Made by a program: the position numbers and the translations under genes. Under the pieces are notes generated by a model. The model was not told the origin of the DNA. It made no database searches and saw only the letters and a program-made list of their open reading frames with translations. A stretch of 64,000 nt of DNA from Octopus vulgaris (lineage: Eukaryota): positions 62,434,001-62,498,000 of the forward strand of contig OX597830.1 in NCBI GenBank assembly GCA_951406725.2. Direction: 5' to 3'. This document shows, piece after piece, positions 1-64,000 of the stretch (its first letter is position 1; every line of letters begins with the position of its first letter).

Positions 1-937
1 TAGCAAAATGAGTGAACCCCACCACCACCACCACTGCCTCATTTTACAAGCTTGCTTGTTATCTTACCATCTCCACCGTAAACCTGAGCACTGTAATTAG
101 TACGGAAATTGCATCTTCAAAGAACGTACCAAAGTGAATTTCAATAGAAAGTTATATATAGAGGGCAGTTCAATCACATTCCATTACTGTGAGTCATCGG
201 GGGAGGGGGGAGATGGCGGTGCGTGTGTGCATATACCAGTGCATGTGTTCCCCCCCACACACACTCTACACACTTATGAATGCACACATATATATTTATA
301 GATATATATACATATGTACAGGTACAGTATGTATGAATTCATAACTATTGATTAGTTTTTAGATATAACTAGACAAGAAAGATATTTTGTACATATGCAG
401 ACACATATCACACAACCACACACACATGTACACACATTCAAATATATATATATACATATTTATGTATGTATGTATGTGTGTATACTTGTATGTATGAATA
501 AAGACTTAATGTTCACTGCATATAGTACAATATATGTGTACATCTAATACAGAAATATATATTCATATATATATATACATACATACATTTATACACATGC
601 ACATACATGCTCACACAAGTACATGGAGTTTCTCATGTATATTTTTTATACATTTGTACACTGCTATATATATATATATATATGTATGTATCAAAACACA
701 GAGGTTTGTTTTATTTGATGCAAATGTACACATACACATGTACATATGCACATATGTGTATATGTGTTCATATACATGTGTTCATATACACATATAAATA
801 TATATGTGTGCAGTTTCAGCTACACATCCACAACTTTATCTACAATTTCATACAGATATATATATATACACACACACAAAGCTATATATATTTATATATA
901 TATATCTACAATTATTTTAATCATGTTTGTGTTAATT

Positions 938-1313
938 TAGACATGGAAATACATATGCTGCAGAAATTGTCTCAAGAGAAAATATTCTCATTATAGACAA
1001 TATTGGAAAAAAACACACTATTGGGACATGAATGACTACATCAGACCCTAGGATGCATGCATTAATTAATTCCAGCCTGACAAAATTGTGTACACACCAG
1101 CAAATGTACCATTTGCTGTTCTAATATAAGACCAAGCTGTTCTTTGAGACTGTGAAGGACAACTCGGTATCTTTTGTTGATGATGTTCTATGACGCAGAA
1201 ATACATATGTCCAATAGTCCAGTGACACAATCCATAGCCCAATGGTGTTTTTTATGCATGCTGTCTATAAGACTTCTTTTCTCTTGAGACAATTTCTGCC
1301 ATGTCCATGTGTA
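938..1313. mobile_element. Foldback/MITE-like element with ~90 bp imperfect inverted arms
   Basis: gcagaaattgtctcaagagaaaa (960-982) is the exact reverse complement of 1277-1299, and similarity extends on both sides. Confidence 0.6.
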
Positions 1314-1699
1314 GACAGACTTGTCAATTATGATTGTGCACACCTATTAGACAGCTGTATTTTGCCCTTCATAAGGAGAAGGTTTCAGAGAGAACTCCTC
1401 TCCAAATGGAACCTCAGTTGTCTGCCACAACCTGTGAAGGAAAGAAGATCATAAATGACAGGGTGGGATTGAGGGGTAGATTGTATTGAGGTGGTTGACT
1501 GACAGAGATGGCTATGTTTGGGGCCAGAGAAGGAGGTTCACCTCACAGTGAATTCTACCCATCTTTGAGGCAAAAATGAGACACATCAGTATCGGTCTGG
1601 TAAAAAGAAAATGATATAAAGAATGAAGATGAAAGCCACAACTCCTCTCAATGACATCAACCTTTAGGAAGGTAGAAAAACTGGTGGTAGTCAAAGTTA

Positions 1700-1815
1700 G
1701 TGGTGGTGGTGGTGGTGGTGTGGTGGTGGTGGTGGTGGTGGTAGTGGTGGTGGTGGTGGTGGTGGTGGTGGTTGCGGTGGTTGTGGTGGTGGTGGTGGTA
1801 GTAGTAACAGTAGTA
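1700..1815. repeat. (GGT)n/(GTA)n trinucleotide tract
   Basis: Read directly from the sequence. Confidence 0.9.
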
Positions 1816-2806
1816 GCATTTGTGGATGATGATAGCCTGTGAATGGGGTGGGAGAGCATAAAGTGCTGGGTAGGTGAGGATATGGAATTAAGATCTGAAT
1901 TAGCTAACAACCAATTAGCTAACGAGCAATTTTCAGGTTCTTGGGAATACACAAGTGGAAGATGCATCCAAAGTCTTCATTTATTTGAATGTTGCTTTAA
2001 CTTACTATTGCACCTGCACACACATGCACACTCCACACACACACACACACACACACTCTCACACACACACTCTCCACACACACACTCTCCACATACACAC
2101 ACTCCACATGCACACACACTCCACATACACACACTCCACACACACACTCCTCATACACACACTCCACACATACATACACTCCACACATGTACACACACAC
2201 TTCTACTACAATTCTTCCTCTAGCAAACTGATGTGGCAGTAATTCCTGGCATAATTCCAAAACTTGGCACCTTTACTATATTAAAGGTAACCGGCACACC
2301 CTACAGTCTCTCCCACACATTTTTCCCTCTCAAATATATTCTTTATTTTATTTTATTTTCTATTTTATTCTTTAAAATTCTTTCATCTATTTTCATATTA
2401 TTCTTCAAGTAGTTTTAATTTCAAGTGCAAATCTGAAAGTTTAACGACTTTCAATGAATCATCAGCTGGAAGATAAATATTCCCAAATAATCTTTATCTG
2501 ATTAATTTAGGATGAGATTTATATCGTTACAGTTTAATTTGTTGATTAAATCAGAAGATAGGAATCACAGCTGGCCAAGTTATTTTAAATACTTACTTAA
2601 AAGTCAAGGGCTCACATCTTGCCTTTTGGTTCTCTCTGTTTCTATGGTAACAGTATTTTAGTATTTATACCTCAGTCTAGCTAGCTGTATATAGGTACCA
2701 CGTATGATATTCTGGACAAGTATCTTCTACATGGCTTTCAGCCTTTGTTTGACCAAAATGAGTGAAATTTGGTTGGCAGAAACTGTGCAGAAGTCTGTGT
2801 AGTATA

Positions 2807-2950
2807 TACAGGTGCGGCAGAAATAACAACCTTTTGTATTTCAGTTTTATAGATTTTAATTGAGTATTTTTATTATTTCCTAAAACTTCTGCAATTTTTA
2901 TTTTCATTAGTGAATTATTCATTTCTTTAAGTAATGCAATAAGTTCGTGC
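2807..2950 (-). mobile_element. Partial Tc1/mariner-type MITE, inverted copy of 3782-3935
   Basis: Reverse-complement similarity to the element at 3697-3935, including the terminal ta-caggtgcggcagaaataac. Confidence 0.6.
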
Positions 2951-3308
2951 CAAACTACTGAGTTGTATGGACATAAACAAACCAACACAGGTGATGGGAA
3001 CAAACACACACACAAATATGAAAGTGTGTAAATCTACAAATATGGCAAATTTATCTATTTTGTTGTAGGTTGAATACAAAATGATAAACAGCCTTCTTCA
3101 ATTTTCAAACCTTACTGAGCCCTCATCATTACTTAACTAATCCCCAGACAACCAAATAGCCAATCTCTCTTTATATACACAATAAATCCAGTGGCTCCAC
3201 AGAACTGGTCTGATTAATTTGCATACTACAAGTGTTTTGCACTTTAATTAACATCAGCAACCTGTCAACAAGGATCTCAGTTCACACAATAGCAAGGTAT
3301 GATATAAA

Positions 3309-3690
3309 GGCGCAGGAGTGGTAAGAAGCTTGCTTCCCAACCACACGGTTCCAGGTTCAGTCCCGCTGCATGGCACCTTGGGCCAGTGTCTTCTACTATA
3401 GCCTCAGGTCAACCAAAGCCTTGTGAGTGGATTTGGTAGATGGAAACTGAAAGAAGCCTGTCAAAATATGTGTATGTGTGTGTGTATTTGTGTGTATGTG
3501 TTTGTTTCCCCACCATCGCTTGACAACCAATGCTGGTGCTTTTACGTCCCCATAACTTAGCTGTTCAGCAAAAGGCATCAATAGAATAAGTACTGGGCTT
3601 ACAAAGAATAAGTCCTGGGGTCGATTTGTTTGACTAAAGGTGGTGCTCCAGCATGGCCACAGTCAAATGACTGAAACAAATAAAAGAATA
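3309..3690 (+). mobile_element. tRNA-derived SINE family A (internal TA/TG microsatellite; 3' end ...atgactgaaacaagtaaaaga)
   Basis: A/B-box-like head; about 20 full or partial copies in the window. Confidence 0.85.
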
Positions 3691-3696
3691 AATGAA

Positions 3697-3935
3697 TACT
3701 GGGTGTGGCAGAAGTAACGTCCTTTTTTGCATTTAACAACTTTTATCGTATATTAAGGTTTATTAAGTACTTATTTTATCGAGCACAAATTTATTGCATT
3801 ACTTACAGCAATGAATAATAAACTAAGGCAAAAAAAAATCACAGAAGTTTTGGAAAATAAAAAAAATAAAAAATACTCAATTAGAATCTAGAAAACTGAA
3901 ATACAAAAGGGCGTCACTTCTGTTGCAACCTGGAT
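3697..3935 (+). mobile_element. Tc1/mariner-type MITE
   Basis: Imperfect TIRs ctgggtgtggcagaagtaacgtcctttt / aaaagggcgtcacttctgttgcaacctgg next to TA; AT-rich core. Confidence 0.6.
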
Positions 3936-4205
3936 ATCACATGATCATGTGGCAGATCAGGCTATCAGATGTTGTTACACATCGCTGGTCACAATGCACT
4001 TTTGCATTGTTTTAGCCTTCAAATGACGCCACCCTGCTGGCTAGGCGAGCAGGCTAACATCACCACTCCTGATCGAAAGGGGGAATGGAGTAACATGAAA
4101 TGAAGTGTTTTGCTCAAGAACACAACATGCCACCCTGCCAGGGAATCGAACCCACAGTCTAGCGATTGTGAGTGCAACAGCCTAACCACCAGGCCACACA
4201 CCTTC
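3936..4205 (-). mobile_element. tRNA-derived SINE (head E + tail D)
   Basis: Minus-strand tggcctggtggttagg...gggttcgattccc; tail shared with 6780-6900 and 55080-55195. Confidence 0.75.
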
Positions 4206-4258
4206 ACACTCACACACACACACACACGTACATACATACATACATACATACATATACA

Positions 4259-4305
<47 letters not shown>

Positions 4306-4863
4306 CGTTTTTGGATTTGGTTTGCAAGATTCTTTATATGAGTTCGTGTGTTGAAGCATATTCTGTTGTGTCTGGGGAGAGTCATTCTCTTTTAGTACCT
4401 TATTATTTAACACACTCACTGGTAAAATGACTCTCCCCAGACACAACAGAATATATATATAATGTTGATTGTAAACAATTAAGGGTTGGCAACAGGAAAG
4501 GCATCCGGCCATAGAAAATCTGCTTCAGTAAACTTTAACCGATGCAATAATGGAAAAGTGAACATTAAAACTGAATGTATGTATGTATGCATGTATGTAT
4601 GTATGTACATATGTATGTATGTAGCTTTAGTATTTCATGTTGGGAAGAAAAACAAATGTCAGCCGACACCCAGAGAGGACCCTGACACATTTTAGAAGGA
4701 GAGCGATTGATATAGTCAAGTAGACTGTCGGCTCATGAACGAGTGAAAGAACACACACACAGAACATGCTGTATGTGTCTATAAACACATACTTACATAT
4801 ACATATTTATGCATATAGATCTCTCTCTCTCTCACACATATACTCTGTGTGTGTGTAAGTGCG

Positions 4864-4894
<31 letters not shown>

Positions 4895-5819
4895 CTATAT
4901 ATATGTATGCATATTTATATATCAGTATGTATATTTATATATATGTATGTGTGTGTGTATATAAATAAATATATATATATATATTATACAAATTTATCTA
5001 TGTACATATATATGTATGTAAATACACACACACACACACACATATATATATACATATACATACACATACACACACACACATGAACACACAAATATATATT
5101 TATATATATATATTTACACAACCACATATCTTCTGCAAAATATATAGGTCCCCTTGATCATCTGTGTCAAAAGAATCTGTGTGTATGTGTGGGTGAAGTA
5201 AAATAACCATCTGTAGAAAACAGCTGGATTTCATTGAAAACTTTTCTTGGAAAAAAAAACAAAAAGAACTTAGAGAATATAAAAGACCATAAAATTGCTG
5301 TTACTGCAGAAGATAAGTTATAATTCTAAACGGCAGCAGATGGTGCCATTGTCTGCTGTTGGTTGTGTTTGTTTCTTCTTTTATTAAGTAGAAATGCTTA
5401 ATAGTCCTGCTGCTGTTAGACTCATATCAAAATCTCTTTCCTGCAAACCAATTCTTTTAAAAATCTAATTTTATGTTGGTTTTTTTTTTGTGCTTCGTCT
5501 CTGGTTCTGATACTAATGAATTACAGACGCTTCTTAATGAGTAAAAATAGTAAATGATGGAGATTACAGTTGTAATGCAGTAATGCTGTATGTAATATGG
5601 TACGGAATCGTGGAGTCATCATTCTTAGCTATGTTTTGTAGCTTACCTGTATTTTTTTTGATCTGTGCTAAAATGCCATATATAATATATACATATGTAC
5701 ATGTGCACACACATATGTATGGTGTGTGTGTGTGCATAGTCATACACACAGATATATATATATATGTATATGTATTTGCAATATATATTTATATTTATGT
5801 GTATAAATCTCTCTCTCTC

Positions 5820-5853
<34 letters not shown>

Positions 5854-5919
5854 TAAATAAATAAATAATATATATGTGCATATATATATGTATATATATG
5901 CATATATGGATATAAGACA

Positions 5920-6225
5920 TCACCAACTGTGCAAACAACATGAAATGCATAAACAAACAGGTTACAAAAGTAAACACAGAAAAAGGACCCTTCATCAGTC
6001 GTCTATCTACTCCTCATTTCGAGCATTCAAACGAAAATATGAGTCTACAAAGACAGTTGTTCCCATAAATTCTAAAGTAAAATTTAGGATTTATGGAGGG
6101 CCAAAGTTGGGAACAAAAACAGGACAGTGGAGACATTCAAGGAAACCGAGCGAAAACAAACATGGAGGGTCGTTAGACCAGAATGGGAAGAAAATAGTGA
6201 ATGCTGGGAGAAATACTTTCTTTGA
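5920..6225 (-). repeat. Interspersed repeat in TA/TG microsatellite, possibly Penelope-related
   Basis: Microsatellite-flanked, with internal hairpin ccataaattctaaa/tttaggatttatgg and minus-strand ctgatgaag; no complete ribozyme core. Confidence 0.35.
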
Positions 6226-6525
6226 TATGTGTGTGTGTGTGTGGGTATAAATATATATATATATATAGAAAAATAGAAACACAGATGATATAGATAAGTT
6301 TGTGGGAAATTTTCATGTTTTTTCGTGTTATACACCTAAAACTATTGGCTGTATATTATATTTACTTCCGTGTCTTGGCGCCATAAAAAAGATCAGGTGT
6401 AAACTGGTTGTTTTCTGTAAACTCATATGGGTGGAGACAACTAAAGTGACATTGTTTACTTTTTTTGATATTATTTATGTCATTACATGTGTATGTTTAT
6501 ATGGAAATATATATGTCTGTGTATT

Positions 6526-6588
<63 letters not shown>

Positions 6589-6590
<2 letters not shown>

Positions 6591-6900
6591 AGGCGCAATG
6601 GCCCAGTGGTTAGGGCAGCGGACTCGCAGTTGTCGGATCGCGGTTTCAATTCCCAGACCGGGCGTTGTGAGTGTTTATTGAGCGCAAACACCTAAAGCTC
6701 CACGAGGCTCCGGCAGGGTGGTGGTGGCGATCCCTGCTGTACTCTTTCGCCACAACTTTCTCTCACTCTTTCTACTGTTGGCCTGCTCGCTTAGCCAGCG
6801 GGGTGGCGTCATTTGAAGGCGAAAACAATGCAAAGTGCATTGTGACCAGCGACGTGTAACAACATTTGATAGCCTGGTCAGTCACGGTGATCACCGTGAT
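6589..6900 (+). mobile_element. CpG-rich tRNA-derived SINE family D inserted in (TA)n
   Basis: tggcccagtggttagg A-box, ggtttcaattccc B-box, (TA)n on both sides. Confidence 0.8.
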
Positions 6901-6952
6901 ATATATATATACATACATACATATGTATGTGTGTGTATGCGCATGCATACAT

Positions 6953-7720
6953 GCGGGCGTTGCTGTGTTGGTAAGGAGCCCGTTTTGTAATAACATGGAT
7001 TCTGGTTCAGTCCCACTTCTTGGCACCTTGGACAAATGTCTTCTAAGATAGCTCTAGGCCAACAAATGCCTTGTTAGTGAAATTGATTGAGAAACTGTGT
7101 GGAAGCCTGTCATGTATGCATATATATCTGTGTGTGTGTGTCTGTCTGTCTGTCAGTGCATTTTTGGGTTTGTCTCTGCCACCTCTTGATGACTGGTGTT
7201 GGTTTGTTGATGTCCCTTATAACATAGTGGTTCAGCAAAAAGAGTCTGATAGAATAAGTAACAGATTTTCAAATAAGTAGTGAGCTTGATTTGTTTGACT
7301 AAAACTTCAAGGTGGTGCTCCAGCATGGCCTCAGTTCAATGACTGAAACAAGTTCCAGGTTCAGTCCCGCTGTGTGGCACCTTGGGCAAGTGTCTTCTAC
7401 TATAGCTTCGGGCCGACCAAAGCCTTGTGAGTGGATTTGGTAGATGGAAACTGAAAGAAGCCTGTCGTATATATGTATATATATATGTGAATGCGTGTGT
7501 ATGTGTTGGTATGTCTGTGTTTGTCCCCTCCCAACATCGCTTGACAACCGATGCTGGTGTGTTTATGTCCCCGTAACTTAGTGGTTTGGCAAAAGAGACC
7601 GATAGAATAAGTACTAGGCTTACAAAGAATAAGTCCCAGGGTCGATTTGCTCGACTAAAGGCGGTGGTCCAGCATGGCCGCAGTCAAATGACTGAAACAA
7701 ATAAAAGAGTAAAAGAGTAA
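6953..7720 (+). mobile_element. Two tandem SINE-A copies (second is 5'-truncated, starting ~7351)
   Basis: The SINE-A body occurs twice, head to tail. Confidence 0.85.
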
Positions 7721-7921
7721 ATATAAAGTTGAGCAAAAATTTAGATTCAAATGAATATGGTACTTAATTTAGATGCACCAGAATTCTGTATGGTGTTATC
7801 CATAAAAATCCGTGGGGTGATTATAATCAAAATACTTACAACATTTAATAAAATGATGTAGTACGAAACGATCGTACCAAATTACCGGAGTCATTCTTGT
7901 TACCTATTTTGAATATATATA

Positions 7922-7954
<33 letters not shown>

Positions 7955-8055
7955 CCCTAGAACAGACAAGTTAAATCTTGATCATATTGGTTCTGCCATT
8001 TTCAGGTCAACACCTTCTGATACCAATGTCCACCACCACCGCCGCCGCCACCACC

Positions 8056-8140
<85 letters not shown>

Positions 8141-8512
8141 ATTTCTATTTTAGATCTAAATCCTGATTCAGCTAACCAATTACAATAAGTACACACACAC
8201 ACACACACACACACATTTTTTTTTTCATAAGTCACTCTTTAATTTTATCTAAGCTATGAGTCAATAGAAGAGTTTTTAGTACTTAATGACTGACTAAAAG
8301 CCAGTTTATGGGGTGGATGTGTTTATCTGTGTTTATCTCTGTGTATGTTTGTGTGTGTGTGTGTGTGTGTGTTGTTTATATTGTTATTTTTATTGTTGGT
8401 ACTGTGTATGTGAATGTCTGTGTGTTGTGCCCATTAAACTTTAGTCTCGCTTCATAATATTACTTGTCCATTTATATATATATGTGTGTGTGTATGTAAA
8501 AATATATATGTA

Positions 8513-8585
<73 letters not shown>

Positions 8586-8646
8586 ATATGTGTTTGAATA
8601 TGATATATATATATATATACACATACATACATATATACATACATAC

Positions 8647-8707
<61 letters not shown>

Positions 8708-10270
8708 CATACATACATATATATATATATATATCATCATCATTACCATTTAATAAAAACATGTTAATGTATGTAGATATATGAATACACACACACATAT
8801 ATGATATACAAATATACAATACACACACACACACACACACATATATACTCGCACAGACACGCATGCACACGTCATAAGTTTCTTTTAGTGTTAGACATGG
8901 CTTCCAGGAAAGATTTTTATACCTACATAGAAGTCAACCAGAACAACCTTTATTCCTTTGAAAATCTAGACTGACATTAGTCATGTGACTAACTACCCCC
9001 CCCATTTACAGCCTGTATAGGACCATTATTGTATATAGCACATAGAAATGTTAATTATATTCTTGAGAAGATTGTAGGCAGATTTTTTTTTTTTTTTTTT
9101 TGTCCTCCGTCTTCAATAGTGAGAAGAATTTTCTTCTTTACAAAGTGTATCCCAGCTTCAGATTAGGTTCCCCCCACACGTCTCTGCGTTTTGTAAGAAA
9201 TGACTAAAAGGGTTCATGACAAGAATGGCATTAAAGCATTAAAATCACTTCCGAAGAAAAGCTGTCCAAACCCATTCCAGCTTTCGAAAAGGTTCTAAAA
9301 TGCCAAGGTGGCATCGGCTGTTGCGATAGTCACAGAGATGATAACGGTTTGCATAATGGTAGCGGTAACAATGATGATTGATGATGATGATGATGATGGT
9401 AATGACAGTCGTGGTGATGGTGGTGGGGAGAAATGTTAAAGAATGAAAATTATTCCTGATGGACATGATAAATATCTTGGAGTAAATGATATGGCATCCT
9501 AATTCTAAGCAATATTTTGCAGTAAATATCATAGTATCCTTTCTGCTATAGACACAAGGCCTGAAATTTCTTTGGTGGTGGTGGTGGCAGGGGTACTTAT
9601 TTGGTACTTATTTGATCAACCCCCAAAAGGATGAGAAGCAAAGTAAATTTTGTGGCATTTGAACTCAGAACATCGTTGCTATATATATATACATATATAT
9701 ATACTACTATTGTGTATATTGAGATCATATACTAAATATTATTATATGATTTTAAATTTTTGCCACAAGGGCAGCTTGGGGGAGAAGATTAAGTCAATTA
9801 CATCGACCCCAGTGCATAACTGCTACTGATTTAAACGACCCTGGAAGGAGGAAAGGCAAAGTCGACGTTGGCGGAATTTGAACTGAAAGAAGCCCATTGT
9901 ATATGTGTGCATGCATGTGTGTGTGTGTGTGAGTGTATGTCTGTGTTTGTCCCCCCACCATTGCTTGACAACCAATAATGGCATGTTTACATCCCTGTAA
10001 CCTAGCGGTTCATCAAAAGAGACCGATAGAATAAGTTCTAGTCATACAAGGAATAAGTCCAAAGGTCAGTTTGTTCAGCTAAAGGCGGTGCTCCAGCATG
10101 GCCACAGTCAAATGACTGAAACAAGTAAAAGAGTAAAAAGGATGGAGAGCCAAGATACATTTATGTATGTACGTACAATTTTTCGTTGTGCTTTATTTTT
10201 GGTTCTTCTTTAGAGAGTTCAAGCTGGTTGAGTTGATGTGTTGGTTGAACTTCCAATGCGTACACACACA

Positions 10271-10692
10271 CTTTTCTACTCTAGGCACAAGGCCTGAAAT
10301 TTGGGCGGGGATTCAATTAGATCGACTCCACTATGCAACTGGTACTTAATTTATTGATCCTGAAAGGATGAAAGGCAAAGTCGACTTTGGCGGAATTTGA
10401 ACTCAGAACATAACGGCTGAGATAATACCGCTAAACATTTCATCCAGTGTGCTAACGTTTCTTATTTCTTATTTCTCTTTAGCCCCACAAGGGGCTAAAC
10501 ATAGAGGGGCCAGACAAAGGGATTAAGTCGATTACATCGACCCAAGTGTGTAACTGGTACTTAATTTATCGACCCTGAAAGGATGAAAGCTAAAGTCGAC
10601 CTCGGAGGAATTTGAACTCAGAACGTAACAGCAGACATAATACCGCTAAGCATTTCGCCCAGCGTGCTAACGTTTCTGCCAGCTCGCCTCCT
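10271..10692 (-). mobile_element. Tandem SINE family B copies (aggcgagctggcagaaacgttagc...ctgagttcaaattcc...gcctttcatcctttcggggtcgataaa)
   Basis: About 20 copies in the window, e.g. 14915-15130, 17605-17870, 34020-34330, 44553-45170, 49145-49580, 61230-61462, 62877-63080. Confidence 0.85.
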
Positions 10693-11330
10693 TTGTCAGT
10701 GCACACACTTAGGTGTGCACTTCTATTCGCCTAAAGAATCTCATTTGTATGAATGTACGTACGTGCTAATATCTGATAGTGTTATGTTGGTCTGTCTCGG
10801 CTCCATCACAAATCCCCTAAATTTGTACGAACCACACAACTGATTACATATGCCTTACAACAGACAATGATACAAGATTCAGCGATTTCGTTTTAACGAT
10901 TTTCTAACGACACCTGAATATGATTATATTTCAAAAATAATTACAGAAACATTTTCAACAATAGAATTAATGTAATAAAAATTACTGAATAAATTAATAC
11001 AAAGCCAATTTTCTATGGAATAATTTTAATTATCATTAAGAAGGTTATAATTAACACAGAAAGTTCGTCTGTCAATTGTATGTGTACCACTGCTTTGTTT
11101 TGTTTTTGTTTTGTTTTGTTTTATTGTGTTCAGTTGTAGTTTTATTGTTGTTTTTTTTTGTTATTGAAATTACAGTTGTTTTGTTGTCTATTTTATTATT
11201 TTTTTAGTTTTGTTTCTTTGTCTCTGTTTTTCTTTTTTGTTGTTGTTGTTTTGAACAGTGTGTCATAGTTGTAAATATGTTTCTTTTTATTGTCCTCAGT
11301 GGTGTGCATGTGTGTGTATACATACATACA

Positions 11331-11366
<36 letters not shown>

Positions 11367-11932
11367 TATACATATACACACACACCCACACGTATGTGTG
11401 CATGTATTGTAGTTGTATGTATTGGTGTAGGTATGGCTGTGTGGCTTAGATGTTTACTTCTCAACCTCATGGTTTCAGGTTCAGTTCCACACCATGGCAC
11501 CTTAGGTGGCTGTCTTGTACTTTAGTCCCTGGCCAACCTGAGCCTCAGAGATCATCACGTGTGTGTTGGTGGGGGGATCTTCCTTTGTCTGTAGTAACCG
11601 TTAATCATAAGACAGCACATGCTAATAGATAGGGCCACTGACATGCTAGAAATAACAACCAGTTTCCCTCAGACTACACCTTCAACATTTAAAAACAACA
11701 GATGAGGGGAAGGACAAATTACATCAACCAACGTAGTCTTTCCTTTACAAACTCAACATGGTGGCCATAGCTGGAACACCTTTGACACAACATCCACTGC
11801 TCCAAACATGACTAACCTGGTGGGGGACGCTAAACAACACCATTAATAGTACATGGTGCCATTGTTACCTAACATTATACATTCACATAATGTCTATTAT
11901 CAATGCAGCTACCTCCAATATATATGTGTGTG

Positions 11933-11972
<40 letters not shown>

Positions 11973-12160
11973 CGTGTGTGTGTGTGTGTGTGCATGTGTG
12001 TGTATAAATGTATACACTCACCCTTCACCTTATACCTTTAATTGCAAACCATTCTCACACCTCACCTTTGCTGCTTCGTCATCCATTCAGGATAATATTT
12101 CACATCTAACAAATATACATGACTCATTTCTTTTCTTCCTTCTCCCAAACATATCCAATA

Positions 12161-12211
<51 letters not shown>

Positions 12212-12340
12212 ATTTTCAATACATGTTTTATCTGTCTATTTATCTCTGTTTACAAGTATATATTTATAATGTCTGTGTGAATGTATATATAAATGTGTGT
12301 ATCATCATAATGTATATGCATGTATATCTATCTATATATC

Positions 12341-12436
<96 letters not shown>

Positions 12437-12456
12437 TATATATATATATAATATAC

Positions 12457-12521
<65 letters not shown>

Positions 12522-12779
12522 AGAGTAAATATTAGCTTTAATGGTTTTTAAAAAAACTAACAATTATTTATTGGTAGATTTCGGCATGTAAATATAACTA
12601 TTAACGGTAGGAACTTCTATAAAAGTTCAATATATAGTTTGTATATATACAATATATATATATATATATATATATATGTGCCCCAGCATGGCCACAGCTC
12701 ATTAGCTGAAACTGGAAAAATCAAAATCATATATATATATATATATATATTCAGCTGAGTTTGTTTTGAGTGTTGTGCC

Positions 12780-13102
12780 TCACAGAGGTGAGGTGACTGA
12801 GTTCCTTTTGAGTGTTGTGCCTCACAGAGGCAATGACCAAGACCTTTGGCATTATGTCATGCTTGAGAAGACCCATCAAACCAAGCAAAATTGCAGTCGT
12901 GGCAGATACCAATGTCACACAAATGGCACATAAAAGCACCCATTTCACTCTCAGAGTGGTTGGCATTAGGAAGGGCATCCAGCCACAGAAAACCATGCCA
13001 AATCAGACTGGAGCCTGGTGCAGCCTTCCAGCATGCCAGCCCAGTCAAACCGTCCAATCCATGCCAGCATGGACAATGGACGTTAAACGATGATGATGAT
13101 GA
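12780..13102 (+). mobile_element. Retroposon family C with (GAT)n tail
   Basis: Ends ccatgccagcatgga..ggacgttaaacgatgatgat; other copies at 14150-14482, 25466-25680, 57360-57580, 58800-58930. Confidence 0.75.
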
Positions 13103-13487
13103 TATAGGTTGTTACAGTGGGACACCTAATTTGTAGTATGAAACGTGAGGTCCTGGAGGGATACTGTTGCCCATAATTGCAGCAATGCAACACACATGTG
13201 CCTATGCACATGCATGTCGGGGGAGGGGAACGGTGCCAGCCTGCCACTCTGAAATAAATCTGGAATCCAATATGGAATACTTTGAATGATTAATGAACCT
13301 CTGGAGTCGACATGTGCTCCAAATATGACATAGATATTTACTTCCATATTCGTGTTGCTGTTGTTGTTGTAACATAGTAGTGGCGATGGTGTTGGTGGTT
13401 GGGGCAGTGCTTGTCATGGTTTTGATGGTGGTGAAGGTTATAGCATTAGCAGTAGTAGTAGGAGGAGGCGGTGGTAGTGGCTTTTTG

Positions 13488-13546
<59 letters not shown>

Positions 13547-14654
13547 TTGTGGTCGCCCACCCACCCCCACCCCCAATAACAGCTGCAGCAGCTATTAAGG
13601 TGTACGATTGTCAGGAAATGTATATGATGACATATAAATTGCAGAAGAAGGAGGCGGGGAGGGCAATGGATGAATGATGATGATGATGATGATTTGTGGT
13701 GGTGTTGTTGTTGGTGGTGGTGGTGGTGAAAAGTGAAATATTAACCTGAAGTAGATGTTATTGTATGTAGTATGAGATGATAAAAGGTGTTTCTATGCAT
13801 ATACACGTGTATGTATGTGTTCCATGCATCTGTATGTATGTGTATATGTGTGCGCCTGTATGTGTAAGTTTGTGCATGTAAGCTCTGTGTGTGTATATGC
13901 GTGTATGTATGTTAGTATGTATATATATATATATATACACATACATACACACATAGGTATATGTATGTAGCTGCCTACATCATTTTATATGAGCATGTAT
14001 GTATACATATATATGTGTGTATATATATGTATGTATAATGTAGTACAAGCAATTGTGTATGCATATATGCCACACTTGGTTGGCAATTATATGTTACGAG
14101 TCCGTATTGCTACTGTTTACATCCTGCTCAGAGATTTAATATAGCCTTACCCCCTGACTGGCCCCCGTGCTGGTGGCACGTAAAAAGCACCAACTGAACG
14201 TGGCCGATACCAGTACCCCCTGACTGGCCCCTGTGCCAGTGGCACATGAAAAGCACTATCCGAACGTGATCGATGCCAGGTCCACCTGACTGCCTCCTGT
14301 GCTGGTGGCATGTAAAAAGCACCCACTACACTCTTGGAGTGGTTGGCGTTAGGAAGGGCCACCAGCTGTAGAAACATTGCCAGATCAGATTGGTGCCTGG
14401 TGCAGTTGCTGGCTCTCCAGACCTCAGTCAAATCGTCCAACTCATGCCAGCATGGAAAACGGACGTTCAATGATGATGATGATATATATGGGAGACAGAT
14501 AAAACATGTAGTGTCAGAACAGATACCATAAGGCTTTTTTTCCCTCCTACATTCTGACAAATCTGCCAGTTTTGGCACTGATTACTAAAATACTTTTATC
14601 TCTTCTCACCTCATTTTCCTTGCTCACTTATTCTTGGTTAGTTCATTGGACAGA

Positions 14655-14905
14655 ATCTTCCAAGTACTTCTCTGAATTGAGAGATCGCAGCTCCGATGCT
14701 ACCGACCTCTGCTCAGAATGTCTCAGGAAAGACTTACTGGACAGGTTTTACAGGTAAAACCAACCAGCAGGAGACCCAGAGGTAAATCCCAAGAAAGATC
14801 ATTGGATAACATCCATGAGCTCGGTTAGTCGTGCCTGGGAATCCAGCCAGATCAATTGGAAATGATTGCTCCAGGCAGGACTTGATGGAAGTCCATACTT
14901 GACAA
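14655..14905 (+). mobile_element. RTE-clade LINE 3' ORF relic
   Basis: Translates LL*IERSQLRCYRPLLRMSQERLTGQVLQVKPTSRRPRGKSQERSLDNIHELG*SCLGIQP, matching the RTE C-terminus IERSQLRW.GH..RM...R...P.GRRPRGRP..RW, with stops. Confidence 0.75.
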
Positions 14906-15140
14906 ATAATTAATGATTTCAAATTTTGGCACAAGGCCTGCAATTTTAAAGGAGGGGATCAGTCAATTACATTGACCCCATTGCTCGTCATCTACTACTT
15001 ATTTTATCAACCCCAAATGATTAAAAAACAAAGTTGTCCTTGATAGAATTTGAACTCAGATTCTAAACACAGACAAAATGTCACAAAGCATCTTGCCCAT
15101 CTTGTTAACAACTCTGCCAGCTCACCACCTTCACAAGAAA

Positions 15141-15772
15141 TACCGTATTTTAACCCCAGTTTAGTTGGTGCTTTTTACGTGCCACCAGCATAGAACCCCC
15201 TAAATTTGGGGCTTAAAATTTGGAAAACGTCTTGACTGCTGCCCGTACAACACTTTATTTTCCTTCTGCTGACTTTCATCTATGTTTGTTGCCACAAGGC
15301 TTCCACTTCACACGCCAGCTTAACCTAATTTGTCCTTTTGGTCGAAAGACACCTGCTGTTGTTCTTGTTGTTTGTATTTGGAATCGTGTAACATTTTCTC
15401 CGTTTTTTTCATTTTTTTTGTCTGTGTAGTCACACATATTCACTCACTTTCTTCCTAAAATTTAATGCCCTTACCTGAGATTTTGGGAGACTACCAATTT
15501 TGATCAGTCTTGAGTGTAACAGGCCAAAACTGTAGTGATAATTGGAAACTTGACTGATGAATAGAAAGCCACAATTGTTCCATCCTGATTTTTCTGTCCG
15601 TCTTTGTATTGTCCATCTGTCCGTATGTTTTCATTGTCGCCCGTTACATTCTTGTTCCATTTTTTGGATTGATATATTTTATAATACTATCCATGTATAA
15701 GAAACTCCCATATATTTTCAACCTAATTTTTGAAAAAAAGAAAGGGTTACTTATACACGTTAAAATGTGGTA
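15141..15772. mobile_element. pogo/Tc2-type MITE interrupted by a ~530 bp nested repeat
   Basis: Termini ta-ccgtattttaac and gttaaaatgtgg-ta; subterminal tgtataag/cttataca; ends ~130 bp before exon A. Confidence 0.5.
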
Positions 15773-15899
15773 ATTAATAACACAATAAATTTTATCGATT
15801 CAGCATTTACTTCTATAAAAATTTAATATTACCAAAAATTAATGGATAATTTAATTCTTCACTCTATTTATGTTCGTAATTTTTTCATATTTTTTGCAG

Positions 15900-15989
15900 G
15901 CGCTCATATTCCGTGATGGCAACTTGGTTTGTGGCTCTCTTGAAGCTCTTGTACAACATCTTCTGCCCACAAGAGACTACTACCCAGAT
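15900..15989 (+). CDS. RASGEF1B: RASGEF1-family GEF, exon A (first exon identified; REM domain start): ALIFRDGNLVCGSLEALVQHLLPTRDYYPD
   Basis: Acceptor tttttgcag, donor gtaagt, 90 nt, phase 0/0. Matches the RASGEF1 motif GSLEALIQHLVP.VDYYPD. Confidence 0.93.
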
Positions 15990-16867
15990 GTAAGTCATCA
16001 ACTCATTTTATTTTCTTTGTTTTTGGTTCACATTTGAGGGAATATATCCATTCTAATGTTGGCCTACTCCTTTGGACTAGAGTGGTGTGTGTGTGTGTTG
16101 TTTTAAACGTATCAAAAAAAAGTTTCTGTGGCTGTGTGGTAAGAAGTTTGCTTCCCAACCACATGGTTTCAGGTTCAGTCCTGCTGCATGGCATCTTGGG
16201 CAAGTGTCTTTTACTATAGCCTCGGACCAACCAAAGCCATGTGAGTTGATTTGGTAGACGGAAACTGAAAGAAGCCTGTTGTATACATGTGTGTTTGTGT
16301 GTGTCTTTATGTCTGTGTTTACATCCCTGTGACTTAGTAGTTCAGCAAAAGACACCAAAAGAATATATGCCATGCTTTAAAAAAAAAAGTACTACAGTTG
16401 ATTCATTTAGCTAAAAAATTTTCAAAGCAGTGCCCCAGCATGGCCACAGTCTAATGACTGAATCGAGTGTAAGATAACTGGTAAAAGAAAATAGTCACAA
16501 TATTTGAAGAAAGGTTTTCTATAATTACAAATTATTTAATTACATAAAAAATATCTTACAATAACAGAATGACGCAAACCTTTTGTAAAGATTTTTTCAA
16601 GTGTGTGTGTGTGTGAATATATTTATACACACACACACACATAATCGTGTGTCTACACAGGCATAATTGAAACCTGTCCTATATATGACACCGTGGATGG
16701 AGGTTGGACCAGATATTAAACTCTACTATGATGTTTGTAATAAACACACACATATAAAAATATAGCCACACTGAGCCTAGCAGCTGTATAAACATCTGCA
16801 GCATCCCCGTCCCGTGTCTTGTAACGAACAACATAAGTGAAAATAAAGAAACCCTATGATATATATC

Positions 16868-16899
<32 letters not shown>

Positions 16900-17869
16900 A
16901 TCATATATGTATATATACCTACATATGTATATGTGTGTGTATGTTTGTATGTATGTATGTATATATACATGTGTGTGTGTGTGTGTGTGTGTATGTATAC
17001 ATGTACATACACATATATATATATTGTATATATATGTATGTATATGTATATATATGTATGTATATGTATATATATATATTGTATATATATATACATACAT
17101 ATATGTGTATATATATATACATACATATATGTGTATATATATGCACATACATATATATATGTGTATATATATGCATATACATACACGCACACACACACAT
17201 ACGTGTGTGTGAGTGTCATAAGCTGCAACTTGTTGCTACAATGTTATGTAGCTGTGTGTGCATATTGGTGCATGCAATTATTGCAGATTGTCTGTTGCAT
17301 CGCAGTGCACTGCCAGTCGCTGTTTGTGCGTGTTACACCACACTGCACCACTCACAGTTTGCAATGTGTGTTACATGACAATGTGCCACCTGTCAACACA
17401 GTGCGACACCAATCAATGTATCTGTGACGCTACTACGACACCCCATTCTCTCTCTCCTCTCTCTCTCTCCTCTCTCTCTCTCTCCTCTCTCTCTCCTCTC
17501 TCTCTCTCCTCTCTCTCCTCTCTCCCCCCTCTCTCCCTCTCTCTCTCTCCTCTCTCTCTCTCTCACACTGTTTGTGTTACCAGTTACAAATTAGGTGAAA
17601 ATATTCTTTTCTACTCTAGGCACAAGGTCTGAAATTTTGCAGGGAGGGGGCCAATTGATTAGATTGACTCTAGTATGCAACTGGTACTTAGTTTATCGAC
17701 CCCAAAATGATGAAAAGCAAAGTCAACCTCAGTGGAATTTGAACTCAGAATGTGAAGACGGACGAGATGCAGCTAAGCATTCTGCCAACTCCACCGCCTT
17801 CCAATATGAAAGGCAAAACTGACTTCGGCAGAATTTGAACTCAGAATGTAAACAGATGAAATGCTGAAA

Positions 17870-18300
17870 TCATCATCATCATCGTTTAGCGTCCGCTTTC
17901 CATGCTGGCATGGGTTGGACGGTTCAACTGGGGTCTGGGAAGCCAGAAGGCTGCACCAGGCCCAGTCTGATCTGGCAATGTTTCTACGGCTGGATGCCCT
18001 TCCTAACGCCAACCACTCCGTGAGTGTAGTGGGTGCTTTTTACGTGCCACCGGCACGGGTGCCAGACGAGGCTGACAAATGGCCACGATCAGATGGTGCT
18101 TTTTACGTGCCACCGGCACGGAGACCAGACGAGGCTGGCAACGGCTACGATTGGATGGTGCTTTTCACGTGCCACCAGCGTGGAGGCCAGTCAGGGCGGC
18201 GCTGGCTATGGCCACATTCGGATGGTTCTCTTACGTGCCACCGGCACTGGCATCACAGCTAGAAATTCCATTGATGTTGATCAATTACGATTTTGATTTT
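17870..18300 (-). mobile_element. Family C retroposon with internal ~60 bp tandem repeats (gtgctttttacgtgccaccggcacg x4)
   Basis: (CAT)n at the left end; repeated units are visible; CpG-rich. Confidence 0.8.
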
Positions 18301-18318
18301 CACTTGCCTCAACAGGTG

Positions 18319-18400
18319 AAGTATAAACGATAATGACCAATGATCAAAGTATAAACGATAATGACCAATGATCAAAGTATAAACGATAATGACCAATGAT
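18319..18400. repeat. 28-bp minisatellite x~3 (aagtataaacgataatgaccaatgatca)
   Basis: Perfect direct repeats with no spacers. Confidence 0.95.
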
Positions 18401-18483
18401 AATCCAAATAACTTCAGAAAGATTTAAAATAAAATGGGAGAAAAAAAGAAAAGCAAACAAATTTATGTAAGAACCCAACAGAA

Positions 18484-18525
<42 letters not shown>

Positions 18526-19044
18526 ATGCGTGTGTGCTACATGCATATGTTTATCAATGGTTCTATCATCATTATATTTTGTATATTACATTGTTTTGTT
18601 TTTATTAATAGTGGGCAACAAATTATGGATATTAATGTGTGAATTTGTTTTCTAAATATATACAATGTTTGAGGTGTGTCTTTCTCCATAGAGGTGTGTA
18701 TGTTTGGATGGTGGTGGTGGTGGTGAGGGCTGGTGGTTACATACATTTGTGCTTATAGAAATAAATATGCCTTATAGCTTTGTGTATATATATGTGTGCA
18801 TGTTTTTTTCTGGGGGTTGGCGGGACGGGTTTTAGATATGTTGATATTTATAGACGCAGTTATGACTAGCTTTTAGTGTGTCTGTGTGTGTGGGTTTGTT
18901 TTCATTAGTGTGTATTGTGTAGTATGTGTGTCGGCCTACACAAAGGTATATAGAAGTATATAGGCCTATTGATTCCTGGGTATAGTGAGGCATAGATGTA
19001 GAGAGAATTATTGATTTCTATAGCGAGATATATGTATGCGTGTG

Positions 19045-19119
<75 letters not shown>

Positions 19120-19123
<4 letters not shown>

Positions 19124-19300
19124 TTCCTCCGTCTTCCCTTCTCTGGATCTTTCCTTTTCCTATGTTTCTGACAAAGAGCTTCGCTCAAAACGTTAAACCC
19201 TCCTTCTTCCCTTCCTTCCTGAGCGTCCAATAATACTATATTTGTTCCACGTCCTCGTGTTGTGTTTTCTCTTTGTGTTTTCATGTTTGGATTAACTTTA
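19120..19300 (+). mobile_element. Penelope-like pLTR relic in (TA)n with decayed hammerhead motif
   Basis: gttt-ctgacaa-a-gagc-ttc-gctc-aaaa-cgtt-aaac at 19164-19198. Confidence 0.55.
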
Positions 19301-19545
19301 TATATATATATATATACATATATGTATGTATGTATTTGTGTATCTGTGTTTGTCCCTGCCACCATCGCTGGACAACTGATATTGGTGTGTTTACGTCTCC
19401 ATAACTTAGCAGTTTGGCAAAAGAAACCGATTGAATGAGTACTAGGCTTACAAAGCATAAGCGCTGGGGTCGAAAGCAGTGCTCCAGCATGGCCCAGACT
19501 GAAACAAGGAAAAGAATAAAAGAATATATATATGTGTGTATGTGC

Positions 19546-19583
<38 letters not shown>

Positions 19584-19588
19584 ATATA

Positions 19589-19619
<31 letters not shown>

Positions 19620-20159
19620 GCACACACATATATATATATATACATATATATATACACATATATATACACTGTCGGCTTGCCTGCGTGTCTGCATGCCTGT
19701 CTGTCGCTCTGTCTGTTTGTCTGGCATATATATATATATATATATATATGCACATACATGCATACACATATATGTATGCATGTATAAGTGCAGAGAGAAA
19801 GGGAAAAAGAGAAGTAAAACACACACATGCAAGCAAATAAATACACACACACACACACACACACACAAATGAGTCCAGAGTTTATCTGTGTTGTGCGTGT
19901 TTTTCCATATTAAAGGAGTGACATGCTGGTTTATTAAATAGTCATTAGTCATTACTCATTAACCAGCTATATTTCAACCCGAGTGACACAGCAATCCTGA
20001 TTAAATATATTGATTACATACAATTACTGTACAACACCAGAAGCAGCATGGGCTGCAGTAGCAGCAGCAGCAATATCTGCTGGTCCCTACAGGTCCTGTG
20101 ATATCCAGCCCCTAACCCCACTGCTTTACTTATTTGTCAATCCATTTAGTATATGTTGC

Positions 20160-20580
20160 CTTAATCCCTTCTCTCCCTCCCTCTCTCACTGTTTCTTTGT
20201 ATCTCTCTCTCTCTCTTTCCCTGTGTTTCTCCTTTTCTAACTTGCTCCCTCTCTGCCTTTCTCCCTCTCCCTCGCTCACGTGCCCCCTCTCTGCCTTTCT
20301 ACCTCTCCCTCTCTCTGCTTCTCTCACTCTTCCTTGCCTTCTCTTTGCCTCTCCCATTCTCTCACCGTCTTTCACACTCTCTCTCATTCTATCTCTCTTT
20401 TCTCTCTCTCCCCTCTCTTTCCCTTCCCCCCTCTCTCTTTCTCTGACCCTTTCTCTCTTTCTCTCCCCCCTCTCTCTCTCTGTCCTTTCCTCTATGTCCT
20501 CTCTGTCTTGCTTTCTCACCCCCTCTCTCTTCAGTCTCCCCCACTCTCCCTTCTCTCTTTCTCTCCCCTTCTATCTCTCA

Positions 20581-20616
<36 letters not shown>

Positions 20617-20965
20617 TTCTCTACCCTTCTCTCTATCCCTTTCTCTGTCCTCTCCCCTATGTCCTCTCTGTCTTGCTTGCTCACCTCCTCTCTCTTCTGT
20701 CTCCCCCCACTCCGTTTCTCTCACCCTTCTCTCTCTCTCTTTCTTTCTTTCCCTCTCTCTTTCTTTCTTTCTCTCTCTCTTTCTTTCTTTCTTCCCCCCG
20801 TCCTCTCTCTCTCACCCTTCTCTCTCTCTCTTTCTTTCTTTCCCTCTCTCTTTCTTTCTTTCTCTCTCTCTTCCCCCCTCCTCTCTCTCTCTCTCTCCCT
20901 CTCTCTCTCTCTTTTTCTTTCCCTCTCTCTCTCTCTTTCTTTCCCTCTCTCTCTCTCTCTCTCTG
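20160..20965. repeat. ~800 bp CT-rich polypyrimidine tract
   Basis: Read directly; similar tracts at 17447-17565, 24815-25260, 52600-53000. Confidence 0.9.
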
Positions 20966-21287
20966 TCCGACCAACTCTGACACATGAAACAGAATGATGG
21001 ACAGATATAACACAGATTATATATTAATAATATAGCAGAAAGACTTGTTCTTGTTCTTGTTATCGGTGGTGGTGGCGTAGGACAAGAAGAAGGTGGAGGA
21101 GGAGAAGGAAGAGGAACAAGAACAAAGCCACTCTTATCAATCTACTCGTTAGTTCTGATTATCTTATTGAAATAACCAACATATTTTACTTTTGCTTTCT
21201 TTTGTTTTCATTTTTTGTTTTTATCTATATATATTGGTAGACAATTCCTTCATTACTAAAAACTAACCGTTTTCTTGTGAAGCGTGT

Positions 21288-21325
<38 letters not shown>

Positions 21326-21370
21326 GCATGCACTTAATATGTACATGTGTGTTTGCATATATATGTGTGT

Positions 21371-21409
<39 letters not shown>

Positions 21410-21668
21410 GTCCAACCCATGCTAGCATGGAAAGCGGACGTTAAATGATGATGATGATATATATATATATATATATATACATATCCACACATACACCTAG
21501 AATTGCCTGACTACATGTGTGTTTGTTTGTGTGTGTATATATATATATATATTTGTGTGTAATATATATGTGTGTATGTATGTATGTATGTATGTATATA
21601 GAGAGAGAGATGTATGTGTAAGTATATATATACATGTTTCTTTATAGATATATGTACATATAGATATG

Positions 21669-21714
<46 letters not shown>

Positions 21715-22363
21715 TGTGTATATGTACACACACACACACACACACATCTATATATATGTATAATACGCACACAGATAGACTTCAGTCTTTCAACCCAAAC
21801 ACTATGGTTAAAAGCGCCGCCGCCGCCAGTGGCAACTGACATTACTTGTACAAAGATTGCAATCAACTGAAGACTAAAAGACTACTTCTTCACCATTATT
21901 ACAAAAGAGAAGGAAGAGAAGATGGCACACGTCGTGCTTTGTAAGCAATGGCTTAGCAAGTGTGTTTACATAATGTATTCTTGATGTATAACCAAAGCAA
22001 GTTGTTAAACAATGATTACTGTGTTTAACAAATTAGCTGCTGTCTTCTTCATAGACACATAGGTTCATTGTATGATTATAAAGACCTATATACCTCGTTA
22101 GTGGATCACCCTGTTTTGTTCCTGTTGTTCGGTGTTGACCGAGAATGTTGCTTCTCTGTCTATGTGTGTGTCTGTGTAGGAAGATGATTTGCTCAATGTC
22201 TCTCTCTCTCTCTCTCTTTATGCATGTGTGTGTGTGTGTCTGTGTGTACATAACTCATATACACACATGCATGCATACATATACACATATACATATATAT
22301 ATATATGTATATATATTTACACACACATATACAGAGAAATTTATATCTATATCTATTTATCTA

Positions 22364-22419
<56 letters not shown>

Positions 22420-23189
22420 TAAAGACACACATATGCATATGTATGCATATATTTGTGTGTGTGTGTGGAGTGTGTGTGTGTGGAGGGGCAGGCAAACAGA
22501 TGGACAGTCTTCTGATTGTCTTTCAATATTCATAAGAATTCAAAGAATTCTACAGAACTGGACATAAACGGAATGTTTGTGTGTTTGTATCTTCTTTGAA
22601 AGCCTTCTTTCATAACGTACGCTGACATCTTGTATCTCTAGCTGTATGTTTACATATTTAGTGCTCAGTTGATATATTTAGCTCTTTTGAGGACGTTGAG
22701 CTCGCAGAACTGTTTGCATGCCAGGTAACAATACTTACCAGTATTTCATCCATCGCTATGTTCTGAGTTCAAATTCTGCCATGGTAAACTTTGCCTTTCA
22801 TCCTTTCAGGGTCTATAGAATAAGTAATCAGCTAAAAAGTGGGGTTGATGCCATCGACTTATCCCCTTCCTGAACTTGTTGATCTTTTCCCAAAATTTGA
22901 AACTGATGAAGTGCCTTCCCAAGTTGTACAGACTCATAAGGGCCGGTTTCCCGGTTTAATAATCCCCACCTGGATGGGATGCCAGTCCATCACAGATTTA
23001 CTCCTTTTTGCTAGCTGAGTGGGTTAAAGCAATGTGAAATGAAGTGTTTTGCTCAAGAACATACCGCATTGCCCGGTCCAGGAATCGAAACCACAATCTT
23101 ATGATCATGAGTCCAACACCCTAACCACTAAGCCATGTTTCTCCATATGTTAGTATGCTCAGTGCAAAAATTAAAATAAAAGTGAATTA

Positions 23190-23351
23190 AGCGAAGGAGT
23201 GGCTGTGTGGTAAGTAGCTTGCTTACCAACCGCATGGTTATGGGTTCAGTCCCACTGCATGGCATCTTGGGCAAGTGTCTTCTACTATAGCCTCGGGCCA
23301 ACCAAAGCATTGTGAGTGGATTTGGTAGACCAAAACTGAAAGAAGCCCATC

Positions 23352-23400
<49 letters not shown>

Positions 23401-23643
23401 TGTGTGTGTGTGTGTGTGTTTGTTTATATGTTTGTGTGTCTATGTTTGTCCCCCCAACAACACTTGACAACCGATGGTGGTGTGTTTACGTCCCTGTAAC
23501 TTAGCGGTTCAGCAAAAGAGACCGATAGAATAAGTACTAGGCTTACAAAGAATAAGTCCTGGGGGTCGATTTGCTCGACTAAAGGCAGTGCTCTAGCATG
23601 GCCACAGTCAAATCACTGAAACATGTAAAAGAGTAAAAGAGTA
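23190..23643 (+). mobile_element. Full-length SINE-A
   Basis: Complete head, internal (TG)n and tail; further copies at 16127-16475, 31090-31720, 45800-46170. Confidence 0.88.
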
Positions 23644-25832
23644 GTTGCCTCCTTTTATGGGTCTAGCCACTGAGATCTCATAAGAATCTCTCAAAATCTC
23701 ACAAAGCCAGTGTTTAGCTCAACATTCAGCAACATTTAAGTATGGCAGCCATTTGCACAAGATTTGGTGCCTAATATTCATGGCTACAACAAGTGAGGCA
23801 CAACGAAAATATCTTGGATTGATTGATGATAACATTCCTGCAATATTTCTTTCTATATTTGGGCAGGACATATGTGATTGATGAGATTTTAGTTCAATAT
23901 TTAATCCACTTGACTGATTTTTCCCTCCATTCTTACACACACACACACATCCTCAATATGACAATATTGCGTGAGTGTATATACATGTACATATTCATAC
24001 TCACACATACGCATTCACAATATTTCAATTGTGTATGTGTATGTACACATACGCACACATTCATATACACATCCATAACATTGCAATATTTGTGTGTATG
24101 TGTGTGTGTGTAGATGCATAGGCATACATTTGCATATCCTTCCACATGAATTTGCATACATGCATACACTCACGTTCACACAGAGACAAATACACACAGA
24201 CATATACACATACACATGTACATATGTGGCCATACTACATCCATATTCACATACAAAAATAGACATATACATATAAATACATGCATATACACACATACAT
24301 TTTCATCTGCACACACACACACACCTTCTTACGATATTGTTCATCTCCACATGTATTTAATGTTGGTGCATTGTGGTTGAATGGCTAAGATGGTTGTTTC
24401 ACAATCATGAGGCCATGGGTTCAATCCTCAGGCCTGGCTTCTTTAGTATGTTCCTTTTTCCATAGCCTCAGACCCAAGTAAGCCTTCTGACAGACACCGA
24501 GTAGACGGAAATGGTAAGGAAGCCCATAAGATGGATTAAAACATCTCAGCTTCATCACATGCTGTGTCACATGACTGAAAGAGCAGAACGTTTGGTTGAT
24601 CGAACTAAATGATCATCTTAGAAACTGACTGAGATCCATTTCCATTGCAAACGATATCTTTACATTGTCATAAAGCTACACTTTATACAAAAGAAATGTG
24701 AGACGTATTACTGTTGATGTATGAAGGACCCCAAGATGCCACTGGTATTATTTTTATCAACCCCTATAATTAAGTCAGAACTTGTGTATTGAGTGGGGGT
24801 GGCACGGAGGTTTAACTCTCTCTCTCTCTCTCTCTCCTTTCTCCCTTTCTATCTATCTTCCTCTGCCCCACTCTCCCACTCCCTGTCTTTCATTGTTCCT
24901 CTCACTCTCTTCCTCTCCACTCCCTCTCCTTTTTCGTTCTCTCTCTTTCTCTATGTCTCTATCTCCACCCCCTCCTTTTTTCTTTTTCTCTCCCTCCACC
25001 CCATTATCATCTTCTCATCTTCCTCTTTTCTCCCCTTCCCATCTCTCTCTCTCTCTCCCCACTACCTCACCCTTCAAATAATCTACCCTCTCTCCCTTCC
25101 TCTTTCATTGCTCATCCTATCACCTTCTCTCCGTCCCTGCCTCCCCCTCTTCCTTCACTTTTTCCTTCCCCACTTCTTCCTCCTCATCCTGCCTCTCCAT
25201 ATTTCATTATCCCCTCTTTACCCTTCCCCCCACCCCAACACACTCTCCTCCTTCCTCTCCGTAATTCAATGACTAAACTGTTGTGATTTCAGGATAAAAA
25301 ACATCTCCAATATTTTCCAAATACTCCCTCCCTCCCTCCTCCCATTCCATTCCATCAGTTTCCGGATTTTTTATCGATATTTTTTCATTTTTTTTCCTTC
25401 TTTCTTTTCATTCATTTCTTTTATTTATTCTTTCCCTCTTTTCTTTCTTTTCTCCTTTCATCCTTATCCATCATCATTTCACATCTGTTTTCCATGCTGG
25501 CATGGGTTAGATGGCTTGATACAAACTGGGAAAACTAGAAGCCATACCAGGTTCCATAATCTGATTTGGCAAGGTGTCTATGGCTGGATGCCCTTCCTAA
25601 TGCCAACCACTCCACAGTGTACTAGGTTCATTTTATGTGGTACTATCACAAGTGCTTTTTAAGTGACACCAGCACCATATTATTATTATTATTATTATTA
25701 CTAATACTTAGCTGCATTTCGTCCATCTTTACATTCTGTGTTCAAATTCCAGCAAGGTCAACTTTGCCTGTCATCCTTTTGGGGTCAGCTAATTAAGTAC
25801 CAGTGAAAGTTTCTGGTGTTGTGCCTCTAGTC

Positions 25833-26005
25833 ATCATCATCATCATCATCCAATGTTTTAAATCAGGGTTTTGTCCCATAAATGGTGGGGTAGCCAGATC
25901 TACCTCAGTGCCATAGCAACCACCCTCACACCATCTTGCCTGGTTTTGGACATCCTCCCTTCTCAAGCCAACCCTCCCAATCTCCTCTTCCACCTGTCCC
26001 CTCCA
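25833..26005 (-). mobile_element. RTE-clade LINE extreme 3' end with (GAT)n tail
   Basis: Minus strand reads WRGQVEEEIGRVGLRREDVQNQARWCEG, then a short UTR and gatgatgat. Confidence 0.65.
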
Positions 26006-28263
26006 TATATAATAGAAAGGATTATTGTTGTTGTTGTTATTATTGCTTGTTCCATGCTCACATGGGGCAGAAGGAATTTGTTGAGGCAGGTTTTCCACAG
26101 CTGGATGCCCTTCCTGTCACAAACCCTCACCTGTTTCCAAATAAGGTAATATTTCCCCAAAGCCAGGTAGGTTTCCATGACAGACTGGAAATGACTGACA
26201 CTGCTTATATGACAGTGATGCTCGTTTACTTTTATCGCACAATGTCAAAGCAAGGAGACAGTAACACACACATATGATGGGCTTCTTTTAGTTTCCATCC
26301 ACCAAATCCACTCACAAAGCTTTTGTCGGCCCAGGGTTTTAGTAAAAAAAACACTTGCCCAAGATGCCATGCTGTGGATTTGAACTTAAAACCATGTGGT
26401 TGGGAAGCAAACTTCTTACCACACAGCCATACCTGCCCCTTTATATCCTCTTTAAATCCTTTACTGAACTTTTGACCTCTTGTCACCTTAAGCAAAAAAG
26501 CAGGGTCTTTCTAACTAACCTCGGCTTAATTTCCTAAGACCTTGATCCTGTTTCAAATTGAGTTAATCCCTCTGACAGCCTGGATGAATGAGTTACATAT
26601 TTGACTCAACATTTTTTTAATCTCCCAGCTAAATTAGGGATTAAAACCTCCCAGCTAGATTAAGGATTTTAATTATTATTATATCCAAGGACTGATGTAA
26701 AGAGAAAAACAACAATTAGGGTTTTTTTCTTCTGATGTGTTGGATGAGAGGAACAGTTTACTTATGACTTCACTACAACCATCACCACCACCACCACAAC
26801 AACAACAACAACCACCACCACCAATACAACCACCACCAATACAACCACAACCAATACAACCAACACCACCACCACCATAGCCAATACCAACTCAACCACC
26901 ACTGCCATTCCACGAAGACAAACATCCCATTCAGATTATTTCTGTTAATTAATCAAAAAACAGTAATTAAGAGTTACCAAATTGATGAGGTCTCCTGCCT
27001 TTACTACTGGTAACTTAATACTATTGCTGCCCCTCTCCCACTCCTACTACTACTACCACCACCATCATTACTACTAGTACTACCACTACTACTACTACTA
27101 ATCCTGTCTTAGGTACATTATGCCTGGTGAAAATACAGGATGGTCATAGCTGGAATGTCATTGATCATAGATGTGCTCACTTGCATATGGCCTGGAGCAA
27201 AACTACAGCGGCAACTTGTGTGTGTGTGTGTCCCCGTGTCCATGTGTGTGTGTACATATACAGCTATTACTAAGGAGATAATCATTTTGTTATAAGGTAG
27301 GATAAGTAGTTTGAAATTAAGATTAAGGAATTATAGAGGAAAAAGATGCATAGAAATCATGTATTTAACTTTTTTTGTGTGTGAAGTTGTTAAAATTCCT
27401 CATCGTTGGTAATCATGCGTAGCACTATTTCATTCTTTTTTGAAATTGTCAGCATGATATAACCTGTGACTTGTTAATTAAACATTTTATAAAGAGAGGC
27501 ATTTCATTAAAGTTGGAAATGCTTACAATCTGTAGAAAAATCATGAACTAAAAGGGGTTTTCACAAAACAGACTATTCACCAAAAACCAATAACTTGATG
27601 GTTCAAAGCTAAAACTCGAAGACCAAGATATATATTTACCGACTTCACAGATTATTGACAAAACCATCATGTTACTCCAGCATGCTTCACTACAACACTT
27701 TATTAAAATTTTACAACTATTGATAGATGATAGATGGAGAAGAATGAGGTGTTATTGATCTGTTGGAAATATTGATTAATGATCAAAAATTGAATTTTAT
27801 GTCTGGTATAGTATTTTGTAATGGACCGTGTACCATTCCATCACTTAACTCTTTTGATTACATATATATAACTATTTAACTGGTTACAGACAACAGTCAC
27901 TGATTGGTTAAAATATGTGTCAAGGATAAACCTTGACATAAATTTTAACCAATCAGTGAATGCCAAGAGGGAAAAATCTAAGGGAAATCATCTAATCAAT
28001 TTATATTTCCACTAATCACAATCATTGAATTTCAACCAATCAAAGAACTTTGATAACACATATGTGTATGTAGTTGAGGCTACTGACGACCAATGAGAAT
28101 GGCTGTCTTTCACACATCTGTATGCTTTCCTCAGACCATTTGCCTTTGTAAAGACAAGTCTGGATTTCTTATTTCTCATTAGAATTTTGTTGTGGATCTG
28201 GCCAACCCTTGTTTGATAGTCCAGTGAGAAATATCAATTTTCTATCTCTCACACACACGTACA

Positions 28264-28549
28264 CAGTGGTGGAGTGGCCAGGTTGCCAGCTTGTCTGATG
28301 GCAAGTGAGCTCCTGCACCATTAAGATCCATATATGGGGACCTGTGTTAGTATCTAAGGGGCCCATCCCCTCAAGTTTGAGAATTTTTTATTCACTCCAC
28401 GAAGAATGCATTAATTATTTCAACCTGGTTGTGTTTGTAGACAGCTGAAAAGAATACTTTTAACAAAGAAAAAAAATGACAACATTGTAGTTGTGGGTGG
28501 GCCCCTTTAGTCTCCTGGCAACCAATTTTTTAGACCCAGTCCGCCACTG
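28264..28549. mobile_element. hAT-type MITE, 286 bp
   Basis: TIRs cagtggtggagtgg / ccagtccgccactg; 8-bp target duplication cacgtaca / catgtaca (one CpG-type change). Confidence 0.8.
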
Positions 28550-29178
28550 CATGTACACACATGGTCAGTAGATAGAAACTTCGAAGTCACTGCCACCACT
28601 CTTGTTGTGAAAGTATAATACCAAAAAAGTATTGAGTAATTCTTCATTTTAATGTTAAATCGTTCTTATCCTAAATCTACATAAAAACAAACATTGATGC
28701 ATTCAAACAGTCTTCATAATAATGGTCAGAATAAACATAATTTGTAACATAACTCCATATACTTTACACTTTGGAAAATCTAATGTGAAACCAGTCAAGT
28801 GTAGTCCTATATTTTAAAATATAATTAAATTCTAATTAATTATAATACATTCTCTGTACATTTTCAACTTCATTTCTTCTGTTGTACTTGTTTCTATTAA
28901 TAGCAATATATCATTGCTATTATGTTAAACTGTTGTATGTCCAAATTTGGCCAAATGCGGTTTTTCTCAATATTATTTCTGCTGGCAATAGCCGGTTCTT
29001 TTGGTCAAACTATCGTATCTCCAGCTGCTTCAGAATCCAAGATATAAAAACTTGTCAAAATGTTGTACAATGGTTTTGCTATGGAATGGTGAAACTATTT
29101 TTTGTTTTCTGAAAAAGTAACATTTTGGACTTAACACTTTTGCATAATAGCAACGATACATACATACACACACACACA

Positions 29179-29773
29179 CACAACTAAAAAAGCTACTAGT
29201 AGTTTCATAGTTTCATGCTTATATGATACATTAACTAGGCATATTTCTAAAAGATACCATGTATAGAATAAAAAGTTTTCAATGGTACAACAATGCACTA
29301 TAATACAGGCAATGGGCTGTGTATACCTGTTGTAATTTAGTCATTCATAGTCTGATATGATATTTCGGAATAAAATTCCTTCTTCAGATATTCGTAGATG
29401 AAGTCACTGCTATAATCGGTTTACTAATGGCTTTTGGATAATTTAAAACCATTATCGTCCATTGGAAAGCCGATTATAGCAGTGACTCCATCTAAGAATA
29501 TCTGAAGAAGGAATTTTATTCCGAAATATCATATCAGACTATAGATGACTAAATTACAACAGGTATATATCCCATTGTCTGTATTATAATGTATTGTTGC
29601 ACCATTCAAAACATTTTATTCTTTACAAACAATACACAGTGCTTCAAGCAAACTACAATACTCTCCTATACTTTGTATCGCCAAGCCATTATGATGTATT
29701 TTATAAATATGCCTAGTCAATGTATCAAAGTATCATATAAGCATGAAACTATTAGTAGCTCTTTCAGTTGTGT
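29179..29773. mobile_element. Palindromic doublet of Penelope-like pseudo-LTRs
   Basis: Arms of ~260 and ~320 bp are reverse complements around a centre near 29446. Each arm reads outward as an ORF-end relic followed by a hammerhead core. Confidence 0.75.
29489..29547 (+). ncRNA. Candidate minimal type I hammerhead ribozyme (mirror copy on the minus strand, core 29354-29387)
   Basis: CUGAAGA-A-GGAAU(UUU)AUUCC-GAAA-UA(UCA)UA-UC; predicted cleavage after C29535 (AUC); stem I imperfect. Confidence 0.55.
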
Positions 29774-31250
29774 ATTAAAGTAATCTCTCACAGTGGGTGG
29801 AGTACTTTTTTTGTTGATTCTACATGTATTGGATCTACTTATATATATATATATATATATATATATAAGATTAATCAGCCGAAATTACTACGATGATCCG
29901 GTTCTTGACTGAAGACTGAGGGCTTTGAATGTCCTGTCTGTGTTTGTTGTATCGTCTTCTAAGTGTTATGCGTTCTTGTCACAGTTTGTATTTTTTTTAC
30001 ATATCATAATATATATACATATATTGCAACTTGTTGCAAAAAAACCCTTATTATTATAATTATATATATATATATAGATAGATAGATAGATGATATCTTT
30101 CACTATTGAATTACTTAATAGAGGTTATTTCTCTCAATTATATACATATATTATATATTGTGAAATTTGATTTAGAATTGCTAAATTGAATTTTTCCCTG
30201 TAAGTTTAGAATTATATTCCCTACTATTATTATATATATATATGTGTGTGTGTGTGTGTAAGCTTCTTTCAGTTTTCATCTTCCAACTCTGCTCACAAAG
30301 CTTTTGTTGGCCTGGGGTTCTAATAGAAGACACTTGTCCAAGATTCCATGCAGTGGGACTGAACCTGGATCCATCTGGTTTGAAAGCAAACTTCTTAACC
30401 ACACAGCAACACTTGCAACTATCATCTAAAGAATATATATATATAACTTGTTTACCATTTTTTTTTTTTTTGGCATTAAGTGCTAGCTAGCTCCACTTGA
30501 CAACATTTTATACTAAAATTTCACCAAGTCACACAGCAGTCTTCCACAATTCCAACTAACAATTGGTGATTCTTAAATTTCACAAACGATGCCCAAACTC
30601 TGCTACTGCTGCTGTTACCATTTCAAATCTTTTGGCATTATCTGTGACATTTTCTCACATGCAGAATTATATTTTACCATAAACATCCTGTATTCTTCAT
30701 TATTTCTTCTATTGCAAACTGTTTCTTTTTTTAGAAATGGTAAATCATAACATACCGGATGTGTTCTTCTGGCACTGCCCTGTTTTTGAGACGGGTGTCA
30801 CCACAACCGGTTTCATTGTATGCAGAGCATAGTAGTAGAGGCTGTTGTTGTTTAATCCCAGGTCAGTTTTGAACCTGGAACCACAAACTTCTCAATCACA
30901 CAGCCATCCCTGTGCCAACAATGTGGAATGAAAATTGGTTAGAAATGTCAAAAGAAGGAGACTTCATGCTTTAATATTTCAACTGTGGCCATGTCTTGTC
31001 GAAATATTCCATGTGTTTTTGTTCAGACCAGACAGATGTGGCCTCTCACACCTACCCTACAATGTCATTCTAAAACAATGCGAATGAATAGGTGCAGACA
31101 TGACTGTATGTTAAGAGGTCTGCTTCCCAACCATATAGTTTTGGGTTCAGTCCCATGGCATGGCACCTTGAACAAGTGACTTCTATAGCCTCAGGCTGCC
31201 CAAAACCTTATGAGTGGATCTAACAGATGGAAACTGAAAGAAGCCTGTCG

Positions 31251-31293
<43 letters not shown>

Positions 31294-31294
31294 A

Positions 31295-31470
31295 AAGAGA
31301 GAGAGAGAGGGAATTCACAAAAAGACAAAGACAGGTGGTGTAGACAACAAACAGATGTATTAGTATAACACTCGGGAAGTGAAAAAGTCTTTAACGTTTT
31401 GAGCCTATGCTCTTCCACAGAAAGGAACACAGAAAGAAAATAAAGAATGTGTAGTGGCTAGCGATCTACA
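31295..31470 (-). mobile_element. Penelope-like pLTR relic nested in the (TA)n of a SINE-A
   Basis: Minus strand cttt-ctgtgga-a-gagc-atag-gctc-aaaa-cgtt-aaag (31389-31424), the same architecture as 19164-19198. Confidence 0.5.
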
Positions 31471-33214
31471 TATATAAATACACACACACACTCACACACA
31501 TATGTTGTTTGTGTGTTTGTCTCCCACTACTACCTCACAACTAGTGTTGGTGGGTTTACATCCCTGTAACTTAGCAGTTCAGCAAAAGAGACTAATAGAA
31601 TAAGTACCAGGCTTTACAATGAAATAATAGGTAGCGGGATCGATTTGCTCTACTGAAGTTCTTCAAGGCAGTGCCCCAGCATGGCTGCAGTCTAATGACT
31701 GAAACAAGTAAAAGATGAAAAATTAATAAGCCTTACATTTGACAGGGGGACCCTGGTATCTTGAATGCTTCGGGGCTAAAAATAAAACATTAAAATTAAT
31801 ATCTTCTCATCAACAAAGAAACGGGAAGTAGTTTCATTGTTGTGTTTATTTCTAACACGGAAACAAAACGTTTTTATCCGAGGTATTATTACTACTCTCC
31901 TTTGTTTCTCCCCCAAATAGGGGGAACCACACCCTTGGAGGAAACAGTTTTTCACCTGCATCATACATATTATTAACAGGAGTTAATTTGATACTTGTTA
32001 AAGGGTTTCTTAATCATCCTTTTCAATAGTGTGGGTGTGTTTAGGGTTTCAGTTTTATCTTTTTCTTTTTTGAGGGTTTTTCAGTTTTATCTTTTTTTTT
32101 AGGGTTTTCCTTTCATATTGCGCAAAACTAGTGGGTGGGTGGTTGGGTATTGGGGGTTTGAGGAGTGGAGCTAAATATAGTAACTAAGAAGGGAGTCTAA
32201 ATAAATAAAGGATTGGCAGAGATGGTGGAGGGAGGGAATTAGCAGGGATGATGGTGGTGATGACAGTGGGAGTGGTGATGGTGGTGATGTTGGTGGTGCT
32301 TGTGATGGTAGTGGTGGTGGTGGAGGCAGTAGTGGTTGTGGTGGTGGTGGTGATGGTGCTACTGGGAATATTGATGGTGGTGGTGGCAGTGATGAAGACA
32401 ATGGTGACGTTAGTGATGGAGATGGAGATGTTAGTGTTGATGCTGGTGGTGGTGGTGGTGGATGTAGAGATGGTGGTGATGAAGCCGATAGTTGTGAGGT
32501 GGGGTTTTTGGTAATGGTGAAGATGAGGGTGGTGGAGGCGTTACTGCTGCTGGTGATGGAGATGAAGATACTAGCTGTGAGGGTGATGGTGAAGATGAAG
32601 GTGGTGGTGGTGTCTAGATGACAGGGTGGTAGTACATTATTGAGGAATATCTAAAGTGAAATTCCTTATTTTTCTTTTAGCATTTTTAATTCAATTTTTA
32701 AAATTTTATTTTTGTCTACTTCAAAATTTCAATTTTTTTAAAAATAAAAATATATTTAAAATTTTTATCAAAAAATAAAAGAAAAGCTTTAGATTCCTTA
32801 AAAGTAGACAATAAATAATTACTTTTACTTACTTCAGTCATTGGACTGTAGCCATGCTGGAGCACTGCTTTGAAGGATTTTGGTCAAATAAATTGACCCC
32901 GGCATCTTGTTTTCTTTTTTTTAAGTATGGTAGTTATTTCATCATTTATTTTTTGGTGGTGGGGGGTGCTGAACTGCTAAGTTACAGGAATGTAAACAAA
33001 CCATCATCAATCGTCAAGCAGTGGAGAGACAACTACAAAGACACCCACACAAACATACATATGTACACATTCACATACAATGGGTTTCTTTCAGTTTCTG
33101 TCTATTAAATCCACCCTCAAGGCTTTGGTTGGCCCAAGATACCACACTGGGACTGAACCTAAAACCATGTGGTTGGGAAGCAAATTTCTTACCACACAGC
33201 CATACCGGCATCCA

Positions 33215-33582
33215 TTACCTCTGTCTTAGCAAAGGCGGAGGTGTTGTTTTCAGTCATGTTTGTTTGTTTGTCTGTGGACAAGATATCTCAAGAACCATTG
33301 GATGGATTCCAATGAAACTTCCAGGGATGTTTGGCCTTGTGACTGGCATGAACTGATTCGATTTTGGGATCGAACCGGTACCGAATTATTTTTTGGGATT
33401 ATTTTTCCTGTTTCTTTTTTACTTAAGTTTTGAGAGTGGTCGGGTTCAATTTTAATATTGTCATTTGTGAGAGCATTTGAGTTTATTTCAGATATTTTCA
33501 TTCTAAAAATCATGTCCGGCAAATCGTTGCGAGGAAGTTGGTGTTGCCTTGGCGAAGGTTTGCGCTTTCTGAGTGCTCGTTT
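33215..33582 (+). mobile_element. Helentron-associated (HINE/DINE-1-like) non-autonomous element, copy 1
   Basis: 5' tacctc...ggcggaggt inverted motif, (gttt)n, 3' ccttggcgaaggt subterminal repeat plus gcgct..gagtgc hairpin before TT. Confidence 0.65.
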
Positions 33583-33765
33583 AATATATTTTTCTCTTAC
33601 TTGTTTCAGTCATTAGACTTTGGCCATGTTGGAGCACCACTGTCATTTTTTTTTTCTTTTTTTAGTCAAATAAAACAACCCCAGTTATTAACTTGTTTCT
33701 ATATTTGTCACGGTTTTCTTTTCCGGTTTATTTATCATTTTCCCAATTTATTTTTCTCTTTTCAG

Positions 33766-33843
33766 CGGACATATGTGTTTGCCTTCCTCCTTGGTTCCAG
33801 GCTTTTTACCAATCCCCAGGATCTCTTCTCCCAGATCTGTCAG
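33766..33843 (+). CDS. RASGEF1B: RASGEF1-family exon B: RTYVFAFLLGSRLFTNPQDLFSQICQ
   Basis: Acceptor ctcttttcag, donor gtcagt, 78 nt, phase 0/0. Continues DYYPD|RTY.F.FLL.SRLF as in RASGEF1 proteins. Confidence 0.93.
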
Positions 33844-34760
33844 GTCAGTTGAAATAGTCATTTATCATTCTCCAACAGAATCTTTTAATTAAACATTCTA
33901 ACGTTAATTATCAGAGAACTCTTGTGTTCAGTTGTACAAAGACTCTCTAACGGCAGAGCAAACAGATGTTGACAATAACAACAATGGTTGGCCAAGTTTT
34001 GAAACCATTATTATTATTATTGTGGCGAACTGACAGAATCATTAGCATGCTGGCCAAAATGCTTAGTGGTATTTCATCTGTCTTCAGATGAAATACCACT
34101 AAGGCGTTAGCACGCCAGGCGAAATGCTTAGCGGTATTTCATCTGCCGCTACGTTCTGAGTTCAAATTCCACTGAGGTCAGCTTTGCCTTTCATCCTTTC
34201 GGGGTCGATTAAATATGTACCAGTTACGCACTGGGGTCGATATAATCGACTTAATACGTTTGTCTGTCCTTGTTTGTCCCCTCTGTGTTTAGCCCCTTAT
34301 GGGTAGTAAAGAAATAGGTATTTCATCTGTCTTCACACTCTTAAGATCAGAATTCTGGTTTGATGACAATTCCCTTCTCAGGGCATCTACTGCCTGCTCT
34401 TGTCAGCCATAATGAATATAGCACATCATCTTAACCTCTAGATTTTGTGGAGTTAAGTGAATAATACATGGAATCACCTCCTGGATAGAACACTAGTCCT
34501 TCTTAGATAACTTTCCAAGGAAATTTACTGCCTGCTCTTGTCAACCAAGGTAAACATATCATATAGAATCAGAAACCTTATCAAAAAAACATAAAATTCC
34601 AACAGCAAATTTAAATTTGCAGTCTATGTGCTACTTGCCCAGTTAATGTTTACTCCGTGTAATCTATTTATTGTTTCATTTAATTAATGTTTGTAATTAT
34701 TTTAAATTAAACTACTGATTAGAATTGTTCTTTAATTTTCATTCTCATTTATTTCTTCAG

Positions 34761-34805
34761 ATATGCATTTGTCAGCAAAACCTTGGACATGACAGAGTTA
34801 AAAAG
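34761..34805 (+). CDS. RASGEF1B: RASGEF1-family exon C: ICICQQNLGHDRVKK
   Basis: Acceptor atttcttcag, donor gtaagc, 45 nt, phase 0/0. Fills the gap equivalent to vertebrate LCVEHQRLSDPDSDK. Confidence 0.82.
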
Positions 34806-35129
34806 GTAAGCTAACAGTTCCTATTCCAGTGTGTGTGTGTGTGTATGTATGTATGTGCATGCACACACACACACATACACATCAATATCAGACAATGAGA
34901 ATGAGTACTTAACACTGCAGTGGGGGATAAATATTATTTATTTGTGGATTACCAAGACAACCAATGGGTTCATGTAGTAAGGATCTCCACAATTATTCAA
35001 ATTATACACTTAGGAATGATGATACTTGCCACTCATAACATTTCCAAGTGGTCTATTTGAATAATTGTAGAGATACTACATGAAACCATTGGTTGCCTTG
35101 CTAATTCACAAATAATATATATATATCTT

Positions 35130-35465
35130 TGCATATATGTGTATGTATATATATATATATATATTTGCATGTATGTATATATATATATTTGCATATATGT
35201 ATATATATATATATTTGCATATATGTATATATATATATATTTGCATATATGTATATATATATATATTTGCATATATGTATATATATATATATTTGCATAT
35301 ATGTATATATATATATATTTGCATATATGTATATATATATATATTTGCATATATGTATATATATATATATTTGCATATATGTATATATATATATATTTGC
35401 ATATATGTATATATATATATATTTGCATATATGTATATATATATATATATATTTGCATATATGTA
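35130..35465. repeat. 26-bp minisatellite (ttgcatatatgtatatatatatatat) x~12
   Basis: ttgcat recurs at exact 26-bp spacing from 35189 to 35423. Confidence 0.92.
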
Positions 35466-35931
35466 AATATATATGTGTTTATATAATTTCACAGGATATT
35501 TTCTTTTTATCCTCCCCCATACCTCACACCTTCTCCATTCTCTCCACTGGCATTGCTATCTCTTGCATTGGTCGGAAACATGGTGCATCATATATACATA
35601 TGTCCGTAGAAAACTGAGCTAACTGGAACATATCAAAAAGACAACTGCATAAATAAATAAATAATTATGCCCGTTTTTTCTTTGCTCTTTCTCTCATAAC
35701 ACACGACAGAGATAAGAACCATTTCAGTGAGGAGAGATGAACAATGGGTGTTAATGACTCAAAGTATTTATTATTGCGTTCATTAAAATACATTTTGGTT
35801 CTGATGTTGTTAGTGTGGCTGTTCATGAAAGCAAACCATTGCTTCCATTACTTGGACAGTGTCAATGTCTTTCTATCTATCTGTCTATATGTTTATTCTC
35901 TCTGTTTATCTATCTACCTATCTATCTATCA

Positions 35932-35963
<32 letters not shown>

Positions 35964-36025
35964 ATGTATATATATGTGTGTATATATAAATGCGTATATA
36001 TATGTATATATATATATAAATGTAT

Positions 36026-36065
<40 letters not shown>

Positions 36066-36070
36066 GTGTG

Positions 36071-36101
<31 letters not shown>

Positions 36102-36927
36102 GTATGTATATGTATATATATGTATATATATGTATATGTATATATATGTATATGTATATATATGTATGTATGTATATATATGTATGTGTATATGTATGTA
36201 TATGTATATATATGTATATGTATGTATATGTATATATATGTATATGTATGTATATGTATGTATATGTATATGTATGTATATGTATATATATGTATATGTA
36301 TATATATATGTATGTATGTATATATATGTATGTATGTATATATATGTATATGTATGTGTATATGTATGTATATGTATATATATGTATATGTATGTATATG
36401 TATGTATATGTATATGTATGTATATGTATGTATATGTATGTATATGTATATATATGTATGTATATGTATGTATATGTATATATATATGTATATGTATATA
36501 TATGTATATGTATATATATGTATGTGTATATGTATGTATATATATGTGTGTGTGTATATATATATATATGTGTGTGTGTATGTGTATATGTATGTATATA
36601 TATGTGTGTGTGTATGTGTATATGTATATATATGTGTGTGTGTATGTGTATATGTATGTATATATATGTGTGTATTATTATTATTTCAGGCGGCAAGCTG
36701 GCAGAATCATTAGCATGCTGGACAAAATGCCTAGCAGTATTTCACCTGTCGCTACATTCTGAGTTCAATTTCTGCCAAGGTCGACTTTGCCTTTCATTAA
36801 GTAACACCCAACACACACACACACACAAATTGTTAACTGTTCTTGTAATGTCCTCCTCATTTGATGCTCTTGTGGCAAATAAAAGAACTCATTATTATCA
36901 TTGCTGTTGTTGTTGTTGCTCTTGCAG

Positions 36928-36971
36928 GAATCTCTCGGCCGCTTTGGACCAAACTTTGTCAGGCTACTAAG
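36928..36971 (+). CDS. RASGEF1B: RASGEF1-family exon D: [14 protein letters not shown](S)
   Basis: Acceptor ctcttgcag, donor gtgagc, 44 nt, phase 0/2. The terminal AG joins the first T of exon E to give Ser and keep the frame. Confidence 0.85.
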
Positions 36972-38715
36972 GTGAGCGTTGTCTTCTATTTATTTGTTGT
37001 TTACAAATGTTATATTGAACGAATATACATTGGTGAATGCTGTAGAGATGGAGGCTAAAGCTATAGTCACATCAGGCGGGTATGTAGGTAGGGTAGAGGC
37101 TGATAAATAGAGAAACTGATAAGCAGGGCGGGGATTGACAGGTAGGTCAGTAGGTAATACAGGTAGGTAGAGAATAAATGGAAAAGTAGAAACAGACAGA
37201 TATATAGATAGATAGATATACATACATTCATACAGTCAGCTAGGTAGGTAGACAGATGGATAGATATATAGACAGACAGGTAGGACAGAGAATGAGGCAC
37301 ACAGGTAGGTAGGTAGGTAGGTAGGTAGGTAGGCAGTTGAAGGGTAGACAGGTAAGGTAAAGACAGACAGATTGACAGATAAAGAGATAGATTGATTGAC
37401 TGATAGATAGGTAGATAGATAGACACAGACAGATGTACATACATTGAAGTAGAGCATGGAAGCAGGCAGGTAGGCAGAGTAGAGACTGGTGGATAGACAT
37501 ACATACAAACAAACAGGCAGGTAGGCAGTGGGGGACAGACAGACATAGGCAGGTAGATCAATATAGATAGACAGATATATACTTAGATAGACATGTACAT
37601 ACATAGACAGATGGATATATAATTAGATAGCCAGGCAGGTGTATACTTAGAAAGGCTCATAAATAGATTGATAGACAGACAGATATATACATAGATAGAC
37701 AGACAGGTATGTATAATAAAATAAACAGGCAGATAATATAGACAGAGAGGCAGGTATATATACTAAGATAGACAGGCAGCTTGGAAAACGGTCGTTAAAT
37801 GATGAGGATGATAGATAGACTGATATTTATAGTTAGATAAATTGGTATATACAGAGAGAGATAGGTAAATATACATACATACATACATAGACATATATAT
37901 ATACATTGATAGAGAAATAGGTATATACATAGACAAACTGGTGTGTGTGTGTATATATATATATGTGTGTGTGTATACATATATATATATACATACATAG
38001 AGACAGGTAATAATTAGATAGCTAGATTTGTATATACATAGACAGGTATGTGTAGATAAACCAACAAAAATATATGGAGAGATAGTTTCATTCCCATAAT
38101 CCAGTTGCTTAGTTTTGTTGCTGTTAATCTTGCTACTACTAATTCTACTACTACTACTACTGTTGTTACCCTTTATTCACCTAATGTGTGAGTGTGCGTG
38201 GGTGTGTATGTGTGTAGTAGGGTAGGGGACAAACAAGGTGCTGTCTTCTATTGGGAGAAAAATGATGAAATGTTTATGAAACCAGGATGTAAACTTGGAG
38301 AAAAAAAAGGAGTGTTACCTATTGGGTGGCATGATGCTGTCTAACCTGGGAGGTAACACTGAATCTGGTAGTCATCATCATCATCATTATCATCACCATC
38401 ATCATCATTATCCTTTTCATTATCCACATTCCATGCTTGCATGGAAAATGTGGACATTTGCAATAATGATGATCATGATAATGATCATCATCATCATCAT
38501 GATAATAATGATGATGGTGATGAATATTGGAAGGGTGTGTGAGGATGAGGATAAAGATGATGAGAATCAATAGGTGATGGTGATGATGGTGATGATGATG
38601 ATGTTCGTTATATGTTATCAAACCTTAAGTTAATAGTATTTGAACTGAGAGAAGTAAGTTGTTCAATTAATTAGCAATAATAAATAAATGTCTGATCTTC
38701 TTCTTCTTCTTGCAG

Positions 38716-38857
38716 TCATTGGACAGATTTATATCCACACGATTTCCTTGATGAACGAATGCAGAAGACTTTAAAAGACATTTCCCAGAGAATCGTCGCC
38801 GTTTATCCAGAACTGCGTAAAGAAGTAGCTAATATTATGCAGAATCTTTACAACGAA
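38716..38857 (+). CDS. RASGEF1B: RASGEF1-family exon E: (S)HWTDLYPHDFLDERMQKTLKDISQRIVAVYPELRKEVANIMQNLYNE
   Basis: Acceptor ttcttgcag, donor gtaagt, 142 nt, phase 2/0. REM motif W...(F/Y)P.DF.DERM...LK. Confidence 0.93.
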
Positions 38858-38967
38858 GTAAGTATTCTTTCTAATTAAATTGCTCCAATTAATAGATTCA
38901 AAAATATTCTAATAACTGAAAACATCAAAATAAGACTCGTATTTGATTGAGTTGTTATGATGTTAGG

Positions 38968-39500
38968 CTAGAGGGTTTGCAAACTTAAGCTTGTTGGCCA
39001 AATCTTGCTCGCAACCTCATTTATCCAGCCTCCAGCTTTATTCATTTAGCTCTCAGTTCATTCATCCAACCAGCACCACTGTCTCTTTCATTTGACATGC
39101 AACCTCATTCATCCAACTTGCACCCAGATTTATTCAGCCTGCAGCTTCATTCTTCAGACATGAGGCCTTAGTCATTCAACCCACAGCCTCATTCATCCAT
39201 CCTCATTCATCTGACCTCCAACCTTATTCATCCATCCTCATTCATCTGACCTCCAGCCTTATTCATCCAACCCACCACCTTGTTGATGCAACTTGTACCC
39301 ACATTTATCCAGCCTGTACCCTCATTCATCCAGCCCACAGCCTCTTTCATCTGGGTTATCTATTTATTCAGTATGTGATGTTTGTTACAAAAATTCTTCA
39401 TTTTCTTTATCAATCTTTGGTTAACAAACAACAAAATTCAGCTTTGAAAAATAAAGCCAAAATCCTGTAGTGGCCCTTAAATAAATCAATGTTTTTACAT
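38968..39500. mobile_element. Old hAT-like MITE with degenerate internal ~20-bp repeats (cctcattcatccagcc)
   Basis: Left end tagagggtttgcaaact...ggccaaatc; repeats at 39015-39350; right end poorly preserved. Confidence 0.4.
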
Positions 39501-40185
39501 TAATACAAAAACTAAGGTCCCTAGATGCAATATTTTAAACAGACACTGTTTTCTCCTTTGTAAATGAATGGAACAACAGGACCAACGCTATTGTTGTTGC
39601 ATAGTAGTTTACATAAATAACTGATTGTGAGAAAGGAGGAGGGGTTGACAAAAAAATGTTTAATTGAATGTCAAGGAAAGACAGGTAAACTGGTTGGTAC
39701 CACATCTACCCTGAAGCTATAGGTACCCCACCACCACTATCCATCATACTTAATACTTCACAGCATGCCATGTCATAAGTGGCACATACTAATTCCTGCG
39801 GCTCTAAATATTTAGCAGTTCCTTCATTCCAATACACGCAAACACATCTCTCTCTCAACCCCCCCCCCCCCCCCATTCACTCTCTCAAAAATATACTCAA
39901 GAGGTATTTGCCTTGAATCAGATTTATCATTGTTTTTTGGGTGGTTTTTTCACTTCAGATGTTAGCAATATAACAGTCACTCTTACATATTCACAATAAA
40001 CAGAATCTCACTTGCAATAAATAAGCAATATTTTATTCATTGTTTCTTTGTAATTATTTAAATATCTTTTAAGTATATGATGACGATGACACTGTGAGAC
40101 ATCTGACAACAGGATGTTGTCTGCTCTCACAGAATCAACCAGAGCAAGTCAGACTGAGAGCTCTGAGAAGTAAAATAATGATAAC

Positions 40186-40540
40186 AAGAACACTCGGAGA
40201 GTGCAAATCTCCGCCAAGGCAACACCAATGTCCTCTCAATGATTAGCCAGAAATGATTTTTAAAATGAGAATATCTGAAATAAACTCGACTGCTCTCACA
40301 AATGAGAATACTAAAAATGAACCTGGCCACTCTCAAAAATTGAGTAAAAAAACAGGAAAAATAATCCAGAATATTTGTCCGGTATGGGATCGATCCCAAA
40401 ATCTAATCAGTTCATGCAAGTCACGAGGCCAAACATCCCTGAAAGCTTCATCCAAATCCATCCAGCAGTTCTTGAGATATCTTGTCCATGGACAAACAAA
40501 CATGACTGAAGACAATACCTCCACCTTAGCGAAGGCAGAC
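40186..40540 (-). mobile_element. Helentron-associated element, copy 2 (inverted relative to copy 1)
   Basis: Its reverse complement aligns end to end with 33215-33582. Confidence 0.7.
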
Positions 40541-40571
<31 letters not shown>

Positions 40572-40604
40572 GGCATCAATAAGACAATAAGAAGAAGAAG
40601 AAGA

Positions 40605-40811
40605 AATCAAGAGGAATATAAAGGAAATTGGAATAGAGTGCCCAATAGAACTATTACAAAAGATTTGCCTCCTTGGCACAGCCAGAATAATCAGGAAATT
40701 ATTAGATAGCTGAAGAGAACAGCCTGGTACTGTAGGCTGCAGGTAATAAGCCCACTCCACATGCAAGACTCCAAGAGTTCCTACAAAACCTGGGTTAGGA
40801 ATAATAATAAT
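40605..40811 (+). mobile_element. R4/Dong-type non-LTR retrotransposon 3' end
   Basis: KRNIKEIGIECPIELLQKICLLGTARIIRKLLDS*, short UTR, (ATA)n tail. Confidence 0.75.
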
Positions 40812-40814
40812 GTT

Positions 40815-41240
40815 AAAAACAGGATTTTATGGGAATTCCCCATAAAGACTGAGTATACTATTGAAGTAAGAAAACCAGATTCAATTATAAAGAGAACAAA
40901 ATATTCGGTGTAAGATCACAGACTTTGCTATACCAAATGATGAAAGGTTGGTTACCAAAGAAAATGAAAAAAAAAAGAATGGATACCAAAATCAAGCCAG
41001 AGAGCTGAAGAGACTGTGGGAGACTAAGACGAGAATTATTCCTGGGGTAATCGGTGCACTTGGCACAGCACCCAAAATGCTACCAAAGAGACTGAAAGAT
41101 ATTGAAATTGAAACATTTTGATCTGCAGAGCAGTGTTATCCTGTATTCTGCCAGAATCCTTAGAAAAACTTTTGAGATTTGAGGAGACCTGCTGTCACCA
41201 AACATCAAGAGAACATCCCTGCTAACTAAATGTAGCATGT
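40815..41240 (+). mobile_element. R4/Dong-type restriction-like endonuclease relic
   Basis: ILWEFPIKTEYTIEVRKPD../KITDFAIPND..KENEK..YQNQARELKRLWETKTRIIPGVIGALGT../DLQSSVILYSARILRKTFEI*, frameshifted. Confidence 0.85.
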
Positions 41241-41568
41241 AGTAGCTTTAAGAATTATATTTGTGTTTTTATCAACCATTAAGGATTGACAAAAAAAAAA
41301 TTAGGGACAATACAAGATGGCACAGTGTAGTATTATGTATATATGCACTGAGGTCGATATAATCGACTTAATCTGTTTCTCTGTCCTTGTTCGTCCCCCT
41401 CTGTGTTTAGCCCCTTGTGGGTAGTAAAGAAATAGTATATAATAAAGATGATAATGATAGTAGAACTGGTAGTAGTAGTAGTAGTAGTAGTAATAATAAT
41501 AATAATAATAATAATAGAAGCAATAACAACAACAACAATGATAATTTCTTGTTTTATCTTTTCTTTAG

Positions 41569-41655
41569 TTAAATGGATTAAAAGTTTTTGATGAATACAT
41601 GTCAAAGGTGAATGCAGAATCTTTACAGAAATCCCAAAACCAAATGGTTCCAACA
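41569..41655 (+). CDS. RASGEF1B: RASGEF1-family exon F: LNGLKVFDEYMSKVNAESLQKSQNQMVPT
   Basis: Acceptor ttttctttag, donor gtgagt, 87 nt, phase 0/0. Aligns with the linker LAALSQYEEVLAKI. Confidence 0.82.
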
Positions 41656-42037
41656 GTGAGTATCCTATTTTATGGATTATTATTATTGTTATTATGATTA
41701 TTGTTTTTAGTAATCTTTTATAAGTCATGATTGGACAGTAAAAAATGGCTGCCACATACCCTCGCTGTCACAATTTACCCCTGTCCAATACACAATGTAC
41801 CCTCACTGGCAAACAATATACTCTGGCTACCATGTCATACCCCTGCTGTCTCAATATACCCTGGTTGATATACAAGACACCCTGGTTGTCACAATGTACC
41901 TCATCTAACATAAAACATAATCTGACTGTCAGAATATAATTTATATTTTAATAAAAATATGGTAACAAAAGAGTCAGAGGGAACTAAATTGAAACCATTC
42001 ATCAAAATTTTATCTTAATTTATTTTCCAACACCATC

Positions 42038-42266
42038 TTGACCCTTTTGTTACCGTATTTATTTTGAGATGCTCTGTGCTTCTTTCAATTACTTTAAATA
42101 TAACAAAGAATTTAGCAAAAATAATTTAGTTATCATTCAGCTAGTGTTAGGAACATAAATTGTGACTAAGGTTTGGTGGAAGATCTTAATTCAGAACTTT
42201 TGAAAACAAGGCATTTGTACTCAGAGCCAGAGCCAGTTTCAGCCAGGTTGGTAACAAAAGGGTTAA
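42038..42266. mobile_element. piggyBac-like MITE
   Basis: TIRs cccttttgttacc / ggtaacaaaaggg flanked by ttga and ttaa; relatives at 43287-43430 and 56798-57075. Confidence 0.7.
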
Positions 42267-43435
42267 TAATGACAAACTTATTTGACTAAATTTTTCATTA
42301 TTTCCAATATTAATTGAAAGAAACACAATGTGCTTCAACAGGAATATGATAACAAAATGGTTAAAATTATCTAAATTTAAACGTTTCATCAAAATTTGTT
42401 GTTAATTCACGAAATACGATAACAAAAAGGTTGATAATGACCAAACCATTTTACTAAATTCTTCATTAATTTCGAAATTAACTGAAACAAAGATGGTGTG
42501 TTTCAATAAAAATGTGGTAAATGAAGGGGTTAATGATAGAACTTCCATACTAAAACAATTGGTATAAAAACATATTAGCCATTCAAAAACACATAAAAAC
42601 GGTTAATTTCATTAAAATATTTATTATACCAAGTACAACCAGGCCACTAATATGATTCCACTGCAACTAAATTCTTTGTTATTTCCAAAATTAATTGAAT
42701 CAAAAGCAGTGCATTTCAACAGAAATATGGTAATTAAAGGGTTGATAACGACCAAACTATTTTACTAAATTCTTTATTATTTCCAAAATGAATCAAAACA
42801 AAAGCAGTTTTTTTTCAAGAGAAATTTGGTAACGAAAGGGTTAATTCCTCATTTGTGTAGCTTCACCAACTGCATGGTACTGCAGCAGCGGTGCAGTATA
42901 GTGCATCAATGTTTATCCCAGCAGAACTTCTAATTGGTGCTTTACAATCAAATTTCTGTCTATAACACAGCTTGTGTTTATTTATAGATATTTACTACTG
43001 CTGTTTACACCATCATCATCAGTAACAGCAGCATCAATAGCAGCCACCACCACCACTACTACTGTAGCTGATGTCAGAGTATGCCTGTCACATGTTTATC
43101 CAAGGGAGACGTGTTTATTTATATTTGCCACCATTTCCTTGCTTCCCCACTGCTCCATGTAGGAATACAGACCCAGTAGTCAGCCAGTCTGTTGTAAATA
43201 TCAATTATGAAAGCTGTTTCTGAGAGCTGAGACAAACCAGAGCTCTGAATTAAATATAGTTATAGTGATCTTTCCTGGGTTTCAAATTAACCCGTTTGCT
43301 ACTATATTTTTTGTTGAAATTCACTGCCTTTGATTCAATTAATTTTGAAAATAACGAAGGATTCACCAATATTAATTATCATCCTTATTAATTAAGCAAA
43401 TAAATGAAACAAATTAACGTGAAATTTTTATGGAT

Positions 43436-43660
43436 ACTCTTTTACTTGTTTCAGTCATTTGACTGTGGCCATGCTGGAGCACCACCTTTTTACTCGAGCA
43501 AATTGACCCCGGGTGTTATTCTTTGTAAGCCTAGTACTTATTCTGTCGGTCTCTTTCGTCGAACCGCTAAGTTACGGGGACGTAAACACACCAGCATCGG
43601 TTGTCAAGTGATGTTGGGGGGACAAACACAGACACACAAACATATACACACACACACACA

Positions 43661-43702
<42 letters not shown>

Positions 43703-43880
43703 CACACATATACATATATACGAATACGACAGGCTTCTTTCAGTTTCCGCCTACCAAATCCACTCACAAGGCTTTGGTCGGCCCGAGGCTATAGTAGAAG
43801 ACACTTGCCCAAAGTGCCACGCAGTGGGACTGAACCCAGAACCATGTGGTTGGGAAGCAAGCTACTTACCACACAGCCAC
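43436..43880 (-). mobile_element. SINE-A, minus strand, CpG-rich
   Basis: Near full length; other minus-strand copies at 32822-33210, 50372-50752, 63165-63535. Confidence 0.88.
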
Positions 43881-45198
43881 TTTTTTTTTTTTTGTCTTTA
43901 GATCACTTTAAAATAGATAATTTGTATCTCAGAATCGGTGCATTCCTTGTTAGGTTAATATCAAAACAGCCAAACCCTCTGCATCCACATTTTCCTTTTT
44001 ATAACGAATCCAGAATCGGTGAAGTAAAGCGATGCCAAGTTTGATTCCGCTAACTACACTATACTCTCCCCACCACCTCTTATATATATTGGTCTTCTGC
44101 CTAGTCCAGAGAGATAATTATCAATTTATCAAGTGCAGCAATTTTGCATCTATTGTACACATCAGTTGATTCTAACGCACCATATTAACTCTATTATTTT
44201 CCATCAGCAGGACCTTATTGGCATTTCTTTCTATGCTATATATATATATACTTTATAGCTCTTTTGGTTTTGCTTTTTTTTTTCCTTTACTCAGTTTCCA
44301 TCTGGTCCCCCCCCACCACACACACACACACACACAAACTATCTCTGTGTAATGTCCTTCACATTCCATGCCACTGTGGAAAAAGAAATTATCATTATCA
44401 TAATCATCATCATCGTTATTATTATTATCATTGTTATTATTATCAGTATCATCATTATTATTATTATCATCATCCTCATCATTATTATTAGTAGTAGTAG
44501 TAGTCGTGGTGGTGGTAGTAGTAGTAGTATCATCATCGTTGTTGTTGTTACTAAGGCACTGAGCTGGCAGAATTGTTAGCACATCAGACAAAATGCTTAG
44601 CAGCATTTCTTCCAGCGCTTTACATTCTGAGTTCAAATTCCACCAAGGTTGACTTAGCCTTTCATCCTTTCTGGGTAGATAAAACAAGTACCAGTAGAGA
44701 ACTGGGCTTGTTGAAATAAACCTGCCACCTTTCTCAAATTTCAGGTCTTGTTCCTTTCAGAGAAATTATTATTATTATTATTATTATTATTATTTGTTTG
44801 CTGTTATGTTCTGAGTTCAAATTCCGCTGAGTTCGACTTTACCTTTCATCCTTTCAGGGTCGATTAAATAAGTACCAGTTAATCACTGGGGTCGATGTAA
44901 TCGACTTAATCCCCTTGTCTGTCCTTATTTGTTCCTTCTATGTTTAGCCCCCTGTGGGCAATAAAGAAATAAAAATTATTATTATTATTATTACTATTAT
45001 CATTATTGTATTTTCCCCATTGCTGCGTTCTGAGTTGAAATTCCACCGAGGTCAACTTAGCCTTTCATCCTGTCAGTGTTGATGAAATTAAGTACCAGTC
45101 AAGTACTGGGGTCAATGTGATCAACTGTCCCTCCTTACCACAAATTCCAGGCCTAGCACCTATAATAGAAAGAATTATTATTATTATTATTATTATTG

Positions 45199-45560
45199 AG
45201 TGAGAAAGCAGTTCATGCCATCAAAGTGACACTGGGGTAAAATATACAAAGCCCAATATACCCATCATGACTACCTGTCTGATAAGGGTACACCAGGCAC
45301 ATGCATCACAACCATATGTGCGCGACATGGTGATCTCATATCAAGATAAACAGCACATGACCTTGCAGGTGGGGCCCAGTTAGAATCTTCTTCTGGTTGA
45401 GTAGCCCATCCCGCTCAAATGTCCCTGAATAAGGGTTGTTTAAGGATGTTGAAAGAACCACCCATGTTTCCAGAGGTGAATTATTCAAACCCCAAAGAAT
45501 CCCTCTCAACACATGGCTATGATGCTCCCCCATTACTTCTGCTCATGATCAGAGATGCAC
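45199..45560 (-). mobile_element. ~360 bp apparently non-coding element embedded in (TAA)n
   Basis: Complex sequence bounded sharply by (TTA)n on both sides; strand inferred from the assumed (AAT)n tail. Confidence 0.5.
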
Positions 45561-45580
45561 TATTATTATTATTATTATTA

Positions 45581-45620
<40 letters not shown>

Positions 45621-46943
45621 CTAAGACAGTGAGCCAGACAAAATGCATTGCAGTTGTTTGTCCATCTTTATGTTCTGAATTCAATTGCTGCCTAGATTGA
45701 CTTATCCTTTCATCCTTTTAAGGTTGATAAAATAAGTACCAGTTGAGTACTGGGGTTGATGTAATCTAGTAGCCCCATCACCAAAAACTTTGAGGCTTAT
45801 AGGGGTGGCTGTGTGGTAAGTAGCTTGCTTCCCAGTCACATAGTTCCGGGTTCAGTCCCACTGCATGGCACCTTGGGCAAGTGTCTTCTACTTTAGCCTC
45901 GGGCCGGCCAAAGCCTTGTGAGTCGATTTGGTAGGCGGAAGCTGAAAGAAGCCCATCATTGTATGTATTTGTGTCTAAGTTTGTCCCTCCTACCATCACT
46001 TGACAACCAATGTTGGTGTGTTTACGTCCCTGTAACTTAGCGGTTCAGCAAAAGAGACTGATAGAATAAGTACTAGGCTTACAAAGAATAAGTCCTGGAG
46101 TTGATTTGTTCAACTAAAGGCGATGCTACAGCATGGCCATAGTCAAATGACTGAAACAAGTAAAAGAATAATAGAAAGGATTATTATTATCCTCTTTGGA
46201 CGAGCAACTCTTATTTAAATGGCAACTTAATCTGTTGCTGTTGCATGTCCTCCATCCCCCACCCTTTGTACTCACCCACCTCCCTCGTCCCCACCCACCT
46301 CCCTCGTCCCATTCAATATGTAGTTCTCTTTCTCCCATTAGCTCATATAGTTTATCTATTATTGATCTGGCTATCTCCGTGGCACGTGAGTGAACCAATT
46401 TTTATTGGCGATAAACAAACTGAGGCAGAAGATGTTGCTAGAATTCTCTTCATCCTTCTCCGTCTTCTCCTGCTTCCATCTCCCTTCCGCCACCACCACC
46501 TCCACCTCCACCACTATCGTTTCTGTTTCCTTCCGGAAGCTTCTGTTTTCTGTCTTTCTCTTTTAGTGATGCTGAATTTTCTTCTCCTTTATATAAATCA
46601 AAGATGTCCATTATCTGGTAAACATTTTTATTAATTCCAAAGGTGACATAGATGTGAGTTTGTGATGTTCATGCTGCTCTCAATAATGCCAGTAATATTC
46701 AATTCAAATTTTGGCACAAGGCCTGCAATTTCAGGGAAGGAATATGTCAATTACATCAACCCCAGTATTTAACTGGTTTTTATTTTATCAAGCCCAAAAG
46801 GATGAAAGGCTAAGTCAACCTTGGCAGGATTTTGAAAGCAGAGCACAAAGACAAATGAAATACCATTAAGCAGAGCCACACCCGAGAGTGTCTTGCACGT
46901 ATCTTTGTATATATATATATGTGTGTGTATACATGCACACATG

Positions 46944-47286
46944 AGGAGCAGACCCCCTTCGATCATGACTGACCATGGGATTGCACCTAGAAAGTTACCC
47001 TCCGAGATACAAGTCCGGGCAAGGTTGTTTGTGGAAGACCAGCAATCGCCCATGCATACCAGCCTCCCCTCTCCACACCACTGATGTTATCCAAGGGAAA
47101 GGTAAAGGGTCCGATACAGCTTGGCACCTGTGACGTCGCAACTTATTTCTACAGCTGAGTGAACTGGAACAACATGAAATAAGGTGTCTTGCTCAAGAAC
47201 ACAACATGCAGCCCGGGCTTGGAATCGAACTCACAACCCCATGATTGTAAGCTCGACGCTCTAACCACTGAGCCATGCGCCTTCAC
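46944..47286 (-). mobile_element. tRNA-derived SINE, head E
   Basis: tggctcagtggttagagc...gagttcgattcc, then tgtgttcttgagcaagacac; relatives at 22935-23140, 47511-47815, 54902-55195. Confidence 0.8.
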
Positions 47287-47817
47287 ATACACACATATAT
47301 GTGCATATAATAGTATAAAAGCTCCTGGTTGTGCACACCTATAGAGAATTTCATATTCAAGAACCTCAATAATTTCACAGACAGTGTGTATTCACTCACA
47401 AGGTATTAGTCAGCCCCAGGTTACAGTATATGATTCTTACCCACAGTGACATGCAGTGAAATTGAACCTCAAATCCTATGGTCGAGAAGTGTAATTTTTA
47501 ACCACAGTGTGTGAAGGCACATAGCTTAATGGTTAGGGCATGCTGCTCACGATTGTAAGGTAGTGAGTTCAATTCCTAGCAACGTATTGTGTCCTTGAGC
47601 AAAACACTTTATTCCACGTTGCTCCAGTTCACTCGGCTGGCAAAAATGAGTAGTACCTGTTTTTCAAAAGGCCAGCCTTGTCACATTCCGTGTCATGCTG
47701 AATCTCCCTGAGAAGTATGTGAAGGTGTACACATGTCTGTGGAGTGCTCAGCCACTTCACGTTAATTTCATGAGCAAGCTGTTCTATTGATCGTATCAGC
47801 TGGGACCCTTGTCGTAT

Positions 47818-48018
47818 TGAAAAGTTCCTGGTTTTAAAGGTATCAAAAAAGGCCTGGTTGGAGGCCCAAACTTCCTTTCCAAGACTTAGGAAAACTGAAG
47901 GACCACTGCAATAAGTGTGTGAATCTGAGAGGGGAATATGTTGAATAAAATCATAATTAACTGATCCTCCTGTATTTTCTTTTACCCAAAGCCAGGAACT
48001 TTTCAGCACCCCCTCATA
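47818..48018 (+). mobile_element. mariner-derived MITE retaining the transposase C-terminus
   Basis: LGKLKDHCNKCVNLRGEYVE*; TIR tgaaaagttcctgg / ccaggaacttttcagcaccccctca-ta (left end clipped by a SINE). Confidence 0.7.
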
Positions 48019-51000
48019 CACACTGACAAACACACACGCAAAACACAGACATGTGTACATGCACACAGAAAGATCTGTTGAAGCAATTGAAGGAGCCGCT
48101 CTGGGTGGATATTGTTGAGAAATTGGCCTTGAGACATCTGTGAGTTAAAAAAGAAAATGAGAAATACAGGGGAAGGATGTGGGGAGTGACCTGATAGAGG
48201 GGAGGGTGAAAGGGTGTGTTTTGAGAGACAGAGAGAGACAGAGAGAGTACAGTGAAAGATGAATCTAGAGGGAGAAAAGGAAGGGATATAGGTGGAGAGT
48301 AAGTGTGTTTGGTTCAGGCTAGAGAGAGGGGGAGAATGTAGAACATAGAAAGAGTGAGAAAGATAGAGAGGGTGGCTATATAGGGGAATAAAGTCTTAGA
48401 GAGAGACAGACGTGGAGAAAGAGAGAGAAAGGCAGCGTGTGTGTACATGTACAAAATAAAAGAGATGACTTAGAGAGACAGATAAACAGAAAGAGAGAAG
48501 ATAAACAATAAAAGAAAAAAAAAATGACTTGCAACTATAAATGTAAAGTAAACAAGAGATAAAGAATAAAATTAAAAAAATATATCAAACAGGAGAAAAA
48601 TTAAAGAAACAACATTTGTTTCAATTATATAATAATAATAAATTAAATTTCCTTTTTGCTCCTCTTTCTTACATTACAGGATATTGGTGTGGTTTTTTGT
48701 TGGTTTATATGTTTGTTAAGTAAGAGAACTTAAGTGTAACCAAACCTTTGTTGTCACAAGATAGACTATATTTAGACTATATCAGTGTGTGTCTTGTGTT
48801 ATGCACACATATATTACATATACACACCATGCCAGCATGAAAGGCAGACATTAAACGATGATGATGATGATACACCCATTCACACACATATATATATATA
48901 TATATGTTACATGGACAATAGGGAAGGGTGTTTCAAACAACAACAATAGCAAGAAGATTACTGATGACTACTGCAATAACTACTATCAAATGTTAAGAAA
49001 AAAATTAATAAGTCAGCAACATTCTGCTTCAAATCTTCAAATAATTTACTTGAGACATTGTAACCAACAAAGCTAGGGCAAAGTAAAATGTTTATCTGCT
49101 GTTTCTCATGTGAACTAGCTTACAATAATAATAATAATAATAATTCTTTCTACTATAGGCATAATGCTTGAAATTTTGTTGGGAGTGGAGCTAGTTGATT
49201 ACAAGCTCCACTTGATTACAAGCTGGTACTTATATAGTTTATTGACCCAGGCAAAGTAGGCCTCAGCAGAATTTGAACCCAGAATGCCTAAACCTGGAAA
49301 AATATCGATAAATATTTTGTCCAGCTTGCTGACAATACTGTCAGGTCACTGCCTTAATAATAATAATCCTTTCTACAGAAGGCACAAGGCCTTGAAATTT
49401 AGGTGGTAGGGACTAGTCAATTACATCAACCCCAGTGTTTTACTGGTACTTAGTTTATCGACTCCAAAAGGATGAAAGGCAAAGTCACCCTCAGCAGAAT
49501 TTGAACTCAGAACATAAAGATGGATGAAATACTGCTAAGCATTTTGCCCGGTACGATAACGATTCTGCCAACTTGCTGCCTTAATAGAGATATTTAATAG
49601 AGATAATCCCATCCTTAATCTGTGGGATTGTATGTTGTAAATCATGTGACTGACTCATAATGGTTTCATAAATCTTATGTCAGTTTGGTGATTTCATATT
49701 CTGTATCTTCCTTTCATCAGATAACGTTGGACATCTACATGTTCGTTAAGATTATCTAATATCCTCTGGTTAGTCATCCATTTAAACATACATGCATACA
49801 TACACACACACACACACACATGTATTTGTACGTACACAAATACATACACACACACATAAATATCTATATACATACACATACATGTGCAAATACATATACA
49901 CATAAATACATAGATATATATATATACACACATATACACATATAGATATACATACACATACATAGATATATACACACACAACCACACAGACACACACATA
50001 AATATCTATAATCACACATATATAGATACATATAATCATACATACACATACATCTGCAAATACATATAGACATAAACACGTAGGTATATATACATACACA
50101 CATATACACAACCTATTACATTGTAATCATGATAAAATCATTATTAAAGACCACTGGTGAAATTAATTACTTTGCTAATTACTAAGATTGAGTCATGAAA
50201 GTAATTACAACAAATACAGGAAAGGAAGAGGTGGGGCTGATGATGTGGAGTCAGAAGATGTCTTGACTCTTCCGTGGCTTTATTTATACTAAGATACTAC
50301 TTATCGTATTCCGTTAATGTTTAATATAACCACAATTCTAAAATCTTGGTTATATTGAACAGGTAAGGGTTACTCTTTTACCTCTTTCGGTCATGTGACA
50401 GTGGCCAAGCTGGAGCACTGCCTTTAGTCGAGCAAATCAACCTCAGGACTTATTCTTTGTAAGCCTAGTACTTATTCTATTGGTCTCTTTTGCCGAACTG
50501 GTAAGTTACGGGCATGTAAACACACCAACATCAGTTGTCAAGCGATGGTGGGGGTAGACAAACAAGGGGACAAACACACACACACACACATGACAAGCTT
50601 CTTTCAGTTTCCATTTAACAAATCCACTCACAAGACTTTGGTTGGGCCGAAGCTATAGTAGAAGACGCTTGCCCAAGGTGCCATACAGTGGGACTGAACC
50701 TGGAACCATGTGGTTGGTAAGCAACTACTTACCACACAGCCACTCCTGCGCTTATATATATGTATATATATGGCAGGTTTCTTTCAGTTTTCATTTACCA
50801 AATCCACTCGCATGGCTTTAGTTAACCTGGGGCTATATTAGGAGACATTTGCCCTAGATGCCATACAGTGGAACTGAACCCAAGACCACATAGTTAAGAA
50901 GAAAATCTCTAAACCACATAATTAACAAAATCTGAAATTAAGTCCAAAGATTAAATCAGATCACTGATGCTAACGAGGTAATAACATTGACACCACAACT

Positions 51001-53085
51001 TAATGTCAAGTTCTATGACACACATCATCGATAATCAGGTTTAACAGGTGTATCTGTATCTGAGAACAGGTGGCGTTAAGGTCTTTAAATAGGAATAACT
51101 GTAATGTGAGAGTGGCATAACTGTTTGTTGACCTTTATGTGAAAGGTCAGCACTTGATATTACATCATTGGAACAGTATTGTAAGGCCTTGGTAAAACCA
51201 ATTCTTGATGGTTTGTTTCACAGACCAGTAAATAAGTACAATGAAGAGGCTCAGCTTACCAATATCACCAGCATATGTTGTTCTCATTATTGTTGTTGTT
51301 CTTTTTCTTGTTCTTGTTTAACTCCAGTTCGATCCTAATCATAGGGAATCCAGCTGTGACCATCCTCTCATGCTAAAGTTATCTAGAAATACATTTAATG
51401 TAATTCTGGATACCAACTTCTTTCTCCTGACCATAAGGGATCCAAATGTGACCATCCTGCCTTTGAACATGTATTTAGAATTACCTTGTCTAATGTAATG
51501 TTAAATACATCTATAAAGACAGGACAGTCACAATTGGATTTCCTACATAATTCTAGATACTACAAACTCTCTTTTTTCCTCCTCCTCCTCATAAGGATTC
51601 CTACTGTGGCTATCCTGCCTTTGTAGAGATATCTAGAATTACATTACCTAATGTAAATACTACATACTTCTTATAAGGACAGGATGGTCACATTTGGATT
51701 CTTTATGTAATCATAGATACTGCATACCCTCTTTTCTTTCTCCTCCTTACCCTGGTTCATCTCTGCAATTACCCTCTCTTTTACCTACACTGTAGGTCAT
51801 GTTAGGGCAACATCGAGCAGTCAAGACCCCTTTCTATTTCCCAAGACAAAGGAAACTGCAGTAGTGCACCCAATAAAATGGATGACAAATGAGCTGAAAT
51901 ATCTGGCTCAGTCCAAACATCTGACTCAGGTCACAACTTCCGACTTAACTAATTTCATGTTGCTGTGCTGGAGAGCCATCACCTACATTACTGAGTGGCC
52001 TAAGATACCTCTAATGTCACAGTGAAAGGGACCAAAATATATACAGAGCTACTTCACTGCCTGATGAGAACTTCAACTCCTGCATTCAAAGACTGGGTAT
52101 GGGAGCACCCTCATCAAATAAGTGTTTAGCCCAAGCATATTCAGGATTGCTAAATTAAAGTACAACTTGTATAAACTGCTGTCCGTTTATTTGATTCCAC
52201 CATTTTCACACACATCCATCTACACTCACTGACACAATTCTGTTTAATCAATAACAATTTATTGACTTATTCTTCAGTTCTTGAGCTAACATATGCTACA
52301 ATTTATTTAGTCAACCAACAACATTAATACTCTAAACTCCATCCAACAGAATCATCACTAACACCTTATCCACAGTTACTAATATATGACCTGCTCAAAT
52401 TACCCCCAAGGTCAGCTTTGTCTTTCATTCCTTCAGGGTCGATAAAATAAGTACCAGTTGTATACTGAGGTTGATGTAATCGACTTACTCCCTCCCGTGA
52501 AATTGCTGGCCTTGTGCCAAAAATTAGAAATCACTATATGACCATACTTAATTTTACAACCTATATGTTTCTCTTTAAAATCTCTACAACATACCAATCC
52601 TTCTACCACTTTCTCCCATTCCCACTGTCTCACACACTTCTTTACTCCTCCTCTCTCCCTCTTTCTCCCGACTCTCTCTTTCCTCTACCTCTCCTTTTTC
52701 TATTCTTCCCCCTCGCTTCCTAACCCCCTCTCTCTCTCTCCTTTCCCCACTTTCTCCTTTCTCTGTCTCTTCTTTCCTCCCCCATCTCTCTTAGTGTCTT
52801 TTTCTCCTTCATTTCCTCTCCATATTCTTCCATTTTCTCTTTGTTTCCTTTCTCTCTCTCTGTTTCCTTTCTCTCTCTCTCTTTTCTCTCCCTCCCTCTC
52901 TTGTCTCTCCCTCCCTCTCTCTTGTCTCACTCTCCCTCTCTCTTGTCTCTCTCCCTCTTCCTCTCTCTTGTCTCTCTCCCTCTCTCTCTCTCTCATTCTC
53001 TAATTAGATTTTCAGTCAGGAATATGTACTTTTTTCATTATTGTTATTCTTTTTTCCTTTTAATGAGTTCATAAAACTGTTGTTT

Positions 53086-53128
<43 letters not shown>

Positions 53129-53380
53129 CCATCACCATCATCATCATCATCATCATCACCATCATCGTCGTCATCAAATGTTTAATTTTAAACCTATTTC
53201 CCCATTTTCAACAAATGGTTTTAATCATTCGCTTTATGAATCTTACTTTTTCATCTTTTATTTGTTTCCTTTTTTTTACTATCTGTTATGTGTGTGTGTG
53301 TGAATATATATTTGTGCATGTGTATGTATGTATATGTGTGTATATATGTGTGTGCGTATATGTGTCTATATATATATGTG

Positions 53381-53454
<74 letters not shown>

Positions 53455-54155
53455 TGTGTGTGTGTGTGTATGTACATGTACATGTGTGTGTGTGTATGTA
53501 TGTATGTATGTACATGTGTGTGTGTGTATGTATGTACATGTGTGTGTGTATGTATGTATGTACATGTGTGTGTGTGTATGTATGTATGTACATGTGTGTG
53601 TGTGTATGTATGTATGTACATGTGTGTGTGTGTATGTATGTATGTATGTACATGTGTGTGTGTATGTAATGTATGTTTGTGTATATGAGAGTATGCATGT
53701 ATACAACCTGTGATAGGGGAAGGGTGCGTGTTTAAAAGCCAGCTGTCAACCATGTAAACTGTGTGGCTGAGTAGCATGTACCATGCTCTCACTAATTGTT
53801 ATAGGTGCCTGTGTAATCACAGCTGACTTAGACACCCTCTCTCCTTTGAACCAATGACACCTCCAGGATGTGACAGAGAGAGAGAGCTGTACCAGCACTC
53901 AGCTGGTACTCATTTTTAGCTAAGTAGACTGGAGTAACGTGAAATATCTTGTTCAAGGGCACAGTGTCTGCCTAGTTCAGAAATTGAACCCATGATGTTT
54001 TGATTGAGACCCAGACACCCTGATTACTTACCCATGCACCTGCACACACTCACATACACATATATTTGCTTAAATATATATGTATGCATATGTATACATA
54101 CATGCATTTATGTCTGTGTGTGCATGTGTATATATTATATATATATATTTATAAA

Positions 54156-54655
54156 TATTAGGTTGAGGGAAAAGTTTGTGTGTTATGTTAAAATAATGAT
54201 TTTTTATGCAAGAATTTATTAAAAAACAACAACAACTATTCTTCAAAATGAAGGGCATTATGTTCCATGACCTTCTGCCAATAATCTGCAAGTTTTCGGA
54301 TTTGGTTAAAATACCAATCCTTCAGCTTTGAATCGAATAATTCTTGATAGGCTTCTTCAACTTCATTGAGTGACTCAAATTGGTGACCTTTCATAAAGTG
54401 ATGCATTGATAGTCAGATGGAGCAACATCTGGACCATAGGCTGGATGCGGCAGAACTTCTACACCGTCCAATTCTTCAATCTTGTTGCTGACCTTTCTGG
54501 CAGTATGCGATTTTGCATTGTCTTGTTGAAACGAAACATGTTTTTGACAAATACAGTGAGTCACCATTGAACACGACATGAACTGAATGAACACACACAC
54601 ACCACAAAAATATATTATTTTAACACGGCACACAAACTTTTTCCTCAACTTAATA
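54156..54655 (-). mobile_element. Internally deleted mariner (DD34D) transposon
   Basis: TA-flanked TIRs ttaggttgagggaaaagtttgtgtg / cacacaaactttttcctcaacttaa; minus strand FQQDNAKSHTA...LPHPAYGPDVAPSDY, frameshift, then MHHFMKGHQFESLNEVEE...KLADYWQKVMEHNALHFEE*. Confidence 0.92.
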
Positions 54656-55194
54656 TTTGTGTGTGTATGTGCTTTGTAGTATTTGCTCTAGATCTTTACA
54701 TTTCGAGTTCAAATTCTGCTGAAGTCAACTTTGCCTTTTGCCCTTTCGAGACTTGATAAAATAAGTACCGGTCAAATAGTGCGGCCGATGTTACTGGCTT
54801 CTCCCTCCCATCAAAATCTGCTGGCTCTGTACCAAAACTTGTAACCATTATTATTAGTAGTAGTAGTTGTAGTAGTAGTATGCTATGACATTCTACTTTG
54901 TGAAGGCACATGGTCTAGTGGTTACGGTGGTTTACTCGCAATCACTAGATCATTAGTTCAATTTCTAGGCCGGCAGCACATTGTATTCTTGAGCAAGACA
55001 CTTCATTTCACACTCTTCCTCTCCACTCAACTGTAAATGGGCACACCCTCTGATGGACTAGCCTTCCAATCAGGTTCATGTTGGCCTGCTCGCCTAGCCA
55101 GTGGGGTAGCATTATTTGAAAGCTAAAACAGTGAAGTGCATTGTGACCAGTGATGTATAACAACATCCAATAGTTTGGTTGATCATGTAATCAC

Positions 55195-55615
55195 ATGCTA
55201 CTTTATCTTGTGGTTTGGTGACCAGTCTCCTCAAATCACAAGAATCTTCCTCAGAAAATAGAATGGTACTTTTCTGCAGGTTGACAATGCAAGTTTCATT
55301 TCCAACTTCTTTCAGTCTTTTAGATAGGATTTTGGGTGTGGTGCCAAGTTCACCAATTACTGCAGGAATAATTGTTGTCTTGGTCTTCCACAGTCTCTTC
55401 AGCACTCTGGCTCAATCCCAATATTTCTCACTTCTTCAATTTCTTTGGTATTGACTCTGCTATCATAGGGAATTGCAAAAATCTTTAACTTTATAACCAT
55501 ATCTGGTCTTCTTGTTCAATAGAATGGTCACCTTTATGGAGAAGTCCTACAAGATCTTGTAATTCTAATTTTCTATCACAGTATCTGGTTCCTGTTTATA
55601 CCACTTTTCTGTTAT
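55195..55615 (-). mobile_element. R4/Dong-type endonuclease relic, same family as 40815-41240
   Basis: EKWYKQEPDTVIEN*NYKIL*DF...LKRLWKTKTTIIPAVIGELGTTPK. Confidence 0.82.
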
Positions 55616-55772
55616 TTAGAAGCTGAGGTTGACTTAGCCTTTCATCCTTTTGCAGTCGATAAAATAAGTAACAGTTGAACAATGTGGTCGACGTAATCAG
55701 CTTACCGTTTCCCCCTAATCTGCTGGCCTTGTGCCAAAATTTGAAACCATTATTATTATTATTATTATTATT

Positions 55773-55939
55773 ATATGAAAACTCACAGCTTATTTTGCTG
55801 GGTATGATGGAAAGTGTCAGCTGTCCACAGCCAGCAGACTAAGGTGGCACTTGTTTATTCAAGAACCCTGCAAAGAATTCTTGCAGTTCCAAGCAATGCT
55901 GATTTTTGTAGGTGTTCTACACTCATACTTGCACCGATC

Positions 55940-55942
<3 letters not shown>
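55773..55942 (-). mobile_element. R4/Dong-type 3' end within (TAA)n
   Basis: KIGASMSVEHLQKSALLGTARILCRVLE* plus UTR; (TTA)n on both sides. Confidence 0.8.
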
Positions 55943-55993
<51 letters not shown>

Positions 55994-56072
55994 CTCCATT
56001 TATAAACCTTATTACTATTGCTGTTGTTATTATCTTCATTTATAAACTATATCAATTTTCTCTTTTGACCAG

Positions 56073-56138
56073 ACTGACATTATAGACGTTTGTCCTGACC
56101 CATTAACATTGGCGCAACAACTGACTAACATTGAATTG
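56073..56138 (+). CDS. RASGEF1B: RASGEF1-family exon G (CDC25 domain start): TDIIDVCPDPLTLAQQLTNIEL
   Basis: Acceptor ttttgaccag, donor gtaagt, 66 nt, phase 0/0. RasGEF motif DP..LAQQLT.IEL. Confidence 0.95.
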
Positions 56139-57163
56139 GTAAGTATTTTTTTTTTCCAGCATACACATAAATATTGACATAAATACTGGCACTTTCTTTG
56201 TGTCTGAAGATCATGCAAAAGAGTTGAACACCCTCAAGTGGCTCTGTAAACCGATCCTTGATGCTGCAGTACTTTTCTTCCTGCCTGCACTTAGTAGTTT
56301 TAAAAGTGGGAGTCAGTCTGTGCAATCCGATACCACACTTAAGACTTTAGAGCTCTGAACACAGTGGCTCAGCAAGCTAAGACAGCTGTGGAAAGCAGCA
56401 AGCTGCAGGCTTTACATTCAAGTGGTCTTCTCTTAGTTGAATTGGTGTTCAGGGTTGGAGAACTCCACCTAGCCTAGAGATGCAGGAAGAGTGTCAAAGA
56501 GGGCACCTGACCACTTGAAGGACTCCACTCCTTTATTTGCCGTTGAGGTTGTCTCTTATTTCTTTTTTCAAGGCAGTCACGAGGCAGTGAGGGTTTGTAG
56601 TGGAGTTTCTTCTATAACACGACACCACTCCTGGATGCAGTCATACCCAAGACTTACCAATATAAATATTGCAGAAACATCACACCAACATGTTTTATTA
56701 AGTATTAAAATACTAATCTCACAAGGGCACATAACTCTATTTAACTCAGTATGCTGGGTTGACAATGGGTATGACAATTTTTCCTCTTTTAGTAAGATTA
56801 ATCCTTTTGATACCAAAACCCCTAATACAGGATTCTAGTTATATGAAACAAAACAAAATCTACAAGGTTTAAAGTGTTTGTCATTCATTTGTTTATTCAA
56901 TTTACATCTGTTTTTCCATGCTAGCATGGGGCAGATGGAGACTTATTGCAAGGTAGTATTTTACAGCCTGATGTCATTTTTGTCAGCAATTAACAGAAAA
57001 TTTTGATGGAAGGTTTTAATTTAATTCTCGTAGATCAAGAGGCAGTTCTGAATGGGTCGGTATCAAAAGGTTTAACAGGAAGTTAAGGGTTAGAGACAAA
57101 AATTAAACTTTTATTTTTTGTGTGAATTCATTTTACCAATTTTTAAATCTCTGTAATTTTCAG

Positions 57164-57229
57164 GATCGTTTTTCCCATATTGGAGCTGAAGAGTTTGTTT
57201 GTGCATGTGTTAAAGATAGTATCAATGGT
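57164..57229 (+). CDS. RASGEF1B: RASGEF1-family exon H: DRFSHIGAEEFVCACVKDSING
   Basis: Acceptor aattttcag, donor gtaagt, 66 nt, phase 0/0. Matches ERL..IGPEEFV.A. Confidence 0.92.
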
Positions 57230-58588
57230 GTAAGTATTATTTTGCTAGTTTATTCATCATTTCACAATAATTGTCTTAATTTATTGATCTGCAGATGTTG
57301 GGAGAATCTTCTGGTAAATTTCCTTTCACACTCCTTCATCTCCTAAACATAAAGCCACCTTCCTCAAGGTTCCAAGCCTTGCAAGCTGCACGGTAACCTC
57401 ACTAGTACAGGTGACACAATAAAAAAGCACTTCGTACACTCTGTAAAGTGGTTGGCATTAGGAAGGACATCCAGCCATAGAAACCATACCAAAGTAGACA
57501 GTGGAGCAGGTCCAAGGACCTTTCAAACTCTCCAATCCATGTCAAAATGGAACAAATACATTAAATGATAATGATGATCAAAGAAGTAATGCCAATATAA
57601 TTCTTGGTGTTGTTGGTTCAGACTTTAATAAAGAGCTTTCAAAATACAGTTACCATTAAGGAGACAATTACGTAAGGTGATGCTGTTACAAGTAGAAGAA
57701 ACTAGAATAATGTTCTTTCCATTGTTATTTAAAAGGTTTCTGAAATTAAAGTGGTTATTGAACCTAGCAAAACTTAAAACTAGAATAGCTTTCCTTAATT
57801 GCATTTCTGTTAAAGAACTTATGACATCAATGATAGATCAGAAAATGAAAATAGATTAAGTTGAAGTGTACAGACATAACAATATTTATTTCTACTTATA
57901 ATCTGGAAAGAACATTTGTTGTAAGCTTCTCCAAATGTATTTAACTTTTAAACCAAACAAGATCTGTGGTGTTTAAATTTCAGTAGTTGATCTTCGGTTA
58001 TGTACATAAATTTTTATTTTATTCTACACTATGAACACTAAATTTATTTTAAGATGGCAATGGAATGGATAAATGCCCTGAGTTGAAGATCTCTGCAGAC
58101 AAGCTCTAAAAGTCTTACTTTGTAAGACAAGAATACAGGATTCTCTCAACCTGACATGGTGTCTACTTGTTTGCCTATCATTTTACAAAGTGTACTGGAT
58201 GTGTCTTTTCATAGCACAGGCACTAGAGAGGTCGTCATGTCTGTGAAAAGATTACAAATTCCCCTCACCTCTAGTTGACTCCAATTCATTGCTAAACACT
58301 TTGCAGAATGTATACTGTATGCATTTTGTCATGGCACCATCACTTGAGAGGCCGTCATGTCTTCAACATAGTTACAGAATCTTCTAAACATCTAAATCAA
58401 GTTGGTCACTAACCACTTTACAGAGTGTGCTTGTTGGTGTTTGTCCTAGCTCCAACATAAAATCTTGCTCTATTCATACAATATACACATGCATGTATGT
58501 ATGTTCACACAGACAGTGTTCTATTATGACATCTATATTTTTGTTAACTCAACTATTTTACAAAGCTTTGTTTTTGCTTATTTCACAG

Positions 58589-58681
58589 AACTGTACTGGC
58601 ACCAGCCCCACTTCCCATCTGGAAACCTACATACAATGGTTCAATCGACTGAGCTATTTTGTGGCCACAGAAATTTGTTCG
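58589..58681 (+). CDS. RASGEF1B: RASGEF1-family exon I: NCTGTSPTSHLETYIQWFNRLSYFVATEICS (gene presumably continues past the window)
   Basis: Acceptor tatttcacag, donor gtaagt, 93 nt, phase 0/0. Diagnostic LE.Y..WFNRLSY.VATEIC. Confidence 0.95.
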
Positions 58682-59004
58682 GTAAGTCTCTCATCTGCCT
58701 TCTTCTGAATCTTGTTCATGTTTCACCAGAACTCGGCTTTGAAACTTAGATTTTAACTAGTACACAAATTAACCATATACACGCACACACACACAGAGTG
58801 CAGCCTGTGGAATGGTTAGTGTTAGGAAACACAGACAGCAAAGCATGGTGCAATCTTCTGCTGAGCCAGCTACTGTCAAACTGTCCAACCCATACCAGCA
58901 TGGAAAGCAGACATTAAATGATGATGACGACATATATATATATATATTTTTACATATATGTATATATATATATATGTGTGTGTGTATGTATATATGTGCG
59001 TGTG

Positions 59005-59050
<46 letters not shown>

Positions 59051-59388
59051 TCCCCCCACCATTGCTTGACAACTGATACCGGTGTGTTTACGTCCCCGTA
59101 ACTTAGCGGTTCGACAAAAGAGACCTATAGAATAAGTACTAGGCTTATAAAAATATGTCCTGGGGACACTTTGCTCGACTAAAAAGGCAATGCTTCAGCA
59201 TGGCCGCAGTCAGATGACTGAAACAAGTAAAAGAGTAAATGCTATCTATTTATCTATATATATATATATGTGACCAATCTAAGATATAAACTACAGTGTT
59301 GAATTTAGATCTACCTGTTTTAACGTGACTGTTTATACAGCCACACCCTATCATGAGTTTATTACACCTGTGCAGAGTGCTGCTCTAT

Positions 59389-59477
59389 AGGAATGGTACA
59401 GCGTTGGTCTGCAGGAATGGTACAGCGTTGGTCTCCAGGAATGGTACAGTGTTGGTCTGCAGGAATGGTACAGCGTT
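59389..59477. repeat. 24-bp minisatellite x3.7 (aggaatggtacagcgttggtctgc)
   Basis: Near-perfect direct repeats with no spacers. Confidence 0.95.
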
Positions 59478-59739
59478 CATCTAAATAAATGCTGTGTAGT
59501 ATTTAGTTACATCCCTGTGTATTCTTAGCTTAAATTTCGTAATGGTGTGTTGAGGGAATCAGTAAGATAGATAGATGTCTGAGAAACAATTTCTTTATAA
59601 TTTTGATTGTAATTAAAATTGTCTAAATTCTTCAATTATTTTAATCTTTGATTAATATTTCAAGAGTTAATTAAAATGAAATTGATACTGTATTAACATA
59701 GATACCCCTTCTCTGCATCTCTATCTATCTATCTATCTA

Positions 59740-59814
<75 letters not shown>

Positions 59815-60579
59815 GCCTTCATCTCTTTCTCTTTCTATCTGTCTATCTATTTATATCTGTCTATATCTCTATTACTCTATCTTTCTCCGTATTTCTTTCT
59901 CTCTCTCTCTGTATATCTGTCTGTCTGTCTCTCTCTATCTCTCTATCTATCTATCTATCTTTCTATCTATCTTGCTTTATATATTCATATCTGTCTCTAT
60001 CTCTATCTTTCTCTCTTTCTCTCCCACTCTCTCTATCTGTCTCTCTCTATCTATCTCTATCTCTCCCTCTCTACCCCCTTTCTCTCTCACCCTATCAATC
60101 ATTTAGTCAGCTCCATGAACGTGATCTTATCACTTCTGACGTGGATACTGATCCACAATTGACGTCAGCGAAGGCAGAAACAGACTCAGTTTTGTGGCTG
60201 ATTGCTGTCATAGATTAGGGTACAGTGCAAACACACGCACGCACACATACACACACGCCTATATATATACATATATATATGCACATGTATACATACAAAG
60301 CCTCTATATGTATGACCATATAAAGATATACACCCAGATACGGATGTATATTATATACACATTTTGTTTTGTATGCTTAGATATAAAATATGCACATACA
60401 CATACACACACACACACGCACATATACATCCATCCATCCATACATATGTACATACATACACATACATGTGGCCATACTCATGAATACACATGAGCTCAAA
60501 CATCACACACACCTTCCTGCACATGTGACTACATACATGCATACATACATACATACATACATATATATGTATGTATATG

Positions 60580-60795
60580 TAAAAAAATACAAACTGGGAC
60601 AAGAACGCAAAACATTTAGAAGATGATACGAAAAACACGGACGGGTCATTCGAAGCCTCTAATCTTCAGTCAAGAACCAGATCATCCTCGCAATTTCGGC
60701 TGATTAATCTTGAGATTGCTCCGATCTGGCCAGCCCCAAAGGAAAATCTAAGCCGAGCGCATTAGATTCCTTGGAAGAAAGCTTCAAATGTGTAT
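60580..60795 (-). repeat. Interspersed repeat; a shorter + strand copy lies at 29866-30005
   Basis: aagattaatcagccgaaatt...ggttcttgactgaaga...gcgttcttgtc.cagtttgtatttttttac shared by both; both adjoin TA-rich microsatellites. Confidence 0.7.
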
Positions 60796-61790
60796 ACAAA
60801 ACAATACATCTACACATATAACTACTCATCAGGTGTCACACATGCATATCCACTTGTGACCTTACATACACGCAAACATACCCACTTACATGACTATACA
60901 CATGCACACACACACCCCTTCCTATCGTATATATGCATCCACACACACACATACACATGCCCACATATGTAACTCCACCACACACACATACACAATCATC
61001 CAGTATTCTCTACTGAAATATTAATTAAGCTAGTTACTATTTTAATTAACTAACCAGCACTCCATAAGTTATGACAATTGTCCTGGTTGATCTGATTGAT
61101 GGAACAGCCTGCTCGTGAAATTAACGTGCAAGTGGCTGAGTACTCCACAGACACACGTAACCTTAATGTAGTTCTTAGGGAGATTCAGCATGGAACCAAA
61201 TATGACAAGGCTGGCCTCTTTGTAATTACTTATTTCTTTACTACCCACAAGGGGCTAAACACAGAGGGGACAAACAAGGACAGACAAACGGATTAAGTCA
61301 ATTATATTGACCCCAGTGAGTAACTGGTACTTATTTAATCGACTCCAAAAGGATGAAAGGCAAAGTCGACCTCGGCGGAATTTGAACTTAGAATGTAGCG
61401 GCAGACGAAATACCGCTAAGCATTTTGCCCGGCGTGCTAACGTTTGTGCCAGCTCGCCGCCTTTGTAATTACTGGTACAGCTCACTTTTGCCAGCTGAGT
61501 AGACTGAAGCAACATGAAATGGACACAGTGTGTCGCTGGGAATTGAACTCACGACCTTACGATCATAAGGCAAATGCCCCAACCACTAAGCCACGTTCTG
61601 TCTTAATTACTATTCGTAATTACAACCTAATCTTTATATTTCTCCAGCCAACCTTCAGTTCATGTCTTTTGCAAGGCATTACACTGTCGTTTCTGTTTGC
61701 TGTGTCTTTAGATTAAGGCTGTGTGTGTGTGTGTGTGTACATACAAGCATGTGTGTGTGTGTGTACGTGTGTGTGTACGTGTTTTGTGAA

Positions 61791-61827
<37 letters not shown>

Positions 61828-61992
61828 TTATCAGTGTGTTTGTGTCTATTTGTGTTTTTGTGGCTGAGTGTGCAGTTATGTTCGAGTTTGTGTTAATGTG
61901 TGTATATATGTCTGTGTGTGTGTTTGTGTGTGTTTGTGTATATGTATGTGCATGCATGTGTTTGTGTGTTTATGTTTATTGATGTGTCTGTT

Positions 61993-62028
<36 letters not shown>

Positions 62029-62326
62029 AACAAAATATTCTGTTTGCATATTGATGTCTTTTATTAGTTTATTGAAAGTGGCTTTCATAATCTCACACAC
62101 ACATACACACAGACATTCACTCACATATAATCATACATGCAATTAAACACATACATACAATTACACACGCATATATTCAACCACAAGCACACAATTATAC
62201 ACGTACATACACAAACACATACACACACACACACAAATACACACACACACACAAATACACACACACACACAAAAACACACACACACACAAATACACACAC
62301 ACACACAAATACACACACACACACAA

Positions 62327-62383
<57 letters not shown>

Positions 62384-62564
62384 CAAGTAATCCCACATAT
62401 ACAATCAGACATGCTTACACATACCCACAATTCACACACACACACACAGTCACACACATACACAAACCCATGATCACATGGACATACACAATCACACATA
62501 AAGCACGCACACATACAGACCCATAATTACACCCACATGCAATCATACAAACACCTACTCACAC

Positions 62565-62629
<65 letters not shown>

Positions 62630-64000
62630 CTTTGATAACAAATAACCTCATTATTTTCATGAGTTTCTGGTATTCCCTAACTTTTTTAGGAACCACCATT
62701 TTATCTCATTTAACCTCAACGTCTGGAAGTTGCGGTCGTTACCATCAGCTGACACTCTACCATATTCTGTTTATCATTAATTAATTGAGCAGCCAACACT
62801 CACAGTCCATGTTTGTCGTTATTTCTATAACTAACGCATGCAGTTATTTTATTTGTCCTCATTATTTCAAGAAATTAAGGCAATCAGCTGACGGAATCAT
62901 TAACTCGTCAGGCAAATTGCTTGGCAGCAGTTCTTCTGGCTTTACGTTCTGAGTTCAAATGCTGCCAAGGTTGACTTTGTCTTTCATATTTTCTGGGATC
63001 GTTGAGCGCTGGTGAGGTTGATGGAACTGATTAGCCCCTTCCCTCAAAATTTCAGGCTTTGTGCTTAAAGTAGAGAAGGATTATCTCAAGAAATCCTCTA
63101 GAAATACAAATCACATTTTGAAAGTCCTCTGTTTCCTCTGTCAAAGGTCTTCTTTTATTTATTTTGCTTGTTTCTGTTGTTGGATTCTTGCCATGCTCGA
63201 GCACCACCTTGAAGGGTTTTAGTCCAACAAATTGACCCCAGGACTTATTTTTTTTAAGTATAGTATATATTTTATAAGTCTCTTTTGCTAAATTACTAAG
63301 TCATGGGGGTCTTGTACAAACCAACATGGTTGTGAAATAATGGTGGACACACACACACACACACACACACATAATGGGCTTTCATACAGTTTCCATCTTC
63401 CAAATTCAGTCACAAAGCATTGGTCAGCCTGAGGCTAGAGTAGAAGACATTTGCCCAAGGTCCACACAGTGAGATTGAACCCAAAACCACATTGTTGGAA
63501 AATGAGTTTCTTAACCACACGGCCATGGTGGCTACACCTCAAGTCTATTTTTAAATTATAAATTTCTGACATAAACACAAGACCAAAAATTTGTTGGAAG
63601 GGGTCAGTTGATTGTATCATCCCCAGTTCTTGACTGGTTGTTTAGTTTACCAGACCCAGAAAGATGAAAGGTAAATTTGGCTTCAGCTGAGATTGAACTC
63701 AGAATGTAAAGATTTGTAACAAATACTGCAAGACATCTCATCTGACACTCTGGTGCTTCTGGCAATCGCCTACCTCAATTTATTTCAAACTAATAACAAC
63801 ATTAACACACATTTCCTCTCATTTATTTCTATGGATTATTTTTTTTATTTTCATATTTGTTTGTTAAACTTTTTTTTTTGTTACCATATTTCTGTTGAAA
63901 TGGTATGAGATCTTGCTGAGGTCATCTTCATCTTTCATTCTTTTGACATCAATAACTTTAAGTCCCGGTCAAGTTGTGGTAGGGTCGATGTAATCAGCTG

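Follow-up and report, generated by a model that had tools for sequence, protein, structure and literature searches.

The imperfect palindrome at 29178-29773 of the window (the whole 64-kb stretch of Octopus vulgaris DNA analysed here) consists of two nested stubs from two Penelope-like element (PLE) families, and is very probably a neutral relic; its hammerhead motif is predicted to stay masked and uncleaved. Its neutrality is suggested by its decay. The inner ~400 bp (29265-29668) belong to a Penelope-like family, F1, and the outer arms to a second family, F2. The nesting of F1 in F2 is the sole locus-specific feature; the architecture itself is already published.

The arms are reverse complements, as the initial annotation stated, with 229 of 250 aligned positions identical. 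The inner arms agree at 153 of 168 positions (0.91) and the outer arms at 69 of 77 (0.90), and the computed fold of 29179-29773 is -310 kcal/mol. The ~600 bp had been taken for two pLTRs; the hammerhead family covers only 29265-29435 and 29459-29668, and the outer arms are a different repeat. A genome search with the right arm gave 2438 first-look F1 candidates, and the best 40, which were scored, cover only the part corresponding to 29459-29670. The remainder of the right arm matches F2 (632 candidates, best 40 scored). No second locus spanning either F1/F2 junction was found among the best 40 of 737 and the best 40 of 1243 candidates, and within these best-scored candidates the composite unit looks single-copy. 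The features are as follows.

15990-33765, plus strand: GT-AG intron of 17.8 kb in the host gene, a member of the RasGEF family
29179-29264, minus strand: F2 short inverted arm, tail-less, abutting a (CA)n run; probably the older Penelope-like family, with Hydra-like motifs
29254-29264: left copy of the 11-bp target-site duplication of F1, 9/11 identical to 29668-29678; boundary uncertain by ~3 nt
29265-29435, minus strand: F1 inverted 5'-truncated pLTR, tail-less; reads from other copies stop matching at 29265
29355-29391, minus strand: minimal type I hammerhead motif lying antisense to the host gene; cleavage predicted to follow the C at 29359
29436-29458: 23-nt filler joining the two 5' ends, unaligned to F1 upstream sequence
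29459-29668, plus strand: F1 5'-truncated pLTR with a ~45-nt AC-rich tail (about 29623-29668); reads from other copies stop matching at 29669
29498-29534, plus strand: minimal type I hammerhead motif, host sense, predicted cut after C29530
29639-29668, plus strand: remnant of the F1 ORF start (10 codons), reading VLQANYNTLL where full-length copies have MLQANYNTLL
29668-29678: right copy of the F1 target-site duplication
29679-29690, minus strand: resumption of the F2 inverted arm beyond F1, as far as the old F2 inversion point; weak alone (13/16 nt)
29691-29838, plus strand: F2 long arm with a ~60-nt tail, then (TA)n; only the 3' half of the F2 hammerhead-like motif, GAAA at 29745-29748

The two Penelope-like families

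The inner arms are inverted pLTRs of an endonuclease-bearing (EN+) PLE, as proposed initially, and other genomic copies carry RT and GIY-YIG sequences in cis. Twenty endonuclease loci were hand-picked from 150 matches by score or long frames; the F1 unit lies downstream on the same strand at 15 of them, is present only in inverted orientation at 2 and is missing at 3, a linkage that does not uphold a foldback MITE. Two of 20 RT loci (L095 and L098) are full-length PLEs carrying this pLTR, with direct pLTRs around a broken ORF of ~2.5 kb. RT and the C-terminal GIY-YIG form one ORF in F1 copies, broken in all of them by stops or frameshifts, and Pfam detects RVT_1 (E 5.5e-13) and, marginally, GIY-YIG (22.7 bits against a cut-off of 22.6) in F1-linked ORFs. 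A reading of in-frame TGA as selenocysteine, as in Naiad-like elements, was set aside because of the C-terminal position of the endonuclease and because TAA/TAG stops, too, are common. Among named proteins, the closest relative of F1 is an Octopus bimaculoides gene model (80%).

The ORF of full-length copies starts with MLQANYNTLL, within the final 30 nt of the unit, and the long relatives P0004 and P0005 likewise open with MLQ. In longer copies the upstream frame ends ...VVYRIQCNKCNKFYVGSTTRPLHVRIKEH...GNQYII*, with the ORF stop ~290 nt 5' of the hammerhead core. Because the stop precedes the core and the start lies in the unit tail, the peptides first read as an ORF-end relic (DNGFKLSKS..KPIIAV..NI*) are non-coding UTR and filler, and the ORF relic that is present is the start. 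DNGFKLS is read mostly from the 23-nt non-family filler at the palindrome centre. Peptides read by eye from pLTRs can thus pass wrongly for ORF ends. Upstream of the core, 10 of 30 F1 copies extend 133-1147 nt. An A-rich run 23-52 nt upstream is the start of 20 of 30 copies (L001-L030) in a sample biased by the query start, and this start point may be an RNA 5' end or an RT stop.

The F1 insertion has the anatomy of an inverted pair. An adjacent opposite-strand partial copy occurs at 10 of 29 other fetched F1 loci. Among selected inverted pairs with both arms reaching the 3' region, 12 of 12 have one short and one tailed end, the short arm ending about 40-45 nt before the tailed one; at this locus the left F1 arm is the short one. 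Inverted-pLTR architecture and its one-ended tail asymmetry are described in parts of two published accounts (PMC3846280, PMC8557442), and a further report, likewise drawn on in part, explains the asymmetry by two RT start points (PMC11167929). Reads from other copies lose their match at 29265 and 29669, the edges of F1. The F1 arms diverge by 5.4% and 5.7% from the family majority and have two variants in common, as expected from one source RNA.

The F2 inverted arm is interrupted at the left flank and taken up again at the right flank with an 11-nt repeat, 9/11 identical. This duplication was placed by eye with 2 mismatches; an automatic scan scored only 6/8 here, and 10 of the 63,989 11-mers in the window match as well. 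Elsewhere, target duplications of inverted F1 pairs are clear at 3 loci (10/10, 13/13 and 11/12), unreadable at 7 microsatellite sites and ambiguous at 1. F1 thus shows the short target duplications and AT-rich targets that mark EN+ PLEs.

Several known elements resemble F1, as judged from the portions of the cited reports used here. Pen2a_Av of Adineta vaga also has a ~200-bp pLTR that includes the first ORF codons, a head-to-head inverted 5' pLTR shorter than the tailed one and a target duplication of 8-10 bp (11 bp here), and is itself a secondary insertion into another Penelope, Pen3 (PMC3846280). It differs in that no ORF body lies between the arms here, the tail is ~45 nt rather than 31 and the target here is a short palindromic stub (PMC3846280). 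In Poseidon_Ac, two 3' ends likewise define an AC-rich tail inside the ORF start and targets are AT-rich, whereas its ATG lies inside the hammerhead rather than ~110 nt downstream of it as in F1, and it does not share the Cys linker that precedes the F1 endonuclease (Frangieh et al. 2024, PMC11167929). F1 has the C-terminal EN, Cys linker, (TA)n targets and CxxC with two downstream His of Neptune/Nematis, but its linker, CX4CX7C, differs from the CX2-5CxxC stated for that clade (Craig et al. 2021, PMC8557442). In 25 distinct F1 variants, the position at which the Neptune/Nematis linker needs a Cys is R in 16 and C in 4; P0002 and P0004 have a spacing similar to F1. The placement of F1 near Neptune/Nematis, like that of F2 near the Hydra clade, is a tentative one based on motifs. 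Searches of an open-access library gave nothing on nested pLTR palindromes in cephalopods, which is a weak reason for calling them unpublished.

Other F1-related sequences were noted in the genome. About ten F1 endonuclease fragments lie within 1 Mb (G000:C29, about 17.0-18.0 Mb) and start near the same residue; the cluster is probably a segmental duplication. In the database protein P0001, an F1-type endonuclease end is fused to unrelated sequence that has a precomputed PF05672 hit; this protein is probably a gene-model artefact, possibly an exonisation. Beside an F1 insertion, L083:1973-4141 holds an uninterrupted 723-aa membrane-protein frame, presumably TMEM63-like, which is possibly a retrocopy. 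Distantly related, stop-free RT frames of 750-1000 aa, sharing ~28% identity with the F1 query, occur at G000:C20:37493755, C19:65206975 and elsewhere, and L164:6052-7074 carries an intact 341-aa PLE-like endonuclease frame, so younger retroelement families are present in the genome.

F2 has a fixed 3' end before microsatellites and variable 5' ends, and builds its own short-arm/long-arm inverted pairs at other loci. A decayed frame upstream, read by eye, contains CxCX5C, VIY...YIG, CxxC..E and LN.RSE..CRH. The CxCX5C linker, the CxxC preceding the conserved E and the CxH following the conserved N, like the (TA)n targets, agree with the Hydra-clade description in the part of PMC8557442 consulted. 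The Atlas ties the F2 frame to a cluster with GIY-YIG in 11% of members (score 0.93); for the F2 protein, Pfam gave nothing relevant and a homolog search came back blank. The F2 unit lies downstream at 8 of 25 linker loci, 2 of which had been picked earlier through F2. YRDD and DKT motifs were seen only in two relatives (L189 and L191, 56-57% identity), which are without the F2 unit, and the link of F2 to RT is indirect. F2 copies are 81-89% alike, against 90-96% for F1 (40 scored), which fits F2 as the older family.

The F2 pLTR also carries an atypical hammerhead-like motif, for example at L139:1536-1660 (plus strand); the window has only its 3' half, 29740-29762. Stem I is AGAGC/GCUCU, the core is CUGAAAGA with one extra A, and there is a U-U opposition at 10.1/11.1. 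A ~50-nt branched insert extends helix II, stem III is near-palindromic and the triplet is GUA; the standard minimal-core scan missed it. Pairing holds in 89.9% of cells with 19 of 30 loci aligned, and covariation is below the shuffled mean. The motif could be an unusual PLE ribozyme or chance.

The hammerhead motif in the host intron

The core CUGAAGA-A-GGAAUUUUAUUCC-GAAA-UAUCAUAUC is the same in both arms, as first reported (C3 at +29502 and -29387); a minimal-core scan gave no other match in the window. In the plus-strand motif, stem I (29498-29501/29531-29534) is followed by the core at 29502-29508, an extra A at 29509, stem II (29510-29514/29518-29522), GAAA at 29523-29526 and a palindromic AUAU stem III at 29526-29529. 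The core boxes (CUGANGA and GAAA), the extra nucleotide 9.1 before stem II, G10.1-C11.1, the palindromic 15.2-16.2 and a helix I of 4-5 bp agree with the minimal hammerhead consensus of metazoan PLEs given in the consulted part of Cervera and de la Pena 2014 (PMC4209133). That part also reports opposite-strand hammerhead pairs 100-700 bp apart, as here; helix II is 5 bp in F1, against 7-8 bp in Schistosoma.

The cut had been expected after 29535. Register was assessed on 71 distinct aligned F1 copies, and pairs were counted in 39 rows from 64 references and the window, truncated or deleted copies, among others, being left out. Placing the cut after C29530 leaves the four inner stem I pairs intact in 37/39, 38/39, 36/39 and 36/38 rows; at the fifth position 10 rows have G-C, 3 have A-U and 26 are mismatched, among them the window, whose subfamily has A-C. 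With a cut after 29535, 2 of 5 stem I pairs are broken, failing in 37/39 and 38/39 rows, and the register costs a computed +6.3 kcal/mol; it was rejected on these two grounds. The best fit would be a minimal dimer-type hammerhead with a predicted cut after 29530, and the longer palindromic stem III inserts of older copies are permitted by a dimer-type motif. Covariation in the 29530 register is not above shuffles (257 and 274 of 500), with one G-C/A-U swap in 3 of 39 rows, and is slightly better on the same measure in the 29535 register (35 of 500). No Rfam hammerhead model matches at E up to 10; the scan gave only weak matches, hairpin-type miRNA-like and other, all below the gathering score, with models that may not cover minimal forms. 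Near 20 more distant RT hits, the minimal-core scan found no F1-type hammerhead; one of these hits, L130, has two matches of another motif.

Selection for the fold finds little encouragement in the copies. Seven left-out copies, one of them the full-length L095, are without 2 nt of the stem I 3' strand, reducing stem I to 2 pairs, which would speak against steady selection. The initial annotation held that the core is identical while the flanks vary; the identity stands, and the 47-nt run is no longer than chance allows (P = 0.09, with 15 mismatches among 168 sites). Divergence from the majority letter across 30 copies is 2.7% in the core and 3.6% in the rest. Conservation of the core by selection was accordingly set aside as unsupported, since the identical run is compatible with chance and core and flank conservation are not clearly different.

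The palindrome is intronic, as initially described. The upstream exon runs to 15989 and is followed by GT, the downstream exon begins at 33766 behind an AG, and the flanking exons read ...GSLEALVQHLLPTRDYYPD and RTYVFAFLLGSRLF... The exon at 33766 matches RasGEF_N at E 0.038, below the Pfam cut-off, and a RasGEF exon above the cut-off lies 100 bp past the window end. The host gene resembles RASGEF1. Other structured repeats surround the palindrome: a third high-copy, MITE-like repeat (28906-29161), with ~29-nt terminal inverted repeats (83%), directly adjoins it, a 32-bp hairpin with a 5-nt loop and 91% complementarity lies at 27894-27962, and an inverted SINE-like pair (30262-30399 and 31110-31244) in the same intron is another possible duplex.

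The antisense arm is the first to emerge in the host transcript, and in the computed fold every nucleotide of the sense core pairs with this left arm at P of at least 0.997, in agreement with the proposal that the hairpin masks the motif. The accompanying proposal, a switch between a cleaving fold and the hairpin, is not supported, given this pairing and the absence from the palindrome of the same-sense partner that would be needed; a dimer hammerhead is out of reach because the two copies are opposite-sense. The motif in pre-mRNA is predicted to be masked and not cutting. The region is expected to fold into an imperfect duplex of ~250 bp, probably a passive ADAR substrate like other inverted repeats, and use of the hairpin by ADAR or Dicer is plausible. 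Strong hyper-editing in octopus, and hyper-editing of a lizard Penelope and of palindromic repeats, are reported in the consulted part of PMC5625713. RNA reads at least 99% alike to the stretch are only 7 of 505 and 3 of 436, and 97% of the reads continue into sequence unlike it; the reads are uninformative on editing or cleavage at this locus because almost all come from other copies.

Order of insertion and competing readings

The nested stubs suggest the following order. F2 would first have landed in a microsatellite, leaving a short inverted arm and a longer tailed arm. The F1 endonuclease would later have cut this stub with an 11-nt stagger, 12-22 nt from the inversion point. The F1 RT then likely copied the 3' pLTR region of F1 RNA from two starts ~45 nt apart, which would give an inverted arm lacking the tail and an arm that has it; each stops just 5' of the hammerhead, with 23 nt of filler between them. 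Decay of ~5.5% per arm would have followed.

A one-event origin, in which a single F1 insertion or a later fold-back copied ~85 bp of flank and the outer arms are a by-product of F1, draws on the near-equal likeness of outer and inner arms and on two variants that the outer arms have in common against the F2 majority. Such variants are also expected from one source RNA, F2 makes the same kind of palindrome at loci without F1, the left outer arm ends near the habitual short end of F2, and the F2 inverted arm resumes past F1 with a duplicated target, all of which make a single event improbable. A fold-back MITE, moving as a 600-bp unit, would explain the long inverted repeats and high copy number; F1 and F2 both lie downstream of retroelement ORFs, and the junction searches described above gave no second locus, so this reading has next to no probability. 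Nor is the locus a non-LTR retrozyme, which is defined by direct repeats in tandem that each contain a type I hammerhead (bioRxiv 10.64898/2026.07.22.740005, consulted in part); the copies here are inverted.

Another reading is a working switch, in which the intronic hammerhead would cleave RasGEF pre-mRNA either as a monomer or during transcription, ahead of hairpin formation. In its favour, both arms have an intact core, and a protein-assisted PLE hammerhead is known from the portion of PMC11167929 used here. Against this, the antisense arm is transcribed first, so that the duplex can form while the sense core emerges, stem III can form only in trans, and the fifth stem I pair is A-C. An isolated 56-mer favours a fold that buries CUGA (-5.9 against -2.8 kcal/mol), the core shows no clear excess of conservation, and in the consulted part of PMC4209133 single minimal motifs did not cleave and dimers cleaved weakly. 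A switch is therefore very improbable, and a masked relic of two nested insertions is the preferred reading.

Within that reading, Penelope endonucleases might be guided by DNA structure, F1 having cut the stem-loop junction of a cruciform formed by the F2 palindrome. The 11-bp duplication covers the last 7 nt of the F2 cruciform stem and 4 nt of the loop. Insertion within ~15 nt of the apex of a 260-bp element has a chance of ~1 in 8, and this is one case; structural guidance is an unlikely explanation. If it were true, each inverted insertion would be a landing pad for the next, palindromes would lengthen and the (TA)n bias would also be explained. Backing from a genome-wide count would make such targeting by structure a matter of real interest.

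The locus matters little alone, as one of many relics with known architecture. Nested Penelope stubs such as these can make long intronic duplexes and are a likely source of ADAR substrates.
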